Assembly (NCBI GenBank): GCA_964016885.1
Contig: OZ024740.1
Location: 234,732,001 to 234,796,000 of the forward strand
Source of the DNA: Eledone cirrhosa
Taxonomy: Eukaryota
Direction of reading: 5' to 3'
Length of the DNA stretch: 64,000 nucleotides
Shown here: positions 1-64,000 of the stretch, in pieces
How the letters are laid out: every line of letters begins with the position of its first letter
Position numbering within the stretch: position 1 is the stretch's first letter
Position numbers and translations under genes: made by a program
The notes under the pieces: generated by a model
Seen by the model: the letters and a program-made list of their open reading frames with translations, nothing else
Databases searched by the model: none
Told to the model about the DNA's origin: nothing

Positions 1-842
1 CAGCGTCCACATACTCCCTCCACAACACTGATATCAAGGAGTCCTCTTGTGAACGTGACCTGGGCATTACTGTCAGCAGCGATTTGCGTTGGATAAAGCA
101 TGTCTCTAAGATTGTCAAGAAGGCCGAGGGTGCCTTGGCATCACCCAGCAAGACCTTTGTTAGCCGCTCTCCAGCCATCTATTTAAAACTGTATACAACT
201 ATGGTACGACCACACTCGGAATTCGCATCATCAGTCTGGAACCCCTATCTTGCTCAGAACATTGACAGCCTGGAAACTGTTCAGAGACGTGCAACCAAGC
301 GCATACCCTCCATCAGACACCTACCATACTCTGAACGCCTTGCTTCCCTGGGCATGGATTCATTGAAGCTCCGACGTCTGGCAATGGACTTTGTAAATAC
401 CCACAAAGTTATTAACCATCTCGCCAACAACAACCCTGAGCACCTTTTTGATCTCCATGTGTCTAACACACGTGGACATGCCTACAAAATCAGACAACGG
501 CGCAGCTCCCATGACTTTCGTAGACATTTTTTCACGCTCAGAGTTGCTGAAGCATGGAACAAACTGCCTGCATCAGTTGTTAGCTGCCGAGACACTGCAT
601 CCTTTAAGACACTCATGCTTCCCGAAATACGCCAAAACTACACCTGATGTACCCCTTCCATACACATGCATACATGTGTATATCATGACTCATGCACTGT
701 TCATTTTCCTGACGTTTGTACATTACCCTATGTACTATACATACACTTTTTGGTGAGTTGTAGTGCACCTGAGCACTGTACACAATATTTCATTATTATT
801 ATTATTATTATTATTATTAATATTATTATTATTATTATTATA
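1..842 (+). mobile_element. CR1-clade LINE, 3' end (RT C-terminal region, 3'UTR, (ATT)n tail)
   Basis: ORF 84-647 has CR1-type motifs LYTTMVRPHSEF..WNPYL..LETVQRRATK..YSERL..RGHAYKI..HFFTLRVAEAWNKLP. Ends in (ATT)n at about 792-842. Related copies at about 32880-33322 and 57477-57765. Confidence 0.9.
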
Positions 843-3354
843 AAAAGCGTGAAAAAATATATATGGCCACGAAAAAAAACATTAAAAATCGCGGAAGATA
901 TTTACAAATCCGCGAATATGCGGTGGTTTCCATGAACAATGCTTATAAACGTAAAAAAAATAACGTAAAATATATGCCGACAAATACGGTATATTGTTAT
1001 TTATAAGTTAGCGCTAAAAAGCGTGAAAAAATATATATTGCCACGAAAAAGCTATTAAAACATCACGGAAGATATTTACGAATCCACGGGTATGCGATGG
1101 TTTCCACGAACAATTATTAGTTAGGCTTGTAGCAGGAGTTGCCTCCCTTGTTGTGACACTCACATCACCAATAGAGTAACGCTCTCTAGACAGGAAGTAG
1201 CTGGAGTTGCTTCCCGTTGGGGTGATAGAACCCTTTTTATCACTTCCGGCAGAACCCTATAAAACGAAGAACTTTCAGCTCCCTATCTCTCATTTGCCTT
1301 TCGGACTCAGGAACGCCGCTAGCACTTTTCAGCGGTTCATAGACGAGGTCACGTGTGGTCTGGACTTCGTTTATGCTTACATAGACGATATTCTCGTCGC
1401 TAGTTCCTCTCCGGAAGAGCATATGCGCCACATGCTTCTCTTATTTCGGCGACTTCAGGATTACCGCGTTCGCGTGAATCCAGCAAAGTGTGTTTTCGGT
1501 TCCACTTCCCTAAATTTTTTAGGCCACCTCATCGACGCCGAAGGTATTAGGCCGCTCCCTCAGCGAGTTCAAGCCATACAGGAGTTACCTCCGCCTACTA
1601 CACTTCACCAGTTGCGTCACTTCTTAGGCCTAATCAATTTCTATAGGCGTTTCGTTCCTCATTGTGCTAATTTGCTATCTTCCCTTACTGACATTTTTAA
1701 AAATCGTCGTAAGAAGAATGAGGATATTTCCTTGACACAAGGACAGCTTCAAGACTTCCAGACTACCAAGACAGCACTCGTTAGTTCATCTTTGCTAGCC
1801 CACCCGGTACCAGAGGCCAAGCTTTCGCTTTGTGTTGATGCATCTGATACCGCTGTGGGAGCAGTTTTACAGCAGTCCTACGCTGAAAACCAACAACCTT
1901 TGGCATTTTTCTCGAGGAAGTTGAAACCAGCAGAAACGCGTTATAGCACGTTTGGGCGGGAATTATTAGCCATATTTCTGTCGGTGAAACATTTCTCTCA
2001 TATTCTTGAGGGGAGAAATTTTACAGTTTTTACCGACCACAAACCGTTGACCTTCGCTTTGAGGGCCAAAGCCGACAGATATTCGCCAGAGAGACAAGGC
2101 ACCTGGACTACGTTTCAGAATTTACAAACGATATCCAGCACATTGTCGGCTCGCACAACATAGCTGCAGACGCATTGTCACGTTTGCCAATTAGCTCCAT
2201 CTCGTCATCCCAGGAGATCGACTTAGGTCGTTTAGCTGCAGACGAACCTGCACTCCAATTGTTGGACACTCTTTCTGCCGAATTTGCGACTTGCATTTTC
2301 AAATATCTGCCCTTGTCCACCACCGACAGGCAGATTCTATGTGATGTATCTACGGATGCACAACGACCACTTGTTCCTGAGACTCACCGTCGAATTGTGT
2401 TCCTGGCTTTACACAACATTTCTCACCCAGGATCTGCTGCCACAGTAAAGCTCATAACAGCCAGATTCTTCTGGCCAAATATGAGGCGCGACATTGCTGC
2501 TTGGTGCCATTCCTGCATCGCTTGCCAGAAATCGAAAATCCATAGACACATCCGGACTCCACTTGGTACTTTCAGTACTCCAGATGCTCGGTTTCAACAC
2601 ATCCACATTGACATCGTTGGACCTTGGCCATTCAGCAGTGGATATTCATACATATTGACCTGTGTCGATCGTTTTTCGCGATGGCCTGAAGCCATCCCAT
2701 TACAAGACATGACTGCTGAGACTGTAGCACGTGCCCTGGTATCAGGGTGGATTACCCGCTTTGGAGTACCAACTACACTCACCACAGACCGTGGTAGACA
2801 ATTCGAGTCCCATCTCTTCTCTGAGCTCAACGGATTCGGACCACAGCCTATCATCCTGCGTCAAATGGAATGGTGGAACGATTCCACCGCCAATTAAAGG
2901 CCGCTCTTCGCGCTTATCCAGACTCTCAACGTTGGAGCGAGTACCTTCCTATTGTGTTGTTAGGAATTCGGTCATCAATAAAGGAGGACCTTGGGTTCTC
3001 CCCGGCCGAATTACTTTACGGTGCTCCTCTAGCGTTGCCTGGGCAAATGCTTGCCCCTGTTGATCTTGCTTTCCAAGATCCGCTTTCCTACGTATCCCGT
3101 CTGCGTTCTTATTTTCAGGACCTGCCGCCGATGGATACGAGGAAACAAACTGTAAAACCTGCGGTCCCGAGGGATATTGCCTCGTGGACCCATGTGTTCG
3201 TAAGGAACGATGCTGTGAGACCACCCCTCATCAATCATACTCTGGATGTAACAAGAGTAGCCTCCCTTGTCATGACAAGGGAGGCAACTCTTGCTACAGG
3301 CTCTGCGGGAAATTCCGCGAATAACCGGTACCGCGAATGCCGCTGTGTACACTG
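843..3354 (-). mobile_element. pogo/Tigger-like MITE split by a Gypsy insertion (parts 843-1127 and 3299-3354)
   Basis: Joining 1015-1127 to 3303-3354 gives the reverse complement of the element at 9849-10200 (cgaacaattatt..gaaattccgcgaataac). Ends ..gtacactg/TA. Internal duplication of 843-940 and 1016-1112. Confidence 0.7.
1128..3298 (+). mobile_element. Deleted Ty3/Gypsy retrotransposon (partial LTR, RT-RNaseH-integrase pseudogene) with inverted termini and GGCT TSD
   Basis: PFGLRNA..YIDDIL (RT), DASD..YSTFGRELLA..TDHKPL (RNase H), H-H-C-C zinc finger, [34 protein letters not shown] (integrase), broken by frameshifts. Termini TGTAGCAGGAGTTGCCTCCCTTG and CAAGGGAGGCAACTCTTGCTACA. GGCT at 1124-1127 and 3299-3302. 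Confidence 0.92.
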
Positions 3355-4446
3355 TATATATATTTGCTCTGAAATTTATATAAATTTGTGTTCATGTAAC
3401 TATAAATTGGTCAAACATAGTGAAAAAGACAGCAGCATTGGAAACGAATATAGATGCCATAAATGAAAGAAAAGGGGGAAAAGAGCAAGGACTATTAGGC
3501 AAGGGAAGAGAGAGAGGGGGAAGGGGAGAGGGTGGTAAAGTTTACACCTACAATAATTCCATTACCATCTAAGATTCATTATAAAAATATAAAGAGAGTC
3601 AGAACTTGACTGCTACTTTAATTCATCGACCCAGAAAGCTAAAAAGGTAAAGTCGACCCATAAAAAGCCGTAACTAAATTCTGCTCTACCGAATCTGCTG
3701 ATCCACCGCCTAGAAAAGTACAAGAACACATCGGATAATGTAATGAAGTACACTATGTTAAAAGTAAGACTGATGGCCATAGCTAGAAGACATATGATCA
3801 TAAGCCTGCTCGACCATTGCTGACTGGGATTAAACAACAATAACATTCCTTCGAGGAAGAGCATTGTCTAAAACTTCAATACTCACCTTTCCTCGCGATA
3901 CACAAAGTTTATTTACTTTACGACATTTTTTTAGTAAACTTAACAGGCTGGGAAAATGCACATAATTTGTTGTTATAGCTGTTGTTGTTGTCTAGCTTCG
4001 ATTAACTATGTGGTGTTATAAAAACGAACAGTTGTTATTATGACCTTCCAATTTTATCTCAGCAGTTAAGAGTTATCTCCCTTGAATGTTAGTTATTTCC
4101 CTTGTATACTAGCATGACTGAACATAAATATGTTTCGGCTGAAATTCGAACTAGAGCGTGTAAACACACAGGCCCGTGAAGAGCAAATGACAAGAACTGG
4201 CTAGTTGTGAAATGTAGGCCACACTTCAAACTACTCGTTAAATATTTTATTATTCAGTAGTAAATATATGTGATTTGTGAAAGGCTTACGAATATATACA
4301 TACGTTCTTGTAATGTACATGATGCACTTGCAAGTCATATAACAGAATAAAAGAACTAAAACTTGAGAGAGTATAGAACCCTCAAGATTTTAGGCCCATG
4401 CCAATTAATTGATTTATCTCCACTGTTATTGTCTGTAAATATAGAT

Positions 4447-4632
4447 AATTGTTTCTACTTTAGACACAAGGCCAGCAATTACCCAATACATTACTGGTAC
4501 TTTATTTTATCGACCCCGTAAGGATGAAAGGCAAAGTTAACCTCGGCGGGATTTGAACTCAGACTGTAAAGGGACGTAACTATGCTAGAAAGCATGGCGT
4601 CCAACCCTCTACCCTCTACCGATACTGCCAAT
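4447..4632 (-). mobile_element. tRNA-derived SINE, type A (representative of about 20 copies)
   Basis: Consensus TGGCAGTATCGGTAGAG..GAGTTCAAATCC (A/B boxes)..GCCTTTCATCCTTACGGGGTCGATAAAATAAAGTACCAG..GTAGAAACAATTATT. Other copies near 11980-12430, 14560, 14750, 15360-15720, 16063-16460, 17122, 18214, 22200-22500, 24201, 26068, 35153, 49858, 58855-59143, 61927. Confidence 0.85.
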
Positions 4633-5179
4633 TCACATATAGATAATGTGAATAAAACTGTGTAGTGTAACATGAGATCTACTTAGATCAAACAGACTTG
4701 TAGTTACTTGAACAACTAGGCAGATAGAACCAGAGAGATGTCGACTAAGTAGATTGACACACGGTGTTGATATTTATGAGCTAGATGGTCACAGTATATA
4801 GATATTTATTTGATAGATAGATACGGTGTATTCTTGTTGACTGAATAAACAAGATATGCTGTATGGTGTGTAGTGTGAAAGTGAGGGCATGTTATAAGAT
4901 GTAATGTGTGGCATAATGTGACGGTGCGGACATATTGTGTTGGGTGTAATGTAATAATCAAGGTGTATAGTATAGGGTTTAGTATGGTACAGAGTGTAAC
5001 CGTGGGTACATTTTATGCAGTGAGGAATGCGGTACTGTGTAGTGAGTAAGAGAGGACATGTATGGTAGGTGCAATGAAAATGTTACACTGTGTAGTATGG
5101 TGACATGGCTAATGTATTCTGTGTAGTGTGATATATTATTATACTGTGGTAGTGAGGAATTATATCCTTCGACGTTAAT

Positions 5180-6430
5180 CTGCAGCCGATCACTGCGAGA
5201 AGAAAAATGTGTACTTGCTTTGTTTGAAGCGCTTCTGCCGTTGCTCTTCAGCAGACACACACTTGGCCACTAGCGGTGGGTCACAAACTTGTATCTGGCA
5301 ACACGGGACTGATCTATATCAACTGTGGAGTGAAACAAGGAAGTATACTGGCAGCCAAATTGTTCGTGTTGTACCTGAGCGCAGTGTGTGATGTAGAGGC
5401 AAAGAACCCAGTTTTCAAAAGTGGTGAGAATATGATATTCATGGCAGAAAGCCGGCTATTCAACCCGAGAAGGTTGAAATTGTGCACCAAAGTAAAACTT
5501 GTACGCTGCTAACTGTGCCGTAATATCCAACTCAGAGCTACATGCACTCGCTGATGTTCTTCATGAAGCTACTGTACTATTCGACTTTGACATAATTATT
5601 CATAAAACGAAAGTTATGGTCCAAGAACCGAGGCGTGCGGCAGTGCCAATACCCAATATCTACATCTGTATATAGGGAAACAAGCATTGCAAACTTTGTA
5701 TACCTCAGTCACAACAAATCTTACTAAGGTTACACCAATAAAGAAATCGAGCGATGAATAAACAAGGTGACAGTAGTATGGAAAGCACTGGGGAGAAAGC
5801 TCAAGAAGCTTAAGAAATCTACCTAAATTGCTGTGTACAAGGAGTGGTAATGTTAATTCGCACCTACTGTAGCGAGATATGGACGGTTTATTGCAGTTGC
5901 CGCTTGCAAGTAGAGCCCTTCCACTTAAGAGCACTTTGTCAGATACTCAAGATTGCTTAGCAAGGCAACGAAACGAATCTGGAAGTCTTCAACCAAACCG
6001 GAATTACTAGCATTGGAGTAATCCTTGCTAAATTAAGATTGCATTGGATGGAACATCAGGATTAATGAAATCAGATTGTCCAAAGCTGTTATCTACGGTA
6101 AACTTACACGTGCAGCAAGTGTACAAGGCGAACAGCAAAAGCGTTTCAAGGACGATCTTCAGCCGACCCTGAAACATTGCAAAAATTCCATTGCCCAGCT
6201 GGGCAGAAGCAACCAAGACTGACAAGGCTGGCGCTCTTTCACTATTCAACATCTCCCTGAGCTGTCTAAGCTTCACTCTAACCAGGTCACTGTGAACAGA
6301 GACAGATGCATGGCTCGGTAGCAACAGTGAAGACCCCTTGATCCACAAGTGCAGATCGTGTGCAACGTTTGAGATCAAGTCGGTGGAGCCCCTGTTGAAC
6401 TTTACACCCATGTATGTGACCACAGCGGAC
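5180..6430 (+). mobile_element. Highly degenerate RTE-like LINE fragment (RT region)
   Basis: Remnant motif GVKQGSILAAKLFVLY..RLFNPRRLK, then a decayed C-terminal region with many stops and frameshifts. Ends approximate. Confidence 0.6.
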
Positions 6431-6889
6431 TACAAAAAAGGTAGTGAGGATATGCTGTGTGGTGTATAATGCAGTAGTAAAGATATGTTGTGTGGTGTGT
6501 AATGTGGTAGTGATGACAAGTGTACAAGGCTGGTGCTACTAGTACAACCAACTAGGCAGCCCACAAGGGCACAAACCTAAGAGAGGCGCATTACTGAACT
6601 TTAAAAAATCAGATTTGTGTATCATTGAATTAAATTTATAATAATTTCTTGTGATTAATAAATATAGCGTTAAACATGTTTGCCATGAAGTAGATATTTT
6701 CTGTGGTATGTAACGTAGCAGGAAGAAAATGGCGTCAAAGTTTTTTTTAATGTTTCATGTAGCTAATTGATAGATATATTCTGGTTGTAATCTTTCCTGG
6801 AAGACTGGCCTAAGATACTAGAAAGATTTGCATCGCGCAGCCTTTAAAAGTCTAGGGAATAACTTTAGTTAGCATGTTTACTTTCCAAA

Positions 6890-7060
6890 CAGCGGATGTC
6901 GGATTTACCATTGTTCTTAGGTGTGCTTAAGCACAGGGCCCCGTTGGCCAGGGGGGCCTCATCTTCCTGCCCCTAAAATCTTTTACAATAATTTTTTCAA
7001 ATGTTTGGGGCCTCATAACTTAACTAGCACAGGGCCTCATTTGTCCTAAATCCGGCACTG
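6890..7060. mobile_element. hAT-like MITE (degenerate)
   Basis: Imperfect TIRs cag..cggattta / taaatccggcactg with gcacagggcc subterminal repeats. TSD not clear. Confidence 0.5.
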
Positions 7061-7176
7061 CAAACAGTACAATCGAGGATCGTGTTACCTTCACTAAATT
7101 TTTCAATTTTTCTTTCTGCTGTGATCTATCTCGAACTTTGGACATATGCTACAATATGTCTTTTCCCAAATACATG

Positions 7177-7697
7177 TTATCTCTTATACCGGTATATCTT
7201 ATCTCTTATACTGGTATATCTTATCTCTTATACCGGTATATCTTATCTCTTATACTGCTATATCTTATCTCTTATACCGGTATATCTTATCTCTTATACT
7301 GCTATATCTTATCTCTTATACCGGTATATCTTATCTCTTATACTGGTATATCTTATCTCTTATACCGGTATATCTTATCTCTTATACTGCTATATCTTAT
7401 CTCTTATACTGCTATATCTTATCTCTTATACCGGTATATCTTATCTCTTATACTGGTATATCTTATCTCTTATACCGGTATATCTTATCTCTTATACTAC
7501 TATATCTTATCTCTTATACCGCTATATCTTATCTCTTATACCGGTATATCTTATCTCTTATACTGCTATATCTTATCTCTTATACCGGTATATCTTATCT
7601 CTTATACTGCTATATCTTATCTCTTATACCGGTTTATCTTATCTCTTATACTGCTATATCGTATCTCTTATACTGCTATATCTTATCTCTTATACTG
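7177..7697. repeat. 22-bp minisatellite, about 23 copies (TTATCTCTTATAC[C/T]G[G/C]TATATC)
   Basis: Direct tandem periodicity of 22 nt. It explains the repetitive ORFs in all three + frames (7082-7798). Confidence 0.97.
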
Positions 7698-8729
7698 AAA
7701 ATTTCTTATCAGATGGCACCATCACTGCGACATTAAACCGACTCGGGTGTTCTCCAGGATTTCATTATGCCTCTCATACACTTTTACCTGTACATTAATA
7801 ACCTGTTTGCTGTCACCTCTAATAACGTATGATACTACCTTTCACTCTTGTATAACTTTTCACACGCACTCATTATCTGATACTTCACATCACACCTACA
7901 CTGCCTTCTTGAATAGAGTTCTCGACAACATCTTCCAGCATGAACATGACAATCTAATATATTTTAACAGCACAAAGATACAATTACTACTCTTAAAAAG
8001 GAAATAATCTCGTATCTTACTACTTCTTAACACACAAGTAAAACCCTTTCGAATGCGAGGCCTCACATTCTCTGTCAAGCTTTCCTGAAGCCTATTTAAC
8101 ATGGCTAAAACTATATTCACCAAATTAGCCTTGATCCCTTGCTGGCACTCTACAAAGCTCAGGTAGTGAAATATGTAAGTAAAAGGCCCTTAACTCCTGA
8201 TGGAGTCACAGGGGCGCAAATCCTGGCATACAATGTGTCTTGCGATTTTTTTAACTTGGTGGAGCCCATCCCTCTCCAAGTCGGAACACAACCGATTCCG
8301 TCAAAGAACGAGAAAATCGACCCCAGCCCTGGGCTGATACTTTATTTATCAAACTGTGAAATGATGAAAGGCAAAGTTAATCACGGTGAGATTTTAACGT
8401 AGAAGGCAGTAAGCCGGGACAAATACGGATGCCATGACGACTCAGTTAATTCTCCGCCACTCTAGTGGAATACTGTTCCCAGATATGATACAGTATTGCT
8501 GCTACATACACAAACATTCTAGATCACATCCAAAAGTAGGCATTCCGAATGATTCGCAAATACTTACTCAACAACATATTACAGCCTCTGGATCATATAT
8601 GCACGGCTTCTCCATCTTTCTTATACACACACATACACACACTCCATCGTACACCTTTCTAAAAAAGTACATCGTGCACAAAACGCCAGCATCCATAGTT
8701 TTCCTAGAGATGGCAACATAAATGGACCT

Positions 8730-8951
8730 GTTGTTTTTCTCTAAAACATTTTTTTTTTTCGAATCCACCCTGCCCGTCCTTTCAATCTTTCTAATTTCTC
8801 ATTCTTTCTTCTGATGAAGGACTCGCCTCCGAAATGATAAGACCCTCTTCCTGCTATTTCAAGCGTTAAACTAATATATTCCTTCCATATACTCTACTGA
8901 TTGTGTTGTTATTACTGTTTACCTTTTACACACACACACACACACCTACGT

Positions 8952-9042
<91 letters not shown>

Positions 9043-9149
9043 TCAACAGTCGATCGACTTTCGTCAAATCGGACCGAGGAAACAATGTTTCCATTGGTCT
9101 TCCCAATTGCTAATACTATCTATCGGCTGCAACTCCAGGTAGAAGGACA

Positions 9150-9194
<45 letters not shown>

Positions 9195-9385
9195 GAAAGT
9201 GAACGGAAACAACAAAACAACTAACACAGTACAATGAAGAAATATATTAGTTTAACGCTTGATATACTAAGAAAAGAGCCTTAACCTTTCGGACACTGGT
9301 CGTTCATCAAAAGATAAAATGAGAAATAAAAGATGAAAATTAAGAAGTGGAAGGAACGGGAAAATTGTTTTTGAGAAAAAACACG
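8730..9385. mobile_element. Two diverged inverted Penelope-like pLTR remnants around (CA)n/(TA)n, each with a decayed hammerhead
   Basis: 8730-8893 is roughly the reverse complement of 9228-9385. CTGATGA-agga..tcc-GAAA at 8811-8834 (+) and TTGATGA..ccGAAAggtta at about 9280-9312 (-). Confidence 0.55.
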
Positions 9386-9798
9386 TGTATATTCAGTTAG
9401 CCATTATTAACACACACACACATATATATATATATACATACATGCGCACCCACATACACAAACACACATACACACACACATACATAGTATGTATATATAT
9501 ATATGTGTATGTGTGAGTGTATGTGTGAGTGTGTGTGTGTGTGAGTGTGTGTGTGCGTGAGTGTGTGTGTGTGAGAGTGTGTGTGTATATGTGAGTGAGT
9601 GAGTGTGTATGTGTGTGTGTGTGAGCGTGAGTGTGTGTGTGCGGGGGGGGGGGGGGCTATGTGTGTGTGCCTAAATATTTTTTTTTTCACGCTTAGAAAT
9701 ATGGATAAAAGAAATTGAAAATAGATTTTGTGTCTTTAAGAAGATTTATTTACATTAACTTAACTGCTCGCATAATTTCATGGTTTTCAAAAGTAGTA

Positions 9799-9848
<50 letters not shown>

Positions 9849-9853
<5 letters not shown>

Positions 9854-10200
9854 TACCCCCGGCCCGGCAATCGCGGTCTCTGTTATTTGCGGAATTTTCC
9901 TTAGAACTTAATTAATAATTGTTCGTGGAAACCACCACATATTCGCGGAATCGTAAATATCTTCCGCGGTTTATTTTATGGCTTTTTTCATGACAATATT
10001 TTTTTTTTTTTTCAACACTAAATTATTAATAATTGCGAAGGACGCCCCTTAGCATCAGACGCTCCCTCTTTTTTTATTATATTTTACATTATATTTTGAC
10101 ATTTATAGGCATTTTTATGGACCACGTCCAATATTCGCGGTATTTTACTCTTCCCCGGTACTCTAGGAACCTAAGCCCCGCGAAAACCGAGGGACAACTG
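9849..10200 (+). mobile_element. pogo/Tigger-like MITE
   Basis: Imperfect TIRs (t)agtgtacccccgg..tcgcgg / ccgcgaaaaccgagggacaactg, flanked by TA. Lies about 280 bp upstream of the WASHC4 ATG. Confidence 0.65.
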
Positions 10201-10454
10201 TATATATATTTTTTTATTTATTTATTTATATATAATCCCGAGAAAATATGTGTGCGTGTGAAATTGCCAAAGTGTTTAAGGAAATTCTAGACCCGGTACG
10301 AATTACAGACGGAAAAGAGCACCGTGTGAGAGTTGTCTGCTATACGGCAGCTTAATATAATTCATGTCTATGGATGCGTGTGTGCATGTAGTTGTGTTAC
10401 GGACAGATAAAGAGTGAGTGAAAGAAAGAGTGAGAGAAAAAAGTGTGTGTCTGT

Positions 10455-10485
10455 CGCCCGGAAGGAGGCGGTGCTGAAGATGGCT
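10455..10485 (+). promoter_or_regulatory. Housekeeping-type promoter motifs at the WASHC4 start (ETS CCGGAAG; YY1-like AAGATGGC overlapping the ATG)
   Basis: cgcccggaaggaggcggtgctgaagATGgct. Motif match only; the TSS is not determined. Confidence 0.45.
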
Positions 10486-10534
10486 AAAGACAGTAATGGA
10501 TGGAAATTCGATAAATTTGATGATGGTTCTCTCA
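10480..10534 (+). CDS. WASHC4: WASH complex subunit 4 (SWIP/KIAA1033), coding exon 1
   Basis: ATG..MAKDSNGWKFDKFDDGSL+A, donor gtgagt. Resembles the vertebrate N-terminus (WEFDRVDDGSQK). Phase 1 joins exon 2. Confidence 0.88.
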
Positions 10535-12484
10535 GTGAGTATTCTATGTAGTTTCTTGAATAATATCTTTAGCTGGCAATATGTTTCAGGACCAATCATC
10601 GGACTAAAGTGTACATACATAAGGGTGTTATGGCTCATGCATCACGCAATGTTTACCTCACATGAACACACCCGCATTTCCACCCATCTACTCTATATGT
10701 CTTTACAATTTCAAACGCTTTATTTATATATGTTCGTACATGTGTATGCATGCATATACGGCTATTACATAGTTCGATTCGCTTCTCAACGTGAATTGTT
10801 TACCTCTTACATCGTTAATGGTCTTTGTTGTTGCTTTGCCACAAATAAACTCTGATCGAACAAACCTATGGTCAAAGTAATTCCAGTCGTGGCCCTCTCT
10901 TCTTTTTTAATATCATGGAATACATTATCCAACGTGTCACGTTTTTTAAGGCAGTAGGATGTGATTTGAAGGAGATCTGTCTGTCATTTCTAGCAGGTCG
11001 AGCAATGGCAATAGAGGTCCACTTGTTAACTCTTATGAGTTTTAATAGAATCGTGAGTTTCACAACGAAACATTCTCAACCATGTATGTAATTAACGTAC
11101 ATTATTCCTCCCTACCTTTTCACTTCTTCCTTCTGGGTCTCAGTAAAACCAGTTCCACTCTTCTTCTTGAGTGTAAATGAAACGTATTCATAGATGAACG
11201 AAATTATCGTCAGCATTACGCCTATGTAAACAATAAACCATAATGGGGTGCTTCAGTTTCGAATCATAACTGGAACGGTATTACTTCATTTATGTTTTTA
11301 GTGTCTCTACTTATTTATTTCTTCCTCTACGTTCTAAGTTCAAGTCCTGCAGGAGTCGACTTTGTTATCCATCCTTCTGTGTCGTTAAATATATATACCA
11401 GTCATATACGTATGAATTTGTATTCACAGTTGTATAAACATTCTTTCAGAATGAAAATATAAACACATAATAAATACAATTAACTATTGCTAGGAATCTC
11501 ACAAATATAACACACCAAAATATACAATCAGGGCAAGAGAAAGAAAAAAAAAGGGAAACAAAAACGACCATTAATTCACCACCAAGTGCAACAATCGGCA
11601 GTACATCACAGGGGTTAAGGAAATATTTTGAGGCAAACCAATACACTCGCAGTATTACCATTGGTGATGGCGAGGCTAAGACGCTGAAACAACCAGACAC
11701 CCTCACCGTCATCACCTGACACCTCAGTAAGGCCAGTCGCCAACAATGACAAGAACTTCGCTGTTAGCGGTCCAACACCACCTAACGCCACAGGCAGACA
11801 AAATAATTGTTTGATACATTAACCCATCCTGTCTGTGAACCTAGAAAATCACAGCAAACCTTTTGTACTTTCTATTTCCTGGCTTATATCAGCTCCAATT
11901 TTCTGATTCCTTACTGTTGGTCTTACTAGACTAACCCATGCAACCAAGTATCTGGCGTTGTGCCTATGATAAAATCATTAGGGCGGTGGATTGGCAGTAT
12001 CGGTAGAGGGTCGGACGCTATGCTTTGCAGCACAGTGCCCTTTACGGTCTGAGTTCAAATCACGCCGATGTTAACTTTACCTTTCATCCTTACGGGGTCG
12101 ATAAAATAAAGCACCAGTAAAGCACTGGGATAATTGCTGGCCTTGTGCCAAAAGTAGAACCAATTATTATTAGGTGGATCGATAGAGTGTCGGGGACAAT
12201 ATACTCTACAGCATATAGTTATGGCCCTTTACGAGCTGAATTCAAATCCCACCGAGGTTAGCTTTGCCTTTCATCCATAAAATGAAGCACCAGAGCATTA
12301 CTGATGCTTTATTTTATCGCCACCATAAGGATGAAAGGCAAAGCTAACCTCGGCTGAATTTGAACTCAGAATGTAAAGGGCCGTAACTCTATGCTGCAAA
12401 GCATGGCGCCTGATGCTCTACCGATATTGCCAAATGACAGTAAAGTTGAAACAGTAGAGAATCAGAGGAATTTGAGATAGGAAG

Positions 12485-15216
12485 TGTAGTGACCCACGTT
12501 CCGCGGGCTCACATACATTCTCTGTGCGTGATTTGGCTCAACTCAGCCAATCAGCGCCAGTAGAAGAGAATGTATCTCTGCGCGCCCTGAGGGAAAAGTT
12601 CCCGCGTTGATTTGAAGAATCAGCCTTTCGCATCCTGAACTTCGAAGGAACAGCACGTACAACATGTGACGGTGAGATTCCATTTTTAGCAGCATAGTAT
12701 ATAAATGTTATTGAGACACGAGTAACATAATAATGATGTCAACAGCAGAAATTAGAGATGAAATGTATGTTTATTTTTGTTGTAGCACAAATAATGTTTG
12801 TTAACTTGTATGGTTGAAGTTACACATAAAATGATGTTACAAAAGGGAATGTGCCATTGTGCCAGGCCCAAGGAAGGCCGGCAGGCCAAAGTGCAAAATC
12901 TCACCGTTACATGTTGTACGTGCTGCTCCTTCGAAGTTCAGGATGCGAGAGGCTGATTCTTCAAATCAATGCGGGAACTTTTCCCTCAGGGCGTGCAGAG
13001 ATACATTCTCTTCTACTGGCGCTGATTGGTTGAGCTGAGCCAAATCACGCACAGAGAATGTATGTGAGCCCGCGAAACGTAGGTCACTACAATACTCCCC
13101 CTCTAGACGTAAGACGATACAGATTATTGAATCAGCAGGAAAAAATGCTGAAAGAGCAAATCAGTGAAAAAAATAATTGAACAGAAGAATGCATGCAAGA
13201 AAAAAATGAGGTGCTAAGGGCCGTGTTGTGCTGCTGTGTCAAATGACTAGCTGTTTTGTAGTTTATACGTGACCACCAAAGGTCTAACAGAAAACGGATA
13301 AAGTCTGACATGGGCGAAGTTGCTGTTCTTACATTAAATGTTAATGGTAAGTAGCTGTGGATGAAGCTATTATGGTAGTTTACCAGTGCTGGCAAGAAGA
13401 TGATGGGTAGGCGAGAAAATGTCGGCCTCCCAGATGTATTGCCGAAAGTGCTAGGCAGCCAGGAAGGAAAAAATGGCTGGTTGCTTTGAAAAGAAAAAAG
13501 CAAGTTGAATCTGTAGGTGGGTAGTAGTTGCAGTGTAAATTCCATAATTCTGGCGAATCCACAGAAGTGGTGGAAATGCTGACAGGTCCAGTTCCATTTA
13601 TTGTTTTCCCAGTGAGTCGGGTAAGGTAACAAGATGGAGGTTGTAATGGATGATGAGTGTGCAACGAGATGCGAAGCTGTTTGAATCCAGCTGCAATTAG
13701 CAGTTCTCGTGTTGCGGTGCCTGTTTGAATCCAGGTGAATTAAGCTCTATGAGTCGCTAGCATGTGTCGGCACCTCAACCAGGTGAAAAGGGATCTCGCA
13801 GAATATTACGTTTGAAGAACATATACTAAGAACAACATGTTGGTGTGTGTCAAAGAAATGTGTGTGCATATGCAGGCATGTAATACAGCAAAGAATATGT
13901 GGGTGCAGTCATATATACAATGATAAAAAAAAAAATGAATTTTCATATAATACAGTTTTTAAAAAATAAATGTCCAAACATTGCCTGTAAAAAAAAGAAA
14001 GAAATAATTGTTTCTTAACACATAGTTCGCTTTTTCTTTTCTTTTGGATTGCTCTTACTAGGAAGCTAGTAGAGTTGTTGTTGTTGTTAAAGCAAAGTCA
14101 CAGTGAATCTTCTGTAGAATCGAAGTCGAGCGTTGAAGAGTCTAGAGTCACCAATATGCCAGTCACGTCTGACGCCATAGTGGTGAGAAGACTGATGTCT
14201 TAATTTCTCGAGTCCCTGTGGTAATGAGATAGCAGGTATGGTGGTTGCGTTGGTAAAGTTACAAGCTGCCACATCGCTATTCCCTGGTGTTGGTTAGTAG
14301 TTAACCATGTGTCGCTGCTGCTGATGTATTTGGTAGTGGTGATAGCCATGTGTTGCTGTTGATGGCTGGTAGTAGAGAAGTACTTCGTGGTAGCCATTTT
14401 GAAATTTCCTCGTGGCGTAAATTTTTTTTATACATACACTGTCAATTTTAATTTCATTTCAAAAGAAATATTTTGAACTGAAAATATTCATCACGTCGGG
14501 GTCACCATTTTTAGCAGCATAGTATATTAATGTTATTGATACACGAGTAACATAATAATTGTTTCTACTTTAGGCACAAGGCCAGCAATTACACAGTACA
14601 TTACTGGTACTTTATTTTATCGACCCCGTAAGGATGAAAGGCAAAGTTAACCTCGGCGGGATTTGAACTCAAACTGTAACATAATAATGATGTCAACAGC
14701 AGAAATTAGAGATGAAATGTATGTTTATTTTTGTTGTAGCACAAATAATTGTTTCTACGTTAGGCACAAGGCCAGCAATTACCCAGTGCATTACTGGTAC
14801 TTTATTTTATCGACCCCATAAGGATGAAAGGCAAAGTCAACCTCAGCGGGATTTGAACTCAGATCGTAAAGGGACGTAACTATGCTGGAAAGCATGGCGT
14901 CCGACACTCTACCGATACTTAATGTTTGTTAACTTGTATGGTTGAAATTACACATAAAATGAGGTTACAAAAGGGAATGTACCATTGTGCCAGGCCCAAG
15001 GAAGGCCGGCAGGCCAAAGTGCAAAATCTCACCATTACATGTACGTGTTCCTCCTTCGAAGTTCAGCATGCGAGAGTCTGATTCTTCAAATCAACGCGGG
15101 AACTTTTCCCTCAGGGCATGCAGAGATACATTCTCTTCTACTGCCGCTGATTGGCTGAGCTGAGCCAAATCACGCACAGAGAATGTATGTGAGCCCGCGG
15201 AACGTAGGTCACTACA
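12485..15216 (-). mobile_element. Non-autonomous LTR retrotransposon (tRNA-Trp PBS) with an extra inverted U3 terminus
   Basis: 5' LTR 14508-15216 (two SINE inserts). PBS 14490-14507 ATCACGTCGGGGTCACCA equals the 3' 18 nt of tRNA-Trp. PPT agagggggagtat next to the 3' LTR 12683-13091. Inverted 195-bp U3 copy at 12485-12679. Flanks GAAG/AAAG. Internal region decayed. Confidence 0.88.
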
Positions 15217-17589
15217 AAAGTACAAAAAGATTTTATGCTGTATAGATTTTATGCGGGTTTAGTCAATGTAACTGAATCAGTATATGACTAGTATTTCCAA
15301 CTTTTTTATTGATATGTTCATCCCCCAAATTTGAGGCAGTGTGCCTATGTTAGAAATCATATGTAGAGCGTCGGACAATATGTTTTGCGGCATAGAGTAA
15401 CGGCCCTTTACCTTCTGAGCTCAAATCTTGCCAAAGTTAGTTTTGCCTTTCATCCTTACGTGGTCGATAAAATAAAGTACCGGTAATGCACGGGGATAAT
15501 TGCTGGCCTTGTGCCTAAAGTAGAAACAATTTTTACGGATTAGTAGAACCAGTAGAGCGTCGGACAACGTACTTAGCGGCATAGAGTTACGTCCCTTTAT
15601 GTTCTGAGTTCAAATCCTGTTCGATTCGATAAAATAAAGTACCAGTAATGCACTGGGATTTAATCGACTTTCCTCTCCCCAAAAATTGCTGGCCTTGTGC
15701 CTAAAGTAGAAACAATTATTATTACAGCAAAAGTTGGCGGACATCCTTCTAATTGATTTCTAATATTATTCAATCAACTGAGGCTTCTCCCAGAAGTTAC
15801 ATACAACCTTACCACTATTAGCACTTGCCTTTAGTTGTCAGGGTAATCCAGGATCTGTGGAATTCCTTGATTGGTTCTAAGTGTCCTCACTATTGAGGAC
15901 TTTTTTTTGTTAGTACATTTTTATTTGTCTGTTGTTATCTCTTGATTTTGTGACTTCCTTTTAACAATATTTTCATATAAAATTCCACTGTGTTATGTTC
16001 TGCCCTTTCTAACTGTCCCCATTGTCTTTGAGACCATGTGGCAAATAATTCTTAGAATCGTTAAGGGCAGTTGATTGGCAGTATTGGTAGTGCATCAAAT
16101 AACATGCTTTGCAGCATATAATTACAGCCCTTTACATTCTGAGTTCAATTCCTGCTACGGTTAGCTTTGCCTTTCATCCGTTCAGGATCAATAAAATAAA
16201 GTACCTGGGGTTGATTTTATCAACTTTCCTCTTCCCTTCAAATTACTGACCTTGTTCCAACATTAGAAACAATTATTAGAATTGTCTTGTGGTATTTGGT
16301 TACAATGCTTTACTTTCCGAGTTCAAATCCTACCAAGGTCAACTTCGCCTTTCATCCTTTCAGGGTTGATAAAATATAATATAGTACCAGCCAAATACTG
16401 GGGTTGATATAATTGGCTTTTCACAAACACAAAATTGCTGGCCTTGTGCCTAAATTAAAAAGCAATATTATTATTATTATTAAGGACAATGAACTGACAT
16501 TTTTGTTTGAGCTCTGTATCCCAAGTTCAATTCTACCATGGTCAACTTTGCTTTCACCCTTCTAGGCTTGATAAAATAAATACCAGTCACCAAATGGGGT
16601 TAATATAATCAAATATGCCCCCCACTGATTTCTGGTTTGGTGGTTGTTAGAAATTATTATTATATCTAACTGATAGATAACCAGTCAAGTGGTAACTGTC
16701 ATCCTATAATCAGTAGCATGCATGCATGGTCTTATAACTCCCGAGGGAGTTGTATGGGCGCCATATTAACATACAGCATTTCTAGGGCATTTTTTAAACC
16801 TGACGGAGTTCAACACAACAGAGAAGGATAAAGAGAGTGAGAGAATGGAAATAAGAAAGTGATATAGAGGAAGAACCAGCCCAGTACTTGACTAGTACTT
16901 TTTTTTATTCACCTCGAAAGGATGAAAGGCAAAGTTGACCATGGCAGGATTTTAACTCAGAGAGCTGAGAGTGGAAATGAATACCGATAAAGTACCTTAC
17001 CTGCCAGTATTTAGTTACATGTGTTACATGCTGAATTCAAATCCTGCACTGGGGTTGATTTAATCAACTTTCCTCTCGCCTGAAATTGTTGGCCTTGTGT
17101 CTAAATCAGAAACCATTATTCGAGGGTGGTGGATTGGCAGTATTGATAGAGCGTCGGACAACATGCTTTGCAGCATATAGTTACGTCTCTTCACATTCTG
17201 AGGTTAGCTTTGCCATGGTTAGCTTTGCCTTTCATCCTTACACAGGGTCAATAAAATAAAGTACCAGTAACACACTTGGTGTCAATAATTGACTTTCCCT
17301 TCCCCCCAAATTGGTGGCCTTGTGCCTAAATCAGAAACCATTATTATAAGAGAATGGTACACATGAAGGTATGTGGCTTAGTGGTTAGGGTTTGGGGCTC
17401 ACATCCATAAGGTCTTGAGTTTCAATACCTGGGCTGAGCAGCATGTTATGTACTTGAGACAGTTCACTCAGCTGGAAAAAATTAGTTGAAAAGACACCAA
17501 GCTGTATTGTACTTTGCCTTTCTCTTAGATAACATCAGTGGCATGGAGAAGGTAGACTGACAAGCATGGGTGGTTACTAATCTTGTGGT

Positions 17590-17905
17590 GTTGGTGGGAG
17601 TGGGAGGATAGGGTAGGGGTAATGGATTGGGGTGTATATTTGGTTAAGAGGTGCCTACTGACTGTAGGTTTCGCTTTGTACATAGGCAAGGCGGATCTTC
17701 TGTATTACTGCGTAGTGCCAGATCTCGATCCAGTGACATTGTCTTAGAGAGGTGCAAGTGTGTAAGGTCGGAATTTATCAGATCGTCCCAGGTTTTTCTG
17801 GGTCTACCTACTCCGTAACTACCATCAATTTTGATTGCCCTGCACTTTTTTATACAGCTGTTGTCTTTCATGCGCATCACGTGGCCATACCAACGTAGTC
17901 TTCTA
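17590..17905 (-). mobile_element. RTE-type LINE 3' fragment ((GAT)n-tail family)
   Basis: RRLRWYGHVMRM..GVGRPRKTWDDLI. Related 5'-truncated 3' ends at about 18775-19183(+), 20830-21230(+), 25618-26025(-), 26551-27062(-), 42609-42880(-), 49379-49617(-), 53033-53510(-), 61098-61263(+), 62500-62752(-). Confidence 0.75.
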
Positions 17906-19544
17906 TATATGTGTGTGCATATATATATATGTGTATGCATATCTATTATATTTGTATTATCTATGTTTACGAAGGGGCATTTTTTATCTTGAATGATAGA
18001 CTTTGAGTTCATAACTATTTGCCTTACTGTCTTCTTGGTTTGAACAAAGTCAATCCGGTTACTATCATCCATTTCCCGATGGTAGATGACCAGACAAATA
18101 ATGACCTTCATCCAGTTTTGTTGGCCATTTTCTGAAACATATTTGCACTTTCATTTATTTTTAAATCTTTCAAAATAGTAGACACGGGTGAGTGGTTAAG
18201 AAGTATACTTCATAATTGTTTCTACCTTTTTGGCACAAGGCCAGCACATACCCAGTACATTACTGGTGCTTTATTTTATCGACCCCGTAAGGATGAAAGG
18301 CAAAGTGAACCTCGGCGGGATTTGAACTCAAACCGTAAAGGGGCGTAACTGCTGGAAAGCATGGCGTCTGACTCTCTACTGATATTTGATCCACTGTCAC
18401 ATCTTGGGCTAGTGTATTTGCCATAGTACCATAACTTCAAGTCAACCCAAGCCATTTAGTAAATGGAAAATGTCTAGAAACCCATCAGAGGATATTACCT
18501 ATAATTCAAAGGGCTAGCCTTGTCACATATTGTGTCGCACAGATTCTCTTTGCTGTCTGCTAGTTACATTAACCCTTTAATCTTCAAACCGGCCAAAACT
18601 GGCCAGAATTATCTACCTCTTTCTGTTGAAACTGGCTGTAACTGGTCGCTCAAACTGATGTTAAGGTATTGTTCTCAAAATAGATACTTTCAAAATCTCA
18701 TAGATTCGATATTATGTGAGATAATTATGCGAGGTAAAGCCTTTACCATGAAAATATAATAGTATATATATACCTTACCCAATTACACCTCTCAAAGGCG
18801 ATGACACACGACCGTGACCTCTGGCGTCACGCAGTAGTACAGAGTACCCGACCTCCCATGGGTATAAGCCAAAGCTGAAGCATATAGACAATATGCCCCC
18901 ACACCCTGCCACTGCAAAGTGGTCGTGGAGGTGCCACGGCAAAAAAGCACCCAGCCCACACTGTAAAGTGGATGTGTAGGTACCACGGCAAAAAAGCACC
19001 CAGCACTCACTGTAAATGAGGTTGGTGTTAGGAAGGGCATCCAGCTGTAGAAATCAAGCCAGAATCAGTTCCCGTATGAGCAAGACAAGGTCAGCCGACT
19101 GGACACTGCCCACAACAGGACAACCCGTCTAACCCATGCTAGCGTGGAAGAACGGACGTAAAATGATGATGATGATGATGATGAGAGTAATGTGAATACT
19201 AAAGGTTTAAGGATACACATACACACACACACATACATATATATTTTCTTCTTCTTTGCCCACTTATTCCTGAGACAGTTGTGTGGTCTTCAAACACTCC
19301 TTCTAATGGGATCTGTCAGAAGCAACCATCTCCAACTGAAGTGGCTGGACCCCCCCCCCCCTCCCAGTGAGACCAGCCAAGCTCATGGATGTTATCCACA
19401 CATTCTTGCTCGGGATCTTCCCCTGGATCTCCTGCCAGTTGGCTTTGCCTGTAAAATCTGTCCACTGTCCAGCGATTCTTTCCTGAGACAATTGAACCAC
19501 ATGCCTATAGTATCAGAGCTGAGTATATATATATATATATATAT

Positions 19545-19930
19545 TTATGAAAATAAACCAAAGAAGCCGTCAATACATCAAAAGTCTTTATTAGCCAACA
19601 ATCTTTCGTCCTATTAAGGACTCATCAGGGCAAGTAAAGCTATAAGAAGCACTATCGGCCAATACAAGCCAAAAACTCAGAAGAATATTCTTCTGAGTTT
19701 TTGGCTTGTATTGGCCGATAGTGCTTCTTATAGCTTTAATTGCCCTGATGAGTCCTTAATAGGATGAAACATTGTAGGCTAATAAAGACTTTTGATGTAT
19801 TGAAGGCTTCTTTGGTTTATTTTCATAATTCTTCGGCTCTGTTTAATTACATTGAGCTATACCTTTACTGTCATTTCTATAATACGAAGAGGGTGTTTAA
19901 CTCCAACACACTCTAGTATTTTAATTCTTA
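19545..19930. mobile_element. Penelope-like pLTR fold-back (284-bp palindrome 19545-19828 plus right-arm extension) within (TA)n
   Basis: Near-perfect palindrome centred at 19686/19687, with a hammerhead motif in each arm and TA runs on both sides. Confidence 0.75.
19742..19779 (+). ncRNA. Minimal type I hammerhead ribozyme (mirror copy 19594-19631 on -)
   Basis: gcc CTGATGA gtcct-taat-aggat GAAA cattg TA ggc: intact core, stem II, short stem III, 3-bp stem I. Confidence 0.7.
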
Positions 19931-19942
19931 TATATATATATA

Positions 19943-20293
19943 TCATCATCATCATCATCATCATTTCATTTTACGTCCGCTTTTTCCCTGCTTGCAAGGG
20001 TGGGACAGGAACTGATTCTGGCTTGATTTCTACAGCTGGATGCCCTTCCTAACACCAACCTCATTTACAGTGAGTGCTGGGTGCTTTTTTGCCGTGGCAC
20101 CTCCACGACCACTTTACAGTGGAATGATAGGGACCCCAGTCCCTATCATCTCATTTCTACAGCTGAGTAAACTGGAGCAACGTGAAATAAAGTGTCTTGC
20201 TCAAGGAAACAACACATCACCCGGTCTGAGAATTGAACTCACAACCTTTCGATTGCAAGGCCAATGCTCTAACCACTAAGCCATGTGCCTCCA
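19943..20293 (-). mobile_element. tRNA-derived SINE, type B, young copy (also 29746-30083 and 41897-42235)
   Basis: Head TGGCTTAGTGGTTAGAGC..GAGTTCAATTC, tail GGACGTAAAA(TGA)n. The three copies are nearly identical. The 29746 copy has the TSD AGGAGAAAAAAATAT. Confidence 0.88.
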
Positions 20294-21527
20294 CTTATAT
20301 ATATTTATAATTCAAATTAACAGATATATTTATATATATATTGTCACATATATAGTTGATAGTGGGTTGATTAAGTTACTTTTGCAACAGATATTGAGGA
20401 CAATTGTGGCCTGAGAAAGTTCACCCTGTTACAGCCAGTACAGTGGGTTGGTTTTAATTTAATTTTATTGTATTATTGTTATTTGGGGAGTATTATAATT
20501 TTGGCTTAGATTTAATACCTGGGTTATAAGTTGCAGATGTTTGTTGATTAGATATTAAGTACATGGTGTGTGGGTTTGTTTGTAATGGATGTCAATTTAA
20601 TCTCTTAAAGGATGTTCTTTGTCACTGAGTAATAGTATTTTCCATGGTGTGTTTTGAGTAGTTTAGGCTTCTTATATTCACTTAGCTATATTTTGTTGTT
20701 TAGTAGAGTTATGTAAGATAAAAGTATATACAGATCATCATCATTTAACGTCCATTTTTCTATGTTAGCATAAATTAGACAAAATACACCCCCGTCCCAC
20801 CCCATCCACACCGCCCCTTTCAATGTAAAGTTATGTTAGTGCCACAACATCCAGGCTGAAATAAATGAGATCGTGTAGGTGTCACGACAAAAAAACACAC
20901 AGTCCACGCTGTAATGTGGCCGTGTAGGCAACACGGTAAAAACCTCCCAGTCCCACACTGTAAATGTGGTTGGTGTTAGGAAGGGCATCCAGCTGTAGAA
21001 AACCCGCCAGACAGTCCACGCTGTAATGTGGCCGTGTAAGCAACACAGTAAAAACCTCCCAGTCCCACACTGTAAATGTGGTTGGTGTTAGGAAGGGCAT
21101 CCAGCTGTAGAAAACCCGCGAGACAGTCCTATGCGAGCAAGACAACCACTCTTGCCTCAAGTGGGAAAACTCCCGTCCAAACCCATACAAGCGTGGAACA
21201 TGGACGTTAAACGATGATGATGATGATGATGTCCCATTGTAAGACAAGTTAGATCAGATTACCATATCTTGTTCACACAAAACTGTTTCTGGTTTGGTTT
21301 CTATGGCTGGATACCCTTCCTAACACCAACCACTTTTACAGTGTGGACTTGGTGCGTTTTACTGTGGTACTAAGACGACCACTTTACAGTGTGTATGTAT
21401 TTCTTTGGGTGTGTATGTGTATATATATATATGTGTGTATGTGTGGAAGGGGTGAGAGAGATGATGATAGTAGTGGTAGTAGTAGTATGAGAAAGAAATT
21501 AATTTTGAAATATTGTTATTGTTTCAG

Positions 21528-21667
21528 AGATCGTTGGTGAAGTTCAGTTGAGGAAATATGGTAAATTTTTGGAAGAATATTCGACCCAGCTGAAAGATAT
21601 TGAAGATGCCCTTGATGATTGTATTGGAGATTCTTGGGATGCTACCCTTGACCCTATCAGTCTACAG
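21528..21667 (+). CDS. WASHC4: WASHC4 coding exon 2
   Basis: ttcag/..[46 protein letters not shown]/gtatgt. Confidence 0.96.
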
Positions 21668-22682
21668 GTATGTATGTTGTTGTTATTGAGTAGCTGTAGT
21701 GGTCAAATATGTTTAAACAGAATTCCACACAAATTCCCTACTACATCTACTTCTTCCTGACAAGGCACTGAGGGAGCCTCTATGTGATCGCTTCCAATGC
21801 TAAAAATAGAAGCTAAATCTCCCTCAATAAACACTCTGCTCTCTTGAAAAGGGCCTGTTCAATAAGATTTGATGGGTTTTCTGCACATGAGAAAACAAGA
21901 TGTGCTGTTCATCTGGGGTTAAACAACAACTTCCTCCCTTTTCATCTACACCACCACCTGGCCCTTAGGTGCCTCCACTGTAGTTTTGCTAAAAATATGA
22001 AAAGCACAACACATAAGATCCACACTAATTGTCTATTCTGTCCAACCCATGCAAGCAGATGGAAAATGATGATAATGATGATGATGATGATGATGATAGG
22101 GGAATTGGTGGAATTTTAAATCACAACATAAAGAGACAACTAAATACTACAAGACATTTTTTTTACCACTCTACTGAATCTACCATCAACCACCCAAATA
22201 ATAATAATTGTTTCTACGTTTGGCACAAGGCCAGCCATTACCCAGTGCATTACTGGTACTTTATTTTATCGACCCCGTAAGGATGAAATAATAATAATAA
22301 TGGTTTCTTATATAGGCACAAGGCCAGCAATTTTTCTGGGAGGAGAAAGTCGATTATATCGACCCCAGTGCGTGACTGGTACTTTATTTTATCGACCCCG
22401 TAAGGATGAAAGGCAAAGTTAACTTCACCATGATTTGAACTCAGATCGTAATGGGCCGTAACTCTATGCTGTAACGCATGATGTCCAATGCTGCCAAACC
22501 ACCATCCAAACCCGGAAGAATGAAAGGCAGACTTGGGTTGGATTTGAAACTAGAATGTAGAGAACCATAACAAAATACATCTGATGCATTAATAATTCTG
22601 CCAATTCTCCATTGTTATGATGATAATATTAATAATATTAATGGTTATATTTCTATTGTCTCTCTTTCTTCTGCCTGCTTAG

Positions 22683-22848
22683 TTTCTACCATATGAACAG
22701 CTGAGTCTTCTAAACCTTATCAATACTAACAATAAGATTCTAAACAAGATCATCAAAGTTCAGGCTAGCCTCTGTGCTGAGATTCAGAGTCTGGAACATG
22801 AAGCCAAGACTAAATTCTTCAATGCTTTGTTATTCTACGGAGAAGGAG
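22683..22848 (+). CDS. WASHC4: WASHC4 coding exon 3
   Basis: ttag/[55 protein letters not shown]/gtgagt. Confidence 0.96.
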
Positions 22849-23725
22849 GTGAGTATTGTCTTTGTTGAGTGATACAGAAAGGATTAGGTGATAAAGAAGA
22901 ATTTTAGGGCATTTAAATGATAGGGACAGTTTTAGTGGTTTAGATCTTAGAGTACTGTTTTAGGGGTGAAGAAATGGGGAATAATAGTTTTATGGTTTGA
23001 TCATGGAGAACATTTTTAGAGGTGAGGTTATAGGGAATATTTTAAGAGGCTGTCATTTAAGAAAATTTGGGGAATTAGAACATTGTTAACAATTTAAGGG
23101 GTTAGATCATAGTGGATTAGATCATAGGTTTTAAGGGTATTTGATCATAGGCAACTGTTTTAGGGGTTATATGTGTTCTACTCGTAGTTATAATCCATCA
23201 TATTCAGTTGACATATACATTAAGTATAGTTTAGTACTTTGTTTTCTATATAGTTTGTGTTTGTACAGATAGTTAACTTGCTCAAAATACACAATATCTT
23301 GCCTGCCATAGAATGAAAGTCATAATCTTCAATGAAGGCATGTGGCTGAGGGGTTAGGGTGTTCAGCTCACAATCGTATGGTTGTGAGTTTGATTCCTAA
23401 ACAAGGCAGTATGTTGTGTCCTTGAGCAAGATGCTTTATTTCATGTTGCTCCAGTCCACTCAGCTGGTAAAAATGAATTGTACCTCTAATTCAAGAGGCT
23501 AGTCTTGTCACACATTGTGTTATGCTGAATCTCCCTGAGAACTACATTAAGGCTACACATGTTGGCGTAATGCTCAGCCACTTACCCATTAATTTCCCAA
23601 GTAGGTACTTCCAGTGGTTAAATCAATTGGAGCACTTCTCTTCAGAAATGGTGGAGAACCAACATCTTATCCAATGACAAAATTGCTTCAAGTGTAACAC
23701 CAATAACCTGTGTATATCAGGATGC

Positions 23726-23993
23726 CAGAGGCGTAACTAGGGTATGGCGCCCATGGCATGAGCCATGGGCGCCACTTGGAGTAGGAGCATGTTCAATTAA
23801 AGTCAGATAAGCCTCGTTGGAGAGTGAAAAAAGAAACTTCTTTAGATGTATGATCTGTCTCTGATTATCATGGATGAGAACACTATGGTGGCTGGGTTAT
23901 TAAACCATTTATATAAATTATTAGGTCCCCTGCTGGGCAGGGGCACAATTTCACTGCTTGCCATAGGCGCTATTTTCCCTAGTTATGCCTCTG
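23726..23993. mobile_element. hAT MITE
   Basis: TIRs CAGAGGCGTAACTAGGG / CCCTAGTTATGCCTCTG. 8-bp TSD CAGGATGC / CATGATGC. Confidence 0.85.
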
Positions 23994-24039
23994 CATGATG
24001 CTATTAGAATATACTGACCTATAACTTCATCAATTGCAG

Positions 24040-24107
24040 AGGTTGATAGCACCCACCCTGAATGTGAATCACAGATACAGATGGGTAGAATGATGCCATT
24101 GTTACAG
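24040..24107 (+). CDS. WASHC4: WASHC4 coding exon 4
   Basis: tgcag/(E)VDSTHPECESQIQMGRMMPLLQ/gtaacc. Confidence 0.93.
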
Positions 24108-24423
24108 GTAACCACTTCTCTTGTTTGGTTTTTGTATATATTTTCTGTTTCATTTATGTTTCTTTTCTTCAAAATCTCCAAACATTATTAATTCCTCAAA
24201 GTGGTGGATTGGCAGTATCGGTAGAGAGTCGGACACCATGCTTTGAAGCATAGAGTTACGTCCCTTTATGATCTGAGTTCAAATCCCGCCGAGGTTAACT
24301 TTGCCTTTCATCCTTACGGGGTCGATAAAATAAAGTACCAGTAATGTACTGGTTAATTGCTGGCCTTGTGCCAAAAATAGAAACAATTATTAATTCCTCA
24401 AAGAACATCAGTTTTCATAAAAG

Positions 24424-24459
24424 CCTCTCTCTCTCTCTATCTCTCTCTGTCATTCTCTC

Positions 24460-24505
<46 letters not shown>

Positions 24506-24658
24506 ACACTTCTCTCTCATCTCTCTCACTTATCTTCCTTATCTCACTCCTCCCTCTATCTCTATCTCCCTTCTCTCTCTCTCTCACACACATACACACT
24601 TCTCTCTCATCTCTCTCACTTATCTTCCTTATCTCACTCCTCCCTCTATCTCTCTCTT

Positions 24659-24717
<59 letters not shown>
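24424..24717. repeat. (CT)n/(CA)n compound microsatellite with an internal duplication
   Basis: Directly visible. Confidence 0.95.
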
Positions 24718-24721
<4 letters not shown>

Positions 24722-25070
24722 ATTGGTGAGAGGCGCTAGATAGCCCACATGAAGACAAAGTCTGCTATCTCTACATGAAGTATAGATGCACCACATGAAG
24801 ACAAAGACACTCTTGAAAGACCACATGAAACAGAGACTCACTCCAGACTTTGTCTTCATATGATGCATTTACATTGTAGAGGCATCGTATGAAGATAAAG
24901 TCTGATATCCCTACATGTAATCTAGATAAACTACATGAAAACAAAGAAATTCTAGAACTCCCTTCTTCTGAATAATGGCCTGGGAACCATTATTTTTAAG
25001 CCCCAAATTTGTGCTTACTTACAAAGTTCCATACCTATTCTGTAAAGAATTCTCAGGTTTTTCAGTTTAA

Positions 25071-25290
25071 CCCTTTAGCATTTACATTACTCCATATATA
25101 CTATTGTATTTTAGCACTACAGGCTTTATCTCACATAATATTTCACATAATATTGAATCTATGAGATTTTGATATTATTTATTTTAAGAACAACACCTTA
25201 AAATCAGTATGAGTGGCCACTTACAGTCGGTTTGAACAGAAAGGGGTGAGAGAATTCTGGCCAGATATGACCAGTTTAAATGCTAAAGGG
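25071..25290. mobile_element. piggyBac-type MITE (relatives at 18573-19207, 43146-43338, 44134-44348)
   Basis: TTAA|CCCTTTAGCATTTA...TAAATGCTAAAGGG|TTAA. Confidence 0.88.
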
Positions 25291-25430
25291 TTAACAAAAT
25301 ACATTAAATGTACTGATCCTTTATTAACCCCTAACCCTAACCTTTCTTCTTTGTATGGAAACACATTGGAGATTATGTTGGAAAGTTGTTTTCTAAAGTG
25401 AATAACAAAATTATGTAAATTCTTTAACAG

Positions 25431-25513
25431 GAGCTGTCATGTTTTGTGATGCGGGTTTATGAAGTAGTAAAGAATACAATCCATCAACTCACCTGCCTCT
25501 ACAGTCCACCAAA
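25431..25513 (+). CDS. WASHC4: WASHC4 coding exon 5
   Basis: aacag/ELSCFVMRVYEVVKNTIHQLTCLYSPP(K)/gtaagt. Confidence 0.95.
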
Positions 25514-27228
25514 GTAAGTGTGAAATGGTTTATCTGCTGCTATAATCCTGTTGCTGGATTTTGTACTGTACTGTGTCACAGGCAGGGACAGTTTCATAGC
25601 TATTAGCTCACAGTTGTTCATCATCATCATCATTTAACGTCCTTCTTCCATGCTAGCATGGGTTAGACAGGAATTGTCCCACTTGAGGCATGATTGATCG
25701 GGTGACCGTGTCTCGCTCGTATAAGACTGTTTCTGGCAGGTTTTCTACAGCTGGATGCCCTTCCTAACACCAACCACATTTACAGTGTTGACTGGGAGTT
25801 TTTTTACCATGTCGCCTATACGACCACTTTACAGTGTGGACGGGGTGCTTTTTGTCGTGACACCTACATGACCACCTTTAGTGTGGACTGGATGTTCTGT
25901 GGTACCAACATAACTTTACAGAAAAAGGGTGATGTGGGTGGAAGTGGGAGGATTGAATAGGGGTTGTGAGGTGGGGTGTATATTGGGTTAAGAGGTGCCT
26001 ACTGACTGTAGGTTTAACTTTGTACATTCAATAGATAGAAAATAGAAATGACAGTCTTATTATTATTGGTTGATTGGCAGAATCTGTAGAGCGTCGAATA
26101 ACGTTTTGCGGAATAGAGTTACGGCCCTTTACGTTCTGTGTTTAAATCCTGCTGAAGTTAACTTTGCCTTTCATCCTTACAGGGTCGATAAAATAAAGCA
26201 CCAGTCATGCACTGGAGCTCGATTTATTCGACTTTCCCCTCTCGCAAAATTGCTGGCCTTGTGCCTAAATCAAAAATTATTATTATTGTTTCTTTTTTTG
26301 TGTGTGTGATACATATCAGGTCTGAAAAACAAAATAAGACAGGATGTTCATGGCTGGATTGGCTTTTGATCATTAGTCTGTTTGATCAGGGCTGGCCTGC
26401 GATGCTCATATGTATTGAGATGTGATAAAATACCTACTTTTCTGGTTCCTGACTCCCTACTGAGGTCAGTAATATAAAGTGTGGAGGGTTGGAGTCTTAC
26501 AACCTAGTCTGATGTTTTTACCTACTTCTATGAACCATATATATATATATCATCATCGTCATCATCATCATCATCACCGTTTTACGTCCGTTCTTCCACG
26601 CTAGCATGGGTTAGACGGGTTGTCCTGTTGTGGGCAGTGTCTGGTCGGCTCACCATGCCTTGCTCATACAGGAACTGATTTGGCTTGATTTCTACAGCTG
26701 GATGCCCTTCCTAACACCAACCTCATTTACAGTGAGTGCTGGGTGCTTTTTCGTGGCGCCTACACATCCACTTTACAGTGTGGGCTGGGTGCTTTTTTGC
26801 CGTGGCACCTCCACGACCACTTTGTGGTGGGGGTGTGGGGGCATATTGTCTATATGCTTCAGCTTGTACCCATGGGAGGTCGGGTACTCTGTATTACTGC
26901 ATGACACCAGAGGTCACGGTCGTGTGTCATTGCCTTTGAGAGGTGTAATTGGGTAAGGTCGGCTTTTATCACCTCATCCCAGGTCATCTTGGGTCTCCCC
27001 ACTCCGCGGTTTCCATCGACTTCTAGTGCTCTGCACCTTTTTATGCAGCTGTCATCCTTCATACATATATATTTAATAAAATGTCATCCTTCATTCATAT
27101 ATATTTAATAAAATGTTATAGTTTGCTTGAAGCATTGTATATAATATATAACGTTGAAAGAGATAGAAGGCTAAACAATGCAAAATGGACTGTAAGAATA
27201 GGTAACAAAAAGTATATTTATTTTTCAG

Positions 27229-27271
27229 ATCTGGGATCAAACTAATTGATGTGACTGGAGTACATTTCCAA
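27229..27271 (+). CDS. WASHC4: WASHC4 coding exon 6
   Basis: ttcag/SGIKLIDVTGVHFQ/gtgagt. Confidence 0.93.
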
Positions 27272-28235
27272 GTGAGTATACCTCTTTGTTTTATTTTTGT
27301 GTGTGTGTGTAAGTGTGTGGTCTGGAGATATGATTAATTTTCACAAACTGTTATAAAATCTATCAGTCGTGCAACAGTTTATATATGTTTTTCCTGTGTG
27401 TGCATACACATACATAAATAACTTTGGTAGGTTTCGGCCAGTATTGACCCAGGCCATGCCCAACTTAATAGCACCATGCATAATCGTTTTTACACCAATT
27501 TCCCTTGCTAGAGTATATTAAATTATTTAATATGCTAGAACAATTGTTTTAACAACTTCATAATATTCATCCTACCACTGACAACTCAACTCTGAAGAAG
27601 AGAGTATTTGTTTCATTCTTTATTGTTCAGCTGACAATTTGAAACAACTAGAGTTATGTACTTTGCTTAAGGAAACAACATTAGCAGTAATAGGATTTAA
27701 ATTTATTGGGACCATGAAGCAGCTTGCTTTTAACTTTCTGCATGCCAGAAAGCATTCTCTCACACCAGCATTTCTCAAACTTTTTACCCTTGGGGATCCC
27801 TTGAAATAGTTTTCATGTCTCAGGGAACCTCTGCATGAAAATCATTCTAAACCGTTATTAATATCTATCTCTCTTATATTTTTATCGTAGTTCACTGTCA
27901 TATTAAGCCCACACTGTTCCAAAAAAATGAAAGAAAAAAGCAGAATACAATAGTGTAGTCCCAGATATACATAAACACAGCTGGAATGCCATTGATTATA
28001 AATCTGCTCAATCAGGGCTGACCTAGAATATGCATAATTACATCTTTAAGAATATGCCTCACATTCATTCACCTTCAGTCATCAGTGTCCAATGTTCATT
28101 GGGTATTTCAACCCTGAACCGTAACACCCTCGTGCTGGTGTGTCAGCAGTGGTGGCCAAATTCCTTTTGATTTTTTATAATGTTTTTATATTCACCGGTT
28201 CTGTTATAGTAGTGTGAGTGTTGTTGTTATTGCAG

Positions 28236-28339
28236 GTTGTATTTGAACATCTTGGGGATCTTCTCACTGTGCTCATCACTCTCGATAAAATCATTGAAAA
28301 TCAGGCACTTCTCAAGGATCATTGGACTCTATATAAAAG
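28236..28339 (+). CDS. WASHC4: WASHC4 coding exon 7
   Basis: tgcag/[34 protein letters not shown](R)/gtgagt. Confidence 0.96.
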
Positions 28340-29540
28340 GTGAGTTTCATAACTTGATGGACTCTGTATAAAAGGTGAGTTTCATAACTTGATGGACTCT
28401 ATATAAAAGGTGAGTTTCATAACTTGATGGACTCTATATAAAAGGTGAGTTTCATAACTTGATGGACTCTATATAAAAGGTGAGTTTCATAACTTGATGG
28501 ACTCTATATAAAAGGGGAGTTTCATAACTTGATGGACTCTATATAAAAGGGGAGTTTCATAACTTGATGGACTCTGTATAAAAGGTGAGTTTCATAACTT
28601 GATGGACTCTATATAAAAGGTGAGTTTCATAACTTGATGGACTCTATATAAAAGGTGAGTTTCATAACTTGATGGACTCTATATAAAAGGGGAGTTTCAT
28701 AACTTGATGGACTCTGTATAAAAGGTGAGTTTCATAACTTGATGGACTCTATATAAAAGGTGAGTTTCATAACTTGATGGACTCTATATAAAAGGTGAGT
28801 TTCATAACTTGATGGACTCTATATAAAAGGGGAGTTTCATAACTTGATGGACTCTATATAAAAGGGGAGTTTCATAACTTGATGGACTCTGTATAAAAGG
28901 TGAGTTTCATAACTTGATGGACTCTATATAAAAGGGGAGTTTCATAACTTGATGGACTCTATATAAAAGGGGAGTTTCATAACTTGATGGACTCTGTATA
29001 AAAGGGGAGTTTCATAACTTGATGGACTCTGTATAAAAGGGGAGTTTCATAACTTGATGGACTCTATATAAAAGGGGAGTTTCATAACTTGATGGACTCT
29101 ATATAAAAGGTGAGTTTCATAACTTGATGGACTCTATATAAAAGGGGAGTTTCATAACTTGATGGACTCTGTATAAAAGGGGAGTTTCATAACTTGATGG
29201 ACTCTGTATAAAAGGGGAGTTTCATAACTTGATGGACTCTGTATAAAAGGGGAGTTTCATAACTTGATGGACTCTGTATAAAAGGGGAGTTTCATAACTT
29301 GATGGACTCTGTATAAAAGGGGAGTTTCATAACTTGATGGACTCTATATAAAAGGGGAGTTTCATAACTTGATGGACTCTATATAAAAGGTGAGTTTCAT
29401 AACTTGATGGACTCTATATAAAAGGTGAGTTTCATAACTTGATGGACTCTATATAAAAGGTGAGTTTCATAACTTGATGGACTCTATATAAAAGGTGAGT
29501 TTCATAACTTGATGGACTCTGTATAAAAGGGGAGTTTCAT
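28323..29540 (+). repeat. 35-bp minisatellite, 35 units, whose first unit spans the exon 7/intron 7 junction
   Basis: Unit TGGACTCT[A/G]TATAAAAGG[T/G]GAGTTTCATAACTTGA. Manual count gives 17 AG|GTGAGT units and 18 AG|GGGAGT units. Confidence 0.97.
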
Positions 29541-29630
29541 ATCTTCATTATAAGTTGTCCTTCTCTCATAGCAACATTGTTCGAGATTTTATGAGTACCA
29601 AGGAAAGTGTTTTCTAACTTAGTATGAAGA

Positions 29631-30317
29631 TGTTTTGATAGCAAATGAATAAATAAATCTGTTTGATTTATTTTGTTCCACTCTATATCTTCATGGTTAT
29701 GGTTTGATTAACAATTAGGAAGACCTTACTAAGGAGAAAAAAATATCATCATCATCATCATCATCATTTTACGTCCGCTTTCCCTGCTTGCAAGGGTGGG
29801 ACAGGAACTGATTCTGGCTTGATTTCTACAGCTGGATGCCCTTCCTAACACCAACCTCATTTACTGTGAGTGCTGGGTGCTTTTTTGCCGTGGCACCTAC
29901 ACGACCACTTTGCAGTGGAATGATATGGACCCCAGTCCCTATCATCTCATTTCTACAGCTGAGTATACTGGAGCAATGGGAAATAAAGTATCTTGCTCAA
30001 GGAAACAACACATCACCTGGTCTGAGAATTGAACTCACAACCTATCGATTGCAAGGCCAATGCTCTAACCACTAAGCCATGCGCAGGAGAAAAAAATATA
30101 AACATCATAATTGAATTATTTTTTGTTAATCAAACTACTAAAAATGATTGTTACAACAAAAAATAATTTAATTATGATGTTTATAATTGTTTCCTCTATA
30201 GTGTGTGATTGTTAAGGTCTTCCCATCTGTTAATCAAACCATAACCATGACTCTGAAGAGATAGAGTGGAACAAAATTAAATCAAACAGATTTATTTATT
30301 CATTTGCTATCAAAACA
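29631..30317. mobile_element. Fold-back (probable Penelope pLTR pair) interrupted by a type B SINE
   Basis: 29631-29728 is the reverse complement of about 30213-30317. Inner inverted repeat 30101-30182. Decayed hammerhead CTGAAGA-gatag..ctatc-AAAA from 30253. Confidence 0.6.
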
Positions 30318-30659
30318 GTAAAAGCTTAACCATAAGGTAGAGAATCCATAATATATATGTAAGTGTGGTTGGTGTTAGGAAGTGCGTCCAGCTGTAAAAA
30401 ACCTGCCAGAGACACTTCCGTACGGTCCCCCGACCATTCCCGCATCAAATGGAACAAAACCGTCTAACCTATGCTAGCGTGGAAGATTGACGTTAAACGA
30501 TGATGATGATCATCATCATCATCATCATTTTACGTCCGCTTTTCCCTGCTTACAAGGGTGGGAAGATGATGATATGTATATATATATATATATATATATG
30601 TTGTAAAAGACCAATAACTTTTTTTTAACTACACTACTCTCCCCCTCTCTCTCTCTATA

Positions 30660-30700
<41 letters not shown>

Positions 30701-30740
30701 TTGAAGAAAATTAACCAACTTTCATTAAAAACTTTTTAAT

Positions 30741-30829
30741 CACTTACAATTGTTTCTGGTGTTTTGCGAAATAAATTTGTCTATTTGTACTACAGACAAA
30801 TTCATAAACAAGACACCTTCGTCAAAGTG
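30741..30829 (-). ncRNA. Hammerhead-like motif with long stem II (core C>T), Penelope pLTR remnant next to (TA)n
   Basis: Minus strand reads cact TTGACGA aggtgt..(hairpin)..acacca GAAA caattg TA agtg, with palindromic stem III ACAATTGT. Confidence 0.55.
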
Positions 30830-31459
30830 GAATAAACTTATTTCAATAAATAGTCACATAAAACATTAACTCACATCAAGCAATAGGGATCAACAAAATC
30901 ATATCATAGTTTGAATTTACAGAAAAATAAATTATTTTATAAATTTGAGGAATAAGTCCATCGCCATTTTTACTAGGATCAGTAAAGTACTGGAGTCAAT
31001 ATAATCAACTTTCCTCTCCCTTTAAATTACAGGCCTTGTGCTTAAATTAAAAGTAATTATATATATGGTATAAAGTGACAAATTAGCTGAGTTGTTTGAA
31101 CATCAGATAGAATGCTTTGTGGTATTCATTCTGACTCTTTTCTCTGAGTTCAACTCCTGCCGAGGTCAACTTTGCCTCTCATCCTTCAAAGGTCAATAAA
31201 AAAAGTACCAGTCCAGTACTGGGGCCGATTCTTTCTCTATATCTCTTTCTCACTTTCTCTCTTTCACTCTCAATCCTTCCCTTGAAGAAATCTGTCATGT
31301 TCAGACCTGGAGATTAATGGACTCTGTCAGACTTAAAATGCTATATGCCACTATGATGCCCCTATGGCTCCATCTGGAGTTACAGGAATATCTCATCACA
31401 TATATGGTATATTATATAATATTCTATTTGTGACATTTTTGTATATTTTTCTCTTCCAG

Positions 31460-31580
31460 GATGCTAAAGAGTGTAAGACACAATCCTTCAAAGTTCAACA
31501 TCCCTGATGAGAAACTTCGACCATTTGAGAAGTTGATGTTGACCCAGGAGGGACAACTATTTGATGGTTACATATTCTTG
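31460..31580 (+). CDS. WASHC4: WASHC4 coding exon 8
   Basis: tccag/[40 protein letters not shown]/gtcagt. Confidence 0.96.
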
Positions 31581-31958
31581 GTCAGTGTTATTTCTATTGC
31601 TGTTGTTGTTGTTGTTGTTGTAGAGTAGCAGTCTTCCAGCTTAGAGGTTGTTGGTTCATATCCCATCAACAATGCACTAAACTGTGTCCATGGACCTGAC
31701 ACTTAACTCTCAGACCCAGTCCACCTGGCTATAAATAGGTGCCACATGGTAAGAACAACTTTGTTCTGTAAACTGAAAAAAAAGCTTAAGGGCCCTTACC
31801 TATTGATGATGTCATTGGGCCACTGTCCTGACAAACCGTTAATTTATCAAAATGTAAATTTCCCAGTTTGTATGCTCATACATATATCATGCCAGCCTTG
31901 GACTAAAATAATGAGAGGTGTTCAATACTATTGTCATCATTATTGTCAGCACTAGTCC

Positions 31959-32001
<43 letters not shown>

Positions 32002-32361
32002 ATGTTTCCATTGGTCTTTCCAATTGCTAATACTACCTACTAGTCACAAATCCAGAAGGAGCAACGTGAAATAAGGTGTCTTGGCTAAGGACATAACATA
32101 TCGCTCAGTCTGGGAATTGAACTCACATCCTCACGATTGTGAATCCAATTCTCTAACCACTCAGCCATGTGCTTTCACTCAACGTGTCCATTAGTAACAA
32201 TATAAACAGCAAAAAGAATCAAATTCTTAATTTCTTTTAGAAATATCTGTAAGACACTTTACTGCTGCTCTAACTTACTACACATCATATGTGCAGCTAT
32301 TAGTGCAGCAGCCACACCATGTCTTTCATACTGCTTTATAATTGGTCTATTATATATACAG

Positions 32362-32482
32362 AATTGTGTGGAACAAATCTTTGATGATCCCAACATTGTA
32401 TTAGTCTCAAAGAGTACAACCTTTGCTGAGGAATTTATATTCAATATCCGTGAAATACTTACCAATTTGGAATCTAAAATTG
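32362..32482 (+). CDS. WASHC4: WASHC4 coding exon 9
   Basis: tacag/NCVEQIFDDPNIVLVSKSTTFAEEFIFNIREILTNLESKI(G)/gtaact. Confidence 0.95.
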
Positions 32483-32879
32483 GTAACTATATATTTCTTG
32501 TTAATTTACTGTTATTGTTGTTTTCATTGGTGTGTGTGTTCTGTTTAGAATAAGTATGCCATATTCCTACATGTAAGAGGTGACTAAAATGATTGGTTCC
32601 AGCAAAGACATCCAGCTGTAAAAGATAGCCTCAAAAAGGTCCCAGTTATGAGTATGAAGCTTGCCATGGGGCCTGTAAGGCTAACCCCTGCTTTAGCAAG
32701 AAAACTAGCCTTAAAACGCTTGTTTATATGATTAGTGTTATGGTTATTGTAATAATGTTTTTGTTGAGAGTGTTGTTATTGCATTCTGAAGGATCTGATG
32801 TATTTCAAAGAGGTAGTTGACCTGCAGTTCACAGACATGTTGTTCCAGATGCATCATGCCTTTGTCTAGATAAGTTCCA

Positions 32880-33322
32880 TGCTGTGTGCTCCAACGTCTG
32901 GCTTGGTAAACACCCACAAAATTATTAACCATCTTGCCAACAACAACCCTGAGTACCTTTTTGAATTCCATGTGTCTAACACATGTGGGCATGCTTACAA
33001 AGTCAGAAAACAACACAGCTCCCATGACTGTCGGAAACATTTTTTTCATGCTCAGAGTTGCTGAAGCATGGAACAAACTACCTGCATCAGTTGTTAACTA
33101 CTGGGACACTGCATCCTTTAAAACCTCCATGCTTCCTGAAATTCGCCAACACTACACCTGATATCCTCCCTCCATACACACGCACACATGTATATCATGA
33201 CTCATATACTGTTCACTTTCCTGACATTTGTACATTATTCTATGTACTATACATGCACCTTTGACGAGTTGTAGTGCACCTGAGCACTGTACACAATAAT
33301 TTCATTATTATTATTATTATTT
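32880..33322 (+). mobile_element. CR1 LINE 3' fragment, same family as 1-842
   Basis: THKIINHLANNNPE..RVAEAWNKLPASVV..EIRQHYT, shared 3'UTR and (ATT)n tail. Confidence 0.88.
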
Positions 33323-35354
33323 TATGATGGTGCAGTGCAGCAGTCTGGACTTGTTCTCTCTCTATTGATCAGACTATTTCCATACACCTGTAGATTTTAG
33401 TAGTAGACACAACAGACAGGCAAGTGAACTCAGTTCAAGCATGACAGTTGCTGTTTCTCTGTAATTATCATTGTAGGGTGTAAATTTCGATATGAGATTT
33501 GGGAGCTAATGAGGCTAATAAGCCTATTGATGCTGCTGATATATGTGGTTTTTATATCTGGGTTTAGTGGGAGGGATAATGTTCTTCAGGGTGGGGTTGT
33601 AGTTATTGTTTATCTTCATGTCAGCCTTTATTATGCAGACTTATGATCAAACTCATTTCAATCATGACCAATACATCCTTTTCTTGTGTGAAGGGAACTC
33701 TGAATTGTATCATCCGGCATGTCCCTTTTCTAAGCTGGTAGGGTATAATTTGAAGCCAATTTGCTGCTATTTCTGTTTAATTGAGTAACCATGTAGAGGC
33801 TCTCTCAGCTCAGTGATGTATGCTTGAGCAAAACACTTCATTTCACATTACTTTAGTACACTCACCTGAAAATGAGTATCGGCAGCCATGATGAACTGGT
33901 GTCCTTTCCAGGCGGAAAGTCTTGTACTCATAGTCATTTAACTCTAAGGAAACCACGATAAGCACCAGCCTGATGGGCCTCCAGACTTGAGAAAGACTTT
34001 AGTCTTGAAGTCAGTTTTCTAGCTAATTAATGATAGTGGACTGTTGTGAGTATTATGTCATCTGTATATGAGGCTAGGCGGCGAATTGGCAGAGTTGTTA
34101 GAATATCATTCTGGCTCTCTGCTGTCTGAATTGAAATCCTACCAAGGTCAACTTTGTCTTTCATCCATTCAATGTCGATAAAAAAAGTACCAGTCTATCT
34201 CTTTCTCACTTCCATTCTTCACTCTCCATTCTTCTCTGGAAGAGATCTGCTGTATTTAAACCTGTAGAGAAGATGGACCCCCACCAGCTTTAAAAAGTAC
34301 CCTAGAAACACCCTACAACCCCCTCAGGAGTTACAGGTCCATATGAGGCTGTGTATGTGTGTGTGTGTGTTTTTTTGTGAAGATTATGTAGGTATAGATT
34401 GAAAAGAGTGGGTGAAAGGATAGCTCCTTTTGATACTGTATTCATGAAATTGGGAATTTTGAATGTACACTACATCATCATCATCATCGTTTAATGTCCA
34501 TCTTCCACACTAGCATGGGTTGGATGGTTTTGTCCCACTTGAGACGAGATTGGTCAGGAGACTGTGTCTCGCTGGTACAGAACTGTTTCTGGCAGATTTT
34601 CTACGGCTGGTTGCCCTTCCTAACACCAACCACATTTACAGGGTGGACTACATAGGTGTGTCAAACTGAGGAGTGAGCCTCTATGTGATTTCTTTACCTG
34701 CTTAAGTTAACAAAATTTCCTTCAAATTTCACCCGAGCATTTTGTTGAGGGTGGTAGTTTATTTTGGTATTTTGCCTGCTATCCAGTGGTGTTATTGTTG
34801 TGATAGTGATGTTCTAGTTTTTGGTGGGTGCGCCCTGAATAAACAGACTTGTGATCTAAAGCATTCCAACCATAACCATCCCGTCTTTATTCCGGTCAAT
34901 GTATCTACAACTGTTACCTAATGTGTTTCATTAGGGTATAATTTGAAGGAGATGATTTGACTGCTATTTCTAGCAGGTCAAGCAACCATGTAGAGACTCT
35001 GTCAATGGCATCATGGTGGTGGTAGAGAGGGTATGGCTAATGTTATTGTGTTGGGATTGTTGTTGTTGACAGAGTGATAGTAGTGCTGGTGTTGGTGGTA
35101 TTGTGATTGTTATTGTTGTTACGGTTCTTTTAATTACTTTTGTAACATAATAACTGTTTCTACGTTTGGCACAAGGCCACCAATTATCCCAGTGCATTAC
35201 TGGTACTTTATTTTATCGACCCTGTAAGGATGAAAGGCAAAGTTAACCTTGTCGGGATTTAAACTCAGACCATAAAGGGTCGTAACTCTATGCTGCAAAG
35301 CATAGCGTCCGACCCTCTGCCGATACTGCCAGTAACCTACTAATGTTTTCTCAG

Positions 35355-35482
35355 GTGATGTGAAGGAGATGAACCAGCGACACCAGTATGTTGGATTATG
35401 TGGTCTTTACGTTCTCTACACTCAGATATTTCGTGTGGTTGACAAGAAACTTTTCAAATCAGTCTGGGATGTTTACAAAAAG
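35355..35482 (+). CDS. WASHC4: WASHC4 coding exon 10
   Basis: ctcag/DVKEMNQRHQYVGLCGLYVLYTQIFRVVDKKLFKSVWDVYKK/gtaaat. Confidence 0.96.
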
Positions 35483-35599
35483 GTAAATGTTATTCAATTT
35501 GTTTGTTATGATTTTATGTAGTACACAACAAGCATTATAAGGCCATCTTCACCCCAAAATTTTGTGTTAAACATTGTGAGCCCCATGATAAACCTCTCC

Positions 35600-36030
35600 A
35601 TGTTTCCCTTTGTTGGCATCTCACCTCACTAACCTGCTGGCTTTCATTTCACCCATAATATTTAGCCATGTCATTCTTGGTCTTCCTCTTCCTCTACTTC
35701 CTTCCATGTTGATTTCCATCACTGATCTCACCCAGTGACCTACATCCTTCCTCAATACATGACCCAACCATCTCATTCCATTTCTCTTCATAACATTCAT
35801 CACTGGCTCTATTCCCATCATCCTCTGCAATTCATAGCTTGTCTTCTCACGAAGCAATACTCCACTCACCCATACTGTACCACTATACATTTTCATTCTT
35901 GCCACTCTTCTTTGCTTCTCCACATTCATCACCTATGTCTCACTCCCATAAATCATGCCATGTCTCACACATGCAGCATGCATCATTCCCTGCAGCATGC
36001 ACCCTTTTTATGCAATATCTGCAACTATAT
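35600..36030 (-). mobile_element. Old RTE-type LINE 3' fragment
   Basis: MRWLGHVLRKDVGHWVRSVMEINMEGSRGRGRPRMTW. Confidence 0.7.
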
Positions 36031-36419
36031 TTAGTGGAAGCCACTTACACTTATGGAATAGGTTATCAACTGGCTCTTTTTAACACACACACACACACAT
36101 TAAATACAATAGAAGGCTGGACCGGAAACTTTCTTTAAAATTTTAATTCTGTGAAAACACTATACTTATTTCAATGGCCCAGCTTCATCAACCAATCATG
36201 ATGCAAGACTTAGACGGTTTCATCAGGTGTTGATTGCAGAATTAGTTATATAATATAACAGGATTACATCAAACACAAACAGAGAATAGAGGATAGTTTT
36301 GGTTCAGGGATGTCAAACTATCTCCAAACACCACCACAATATACTCTGTAACCACAATAAACACTATTGTCACCACAATAAACCTCCCATAGTTATCATA
36401 AAATATTTGAATTATAAAG

Positions 36420-39400
36420 TCTTAGTCTTAGTTCCTCCAGTCCCTTGTGGAACATTGGGCAACGAGCTTCCTCCACTTGATCCTGTCACTGGCGGCCCTT
36501 CTAGCACCTCTCCATGTAATTCCCATCTCCTGCAGGTCCTCCCTGAATGTGCTCTGCCATGTTTTTCGTGGTCTTCCCCGTTCTCTCCTGCCACCTTCTG
36601 GTACCCAATCCATGGCAATATGAGCAGGTCGATCTGTCGGCAAACGAAGGATGTGGCCCGCGAACTGCCGTTTCCTTTTCCGGACAATATCCCTTAACCT
36701 CTCCAATCCTGACCTCCTCATCACTTCCTCGTTGATAACTTGGTCTCTCCATGAAATTTTCAATATGGTCCGAATGCAACGACGGTGGAATACATCGAGC
36801 TTTTTAGATACACTTTCCGTACTCTTCCATGTCTCACAGGCATACATCGCTGTTGGTACTACAATGGACATGTAAACACGGAATTTGACGGCGTTGCCGA
36901 TGGAACACCTGGACCATACCGGACAGAGTCGCTGGAAGACCGCCGCTGTTTTTCCCAGCCTTGTGCTCACATCTACCTCAGCATCCCCATCGTCAGAGAT
37001 GTTGCTGCCAAGGTATTGGAAGTGGTTTACACATTCAATGTTACGCTGACCAACCATGATGGGAGGATTTGGAGGGTCACCTGTCGACATGGTCTTGGTT
37101 TTTTCACAACTGATGCGCAGGCTAACTTTCTCTGCATTGTCATTTAGAACGTTTGTCATCTCTTGCAGATCTTCTCGGAAATAGCCTATCACTGCGATGT
37201 CATCGGCAAAGTTCAGGTCGCTTAATCTCCTCCCATCCCAACTGATGCCAAAACGAGGGTCACTCATTGTCTTCTTCATGATGAAATCGATGACAATGAG
37301 GAAAAGGAAAGGCGAAAGGATGCAGCCTTGTCGAACACCCGTCAAGATGTCAAACATTTCCGTGTTTCCGTCCTTTGTCCTAACGCAGCACCTGGAATGT
37401 CGGTACAGCGACCTGAAGATGTTAATATATTTCTCTGGGACACCGTAGAGTCTTACAATTTTCCACAATGACTCCCGATGAACACTGTCGAAAGTTTTCC
37501 TGAAGTCAATGTAGTTGACAACAAGGGACTTGTGGAACTCCCGACATTGTTCAATGATATTTCGGAGAGTGAAGATCTGCTCTGAACAAGACCTTCCACT
37601 GCGGAAGCCAGCCTGTTCATCTTGAAGATGACGATCTACTTCTGCTCTCAGCCGGTTCAGGATGACTGCAGAATACCTTCCCTGGCACTGATAGCAACGT
37701 GATCCCTCTCCAGATGTTGCAGTCGCTGAGACAGCCCTTCTTCGGTAGTGGTACAATCACTCCATTTTCCCAGTCCCCCGGGACCTCTTCTTCTTGCCAA
37801 ATCACATTGCATAAATGGGTGAGCTGCTCCTCTATTACATCCTTGCCGTGCTTCAGAAGCTCTGCAGGAATCTCATCCAGCCCTGCCGCTTTGTTATTCT
37901 TTTGGCAGCGGATGGCCTTGGTCACCTCAGCTCTTGTGATGTCGTCTAGTCGTACATCCAGCCGGTAGCTCGCTTCCACCCAGTCAAGCTCGAAGACTGT
38001 GTTGGGGGATGGCTGATTGAGGACCTCACAAAAGTGTTCATTCCACCTCTGGGCCTGCTCTTCACTGGCTGCAAGCATCCGACCATCTTTGCTCTTGATT
38101 GGCAAACTGCTTCCACTTCGTCCTCCAGTTAGCTCTCTGACGATCCGGTACAGCGTCTTGGAATCATTTCGATCTGCTGCCACCTGTACCTCTACAGCCC
38201 GATCTTCTAACCACTGGCGCTTGTCTTTTCGACAGCACTTCTTTACTTCCTTGTCAAGACGTTTGTACTCTTCCTTTGTCCACTTCCTTCCATTGCTGTC
38301 GAGTTTTGGTTTGATCTCTTTTGTTCTTAACATCCTTCCTCTCGTCAATGAGATTCCATGAAGTACTGCTGATCCACTGTTCCCGGTTGGTCCCCCTTCT
38401 TCTACCAATAACTACATCAGCACTCGCCCTGACCGCTTGATCAAACATCTGCCACTGGTCTTCACGGTTCTGTGAGAGCTATAGTTCTTGGAACTTATTC
38501 CTGATCTCCAGGTAGAATCCCTCTGACGTGCCTTGGTCTTGCAGGCTTGCGACAGCATATGGCCTCACGGTCTTATTTGCTTTGTTTTTCTTCAACCTCA
38601 AGCGGATTTTTCCAGCCACAAGATGATGGTCAGATCCGACGTCTGCCCCTCGGTAGGTGCAAACATCCAAGATAGAGGAGCGCCACCTCGTGCCAATGCA
38701 TATATAATCAATCTCATTCCTGGTGTTGCCATCAGGGGAAGTCCATGTCATCTTGTGAATCCGCCTATGGGTGAAGAATGTATTCCCGATGGAGAGGTTG
38801 CTGATACTGCTCAGGGACAGCAACCATTCCCCGTTGTTATTGGTGGAATCAGCTGAACAGCGGGGGCCAATGGCTGAATGCATTTCTCTCCTGTCTCCAT
38901 CTAGCTTGGCATTGAAGTCACCAATCAGCAGCCTAATGTCTGACCTGGGTGTTTCCTCTAAGACATCCTGTAGTTGGATAAAGAAGGTAACCTTATCTTC
39001 ATCTGAGGCAGCTTCAGTCGGGGCGTAGACGTGCACTACGGTCACCTTGACGAACCTTGTGCTCAATCTGGCAGTAATAATGCGTTCACTCACTGGCCTC
39101 CATCCCACAAGAGCCCGTGATACATCTCCGGTGAGGATGATACCAACTCCGTGGACATGGTGGTCATCATCACCTGTGTAGAGAATAGTCATGTCTCCGC
39201 CGTCGAGTTGTCCCCGTCCTGTCCACCTCGCCTCGCTGATGCCCATGATGTCAAGGCGATACTCTCTCATCTCCTTCAGCACCTGCTCCATCCGCCCGTC
39301 CCAAAAGAGCGTGCAGACATTCCAGGTGCCTACTCTTGTGTTTGATTTGGCGTTGAAGATAGGACTTATCCGCGGTCGGGCCTCCTTTCGGCTTTGACCC

Positions 39401-39558
39401 GGCCCCATCATAGGTGCATCTCTTTTCTGCTGCTGGGTATCAAAATGTTTTTTTCTCGTCGTTTCTGTAGCGGTGAAAAGTTTTTACGGGGGTAGGGCTG
39501 CTAACCCCACGCCCCAACCCTCCTCCTTTCTCAACCGGGCTTGGGACCGGCTAAGGCA
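36420..39558 (-). mobile_element. Apparently full-length RTE-clade LINE (APE + RT; stop and frameshifts)
   Basis: APE motifs VGTWNV..GISE..VYAPT..GDFNA..IDY..SDH (38479-39411). RT motifs WRGITLLSVPGK, EQAGFR, GVRQGCILSPFLF, FADD, YLGS. (TAAGAC)n tail. TSD GAATT[A/G]TAAAG at 36409-36419 and 39559-39569. Confidence 0.95.
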
Positions 39559-39563
39559 GAATT
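39518..39563 (-). ncRNA. Twister ribozyme (3' cleavage product) at the RTE 5' end
   Basis: Minus strand reads aattctgcc-tta-GCCGGTCCCAAGCCCGG-ttgagaaa-GGAGGAGGG, matching the eukaryotic type-P1 twister core. The 5' P1 strand is absent. Confidence 0.8.
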
Positions 39564-39660
39564 GTAAAGACTTGTCTAAAAACATTAAAAACAACAAAAT
39601 ATGCCATATGCTTTGTCCCTCCTTTCTATCTTGACATCTGTGCTGTCCTAAATTCTACAG

Positions 39661-39821
39661 GTACCTGCTGTACACCTTGTTGGTAACATAGTGTGGACTC
39701 CTAGTGACTTCTTGCTATCCAACATTCCGGACACTGCACAGGCCATTGACAAGAAGGCTGTGTTGGTCGTGAGAAGTCATTGCTCCAGCTGGCTGCAACA
39801 AAAGAACCAGATCCTAACCAG
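39661..39821 (+). CDS. WASHC4: WASHC4 coding exon 11
   Basis: tacag/VPAVHLVGNIVWTPSDFLLSNIPDTAQAIDKKAVLVVRSHCSSWLQQKNQILT(R)/gtaaca. Confidence 0.95.
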
Positions 39822-40819
39822 GTAACACAAAAATCTCTTCCTTTGTTCTAATACATAGATGAGTTACAACTGTTATACATACAGTGCACTAATAGTGTAC
39901 TTCTACTTCATTTATATATTCATTATAATGAATAGGCAATGCACTTTTAACTGCATTTATTTTGTACATTTTCTGCACTCCTACTCTACTTTCACTGTAA
40001 TATTCTTACATTTTTACCACACTGACAAATTAATTCTACTGCACAATTAATTGTTGCATATTTTCTGCACTTATAATTTCTATTATTGCCTTCATTTGAT
40101 TATACATTTTGCAATATGCTTGTGTGTTTTTCATTCAGGAAACTTGTGCAGGCATGTATACATTCATGGTGATCAAAATGAGTAGCAAGACCCATCCAAC
40201 CTTTGCTTATATGTTAAAACAGTGACAGTGTGTAATAGTTGAATGTGTTCCTCACAATATGTTAAAAATTGATGGAGAGGACTCTTCAGTTGTATCAAGG
40301 ACAATGTCTCTAGTGTTGATGGTCTACACAATAAACACACCCTGTATATTCTGTAGTGGTTGGTGATTGAGAGGGCATCCAGCCATAGACATTCTGTCAA
40401 ACAAAGAGTCAGAAAGACTCTTCAGCTATGTCAAAGACAACATGACAGCCTCACTAGTGCTGGTGCCATGATAAAATTCATCCAGTGCACTCTGCTGAAT
40501 GCAGGAACATATGTGAGATGCTGGCCACTGGTCTGTCTGAGAGGCCAGTAGTTCTGATTAAATACTGACTTGGTCTGTGATGACCCATACAACCCTTGCT
40601 AGCAGAGAAAACAGACATTAAATGATGGTGATGATGATGATGCACATACTGTATGGTTTGTTGAGTTAGCTCTTTATAGTCATATACAGTCTTGCTGTAC
40701 ACTTTCTTCAGCCTTGTTTTATTATGTGATTGACTTTTTACTTGCTCGACTCTGCTTGCATCCATTTCTCTTTTTACAGGCACACGCATGTACACACAGC
40801 TGTCTATCTGCATGCTTGT

Positions 40820-41896
40820 ATGTATATAACAGATGTGTATATATAATAGATGTGTATATATAATAGATGTGTATATATAATAGATGTATATATAATAGAT
40901 GTGTGTATATAATAGATGTGCGTATATAATAGATGTATATATATAATAGATGTATATATATAATAGATGTGTATATAACAGATGTGTATATATAATAGAT
41001 GTGTGTATATAATAGATGTGTATATATAATAGATGTGTATATATAACAGATGTGTATATATAATAGATGTGTGTATATAATAGATGTGTATATATAATAG
41101 ATGTGTATATATAATAGATGTGCATATATAATAGATGTGTATATATAATAGATGGGTATATATAATAGATGTGTGTATATAATAGATGTGTGTATAATAG
41201 ATGTGTATATATAATAGATGTGTGTATATAATAGATGTGTGTATAATAGATGTGTATATATAATAGATGTGTGTATATAATAAATGTGAATATATAGTAG
41301 ATGTGTGTATATATAATAGATGTGTATATATAATAGATGGGTGTATATAATAGATGTGCGTATATAATAGATGTGTATATATAATAGATGTGTGTATATA
41401 ATAGATGTGTGTATAATAGATATGTATATATAATAGATGTGTATATATAATAGATGTGTATATAACAGATGTGTGTATATAATAGATGTGTGTATATAAT
41501 AGATGTGTGTATATAATAGATGTGTGTATATAATAGATGGGTGTATATAATAGATGTGTGTATATAATAGATGGGTGTATATAATAGATGTTTATATATA
41601 ATAGATGGGTGTATATAATAGATGTGAATATATAATAGATGGGTATATATAATAGATGGGTATATATAATAGATGTGTATATATAATAGATGTGTATATA
41701 TAATAGATGGGTGTATATAATAGATGTGTATATATAATAGATGTGTGTATATAATAGATGTCTATATATAATAGATGGGTGTATATAATAGATGTGTATA
41801 TATAATAGATGTGCATATATAATAGATGTGCATATATAATAGATGTGTATATATAATAGATGTTCGTATATAATAGATGTGCATATATAATAGATG
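40820..41896. repeat. About 17-bp minisatellite (AATAGATGTGTATATAT)n; residual units to about 42935 between inserted retroelements
   Basis: Directly visible tandem array. Units reappear at 42241-42297, 42585-42608 and 42887-42935. Confidence 0.95.
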
Positions 41897-42300
41897 TCAT
41901 CATCATCATCATCATTTCATTTTACGTCCGCTTTTTCCCTGCTTGCAAGGGAGGGACGGGAACTGATTCTGGCTTGATTTCTACAGCTGGATGCCCTTCT
42001 TAACACCAACCTCATTTACAGTGAGTGCTGGGTGCTTTTTTGCCGTGGCACCTACACGACCACTTTACAGTGGAATGATAGGGACCCCAGTCCCTATCAT
42101 CTCATTTCTACAGCTGAGTAAACTGGAGCAATGTGAAATAAAGTGTCTTGCTCAAGGAAACAACACATCACCCGGTCTGAGAATTGAACTCACAACCTTT
42201 CGATTGAAAGGCCAATGCTCTAACCACTAAGCCAAGTACGTATATAATATATGTGTTTATATAATAGATGTGTGTATATAATAGATGTGTCTATATAAAA

Positions 42301-42582
42301 AGTGTAAAGTCTGTCTTAAGCCAAAAGGCTCATTTGCCCAGCGCTTATCTCGGTTTCATGGCGTGAAGCGACTGAGAGTACAAGACTCCCCCCTTGACAG
42401 GACACCAGTCTATCGCAGGGTTAGACCCCCAGCTATTACTGGTACTCATTTTCAGCTGAGTATACTGGAGCAACATGAAATGAAGTGTTTTGCTCAAGAA
42501 CACAACACGCAACCCAGGAATTGAACCCACGAAATTATGATCGTAAGTCCAACACTCTTACCACTAGGCCATGTCCTCCACT
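42301..42582 (-). mobile_element. tRNA-derived SINE, type C (TAAGAC/AGACTTT tail; also 60249-60436 and 62877-63160)
   Basis: Head TGGCCTAGTGGTAAGAG..GGTTCAATTCC, body ..GATAGACTGGTGTCCTGTC.., tail GGCTTAAGACAGACTTT. Confidence 0.8.
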
Positions 42583-45500
42583 TCTATATAATAGATGTGT
42601 GTATATAATCATCATCATCATCATCATCGTTTAACGTTCATCTTCCACGCTTGCATGTGTTTGGACGGGAGTTTTCCCACTTGAGGCAAGAGTGGTTGTC
42701 TTGCTCGCATAGGACTGTCTGGCGGGTTTTCTACGGCTGGATGCCCTTCCTAACACCAACCACTTCTACAGTGTGGACTGGGAGGGTTTTACCGTGTTAC
42801 CTACACGGCCACATTACAGCGTGGACTGTGTGTTTTTTTGTCGTGACACCTACACGACCTCATTTGTTTCGGACTGGATGTTGTGAGATGTGTATATATA
42901 ATAGATATGTATATAATAGATGTGTGTAATAGATGTTGTGAACTCAAGTGATTCACTGCAACATCCAATAAATCTACCTCTCTACACTCACTTTCACTTT
43001 TGAACTATTTTTGTACCAATTGTTTCTATTCCATTGAAATTAAGGAGTTATTCACAGAAGTGAATGTAATTAGATTCAAAACAAATGACAGGTAACAAAA
43101 TATAAGTCAAAAACTCTGCACACAGACAACATCACTCTCATTTAACCCGTTAGCATTTACATTACTCTATATTTACTATTGTATTTTCACTGTAGAAGCT
43201 TTACCTCACATAATTATTTCACATAACATGAAATATATGACATTTTGATACTATTTATTTTAAGAACAATAACTTAACATCACTATTGAAAAGAAAGAGG
43301 TGACAGAATTCAGGTCAGATATGGCCTGTTTCAATGAGTTAAGTGTTAATCCACCTTGTGATCCCAGTGGACAGAATGGGGAAAACGTTACCATGGCGGG
43401 TGTAATAAACTGCTTTTCCTGAGTAATATGTAGTCAAGATCAGAACCTATCAATGACAGACCTTCACTATATTGATGATATTCTTGAGCCTTATTCTATG
43501 TTGATCTCCAGATCATGCTGCAACTGAGAATTACATTATCCTATCTTGTGCTACCTTCATTAGACTAACACTTATTCTAATCAATAACTGTCTGTTTCCA
43601 ATATTTATTGCAGTGCTTAGGACTATATCACATTCTTGGTTTCTCTGTCAGGAGCTAAAATGAACAAATTTAAGAAAAAGTCACATAGACTGTGATCTTC
43701 ATGAAAAGCTGTGCCCCTATACAAAATGTCATCTACCTAGGTGAAAAACTGTAACCTATAACTTGGAATACACTTATAATCACTTTTTATATATTGAGAT
43801 ATGTTTTGTGATACCAGGGATCTGCACCTGGAAATGTACTCTCCATGGTGCAGGCATAGGTAATGTGTTTTTCAAGAGCAGTCGTCATCTATACATATAC
43901 AACACACCTCTCTACATCATTGATGCTGCTCAATGATGTAGAGAGGCAAGAGCTGATACAGCTTGGCACCAGTGGCACTGCAAGCAAGCTCAGAATGCAA
44001 AAGGTTGAAAGTGACATTGCAAGGTATCATGTCTAACACTCTAACAACTCCACCAATCTACCTCCCTTTGTTGGCTCTTTATTTATCAACCCCCAAAATG
44101 ATGAAAGACAAAATTGACCTTGGTGAGGCTTAACCCTTTAGCATTTACATTACTCCATATTTACTATTATATTTTCATGGTAAAGACTTTATCTCACATA
44201 ATTATCTCACATATATCGAGATTTTGATATTATTTATTTTGAGAACAATACCTTAACATCAGTATGAATGGCTGATTACAGCTAGTCTGAACAGAAAGAG
44301 GTGAGAGAATTCTGGACTGATACTATGGCTGGTTTAAATGCTAAAGGATTAAACCTAGAGCACAGAGCGCTGCAACAAATACAGTGTAGCATTTAATCTG
44401 ACACTCTAACGGCTCTGTTATATAAGATGTACGTGTGTGTGTGTGTGTATACATACATAGATTTAACGTCATAAACTTAAGGATGACATAATATTGTTTC
44501 TCAATGATTTCAGAGTTTTGTGTGAGGGAGGGGATTGATGCATGGTTGCATGTCCTTAAAATTTATGTCTATGAATTACCAAGTTACCAAGTTTCAATTG
44601 ACTGAAGTTGCTTCTTTAATAGTTGCTGGTCCCAAGAGGGGTGATATTCATCCAGTTTGATAAAGCTATTGAAAGAACATATACACAGAAGGATTCAAAT
44701 ATTTAAGAATTTAAATCTAAATTTAAATGATTGGTGCACTTTGGATACATGTTTTGTATTACTAAAACTACTACAAATTAGCAGTTTAAACAAAACTACA
44801 TACATGAATAAATATTATTGCAAAAATATATTCCTTAATGTGCATATAACATTTTCAGAGCGAAATGCATATTTAATAATAAAAAAAGAAGTGTAGACTT
44901 TTTCTTGTCTTGTGGCTCTGAAACAACCAAAGTTTATTGTATGTGGTTCATACATTAAGTTTGGCCACCCATGATATATAGTTTTATTTATGGATTATAC
45001 ATTATACAATAGTTACATTAAACTTACTGTAGAATAAATGAAGATTGTGTGCAGTCACAAACACATTTTTATTTCCCATACTTGGTATGATACAAATATA
45101 CAACATAATATGAAAGAAAACCAAAGGAAACTAGACAAATATCTTCTCTCTCTCTGGACATGTAATAAAGTGGCCACTCTCAGTTCAAGGAAAAGGAAAC
45201 ATTGAATTAATCAAAACATCTCTTTTTCTATTTTTTTTTTTTTGTCAGCAAATTTCATGTAATTCTATTTTAACTGTATTTGTTGTTTTTTTTATTTCTT
45301 TTTATCTTTCCATAGGAAGAGGTCAGTACACAATTTTTGCTTTATTGTCTTTCCATGCTTTAACTCTGTATCTTTCTTGTTGACAAACAACTTCCAAAAA
45401 ACACTTCACATTAACCCATCCATTCTTGTATAGCAGTGTCCCCTAAACAGGACAGTCAGATAATTGTACAATATAAAGTATTTATTTCAATTTTAAGTGT

Positions 45501-45879
45501 TATTCACATTAGCTTTTCATACATCCAAACTATTGTATTTTGTTGGACTTCCGTCACTTCCAATGACAAGCACTCCAGTTGATTCAATCATTGGAACTGC
45601 CTACTCACAAAATTAACATGTGAATAGTATTCCACAGACGCGTGCACTCTTAGTATTCTCAGGGAGTTTCAGTGTGACACACTGTGTGACATAGTTGGGC
45701 TCTTGAGTTCCAGATACAACTCATTTTTGCCAGTTGAGTGGACTAAAACTATATGAAATAAAGTGTCTTGCTCAAGGACACAATGCACTGCCCAGTTCAA
45801 GAATCCAACTTACAACCTTAAGATCATGAGCTCAGAACTCTAACCATTCTACTTCTTTGTCTTCTGTTTTTCTTTTTTC

Positions 45880-47400
45880 TTATTCCTGGAGGGTCATATT
45901 AGAAGCAACTGTCTTCAATTGATCCATTTGGATCCCCAGAACAAGACCAGCTAAACTCATGGATGTTATCCAGCCACCTTACTCAATGTCTATCAAGAGG
46001 TCTCCTGCTGGCTGATTATAAACAGGAGAGATGACAGTATGCAGCCTTAGTGGAGTCTCACACCTTGATTCAATGATTTCAACTTAGCACCATTCATCCA
46101 AACACTAATACTAGAGACTTCATGGCAACAAAAAGCTGTTTATTGATCCCATACTCCATAACGGGTCCCATAGAATGCAGTTGTATGTCTTTTCGAGGTC
46201 TACGAAACAAGCATACACCTCTTGGTAATACTCCCATAATTTTTCAAAGACCTGCCACAATGTGAATATTTGGTTGGCTGTGCTGCATCTGGGGCAAAAA
46301 CCACACTGTAAGCTGGGAAGGCTTAACAAGGAGATCCCTCTATAATTAGAGTAATCTCACTTGTCTCCCTTTTTGAAAATGGGGATTATCATTCTCAATT
46401 GATATTGCTTAAATGTCTCTCTGGGTATCCAGGCCACCTGGTACACACTCAGCCGAAGAATACCTTCTCTATATAAGGCTTTTAAGATCTTGGGCTGAAT
46501 TGTATCCTCCTCAATGGCCTTGCCACATTTGAACTCTTTAATTGTCCTGATGGCTTCAGCTTCCGAAAGGTTAGTCATCACTCCTACATGCACCTCATGG
46601 ACATCTGAAGATGTTGTTTTGATCAAGTATAAGAAATCAACAAAGTATTCTCTACACCTCATAAGGATGCACCTTACAACACAGAGAACTCCTCCTGATG
46701 TATTCCTGATAGCAGGTGTGGACGGGGGACTTATTATGAAGTCTGTGGATGGTTTGCCAGAACATTTTATTTGCTGATCTGAAGTCGCATTCCACTTTGA
46801 TTCCAAAGTGCACTCATGTCTTAACTTTGGATGCCTTTACTGTATCTGCTGCAACTTTTTTGCACCTGCTCGTACCGCAAGCCAAGCTTTATAACCCTCC
46901 TTCTTTGCTCAGATAGCATCTTTGACTTCCAGATTAAACCAAAAGGTCCTCTTGCCACCCAGCACCACACTAAACCATTTTCGCCTGCAGCATTTAACAA
47001 CTGATGCAGAAACTGCTCAGCTGAACAGACTCCACTCAATTTCAACATCCTCAGTTTTCACAAGGAGTTCTCTGAATTTGGATGCACATACCTGGTCTTG
47101 ACCTCCTTATCAGCCAGTGCTTTTCACTTTATCCTGTAGGATAAACTGGACCTGCCAGTTTTTGTAGATAGTCACAGGGTGCAGATAACTAGATGGTGAT
47201 AAATTGACAGCTCAGCTCCTCTCTTAGCACAAACATCTGGCACAGAATCTAAGACATCAGTGACAATAACAAAATCAATTATTGATCTGTCCCAAATTAC
47301 CCTGATACCAAGTATATTTATGGATGTCTTTGTGCTGGAAGAAAGTGTTCATAATAGAGAGCCCATTACTAGAACAGATGTCCCTTATCTAAGGCCTGAA
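45880..47400 (-). mobile_element. Degenerate RTE-type LINE (APE-RT junction remnants)
   Basis: QCGFCPRCSTANQIFTLWQVFEKLWEY..CFVDLEKTY and IIPIFKKGDK, with many disruptions. Ends approximate. Confidence 0.75.
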
Positions 47401-48745
47401 CATGTCCCTTATTAATCTGTGCAAAGGACAATGCAGTATGATTCTTTTTGTTAACTCTCACCATATTGCAGTTTTCTTGGTCTTAGTACCAGTTCCAACC
47501 TGATACTTTTCTCAGATTCGTGAAGCCTAGGCTTTTTTAGAGGCAGCCTTTACTCTCCTTCTCATAGCTACATCACCAGGTTGTGAGAGTTTTCTTGCTC
47601 CATCTCCCCTAGTAATTTAACACTGTTGGTCAGGGATTGCTTATTCGTCCAGCAGGAGTCCACTTATATAGCAACTGACCATCATATCTGGTGGTCATAT
47701 CACTATCCTCCATTTGCAGCTCGATCTATAGCAGAATAGCTCTGCTGAGAACTAATCACTACACCTTGCACCTATTGTATAATCATCCGTTTATGACTTA
47801 TTCATCCACACTCTGTAGTCTTTCTGTTATTTAATCTAAAGTCAGCGATAAGCCAACTGATCTATGATTAAAGATGTGTTAGATGTAGCCATCATACATA
47901 GTATATCTAGGACTGCATTATCTTATGTGTTTTTCCTTTATCAGAGGTTGATAAACAAAGTACCGGTTCAGTACTTGAGTCAATTTGTCTCTCTCTATCA
48001 AGAAGAAATCCAGCTAAAAAACAGAGCAAGACGTGGTCACCTGATCTGTCTTGCCTCAGTAATGTGACAACCCATCTAATCCATGCAAGCATGGAAAATA
48101 GATTTAAACATTGATGTTGATAATAACTCACACATATATATCATCACAGAAGGGTCTCTTCTAATCATTAGATATAACTCCATCTCACAAGACTGTCAAT
48201 TTTTGTTTTTTACACAATAGCCTTATATTTGTGAAATCTACAACTAGTCGCTTTTAATTCTGGTGATCTGAGTTTATTTCGTAGTCATTCTTGCCCTTAA
48301 TTATATATTCCTATCTTAAATTCTTAAAAAACATTTTTTTTTTTACAAGATAAAAAGAAATACTCAATCATCCAATTACTTCTCTACCTATCTATCTTTG
48401 ATTATAGCATTCAGTATCTATTACACTTTGTCTCCTTAGTATTTAAATTGTCTTATCTCTCTTATCTCTATTGCTTTCTTGCTTAATTATGTTTATATTT
48501 CTTGGTTCTTTAATTATCTATCTATACAACTTCAGTAAATATCTATCGTACATGTCTCTCTCTCTTTCTCTCTCTCCAATTATATCACTCTTATTTCAAG
48601 TATACTGTCAACCTTACTCTTTGTTTTTCTTTCTATCTCCTGCATGTCATCAGTTCTTGTCTAAATTTCCAAACCAACTCCACATTATTAACAGATTTGC
48701 AAAGATTTAGATTATGTGTAATTAAGGATTAGAAACATTAATATA

Positions 48746-48944
48746 TCAGGGTCAGCTGAAAAATTCATAGGCTGACTATGAAGGTGTGATACTAGACCTG
48801 TGAAATCTTGCATGCATTAATTTCAACTCTTCTTTTTAATAACTGCATTGTTTTTTCCAGGGACTATCTTGAAAAATAAACCTTATTTTGTCATCCCATG
48901 AGGGTATCTTGGTTAGCCTATGAACTTTTCAGCGAACTCTCGTA
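48746..48944. mobile_element. mariner-like MITE
   Basis: Imperfect TIRs ..GCTGAAAAATTCATAGGCTGAC / GTTAGCCTATGAACTTTTCAGC..CTCGTA. Confidence 0.7.
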
Positions 48945-50149
48945 AATGTTATCAACTCTAATCTCACTGTAGCCATCATACTCTACATGTTGAAACCTAA
49001 GCACTAGTAGCCACCATTTAATAGTTCAAAGATTTTTTTTTTTTTACTGTTTAATCAGAAATTATGTATCATCAGCAGATAATTACATATTTGGGCAAAT
49101 TGCACTCTTTAGCAGGTGGCCCATGTCTTTGTAGTATGTGCAGTAGTGTGCACCACTTCGATAATGAATCTAGTAGTTCATGGTAACCTGACACATGACC
49201 TCTAATGAAAATATAGGAAGACCGCTGTAAGAGAAAAAACACATTATGGTGGTTGAATTCAAATTGTAGAATTTGTGCCAAAATAGAACTCAACCAGTGT
49301 TGTATACATATCAAGGTATATGCATATAGACATATATACACACATGTAAAAGCTGACTAATAATCCAAAGTCGAATATTCATCATCATCATCATCATCAT
49401 CTTCGTTTAACGCTCGCATGGGTTTGGACGGGAGTTTTCCCACTTGAGGCAAGAGTGGTTGTCTTGCTCGCATAGGACTGTCTGGCGGGTTTTCTACAGC
49501 TGGATGCCCTTCCTAACACCAACCACATTTACAGTGTGGAACTGGGAGGTTTTTACCGTGTTACCTACAAGGCCACATTACAGCGTGGACTGTGTGTTTT
49601 TTTTGTCGTGACACCTACTCAATATTTAAACAATATGAATAAAAATATGGAAAGCTCTAGCCTTACACAAGAGATAAGACAGTGAAACTGGGAGTAAAAA
49701 TACAAGGTTTACGAAAATCATTGATATTGATTCTTCAATCTTCAGTCAACGACTCACCCACTATATACATATATATATACACTGTATTTCCCAGTGCCGA
49801 AGACGCTTCGTCCTCAAGGAAGCACCCTAATTTTGACAACCAAAAGTTTGAAAAAAAATAATTGTTTCTACTTTAGGCACAAGGCCAGCAATTACCCAGT
49901 GCATTACTGGTACTTTATTTTATCGACCCCGTAAGGATGAAAGGCAAAGTCAACCTCGGCGGGATTTGAACTCAGATCGTAAAGGGTCGTAACTTTGCTG
50001 GAAAGCATGGCGTCCGACCTTCTACCGATACTGCCAATCCACCGCCATTTGAAAAAAAATAATAAACAACCATTGGCCTCGGACACATGGTAGATTTTTG
50101 AGACTTATTTTAGGAAAAAAGTAGAGTCTTCGACCCCCGGGAAATACGG

Positions 50150-52099
<1,950 letters not shown>

Positions 52100-52124
52100 C
52101 CACTTTTCCAGCGTTCATCTATAG

Positions 52125-52839
52125 CAGAGGTTCTCAAAGTGGGCGCTATACCCACTGGGGTGAGGCTTTGAGAAGATCCTGCCGGTACTGGGGCCTAAGG
52201 GGCCGGTGTGTAGAGGGGGGGGGGGGAGAGATGATATAATAGTACATTAAATATCAAATGATATATATATATATATATATATATATAGGAAATAATAAAT
52301 ATATAATATTTATTTATACATATGTTATTTATTATAGATAATTTAAAGATTTTATTTATTATATATTACTAGAAACACACAGACATACATTCACGCACAC
52401 CTATTACTTGTCAGTGTGTAGATGTGTGTGTGCGTTTAATTCTTTGAGGCTTAATGTACGTAACAAACTCACAAGCACACACGTATACAAAATGTGACAT
52501 TGTGGTGTGGTAATGGTAGTGGTGGTTTACTATAGTTGACTATAGAAAGATTATTTTAGGTAAAATGACATATTGTTTTAATCCAAATGAAAATAAAAAT
52601 TACATGTTGACACTCCTTGGGTCTAATACTATTAACCTTGTCAAATTTGATTTGGTCAAGCTGTTTGAGAATGCATAGGAACAGACAGACGGAGAGACAA
52701 AGAATTTTATATAGAGAGAGAGAGATTTACAACTTGCCTGTAGGCAGGTCTCTCTGGAAATATGGTTGGAGGGCGCTGAGGGTATTATGTAGCCGTGAGG
52801 GGGGGGGGGGGGGGGGGCACATAAGTTTGAGAACCTCTG
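52125..52839. mobile_element. hAT non-autonomous element
   Basis: TIRs CAGAGGTTCTCAAA / TTTGAGAACCTCTG. Perfect 8-bp TSD ATCTATAG. Confidence 0.92.
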
Positions 52840-53932
52840 ATCTATAGTGTTTAACCCTCTACTTAATTATTGTTTATTGTGTTTGACTATAATATATATT
52901 AATTGTGTTTATTGTTTATCTATTGTGTTTATTATGTTTAATTATTAAGTGTTTATTGTTTATTGTGTTCATTGTGTTTATTTATTGAGTTTATTTATTA
53001 TGTTTATTTGTGTTTATCTCTATTGTGCTTCAATCATCATCATCATCATCATCAACGTTTAACGTCCGTGTTCCACGCTTGCATGGGTTTGGACGGGGGT
53101 AGTCCCACTTGAGGCAAGAGTGATTGTCTTGCTCGCATAGGACTGTCTGGCAGGTTTTCTACAGTTGGATGCCCTTCCTAACACCAACCACATTTACAGT
53201 GTGGGTCTGGGAGGTTTTTACCGTGTTGCCTACACGGCCACATTACAGCGTGGACTGTGTGTTTTTTTGTCGTGACACCTACACGATCTCATTTGTTTCG
53301 GCCTGGATGGCGCGGCACCAACATAACTTTACATAGAACGGGTGGTGTGGATGGGGTGGTGGTGGTGGGACGGGGTGTATTTTGTTAGAGATGCCTACTG
53401 GCTGTAGTAGGTTTTACTATGTATTTAGGTAAGGCGGGTCTTCTCTGTTACTGAGTACCGCCAAAGGTCTCGGTCCAGTGACATTGTCTTGGAGAGGTGT
53501 AAGTGTGTATTGTTTAAAATTAAGTTTAACTATTGTATTTATCATTTTGTTTAACTATTGCATTTAATCTTACATAAAAATGTAAGGGCTTTCTTACATT
53601 TAGTTGCAGGCCGTTGGTTTGACTTATGATCAATCTCAGGCAGGCAGCGAATTGACAGAGTCATTAGAACATCGGATATAATGCTTTGCGGTATTCATTT
53701 TGTCTCTATGATCTCGTTCAAATCTCGCTAAGGTTAACATTTCCTTTCATTCATTCAAGGTACTAGTTTAGTACTGGAGCTGATTCTTCCTCTATATCTT
53801 TTTCTTACTTCCATTCTCTCTCACCTTCTATTCTTCTCTGGAAGAGATCTGCTGTATTCAGGCCTGGAGAGCGATGGGCTCTGCCAGGCTTAATATATCC
53901 CATGTCTTTGACCTTTCTTTTCTCCATTCCAG

Positions 53933-54050
53933 AGATATCCAGAGTTATTATACACAGGTTGGTATCTGGATGGTAAATATGGAGTCTAACCTATCTCGAG
54001 GCTCTTCAGTTATGCAAGATCTCAACAACAGGTGCAATCTGTTTATCCAG
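53933..54050 (+). CDS. WASHC4: WASHC4 coding exon 12
   Basis: tccag/DIQSYYTQVGIWMVNMESNLSRGSSVMQDLNNRCNLFIQ/gtaagt. Confidence 0.96.
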
Positions 54051-55005
54051 GTAAGTCTTTGTAAAATGATTTGCTGTTATTTTTTTTAATCACATAGTCA
54101 ATGGAAAGGGCAGTGCTCATGACCCTTTTCAAAAGCCTCCAAGACTGAAGAAGTGACTTGTATTTGTCTAGGTTAAAAGATATGTCCACATCACCGAGCA
54201 AGAAGCTCATTAGGTGAGTTTCTTATTTATTGTTTAGTCAGGAGGAAATGCAATGTCTATGACCCTTGTCAGGAGCTTCCAAAACTAGTGAAATGGAGGA
54301 ATGAAGGAAGGTATCCTTAAAATGGAGACTTGAACCAAATGCTTGCAACAGAGTTGTTAAAAACAGCCATGATCTAGATAGTAGTGTTAAACTAGGCAAC
54401 AGATAAAATCAACCATCTAAGTAAGCCATATTGAGATTTGAACTCAGAATACAAAGCTAGAACAATTACTGCAAAACATTCTATCTGATGTTCTAATGAC
54501 TCCACCCATCCACTGCTCCAAACTATTACTTTACAGTGTAGACTGGGCGCTTTTTGTAGGTGCCACAACAAAAAGCGCCCAGCACACACTGTAAATGTGG
54601 TTGGCATTAGGAAGGGCATCCAGCCGTAGAAACCGAGCCAAAATCAGTTCTGTGTGAGTGAAACATGGCCCTTCAACCTATTGTCTTACAAAGGGACAGC
54701 CTGTCCTACCCATGCTAACATGGAAAATGGACGTTAAACAATGATGATGATGATGATGTTGACCCCAGAAAGATAAAAGGCAAAGTTCGCATCTCATCTT
54801 TGTTTTTTTTTTTTCATTCTTTATCTCTTTATCACAATCCTCTCTCTCTTTGTCTCTCACCATCTCACCTTTTCTTTCCTCTACTTCCTCCTTTCTCCTC
54901 CCTTTCTCTCACCCCTCTTTGTGTCTTCTCTTTTTCCAACTTCTTTCTTCTCCTTCCAGTCTCAAACTATCTGCTATGTTACTATCGTTATCACTACCAT
55001 TGCAG

Positions 55006-55131
55006 GGTATCTTGTATGCATACAACATCAGCCACCTGGTACGTACTGTGATGAACCTACACTTGTTACTACAGAAAGCAATGACCAAAACTGCAGTGAT
55101 TGCCCTCTGTAAACTGCTTGAATTACTTAAA
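55006..55131 (+). CDS. WASHC4: WASHC4 coding exon 13
   Basis: tgcag/GILYAYNISHLVRTVMNLHLLLQKAMTKTAVIALCKLLELLK/gtaagt. Confidence 0.96.
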
Positions 55132-56414
55132 GTAAGTGATCCCATTTTTTATTACACAATTCCTTCTTCTATGACAATCTTTTTTAAATCATCATTGACC
55201 AGCCATTAAGGGAGATCACTCTAAGTGGTCTTTCAACCTGCTAGAAATAGTAGACAAATCTCCCTCATATAATACCATATTGACGTATTGGATAATCTAG
55301 TTCTAGATACACTATGCATGAAAAAGAAATGATAGGCTGAGCATGACGGAAATACTTCTGTTCAGTCATAGCAGACCTGGAGTTAAACAACAACAATAAA
55401 CCAATGAGGAGTCTTCAACCACTCATCTCATAATGTATTAGAAATTTAAAAAAACAAACATATAGCCTAAAATATATATGGGGTAGCTATGGCTGGTATG
55501 TTGTTTGAAATGTCAGTCTGCTCCAGCAAGACTGACCACAACAATAACAGACACAAGAATAATAACAGGCATGTGGTTTAATGGTTAGAGCATTGGGCTC
55601 ACTATCGTGAGGTTGTGAGTTCAATTCCTGAACTGGGTGGTGCATTGTGTTCTTGAGAAAAACACTTTATTTCATGTTGTTCCAGTTCACTCAGCTGGAA
55701 AAAAAAAGCTGTGACATCACTGGTGCCAAGCTGTATTGCCCTTTGCCTTTCCCTTCTTGGTGTGAAGAAAGGAGACCGGTATGCATTCACCTTGCCCAGG
55801 CTTGTACCTTGGAGGGGAGCATTCTTCAAGGCACAAAATCCTAGGTCATTCTTAACTGAAGGGGATCTTTATGGTTAACAATGATTCAGCAAATCTACCT
55901 CTGGTAAACAGGATTTTAATATACCAGACTGTACACATATCATATTGTGACTCATGGAAATATACCATTTTGATGTGAGATGTTAGATTTTGAAACACTG
56001 GGCCTGATATACAATATGATAAAGGACTGTGACAAGTGTTGATATGATGTGCAACAAACCTGTTCAACCCACATTAAAACAGTGACAATGGTGGTGTAAT
56101 AGTAATAATAGTAGTAGTATTAGTAGTAGTAATGATGGTAGGAGCAGTAAGTGATCTGATGGTGGTAGTAATAATAGCATTGATAAAATTAGTAGTGGCA
56201 ATATCAGCAGTAAATGTAGTAATAGTAGTGATTTTGCTGTGTATAATGGCAGTAACAATAGTAGCATCATCATCATCATCATCATCATCACCAACACCAC
56301 CATCATCATCGTTATTATCATCATCACCATCATCTTTCCCACCCACCCCTGGCATCAGCAGTAATAGTCTTGTCACTCACTCATTCGTTTTTGTTTTTTT
56401 GTTTTATGTTTCAG

Positions 56415-56522
56415 GCCATAGAATTTACATTCCATCGTAGGACAATGTTGGTTTCAGAATCAATCAACCAGATAATCCAACATCTCAGTTACCTGGCACT
56501 GTCTGCTATAAACACAGCCCGT
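56415..56522 (+). CDS. WASHC4: WASHC4 coding exon 14
   Basis: ttcag/AIEFTFHRRTMLVSESINQIIQHLSYLALSAINTAR/gtaagt. Confidence 0.96.
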
Positions 56523-57273
56523 GTAAGTCAACAGTTATCTTTTAGAAAACAATTTCCATATATACTCAAATATAAGCCGAGACTATGTAACAAAGACAAT
56601 CAGTGGTAATATTGAGGGGGGGGTGGTTATGTTCAAGGTCAATATTTTGACGATTTTCACCAACTTCAAAATTCTACATAAATGTGGTGTTAAAATATTT
56701 TTGCTTTAGAGGTTTTGCTGTAAAAACCTCTATGCAGTCCGCAGGTGTGCTTGTAAAGGGCCGCATGTGTAACATCCCTGTTCTAAATGACATCTAAAAC
56801 ATTTTAAATACCAAAATATCAAAGCTTCATGAAAATTTCAAAACCGAACCATCTAAACATAATATTTTAATAACCTGCCTCAGCTTATAAACAGAGTTTG
56901 GATTCTTGCTTATTTCCCAGGCATAAAATTGGGAGTTGGCTTATATTTGAGTATATATGGTACTACTCTATCTAACATAAATCCACAATGCATTTCTAAC
57001 AGTAATCATTGACATATAAATATATTTAAAAGTTTGTAATGATCTATTTCACGGAGAGAATGTGAATCTATTTCAGGTAACATTCCCACATGATCTGGTA
57101 TCTATTTCAAATAGATAATTGATCTGGTATAATATGAGTATATGATTCACTCAACTAGAATTTGAATATTGATCACTGGAAAGCCAGTTGTTTGATAATT
57201 CAATGTTTTGGTCATTCTACACCTTTTCTTAATTATCTAACTCATCCGAGCTTCTATGGTCATTTTATTACAG

Positions 57274-57364
57274 AAAAGAATCACCCAAGACAAGAAATAC
57301 AGTGAACGGAGACTCGATGTGCTGTCAGCTTTGGTTCTAGCTGAAAATGCCCTGAATGGACCGG
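57274..57364 (+). CDS. WASHC4: WASHC4 coding exon 15
   Basis: tacag/[30 protein letters not shown](G)/gtaaac. Confidence 0.96.
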
Positions 57365-57476
57365 GTAAACACCACAAGCTATTAGTTTTCTATGTTTTTG
57401 TTTTTATTGATTGACATACATAATTATATGAGCAATTTGTTGTTTATCCATAGCTCAACCCTGTATGAACAGACCT

Positions 57477-57765
57477 ATAATAATAATAATGAAATTATTG
57501 TGTACAGTGCTCAAGTGCACTACAACTCATCAAAGGTGCATGTATAGTACATAGAATAATGTACAAATGTCAGGAAAGTGAACAGTATATGAGTCATGAC
57601 ATACATGTGTGCGTGTGTATGGAGTGGGGATATCAGGTGTAGTGTTGGTGAATTTCAGGAAGCATGGAGGTTTTAAAAGATGCAGTGTCTCAGCTGCTAA
57701 CAAATGATGCAGGTAGTTTGTTCCATGTTTCAGCAACTCTGAGCGAGAAAAAATGTTTCTGAAAG
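57477..57765 (-). mobile_element. CR1 LINE 3' fragment
   Basis: Reverse complement of the 3' end of the 1-842 family, with a (TAA)n run on +. Confidence 0.85.
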
Positions 57766-58692
57766 AATGAAGGCTTTCCATCTGACCATTCTGCCTTTTT
57801 TTTTAGTCTTTTCTAGACTACACTATCTAATGTGTGTTTCCATTTTTAAGACAGTCAAGTGTAATTTCAATGAAATTTCACTGTTATTTATAGTTGGTTT
57901 CATATATGCATGGATTTGTATATTTGATGAAACAAATGTGTTTACATGATGACCTTTCTGCAACTGACCACTCACTTGGGAAGTAGAGAGTGACCTCTCC
58001 ATTCCATTCGCTTGATTAGAACAAACTTGAAGCAACAGAGTTATGTGTCATGCTCAAAGGCATAACCACAATAATTGTACTAAGATTTGAACTATTATCT
58101 ATCTGGTTAGTAATTCAACACTCACCTCACAGCTTGTAATACCTCTTTTCATAAATTTTTATTCAGAAAAGAGTGATTTATATTAGTCATGGCTGTCTCT
58201 GTCTTCATAGCTCATACTTCCAAACAACTTTGCATCCACTCCTTGATAGCACCCAATCAAGTGTTCACTTTCTATAGTAACATCCACTCAAATAGAGATC
58301 CCAATTTTACTAAGAAACATCTCTGGGGAATAAGAAATGTAAATTCATGTACATTACCAGGCCTGCCCTAATTGTCACTCTTATCCAACCACATAAATCC
58401 ATAAAAACTCTACCTACCCAGACTCTGATCAGAAATGATCAGGCCTATCTAGGGCTCACCCACAGACATGTCCACACTCCATGCTGATGATGAAGCTGGC
58501 CCTGCACTCATGTGATGTCACAGCCCCTCATAACCCCACAGTATCATTCACAGCCTTATGTAAGAAGCCCATTAGTGTCCTTAGATTGATAGTTTAGTGT
58601 CCTCAACATCAATAGGTGAGACCCCAACACTGATTTCATCAAATACTGTGAACTTCTGAAAAACATTATTTCCATTTTCACTCTTTTCTCAG

Positions 58693-58748
58693 GCACCAAA
58701 GAACGCATCCTGGTAGCCACCCTAGCATTATCTGTGGGTACCAAGATG
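58693..58748 (+). CDS. WASHC4: WASHC4 coding exon 16
   Basis: ctcag/TKERILVATLALSVGTKM/gtaagt. Confidence 0.94.
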
Positions 58749-59177
58749 GTAAGTTCCCTCAATTATATTAGAGGATTTTTTTAAATAATGTATGATATGG
58801 ATAGAAAATTGTAAAAGTTATATTTTTTATAACACTTTATGATACATTATCTATTCGCCGAGGTTGACTTTGCCTTTCATCCTTACGGGGTTGATAAAAT
58901 AAAGTGCCAGTAATGCACTGGGTAATTGCTGTCCTTGTGCCTAAAGTAGAAACAATTATCTATTGGCAGTATCGGTAGAGGGTCGGACGCCATGCTTTCC
59001 AGCATAGTTACGTCCCCTTTATGATCTGAGTTCAAATCCCGCCGAGGTTGACTTTGCCTTTCATCCTTACGGGGTCGATAAAATAAAGTGCCAGTAATGC
59101 ACTGGGTAATTGCTGGCCTTGTGCCTAAAAGTAGAAACAATTATCTAAAGTACAACATAACATTAACTATGCTACAT

Positions 59178-59306
<129 letters not shown>

Positions 59307-59341
59307 CTATGAATATTAAACATTAATGTTTTACCTTGCAG

Positions 59342-59421
59342 AGAGCATTTAGAGACGATGAAATCACAAGCCTCACTGAACTTCTGAAGAAGTTAGAGAT
59401 TATTACCAGACTTTGGGAGAG
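59342..59421 (+). CDS. WASHC4: WASHC4 coding exon 17
   Basis: tgcag/RAFRDDEITSLTELLKKLEIITRLWE(S)/gtaagg. Confidence 0.94.
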
Positions 59422-59433
59422 GTAAGGTGGGCA

Positions 59434-59480
<47 letters not shown>

Positions 59481-59558
59481 TATTAATAATGAGTTCAAAA
59501 CTCAGGCAGTCCTTTACAATGAAATAGCTCAAAGAAAGAAGTATCTCTGAGCCGTGTA

Positions 59559-59975
59559 ATACAAGTTAATATAAATTAATATATTTGATAAACACAAATA
59601 CCAACATATCTGTGTTTGTATTGTAAATGACTAAGTTAGCTAGATTGAAAAATACTAATTATAATAATACAGTTTGCCTGTCTCGATTTAAAATAATAAA
59701 TCAATAAAAACAAAGCATATTGGCAAATGGCCGTGGTGCTTGGACAAATTTAAATTTTAAAATCAAACCTGCTTTGAAATTTAAATTTGTCCAAGCACCA
59801 TGGCCATTTGCCAATATGCTTTGTTTTTATTGATTTATTATTTTAAATCGAGACAGGCAAACTGTATTATTATAATTAGTATTTTTCAATCTAGCTAACT
59901 TAGTCATTTACAATACAAACACAGATATGTTGCTATTTGTGTTTATCAAATATATTAATTTATATTAACTTGTAT
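59559..59975. repeat. 417-bp near-perfect fold-back with a short loop
   Basis: Arms of about 200 bp, loop at about 59758-59776, right end abutting (TA)n. Confidence 0.92.
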
Positions 59976-60434
59976 ATATATATATGTGTATGTTAGATTA
60001 TATTGGAATTTACCAATATATATCCTGGTAAAGATTATATAAGCTCAATGCTAATCAGTATCTTTGGTCCAGCTGGGTTACTGCTGGACCAAGAATACTG
60101 GTTAACATTGAGCTTACCTAATGCTCAATATATATTGAGGTATGGCCAGCTGTTATACATTGAAATGTGGATAGAGTAAAATTATGTTATAAGTCTAAAT
60201 TGCTTATTCACTCTTAATTTATTATCTATACATATATATATATATATCTAAAGTCTAAAGTCTGTCTTAAGCCAGAAGGCTCATTTGACCAGTGCTTATC
60301 CCGGTTTCATGGCGTGAAGCGACTGAGAGTACAAGACTCCCCCCTGGACAGGACGCCAGTCCATCGCAGGGTTAAATCCCAGCTATTGCTGTTACTTATT
60401 TTCAGCTGACGCAACCCAGGAATCGAACCCACGA

Positions 60435-60491
<57 letters not shown>

Positions 60492-60760
60492 ACATGTGCT
60501 AAGCACCCAAAGTGTACAATATAACTTTATTATATACTTCAACTGCTTAGTGAACTTCTTAATATATATCTTAATTAACTAGCAAGATGAGCACTAATTA
60601 TATACAAAATTAGTACGTCTATTTCAAAATACTACTATAAGCGAATGGGTATATAATCCCATCAAATACGTCTTTCTTTGTGGTTGTTTAGATGACATAC
60701 ATACCTGATAAAAACCCAACTAGGTTAGATTTACAGTGTATATATATGTATATAACTTAC

Positions 60761-61083
60761 GTTGTTGCTCTAGAACACTAGCTTCTATGGAGCGCTTACC
60801 TCACTCTCGGAAGGTGTCTTTTGCTAATTTCCAATAGCCGAAATACGATCCTCGCTAATTTATATTTATATATATATTATATTTTATTATTTGTTTGACC
60901 CGAATAGCTTGGTCGTTTCTATGGCTTTGCGGATAATGGTTTAACCATCGTCTCAGTGTGTTTGGCCTTTTAACGCATGTTGTTGCTCTAGTTCACTAGT
61001 TTCTATGGAGCGCTTGCCACACATCTCGGAAGTTGTTTTTCGCTAATTTCCAATAGCCAAAATGCGATTCTCGCTAATTTATA
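60761..61083. repeat. About 105-bp diverged direct repeat pair (60761-60865 and 60978-61083) between TA runs
   Basis: gttgttgctctag..ttctatggagcgctt..gctaatttccaatagcc..ctcgctaatttatat occurs twice. Confidence 0.8.
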
Positions 61084-61573
61084 TATATATATAAAAAGTA
61101 CCCAGCACTCACTGTAAATGAGGTTGGTGTTAGGAAGGGCATCCAGCTGTAGAAACCAAGCCAAATCAGTTCCTGTATGAGCAAGGCATGGTCAGCCGAC
61201 CAGGACAACCCGTCTAACCCATGCTAGCATGGAAGAACGGACGTAAAACGGTGATGATGATGATATATATATATATATATATATGGTTTCTATTGCTTGA
61301 TACCCTTCCCATCACCAACCATCTTATAGAGTGACCTGGTTTATTTTGTATAGCACCAGTACTTGAGAGGTTGTGTGTAATGACTCAAGAGTCTTCTAAA
61401 CCCTTTTTGGCATAGTTTCTATGGCTGGATACCCTACCTAACACCACCACTTTATAGAGTGCACTGGTGCTGGTTTCACAGTAGGATGCCCTCTGTAGAT
61501 ATGCCTTTCGCTCTTTCTCTCTCCCCACTAGTCTCAACTGTATTACTAACTTACTGTCTTTTCTTTCCTGCAG

Positions 61574-61679
61574 TCTCAGATGTGCCACAGACTGTAGCTT
61601 CATGTACTGGCACCGTCATATCTTCCCTATATACCTCAGTGACATGTTGGACAGTCCATCTGATGCCCATGGACTACAT
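61574..61679 (+). CDS. WASHC4: WASHC4 coding exon 18 (gene continues beyond the window)
   Basis: tgcag/LRCATDCSFMYWHRHIFPIYLSDMLDSPSDAHGLH/gtaagt, compare vertebrate CDCCFLYWHRAVFPIYL. Confidence 0.95.
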
Positions 61680-62170
61680 GTAAGTCTACTTCTCTATACC
61701 TAAGCATTGACACTCACACACTTGCACACAAATAAATTTATCATTATGCATAAGCAGTGACATACATAGGTACACAGATTTATATATACATATAGACGTT
61801 AACATGTGCATCACACAGTCCAGATACAGACACATACACATATTGAAAATGTATGTTCTATTTGATCATTTGAGACAGACAGATGAAGAGGAAATGTGCC
61901 TTGTTCTTATATTATTGTTACTTATTAGGGTGGTGGATTGGCAGTGTCAGTAGAGGGTCAGACACCATGCTTTGCAGCATAGAGTTGTGGCCCTTTACCT
62001 TCTGAGTTCAAACCCCGCCGAGGTTAACTTTGCCTTTCATCCTTACGGGGTCGATAAATAAAGCACCAGTAATGCACTGGGGTAATTGCTGGCCAAGTGC
62101 CAAAAGTAGAAATAGTTATTGCTCATGTGGAACTGAAAGTGTCAGATAAAAAGTGTTATCTCTCTCTCTC

Positions 62171-62276
<106 letters not shown>

Positions 62277-63530
62277 TGCATCAGAGATGAGCTTGCATAT
62301 TGAAGCATATCTGAGGATCTTTCGATTCCAGAATCAGGTTTGATCAATAATAGATCGTCCCTCGAGCTGATCGACAGTGTAACATATGTAATATGCTATT
62401 AAATGTTATGATGTAACACTGATTCTTTGTTTCTTTATTCTAATATTAGTATTTATTCTAATTTAGTATTAGAATAAAGGAACAAAGAATCAGTGTTACA
62501 TCATCATCATCATCATCATCAACGTTTAACGTCCGTGTTCCACGCTTGCATGGGTTTGGACGGGGGTAGTCCCACTTGAGGCAAGAGTGATTGTCTTGCT
62601 CGCATAGGACTGTCTGGCAGGTTTTCTACAGTTGGATGCCCTTCCTAACACCAACCACATTTACAGTGTGGGTCTGGGAGGTTTTTACCGTGTTGCCTAC
62701 ACGGCCACATTACAGCGTGGACTGTGTGTTTTTTTGTCGTGACACCTACACGTTACATATATATATATATCACCTTGACCGACCAGTCTGTTGGGCACCA
62801 TTCGGCGCTGCTGGTCACAACACGTGCTGTTTTAGTCATACGATGACGCCATCCCACTGGCTGGGCGGGCAGGCCGTAAGTCTAAAGTCTGTCTTAAGCC
62901 AGAAGCCTCATTTGGCCGGTGCTTATCCCGGTTTCATTGCATGAAGCGACTAAGAGTACAAGACTCCCTCCTGGACAGGACGCCAGTCCATCGCAGGGTT
63001 AAACATCCAGCTATTGCTGGTACTCGTTTTCAGGTGAGTAAACTGGAGCAACGTGAAATAAAGTGTCTTGCTCGAGGAAACAACACATCACCCGGTCCGA
63101 GAATTGAACTCACAACCTTTCGATTGTAAGCCTACTGCTCTAACCACTAAGCCATACGCCTTTATATATATACACACACACACACACACATATATATTTG
63201 CTTCCTATGAGAATTGTAGATTGATATGTATTTATTGCCGACTCCAGGTTGAATTTTCTTTCTAATTTGAAATTACACCTTTCATTATTCATCTATATGA
63301 AACATTATGTAAAGAATAAACAATGTTGTTAAGTGTGCTTTGATTCTCCTTCACAAGTTTCTGTTTATATATATAGGAAAAGAGTCAAGACCCCCAACGG
63401 CTGGAGCTCAGCCGTCGGGGTCTTGACTCTTTTCCTATTACCCACTCTACTACCCTAAGTATCATGTACTCTGGTTTATTATGGTCCACACCTTCTTTGT
63501 TATATATATATATATATATATATACATACA

Positions 63531-63575
<45 letters not shown>

Positions 63576-64000
63576 TTTACGTATCGAGAAAGAGAAAAAA
63601 AGGGGGGATAGGTGATACATATAGTTATTTGCCAAGTAGCGTATGCCAAAGGTGCTCGATACTAGTGCCGGCAGTATTAAATATTCGAAGTGTTAATATT
63701 TAGTGGGCTAGAGAGTTAGCAGAGCGTAAGCACGTGGGAAAGTAAAAAATCGGAGAATAGACCGTTAAAACATGTTTATTTAAAATATCACGTACGTACG
63801 TTTCGCCCAGTTGGGCTTCTCAAGGGCATAAATAATCACAAGTGTTCCTTATATTGCTCGGAAAGAGTTTTTGGGGTTAAATCCACATCAAGGTTCATTG
63901 CTCGCAAAAATATCTTGTTTTGATTTTGCAGCAGGTCAAGGGAGGTAACTCTGGCCGGTGTTAGAGCAGTCTTTCCCGGACAATTTTTTTTTTTTTTTTT

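Follow-up and report, generated by a model that had tools for sequence, protein, structure and literature searches.

How does an LTR retrotransposon come to be bounded by U3 on both of its sides? We address this question for an insertion at positions 1128-3298 of a 64,000-nucleotide stretch of Eledone cirrhosa DNA (hereafter the window, meaning the whole stretch that was analysed). Both termini of the insertion are U3 and are flanked by a 4-bp target-site duplication, and its right end is a palindrome centred on a self-complementary 12-mer. A canonical LTR insertion carries direct LTRs, with U3 on the left and U5 on the right; here, the right end is an inverted U3.

Anatomy and family placement of the insertion

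The insertion is a broken Gypsy copy comprising half of a reverse transcriptase (RT), an RNase H and a truncated integrase (Table 1), with Pfam matches to RVT_1, RT_RNaseH, RT_RNaseH_2, Integrase_H2C2 and rve, so that RT and RNase H are still carried, as a previous sequence-only reading of this DNA had stated. Its left end begins with the LTR start, TGTAGCAGGAG..., followed by CCAAT and TATAAAA and then by a deletion into RT, again as had been described; the coding segment that follows lacks a primer-binding site (PBS), gag, protease and the first half of RT. The pol frame is broken near 2085 at the end of the RT/RNase H segment, and near 2830 and 3230 within the integrase, which is cut off inside its GPY/F motif. 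The copy is dead, degraded and shortened. Within the left LTR fragment, the LTR start is repeated about 68 bp further in (1129-1156 vs 1197-1225), and an LTR variant shorter by 11 bp near 1169 occurs in many reads of sequencing run X6.

Table 1. Positions in the window of the insertion's parts, its flanks and the comparison element E1.
Feature	Position	Strand	Remarks
Left half of interrupted host repeat	997-1123	+	
Left target-site duplication	1124-1127	+	GGCT
Left LTR fragment (U3)	1128-1294	+	TGTAG start
CCAAT in left LTR fragment	1168-1172		
TATAAAA in left LTR fragment	1258-1264		
Initiator-like TCATTT in left LTR fragment	1290-1295		
RT C-terminal half and RNase H	1295-2088	+	Pfam; 66% identity to P0010
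Integrase	2089-3246	+	H2C2 about 2373-2540, core about 2586-2825
Inner arm	3247-3278	+	U3 positions 1-32 in normal 3' LTR orientation
Self-complementary 12-mer TTGTCATGACAA	3267-3278	.	U3 positions 21-32, common to both arms
Outer arm, right end of insertion	3267-3298	-	Inverted U3 positions 1-32
Right target-site duplication	3299-3302	+	GGCT
Right half of interrupted host repeat	about 3303-3358		
Comparison element E1	12485-15216	-	

GGCT stands on both sides of the element, and the duplication is 4 bp long, not 5 or 6. A sister copy of the interrupted host repeat lies at 9845-10032 on the minus strand, and the two flanks align to adjacent stretches of it (10032-9909 and 9905-9845) with space between them for about one 4-mer. 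Since the flanks match neighbouring stretches of the sister repeat, the host repeat was cleanly interrupted by the insert, which bears out the earlier claims of a perfect duplication and of a host repeat restored by removal of the insert.

Judged from its sequence, the element belongs to the known CsRn1 clade of Ty3/Gypsy. Its best homologues are Gypsy polyproteins with about 55-66% identity over RT/RNase H, many of them from tapeworms and one from Octopus sinensis. The CHCC (CX2HX9CX3C) Gag motif was found in 16 of the 120 top homologues and CCHC in none of them. For the RT/RNase H tree (a quick IQ-TREE run of 91 rows with SH-aLRT and no bootstrap), loci with <1800 bp upstream were dropped, which kept 82 of 130; in this quick tree the element nests in a 63-row clade with an SH-aLRT of 99, with an Octopus sinensis protein close by. 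CHCC is carried by 44 of the 63 rows inside the clade vs none of the 28 outside, the clade being recognised by CHCC and Trp-PBS labels in a tree that holds no named CsRn1 or Kabuki sequence. The three nearest neighbours show no CHCC in the available sequence, and in the element itself gag is deleted. A Trp-PBS is present in E1 and, by a short pattern, in 35 of 54 clade loci, and is likewise deleted in the element.

According to the available text of Bae et al. (PMC2582038), elements of the CsRn1 clade have a primer site for Trp, duplicate 4 bp of target and carry LTRs whose ends are modified to TGT...AAA or TGT...ATA; the Trp PBS and the non-CA U5, for which the sequence-only reading had proposed a check, had thus already been published. 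With the described members CsRn1, Kabuki, PwRn1 and AgCR, the element shares the RT-RNase H-integrase order, together with its tree position among CHCC/Trp-PBS elements, the TGT start and the 4-bp duplication. Unlike them, it ends on the right in an inverted U3 rather than U5, and has no PBS, gag or polypurine tract (PPT). The clade has been reported in 9 of 12 cephalopods, in the part of the survey available (PMC6238403).

Several other repeats were observed in the window. A dispersed repeat of about 190 bp, which we take to be an octopus SINE, has many copies window-wide (e.g. 4445-4636 and 12290-12433) and, with the nearby Octopus sinensis protein in the tree, points to a probable octopod host; endonuclease- and RT-like frames at 36431-39483 (minus strand) and 3-644 are presumably fragments of non-LTR retrotransposons; and tandem arrays with 22-bp and 70-bp units occupy 7039-7805 and 28323-29548, respectively.

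The palindromic right end and the joins

The right end at 3247-3298 is a zero-loop palindrome in which 24 of 26 positions pair, vs a best of 19 and a mean of 14.6 pairs in shuffled controls of the element (n = 100); when folded as DNA it reaches -20.8 kcal/mol (z -8.1), which none of 200 shuffles equalled. Compared with the left end, the outer arm agrees in 23 of 24 and in 28 of 31 positions and the inner arm in 21 of 24, which accords with the earlier description of this end as the LTR start followed by its reverse complement. That description had left out the nature of the centre. The palindrome is laid out as 20+12+20, with arms that overlap on the 12-mer, and the left end goes on matching the arms past the palindrome centre through position 31. 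In 4 of 4 runs, from 3 studies, other copies of the LTR begin with 32 letters that match the outer arm and then pass into the LTR body, and the arms consequently overlap by 12; as read from these alignments, the palindrome centre is a motif of U3 itself. An assembly artefact as the source of the palindrome was rejected in view of the mismatches in the arms and the intact duplication.

Two further palindromic structures occur elsewhere in the window. At 50222-52099 lies a 1.9-kb fold-back with 530-bp arms at 91.5%, inside which 51118-51507 is a perfect palindrome with 194-bp arms and a 2-base loop; either a young fold-back element or an artefact of the assembly could account for it. At 19545-19828 lies a zero-loop palindrome with 142-bp arms at 96%, resembling a hairpin MITE.

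Immediately inside the palindrome, the integrase is joined to the inner arm exactly at TGT, and the PPT is absent. In nine relatives, the GPY/F motif and TGT lie 189-384 bp apart, the stretch between them closing with a G-rich tract and then a short spacer, and by this comparison about 190-380 bp of integrase tail, PPT and spacer are missing from the element. We read this as a second deletion, also new relative to the earlier description, that has taken the integrase tail and the PPT from the right end. At the left join, RT homology begins at 1290-1295, 32-37 nt downstream of the TATA box, which would place the end of the left LTR fragment near the predicted cap site and U3/R border, a placement made from TATA spacing only and at a distance slightly long for a cap site. 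Read depth in run X5 stays at LTR level through the 1218-1296 bin (490 vs 54 in the next bin), and the LTR goes on past 1223 in the sequencing runs.

Other copies of the family were surveyed in RAD-seq and contig runs, where the family is multi-copy and otherwise ordinary-looking. None of the pieces listed spans the element; pieces from other copies depart from the window sequence at 3230, before the palindrome is reached, and a single stack of reads continues upstream from the LTR start into a run of purines. None of 25 close proteins whose tails were compared reads into the palindrome, and the LTR-start pattern had no match in genome contigs. No second copy of the deleted form was found in the window, the RAD-seq and contig runs, the proteins or the genome contigs.

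A neighbouring element and control loci

The sequence-only reading had held that an inverted-U3 terminus occurs twice within 15 kb, in two families with different LTR sequences. The neighbouring element, E1, is real, and its LTRs are indeed unrelated to those of the studied element (local score 9 vs a shuffled mean of 9.6); its target-site duplication, however, matches at only three of four positions (GAAG/AAAG), and no gag or pol similarity was detected in its 1.4-kb interior, where a gag profile built from 50 relative segments also found nothing (best E 0.29). E1 is ordered as 5' LTR, Trp-type PBS, non-coding interior, PPT, 3' LTR and inverted U3. The 5' LTR has no inverted-U3 arm and ends in ...CTAAAAA, without CA, directly before the Trp-type PBS at 14507. 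The 3' LTR runs 4 bases into spacer and primer site, followed by 195 bp of inverted U3, with no clear microhomology at the join. The Trp PBS, the PPT with its 3-nt spacer and the AAA-type U5 end are shared with the CsRn1 clade; having these signals but no detectable gag or pol, E1 is classed as a non-autonomous element with CsRn1-type signals. Its three U3 copies are 93-95% alike in pairwise comparison (182/192, 179/192 and 186/195), and being about equally distant from one another, they fit a single event. The two cases in the window differ in arm length and in junction, and E1, as the uncollapsed form, is the cleaner example. The 5' LTR of E1 was later interrupted by two short insertions of the repeat that is common in the window.

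The proposal that the inverted end is a trait of the lineage can be set against control loci from other genomes. Scans of public contigs recovered 151 related loci, including 21 candidate full copies, 17 of them drawn from a pair of related assemblies, without a known cephalopod among the sources. Ordinary direct-LTR elements make up 19 of the 21 (13 resolved automatically and six by eye). All 13 automatically resolved relatives have direct LTRs and a perfect 4-bp duplication; their exact terminal repeats are no longer than 5 bp, with at most 13 of 24 positions matching, vs 23 of 24 in the element. Four of the copies resolved by eye have perfect duplications and two, probably one locus, match at three of four positions; for the remaining two candidates (L112 and L127) no duplication was resolved. 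Five copies with a TA-ended, non-CA U5 have perfect duplications, so that the lack of CA at U5 does not make a U3-U3 product inevitable. Inverted TG..CA ends were found at none of 20 clade loci with long flanks by a test that detected the window element. Among 45 PPT-to-TG starts with downstream sequence, an inverted U3 followed two, both belonging to one tail-to-tail duplication in which each arm has its own PPT and pol. This locus, L021, was ruled out as a second inverted-U3 case on account of its two PPTs and two pol copies. As judged from these sequences, none of them known to be from the host, the inverted end is not supported as a trait of the clade.

Several loci from these scans are recorded in their own right. 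In L021:1-6216, two 99.5% identical pol-PPT-LTR halves face each other across about 760 bp. L116:7589-10123 is a CsRn1-type copy with a 2.5-kb internal pol inversion between ordinary LTR ends and a perfect duplication. The 71 Gypsy-type RT loci L017-L087 lie in contigs filed as bacterial or archaeal, presumably as host DNA in bins. The Trp-PBS scan gave seven loci in prokaryote contigs and nine in viral contigs; none of the nine was related to the element by tblastn, and we take them to be avian retroviruses from their appearance. A protein scan of viral contigs yielded no relatives among 54 candidates.

Origin of the two-U3 form

Because it adjoins the target-site duplication, the inverted U3 end is most likely the integrated end, as the sequence-only reading had also concluded. 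We consider it probable that the insertion derives from a one-off cDNA with U3 at both ends, a by-product of reverse transcription assembled from surplus plus-strand pieces, and that the family's integrase, working in trans, inserted it as a single unit. The perfect duplication outside the inverted arm, the restored host repeat, and the full U5 and first PBS bases that E1 keeps before its inverted U3 all argue for such a molecule. In Ty3, the available account describes a PPT that primes more than once and the existence of displaced plus-strand strong-stop DNA (PMC5371799); plus-strand strong-stop strands begin at the U3 start and are therefore a possible source of a second U3 end. Template-switch products are described as becoming integrated with a duplication (available text of PMC1950507). 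In our proposal, spare plus-strand strong-stop DNA would have supplied the extra U3 end, and the 52-mer may have been reached by either of two routes: strong-stop strands annealed or folded back at the 12-mer during reverse transcription, and the product of strands paired in this way switched onto an RNA fragment; or a longer, E1-like inverted repeat later collapsed by replication slippage, a possibility given that the two arms hold the 12-mer as a direct repeat. In E1, the plus strand would have run through U5 into the last bases of the primer and switched onto a partial U3 strand.

The exact TGT join fits an end-to-end switch as well as an integrase-made join like those of autointegration. 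In every version, the integrase of an intact copy would have used two U3 ends and left the 4-bp duplication. The integrase/TGT and U3/RT joins coincide with natural ends of replication intermediates, a position that favours an origin inside the particle; the three frame breaks suggest that the copy could also be old enough for later deletions to have made both internal joins. Cruciform cleavage is another possible cause of a join at a palindrome's foot. Under the model of LTR replication, an inverted arm beyond the normal RNA end is not inherited via RNA and has to be remade each time. As the element has no primer site, its further replication is not expected. Against this account stand the placing of the cap site by TATA spacing only, the unseen U5 end and primer site of the family, the lack of clear microhomology at the E1 join and, as set out below, the occurrence of a second case in the window. 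It is a proposal from sequence, with a putative cDNA intermediate.

Partial likenesses to known systems can be drawn. The complex LTR insertions that Sabot and Schulman (2007; available text of PMC1950507) ascribe to abnormal template switching likewise combine an aberrant cDNA with a single integration event and are recognised by flanking duplications and matched outer ends; they contain three direct LTRs with U3 and U5 as outer ends, whereas both outer ends of the element are U3 and inverted. In the deletion and inversion circles formed by autointegration, an LTR end is joined precisely to coding sequence, as at the integrase/TGT join, but such circles are extrachromosomal dead ends, whereas the element is chromosomal and flanked by a duplication (PMC7197481, as far as its text is available). 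The nearly precise excision of Tn10 type proceeds by slippage between short direct repeats at a long inverted repeat (PMC12524634, in the accessible part, citing d'Alencon et al.). Slippage of this kind would leave a short palindrome, like the 20+12+20 found here; Nearly precise excision leaves a palindromic remnant of about 50 bp. Tn10, however, is a bacterial DNA transposon, and in our retroelement slippage would take out no more than a loop, and at one end alone. DIRS-1, in the descriptions available, is also a retroelement with inverted terminal repeats but uses a tyrosine recombinase, whereas the element has a DDE integrase (rve and Integrase_H2C2). A literature search that was thin in subscription and older virology journals found no prior description of integrated U3-U3 Gypsy copies, its matches being DIRS inverted LTRs, autointegration circles and direct-orientation complex insertions only; the accessible portions of PMC6894440 and PMC12471100 contain nothing on inverted ends.

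Two of the alternatives to a one-off by-product would make the inverted end a regular feature. Two-U3 cDNAs might be the usual integrated product in this animal's CsRn1 families, for example with a weak U5 end selected against or with a programmed extra strand transfer that rebuilds the inverted U3 in each cycle. The recurrence of the structure in each of the two LTR-type insertions found in the 64-kb window, which belong to unrelated LTR families and lie within 15 kb, counts against a rare accident and for such a host trait, as do the CA-less U5 ends of E1. We nevertheless think a host trait unlikely in view of the control loci (none known to be cephalopod), among which inverted ends are lacking, the only inverted U3s trace to one duplication, and TA-ended U5s integrate with perfect duplications, and in view of the unlike arm lengths and junctions of the two window cases. 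The possibility that the family simply has an ordinary LTR with a terminal inverted repeat of 20-32 bp, whose 3' LTR interior was deleted between the 12-mer copies, had been raised by the sequence-only reading itself. It dispenses with aberrant integration, and the family's U5 is unseen; yet the short terminal repeats of the 13 relatives speak against it, E1 has no such arm in its 5' LTR, and no primer site adjoins the arm among the matches listed (24 of 492 loose ends), which is weak evidence, so that we regard it as quite improbable.

The other two alternatives concern the later history of the copy. If its U5 end had been overwritten by a templated inversion from U3, or altered by inner rearrangements, the event would have had to stop exactly at the duplication, and the same explanation fails for E1, where the inverted U3 was added beyond kept U5 and PBS bases; the copy is old and rearranged, and L116 shows that an internal inversion can lie between normal ends in a relative, yet we hold this course of events to be very unlikely. 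The suggestion of an LTR-to-Ginger intermediate, in the form of a nascent Ginger-like DNA transposon moving by its inverted repeats, draws on TGTNR termini, a duplication of 4 bp and a Gypsy-like integrase set between inverted repeats, all of which the element shares with Ginger1 and Ginger2, and on the statement in the available text of Bao et al. (PMC2836005) that the route from LTR element to DNA transposon, and with it the origin of the Ginger1 repeats, is unclear. That text describes Ginger1 as having 40-270 bp repeats, CCGG/CCGT targets, a YPYY motif and an OTU or Ulp1 domain, and as grouping near Athila/Tat. The element has repeats of 24-32 bp, the target GGCT and an affinity to CsRn1 rather than to Athila/Tat; visual inspection of the 75 residues preceding H2C2 showed no YPYY, and OTU/Ulp1 gave no Pfam match in an element whose C-terminus is cut off. 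It also retains the RT and RNase H that Ginger1 and Ginger2 lack, its truncated integrase is out of frame, and the absence of a second copy of the deleted form from the sources searched speaks against mobility. In the region of the integrase tail, identity to integrase proteins reaches 72%, with 68% for the Gypsy polyprotein P0010. By the features compared with the published description, the element falls outside Ginger and is not supported as an intermediate, and we consider transposition by its inverted repeats extremely unlikely.

The one-off by-product with two U3 ends thus remains our preferred reading, and the finding is important only if the two-U3 form proves frequent in the host. A far-reaching version, which we judge distinctly unlikely, is that in this animal's CsRn1 families two-U3 cDNAs are a regular integration route, seeding integrase genes that are bounded by TGT...ACA inverted repeats and flanked by 4-bp duplications, and so a one-step source of the terminal repeats with which a Gypsy element could turn into a Ginger1-type DNA transposon. 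The palindromic 12-mer of U3 is a candidate hot spot for fold-back or collapse. If the preferred reading is true, animal genomes preserve traces of LTR-retrotransposon cDNAs whose integration used a U3 at either end, a form that tools seeking direct LTR pairs would miss, and a symmetric U3-U3 donor is acceptable to a Gypsy integrase in vivo. Such by-products could then be a one-step source of Ginger-like inverted repeats, and would offer an alternative to the scenario suggested for Ginger1 in the available text of Bao et al. (PMC2836005), in which two opposed LTRs derive from separate insertions.

Follow-up and report, generated by a model that had tools for sequence, protein, structure and literature searches.

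Copies of a CsRn1-type LTR retrotransposon with U3 at both outer borders in Eledone cirrhosa

Introduction

The general assumption, to our knowledge, is that both ends of an integrated LTR retrotransposon come from one cDNA. In vitro, integrase can pair the ends of two donor molecules (two-donor concerted integration), and Oh et al. reportedly described aberrant or uncoordinated retroviral integration in 2006. Elements of the DIRS type have fixed inverted terminal repeats, use a tyrosine recombinase and make no standard target-site duplication (TSD).

CsRn1-like elements have a primer-binding site (PBS) for tRNA-Trp, 4-bp TSDs and ends of the form TGT...AAA or TGT...ATA (Bae et al., PMC2582038), and the CsRN1 LTR model carries the 3' motif MSYYAMA (Benachenhou et al., PMC3601003, Table 3). 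Complex insertions, in which two LTR-retrotransposon molecules in direct orientation lie within one TSD, have been described by Sabot and Schulman (2007, PMC1950507). We have analysed a stretch of 64,000 nucleotides from Eledone cirrhosa (GCA_964016885.1, contig OZ024740.1, positions 234,732,001 to 234,796,000, forward strand), which we call the window. It holds one copy, now dead, of a non-autonomous LTR retrotransposon whose ends are of the CsRn1 type, with U3 at both outer borders. Its family shares the tRNA-Trp PBS, the 4-bp TSD and the termini with the CsRn1 clade of Ty3/Gypsy (PwRn1 and the AgCR elements, in the excerpts of PMC2582038) but is non-autonomous, about 2.2 kb long and without gag-pol.

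Structure of the element

The structure at 12485–15216 of the window, an LTR element with an inverted U3 arm, is confirmed as real (Table 1). A sequence-only reading of this DNA had set the unit out as LTR, PBS, internal region, polypurine tract (PPT), LTR, TGG and 195 bp of inverted U3, and both its coordinates and the inversion are borne out: 12485–12679 and 12897–13091 form an inverted pair of 195 nt with 95% complementarity. Judged from the TSD-flanked copies of the family, the LTR boundary is GCTAAA and the AA that comes next is the spacer ahead of the PBS. The TGG at 12682–12680 was correctly taken for a copy of the CCA of the host tRNA-Trp, the PBS being the complement of tRNA-Trp(CCA) genes found in the host by ARAGORN. 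We infer that the AA and TGG beyond the 3' LTR are an unprocessed cDNA end.

Table 1 Features of the element in the window (positions in the window; strand relative to the window)
Feature	Position	Strand	Basis or remark
Left target-site 4-mer CTTT	15217..15220	(-)	sequence
5' LTR, TGTAG...GCTAAA, carrying two SINE insertions	14510..15216	(-)	
SINE insertion 1 within 5' LTR	14755..14919, ends approximate	(-)	same repeat frequent in flanks
SINE insertion 2 (truncated) within 5' LTR	14560..14675, ends approximate	(-)	
2-nt spacer AA between 5' LTR and PBS	14509-14508	(-)	
PBS, 18 nt, complement of host tRNA-Trp(CCA) 3' end and CCA tail	14490..14507	(-)	ARAGORN tRNA-Trp genes
Internal region, ~1.4 kb, non-coding, non-autonomous family	13105..14489	(-)	
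PPT, then 3-nt spacer TAT	13095..13104	(-)	sequence; 113 exact PPT-LTR junctions genome-wide
3' LTR, 407 nt, ending in GCTAAA	12685..13091	(-)	
AA + TGG, spacer and first three PBS bases retained beyond 3' LTR	12680..12684	(-)	
Inverted copy of LTR positions 1-195 (U3), second outer end	12485..12679	(+)	begins at TG, without preceding PPT
Right target-site 4-mer CTTC, 3/4 match to left one	12481..12484	(-)	

Over the stretch equivalent to the arm, the 5' and 3' LTRs differ from each other at 10/192 sites, and the arm differs from the 3' LTR at 9/195 and from the 5' LTR at 13/192. By these differences, all three are of similar age. The TSD of the window element is imperfect, with three of four positions matching. 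The same holds for 9 of the 50 ordinary copies of the family whose TSD is 3/4 or better; when flank 4-mers are drawn at random, 5.8% of draws reach 3/4 or better and 0.56% are exact matches.

The internal region differs from that of copy L044 by about 5% substitutions, and neither of its two ORFs has a Pfam match. With LTRs, PBS and PPT, no gag-pol and many copies, the family is of the non-autonomous type (TRIM/LARD-like). The window copy itself is single and without evident function. It encodes no Gag; CHCC-type Gag motifs are found in other elements of the examined loci, with the last C replaced in one of them, L190 (G000:C1:242261847-242271347). This last locus is a candidate helper lineage, its LTR being 77.6% like that of the window family. 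The L190 LTR has several stacked U5/PBS-like ends; the PBS behind it is complementary to tRNA-Trp over more than 18 nt, and the locus has an ORF which, judged by eye, is gag-protease-RT-like. Arrays of matches to the 3' end of tRNA-Trp lie at G000:C4:353394904-353486294 and C4:277407662-277440858, and ARAGORN called tRNA-Trp(CCA) genes in all four loci tested. Elsewhere in the window, members of one SINE family are densely clustered on both sides of the element, in either orientation (11990–12433 and 15340–17360), and a degenerate pol remnant at 1295–3230 is ~71% like the autonomous elements nested in L135, a locus described below.

Normal ends of the family

An exact PPT–LTR pattern has 113 matches in the host genome; 100 were taken, and these lie in 97 loci, the window included. 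A script called both element ends in 60 loci, the other 37 being without an automatic call at one end. Removal of the window and of L114 and L157, in which the called end is followed by a PBS, left 57 ordinary copies. The TSD of 4 bp, the length known from the CsRn1 clade, is exact in 41 of these, 3/4 in nine and 2/4 or less in seven, two of which have an exact 5-bp duplication. A second TSD pass, biased in that the left 4-mer was known during the search, is excluded from these counts. The called 3' ends, which the TSD adjoins, are mostly ...TAAA and in some copies ...TATA, across LTR subfamilies with unlike bodies, and solo LTRs of the family behave at their ends in the same way as full copies.

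The end without CA is thus the normal terminus of the family, TGT...AAA, and no defect; it is already published and no discovery. The sequence-only reading had held that U5 was defective for want of CA and needed a second att end, and had named as contrary evidence other copies that end at U5 with an adjacent TSD. Such are the copies with exact or 3/4 TSDs counted here, and together with the published CsRn1-type termini they rule out a defective U5 end. A U3 end shorter by 2 nt was also considered and dropped, as it is unneeded for L041 and the remaining cases sit in TA repeats. Many insertions of the family lie within TA microsatellites, the 3' half of the LTR has often been hit by independent SINE insertions around positions 290–365, and truncated and nested copies are numerous.

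Copies with inverted ends

A query made from the window junction has a full-length match only at the window among the 40 that were scored of 1737 candidates. The exact junction pattern (LTR end, A(A/G), TGG, then a base other than T) has five matches genome-wide, namely the window, both LTRs of L004/L160, a point mutant of the PBS and a SINE look-alike. Because the window junction is unique, inverted ends are not the replication route of the family, and the non-canonical route giving LTR elements with terminal inverted repeats (TIRs), which had been proposed for this unit, falls away with the normal ends of the other copies. A family amplified with TIR-like ends is likewise rejected, each of the other U3–U3 loci having a joint of its own. 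Autointegration of the window copy is excluded by inference, as an internal joint with AA and TGG is not a processed att end.

What does recur is the arrangement with two outer U3 ends, with arms of variable length and with exact TSDs in two loci, but the particular joint of the window, TGG to an inverted U3, is single-copy. U3 is found at both outer ends in four of the 96 other PPT-anchored loci among the matches listed (L053, L102, L135 and L142), and L004/L160, outside the PPT-anchored sample, is one more such form. The resulting rate of ~4% is rough, since 100 of the 113 PPT–LTR matches were listed and the PPT anchor catches only copies whose first arm reaches the 3' LTR, and short arms are easily missed. 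The shortest second arm is 23 bp long and the longest is an entire element. L102 has the 23-bp arm and an exact TSD (TAGG/TAGG); L142 has two arms of ~1.4 kb that are 98% alike, with the centre missing, and again an exact TSD (CGTA/CGTA). The arm of L053 is 177 bp long, its joint lies at an 8-nt inverted microhomology inside the LTR, and its site is a TA repeat, so that the TSD is unreadable. In L004/L160 two LTRs, both ending in AA and TGG, stand tail to tail and enclose 15 nt of PBS and leader; the flanks are GGGG and GAGG, a 3/4 TSD.

Other rearranged copies were also found. In L089 and L116 the U5 end faces outward on the left, with no clear TSD, and L037, outside the sample, is a U5–U5 form without a TSD. 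In L150, L111 and L105 the ends are ordinary, a TSD is present and part of the interior is inverted, and L143, with an inverted piece within a TA repeat, was left unclassed. L128 is an analogue in direct orientation with an exact TSD, in which the 3' LTR and nine PBS bases are followed by the U5 tip of another variant. Remnants of the PBS at joints are TGG in the window, TGG twice in L160 and the nine bases in L128; TGG also stands at a direct joint in L122.

Some loci show further arrangements of LTR and PBS. L173 (G000:C1:981476-990976), a Trp-PBS element with ordinary ends, has an inverted 173-nt copy of U3 just after its PBS. In L184 (G000:C1:204379619-204389119) and L172 (G000:C2:283226500-283236400), of a related family, an LTR with its PBS stands tail to tail with an inverted second LTR and PBS, and the two PBS copies are separated by 18 nt similar to the adjoining stretch of the tRNA-Trp 3' half. 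L184 has this unit once, within ordinary outer ends with the TSD CTTC, and L172 has it more than once. The inverted joint may therefore itself have been amplified. L107, L114 and L157, considered as tandem copies, proved instead to be a subfamily with a longer, chimeric LTR, in which the window-family LTR is extended by a degenerate PBS and by a U5 tip from a different family, ending in CA. Because both LTRs carry the chimera and the elements have TSDs, an added end has become a new LTR. L126, L141, L128, L122 and L182 have part of the 5' end fused straight onto a segment further along the element; of the four checked for a TSD, L126, L141 and L128 keep it exactly and L122 at 3/4.

L135 is the only locus in which the two halves can be distinguished. 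Its first half consists of LTR-B, PBS, the body of family A, PPT and an LTR-A cut 2 nt short, and its second, inverted half of LTR-A, PBS, the gag-pol of family B (RT, RNase H and integrase in Pfam), PPT and an LTR-B with the spacer still attached. A third element, with its own TSD, is nested in the LTR-A of the inverted unit. In a neighbouring duplicate the outer flanks run on without a break around a C tract, the exact TSD being unreadable. L135 is a dimer in which elements of two different families stand tail to tail, each with the 5' LTR of the other. The halves would be reciprocal products if two co-packaged RNAs had exchanged plus-strand strong-stop DNA via the common PBS; alternatively, a tail-to-tail pair could have undergone a later inversion between its two PBS copies, which gives the same map. 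Under both histories, L135 consists of two molecules, tail to tail, whose untrimmed U5 ends meet in the middle and whose U3 ends face outward.

Origin of the U3–U3 form

The explanation that we favour, with a probability of roughly 0.55, is that integrase attached two cDNAs through their U3 ends to the same target, that their unprocessed U5 ends were end-joined and that one side of the palindrome was trimmed. On molecule 1, the right end would have retained a remnant of the PBS copy and gone unused by integrase; in the Tf1 element, a single-stranded copy of the PBS persists at the 3' end of about half of the cDNAs (PMC11042837, in excerpt). Integrase, probably supplied in trans by an autonomous relative, would have inserted the U3 ends of two separate cDNAs at one target site, and host end-joining, before or after strand transfer, would have linked the two free U5 ends tail to tail. 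The palindrome would then have lost most of molecule 2, through resection or a later asymmetric deletion. Such trimming would be expected when both halves are alike, and inverted transgene junctions mostly show asymmetric deletions (excerpts of a review, PMC8701086). The U3–U3 product would be a recurrent by-product that is not amplified further.

This explanation by two cDNAs is supported by the recurrence of U3–U3 forms, with exact TSDs in L102 and L142, by arms whose lengths point to no fixed fold-back point, and by the PBS remnants at the joints of the window, L160, L128 and L122. It is also supported by L135, which needs two molecules and in which a near-untrimmed joint survived where the meeting LTRs are unlike. 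Integration through two U3 ends in one event, as the sequence-only reading had it, is supported by the data and is the most likely course. Against the two-cDNA explanation, the U5-outward forms that it predicts (L089, L116 and L037) are without a clear TSD, the L053 joint lies at a microhomology, and the internal inversions of L150, L111 and L105 are equally explained by template switching. L135, moreover, may have been inverted later and has no exact TSD, the TSD of the window element is 3/4, and an empty site was not seen.

The alleles of the arm bear on the number of templates. At positions 98 and 184 the two LTRs of the window element have alleles in common that are absent from the arm, position 98 being a CpG and position 184 polymorphic, and at positions 14 and 96 the arm shares with both LTRs rare alleles that are each found in 4/196 other rows. 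A tree was built from 28 U3 rows, the nearest among 199 aligned; in it the arm clusters with the LTRs of the window element (91/90), with weak support for its place outside the LTR pair (92/73). Alleles and tree together lean towards a sister template for the arm; a single molecule could also have supplied it, because of the rare alleles at positions 14 and 96.

The main alternative, possible but less probable, is a strand switch during reverse transcription. The plus strand, having run to the end of the minus strand and copied the CCA of the tRNA, would jump to a plus-strand template, either its own LTR or displaced strong-stop DNA, and copy back to the U3 tip. The outcome would be a single cDNA with U3 at either end, open to normal integration. 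The window joint lies exactly after TGG, as such a switch would have it, and the grouping of the arm with the element's own LTRs, the microhomology at the L053 joint, the ordinary-ended copies with internal inversions (L150, L111, L105 and L173) and the two LTR–PBS ends tail to tail in L184 and L172 are all consistent with it. Template switching has also been proposed for complex elements with TSDs (PMC1950507). However, the window joint has no in-register microhomology, the arm lacks the two alleles common to both LTRs, and the whole-element second arms of L142 and L135 are simpler as two finished cDNAs. The published model gives direct and not inverted LTRs, the word 'inverted' occurring 0 times in that paper. 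The fold-back or template switch first put forward for the window is therefore possible, at the same lesser probability, but L135 needs two molecules. A jump to the strong-stop DNA of another molecule would merge into the two-cDNA explanation, and both routes may occur.

Rearrangement after insertion, in which a deletion fused two oppositely oriented copies that were neighbours or nested, or a template switch in replication made an inverted duplicate of U3, is unlikely. The 3/4 TSD of the window, within reach of chance at the rate given above, and the wealth of truncated and nested copies in the family would suit it, but AA and TGG are not kept by the integrated 3' LTRs of the family, and an exact TSD beyond a pair of U3 ends, as in L102 and in L142, would arise by chance in about 0.6% of cases for each locus. 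The arm, moreover, begins exactly at TG without a PPT and is of the same sub-lineage and age as the LTRs. An assembly or read fold-back artefact is very improbable, because the arm diverges from the LTRs about as much as they do from each other and is thus about as old as the insertion, and because it ends precisely at the att end beside a TSD-like 4-mer, even though no piece crosses the joint in four contig sets at 12300–12890, which are fragmented in repeats and leave the unique flank uncovered too (an opposite-strand joint in contig set X3 is an ordinary LTR).

Relation to known systems

We put forward, with rather less assurance than for the window itself, that CsRn1-type integrase may pair the ends of two cDNAs in several per cent of animal germ-line insertions. 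The products would be trimmed tail-to-tail dimers, seen as U3–U3 elements with true TSDs; in some of them the two halves would belong to families that exchanged plus-strand strong-stop DNA via a shared PBS. If so, palindromes, chimeric LTRs and new families would routinely arise from the pairing of two cDNAs, a source so far unrecognised, and the products would be missed by detectors that seek direct LTR pairs. With U3–U3 insertions with TSDs at roughly 4% of PPT-bearing copies, integration of two molecules can be tested by counting in any assembly. The U3–U3 record shows one way for LTR elements to seed palindromes and to swap LTRs between families.

CsRn1-type ends, the family type, direct complex insertions of two molecules and aberrant retroviral integration are known already. 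Inverted U3–U3 copies are not mentioned in the available parts of the CsRn1 sources PMC2582038 and PMC3601003, nor did a look-up of terms find U3–U3 copies in those of PMC5379124, PMC13570524 and PMC12789967. In the open-licence literature, covered mostly as titles and the beginnings of abstracts, no description of genomic U3–U3 LTR-retrotransposon copies with TSDs was found, which is weak evidence of absence.

The window element resembles DIRS elements in being a retroelement bounded by inverted repeats, but its family differs from them in having a PBS, a PPT, direct LTRs and 4-bp TSDs, with inversion only sporadic. In Tf1 (excerpts of PMC11042837), PBS sequence is likewise found on the right end of the cDNA and is used in repair-type joining; there, however, the PBS tail drives integrase-independent insertion and direct tandems, and 'inverted' occurs 0 times in that paper. 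Aberrant retroviral integration, as treated in the available part of PMC2857682, is similar in that an unusable cDNA end leads to a rearranged insertion that is finished by host repair. The events reported there in vivo have one integrase-made end and altered host DNA, whereas both ends of the window element look integrase-made, with a TSD of normal length. With the complex insertions of Sabot and Schulman (excerpts of PMC1950507), finally, it shares parts of two molecules in one insertion with one TSD, formed before or at integration. In theirs, all three LTRs point the same way and the outer ends are one U3 and one U5, whereas the third piece in the window is inverted and both outer ends are U3.
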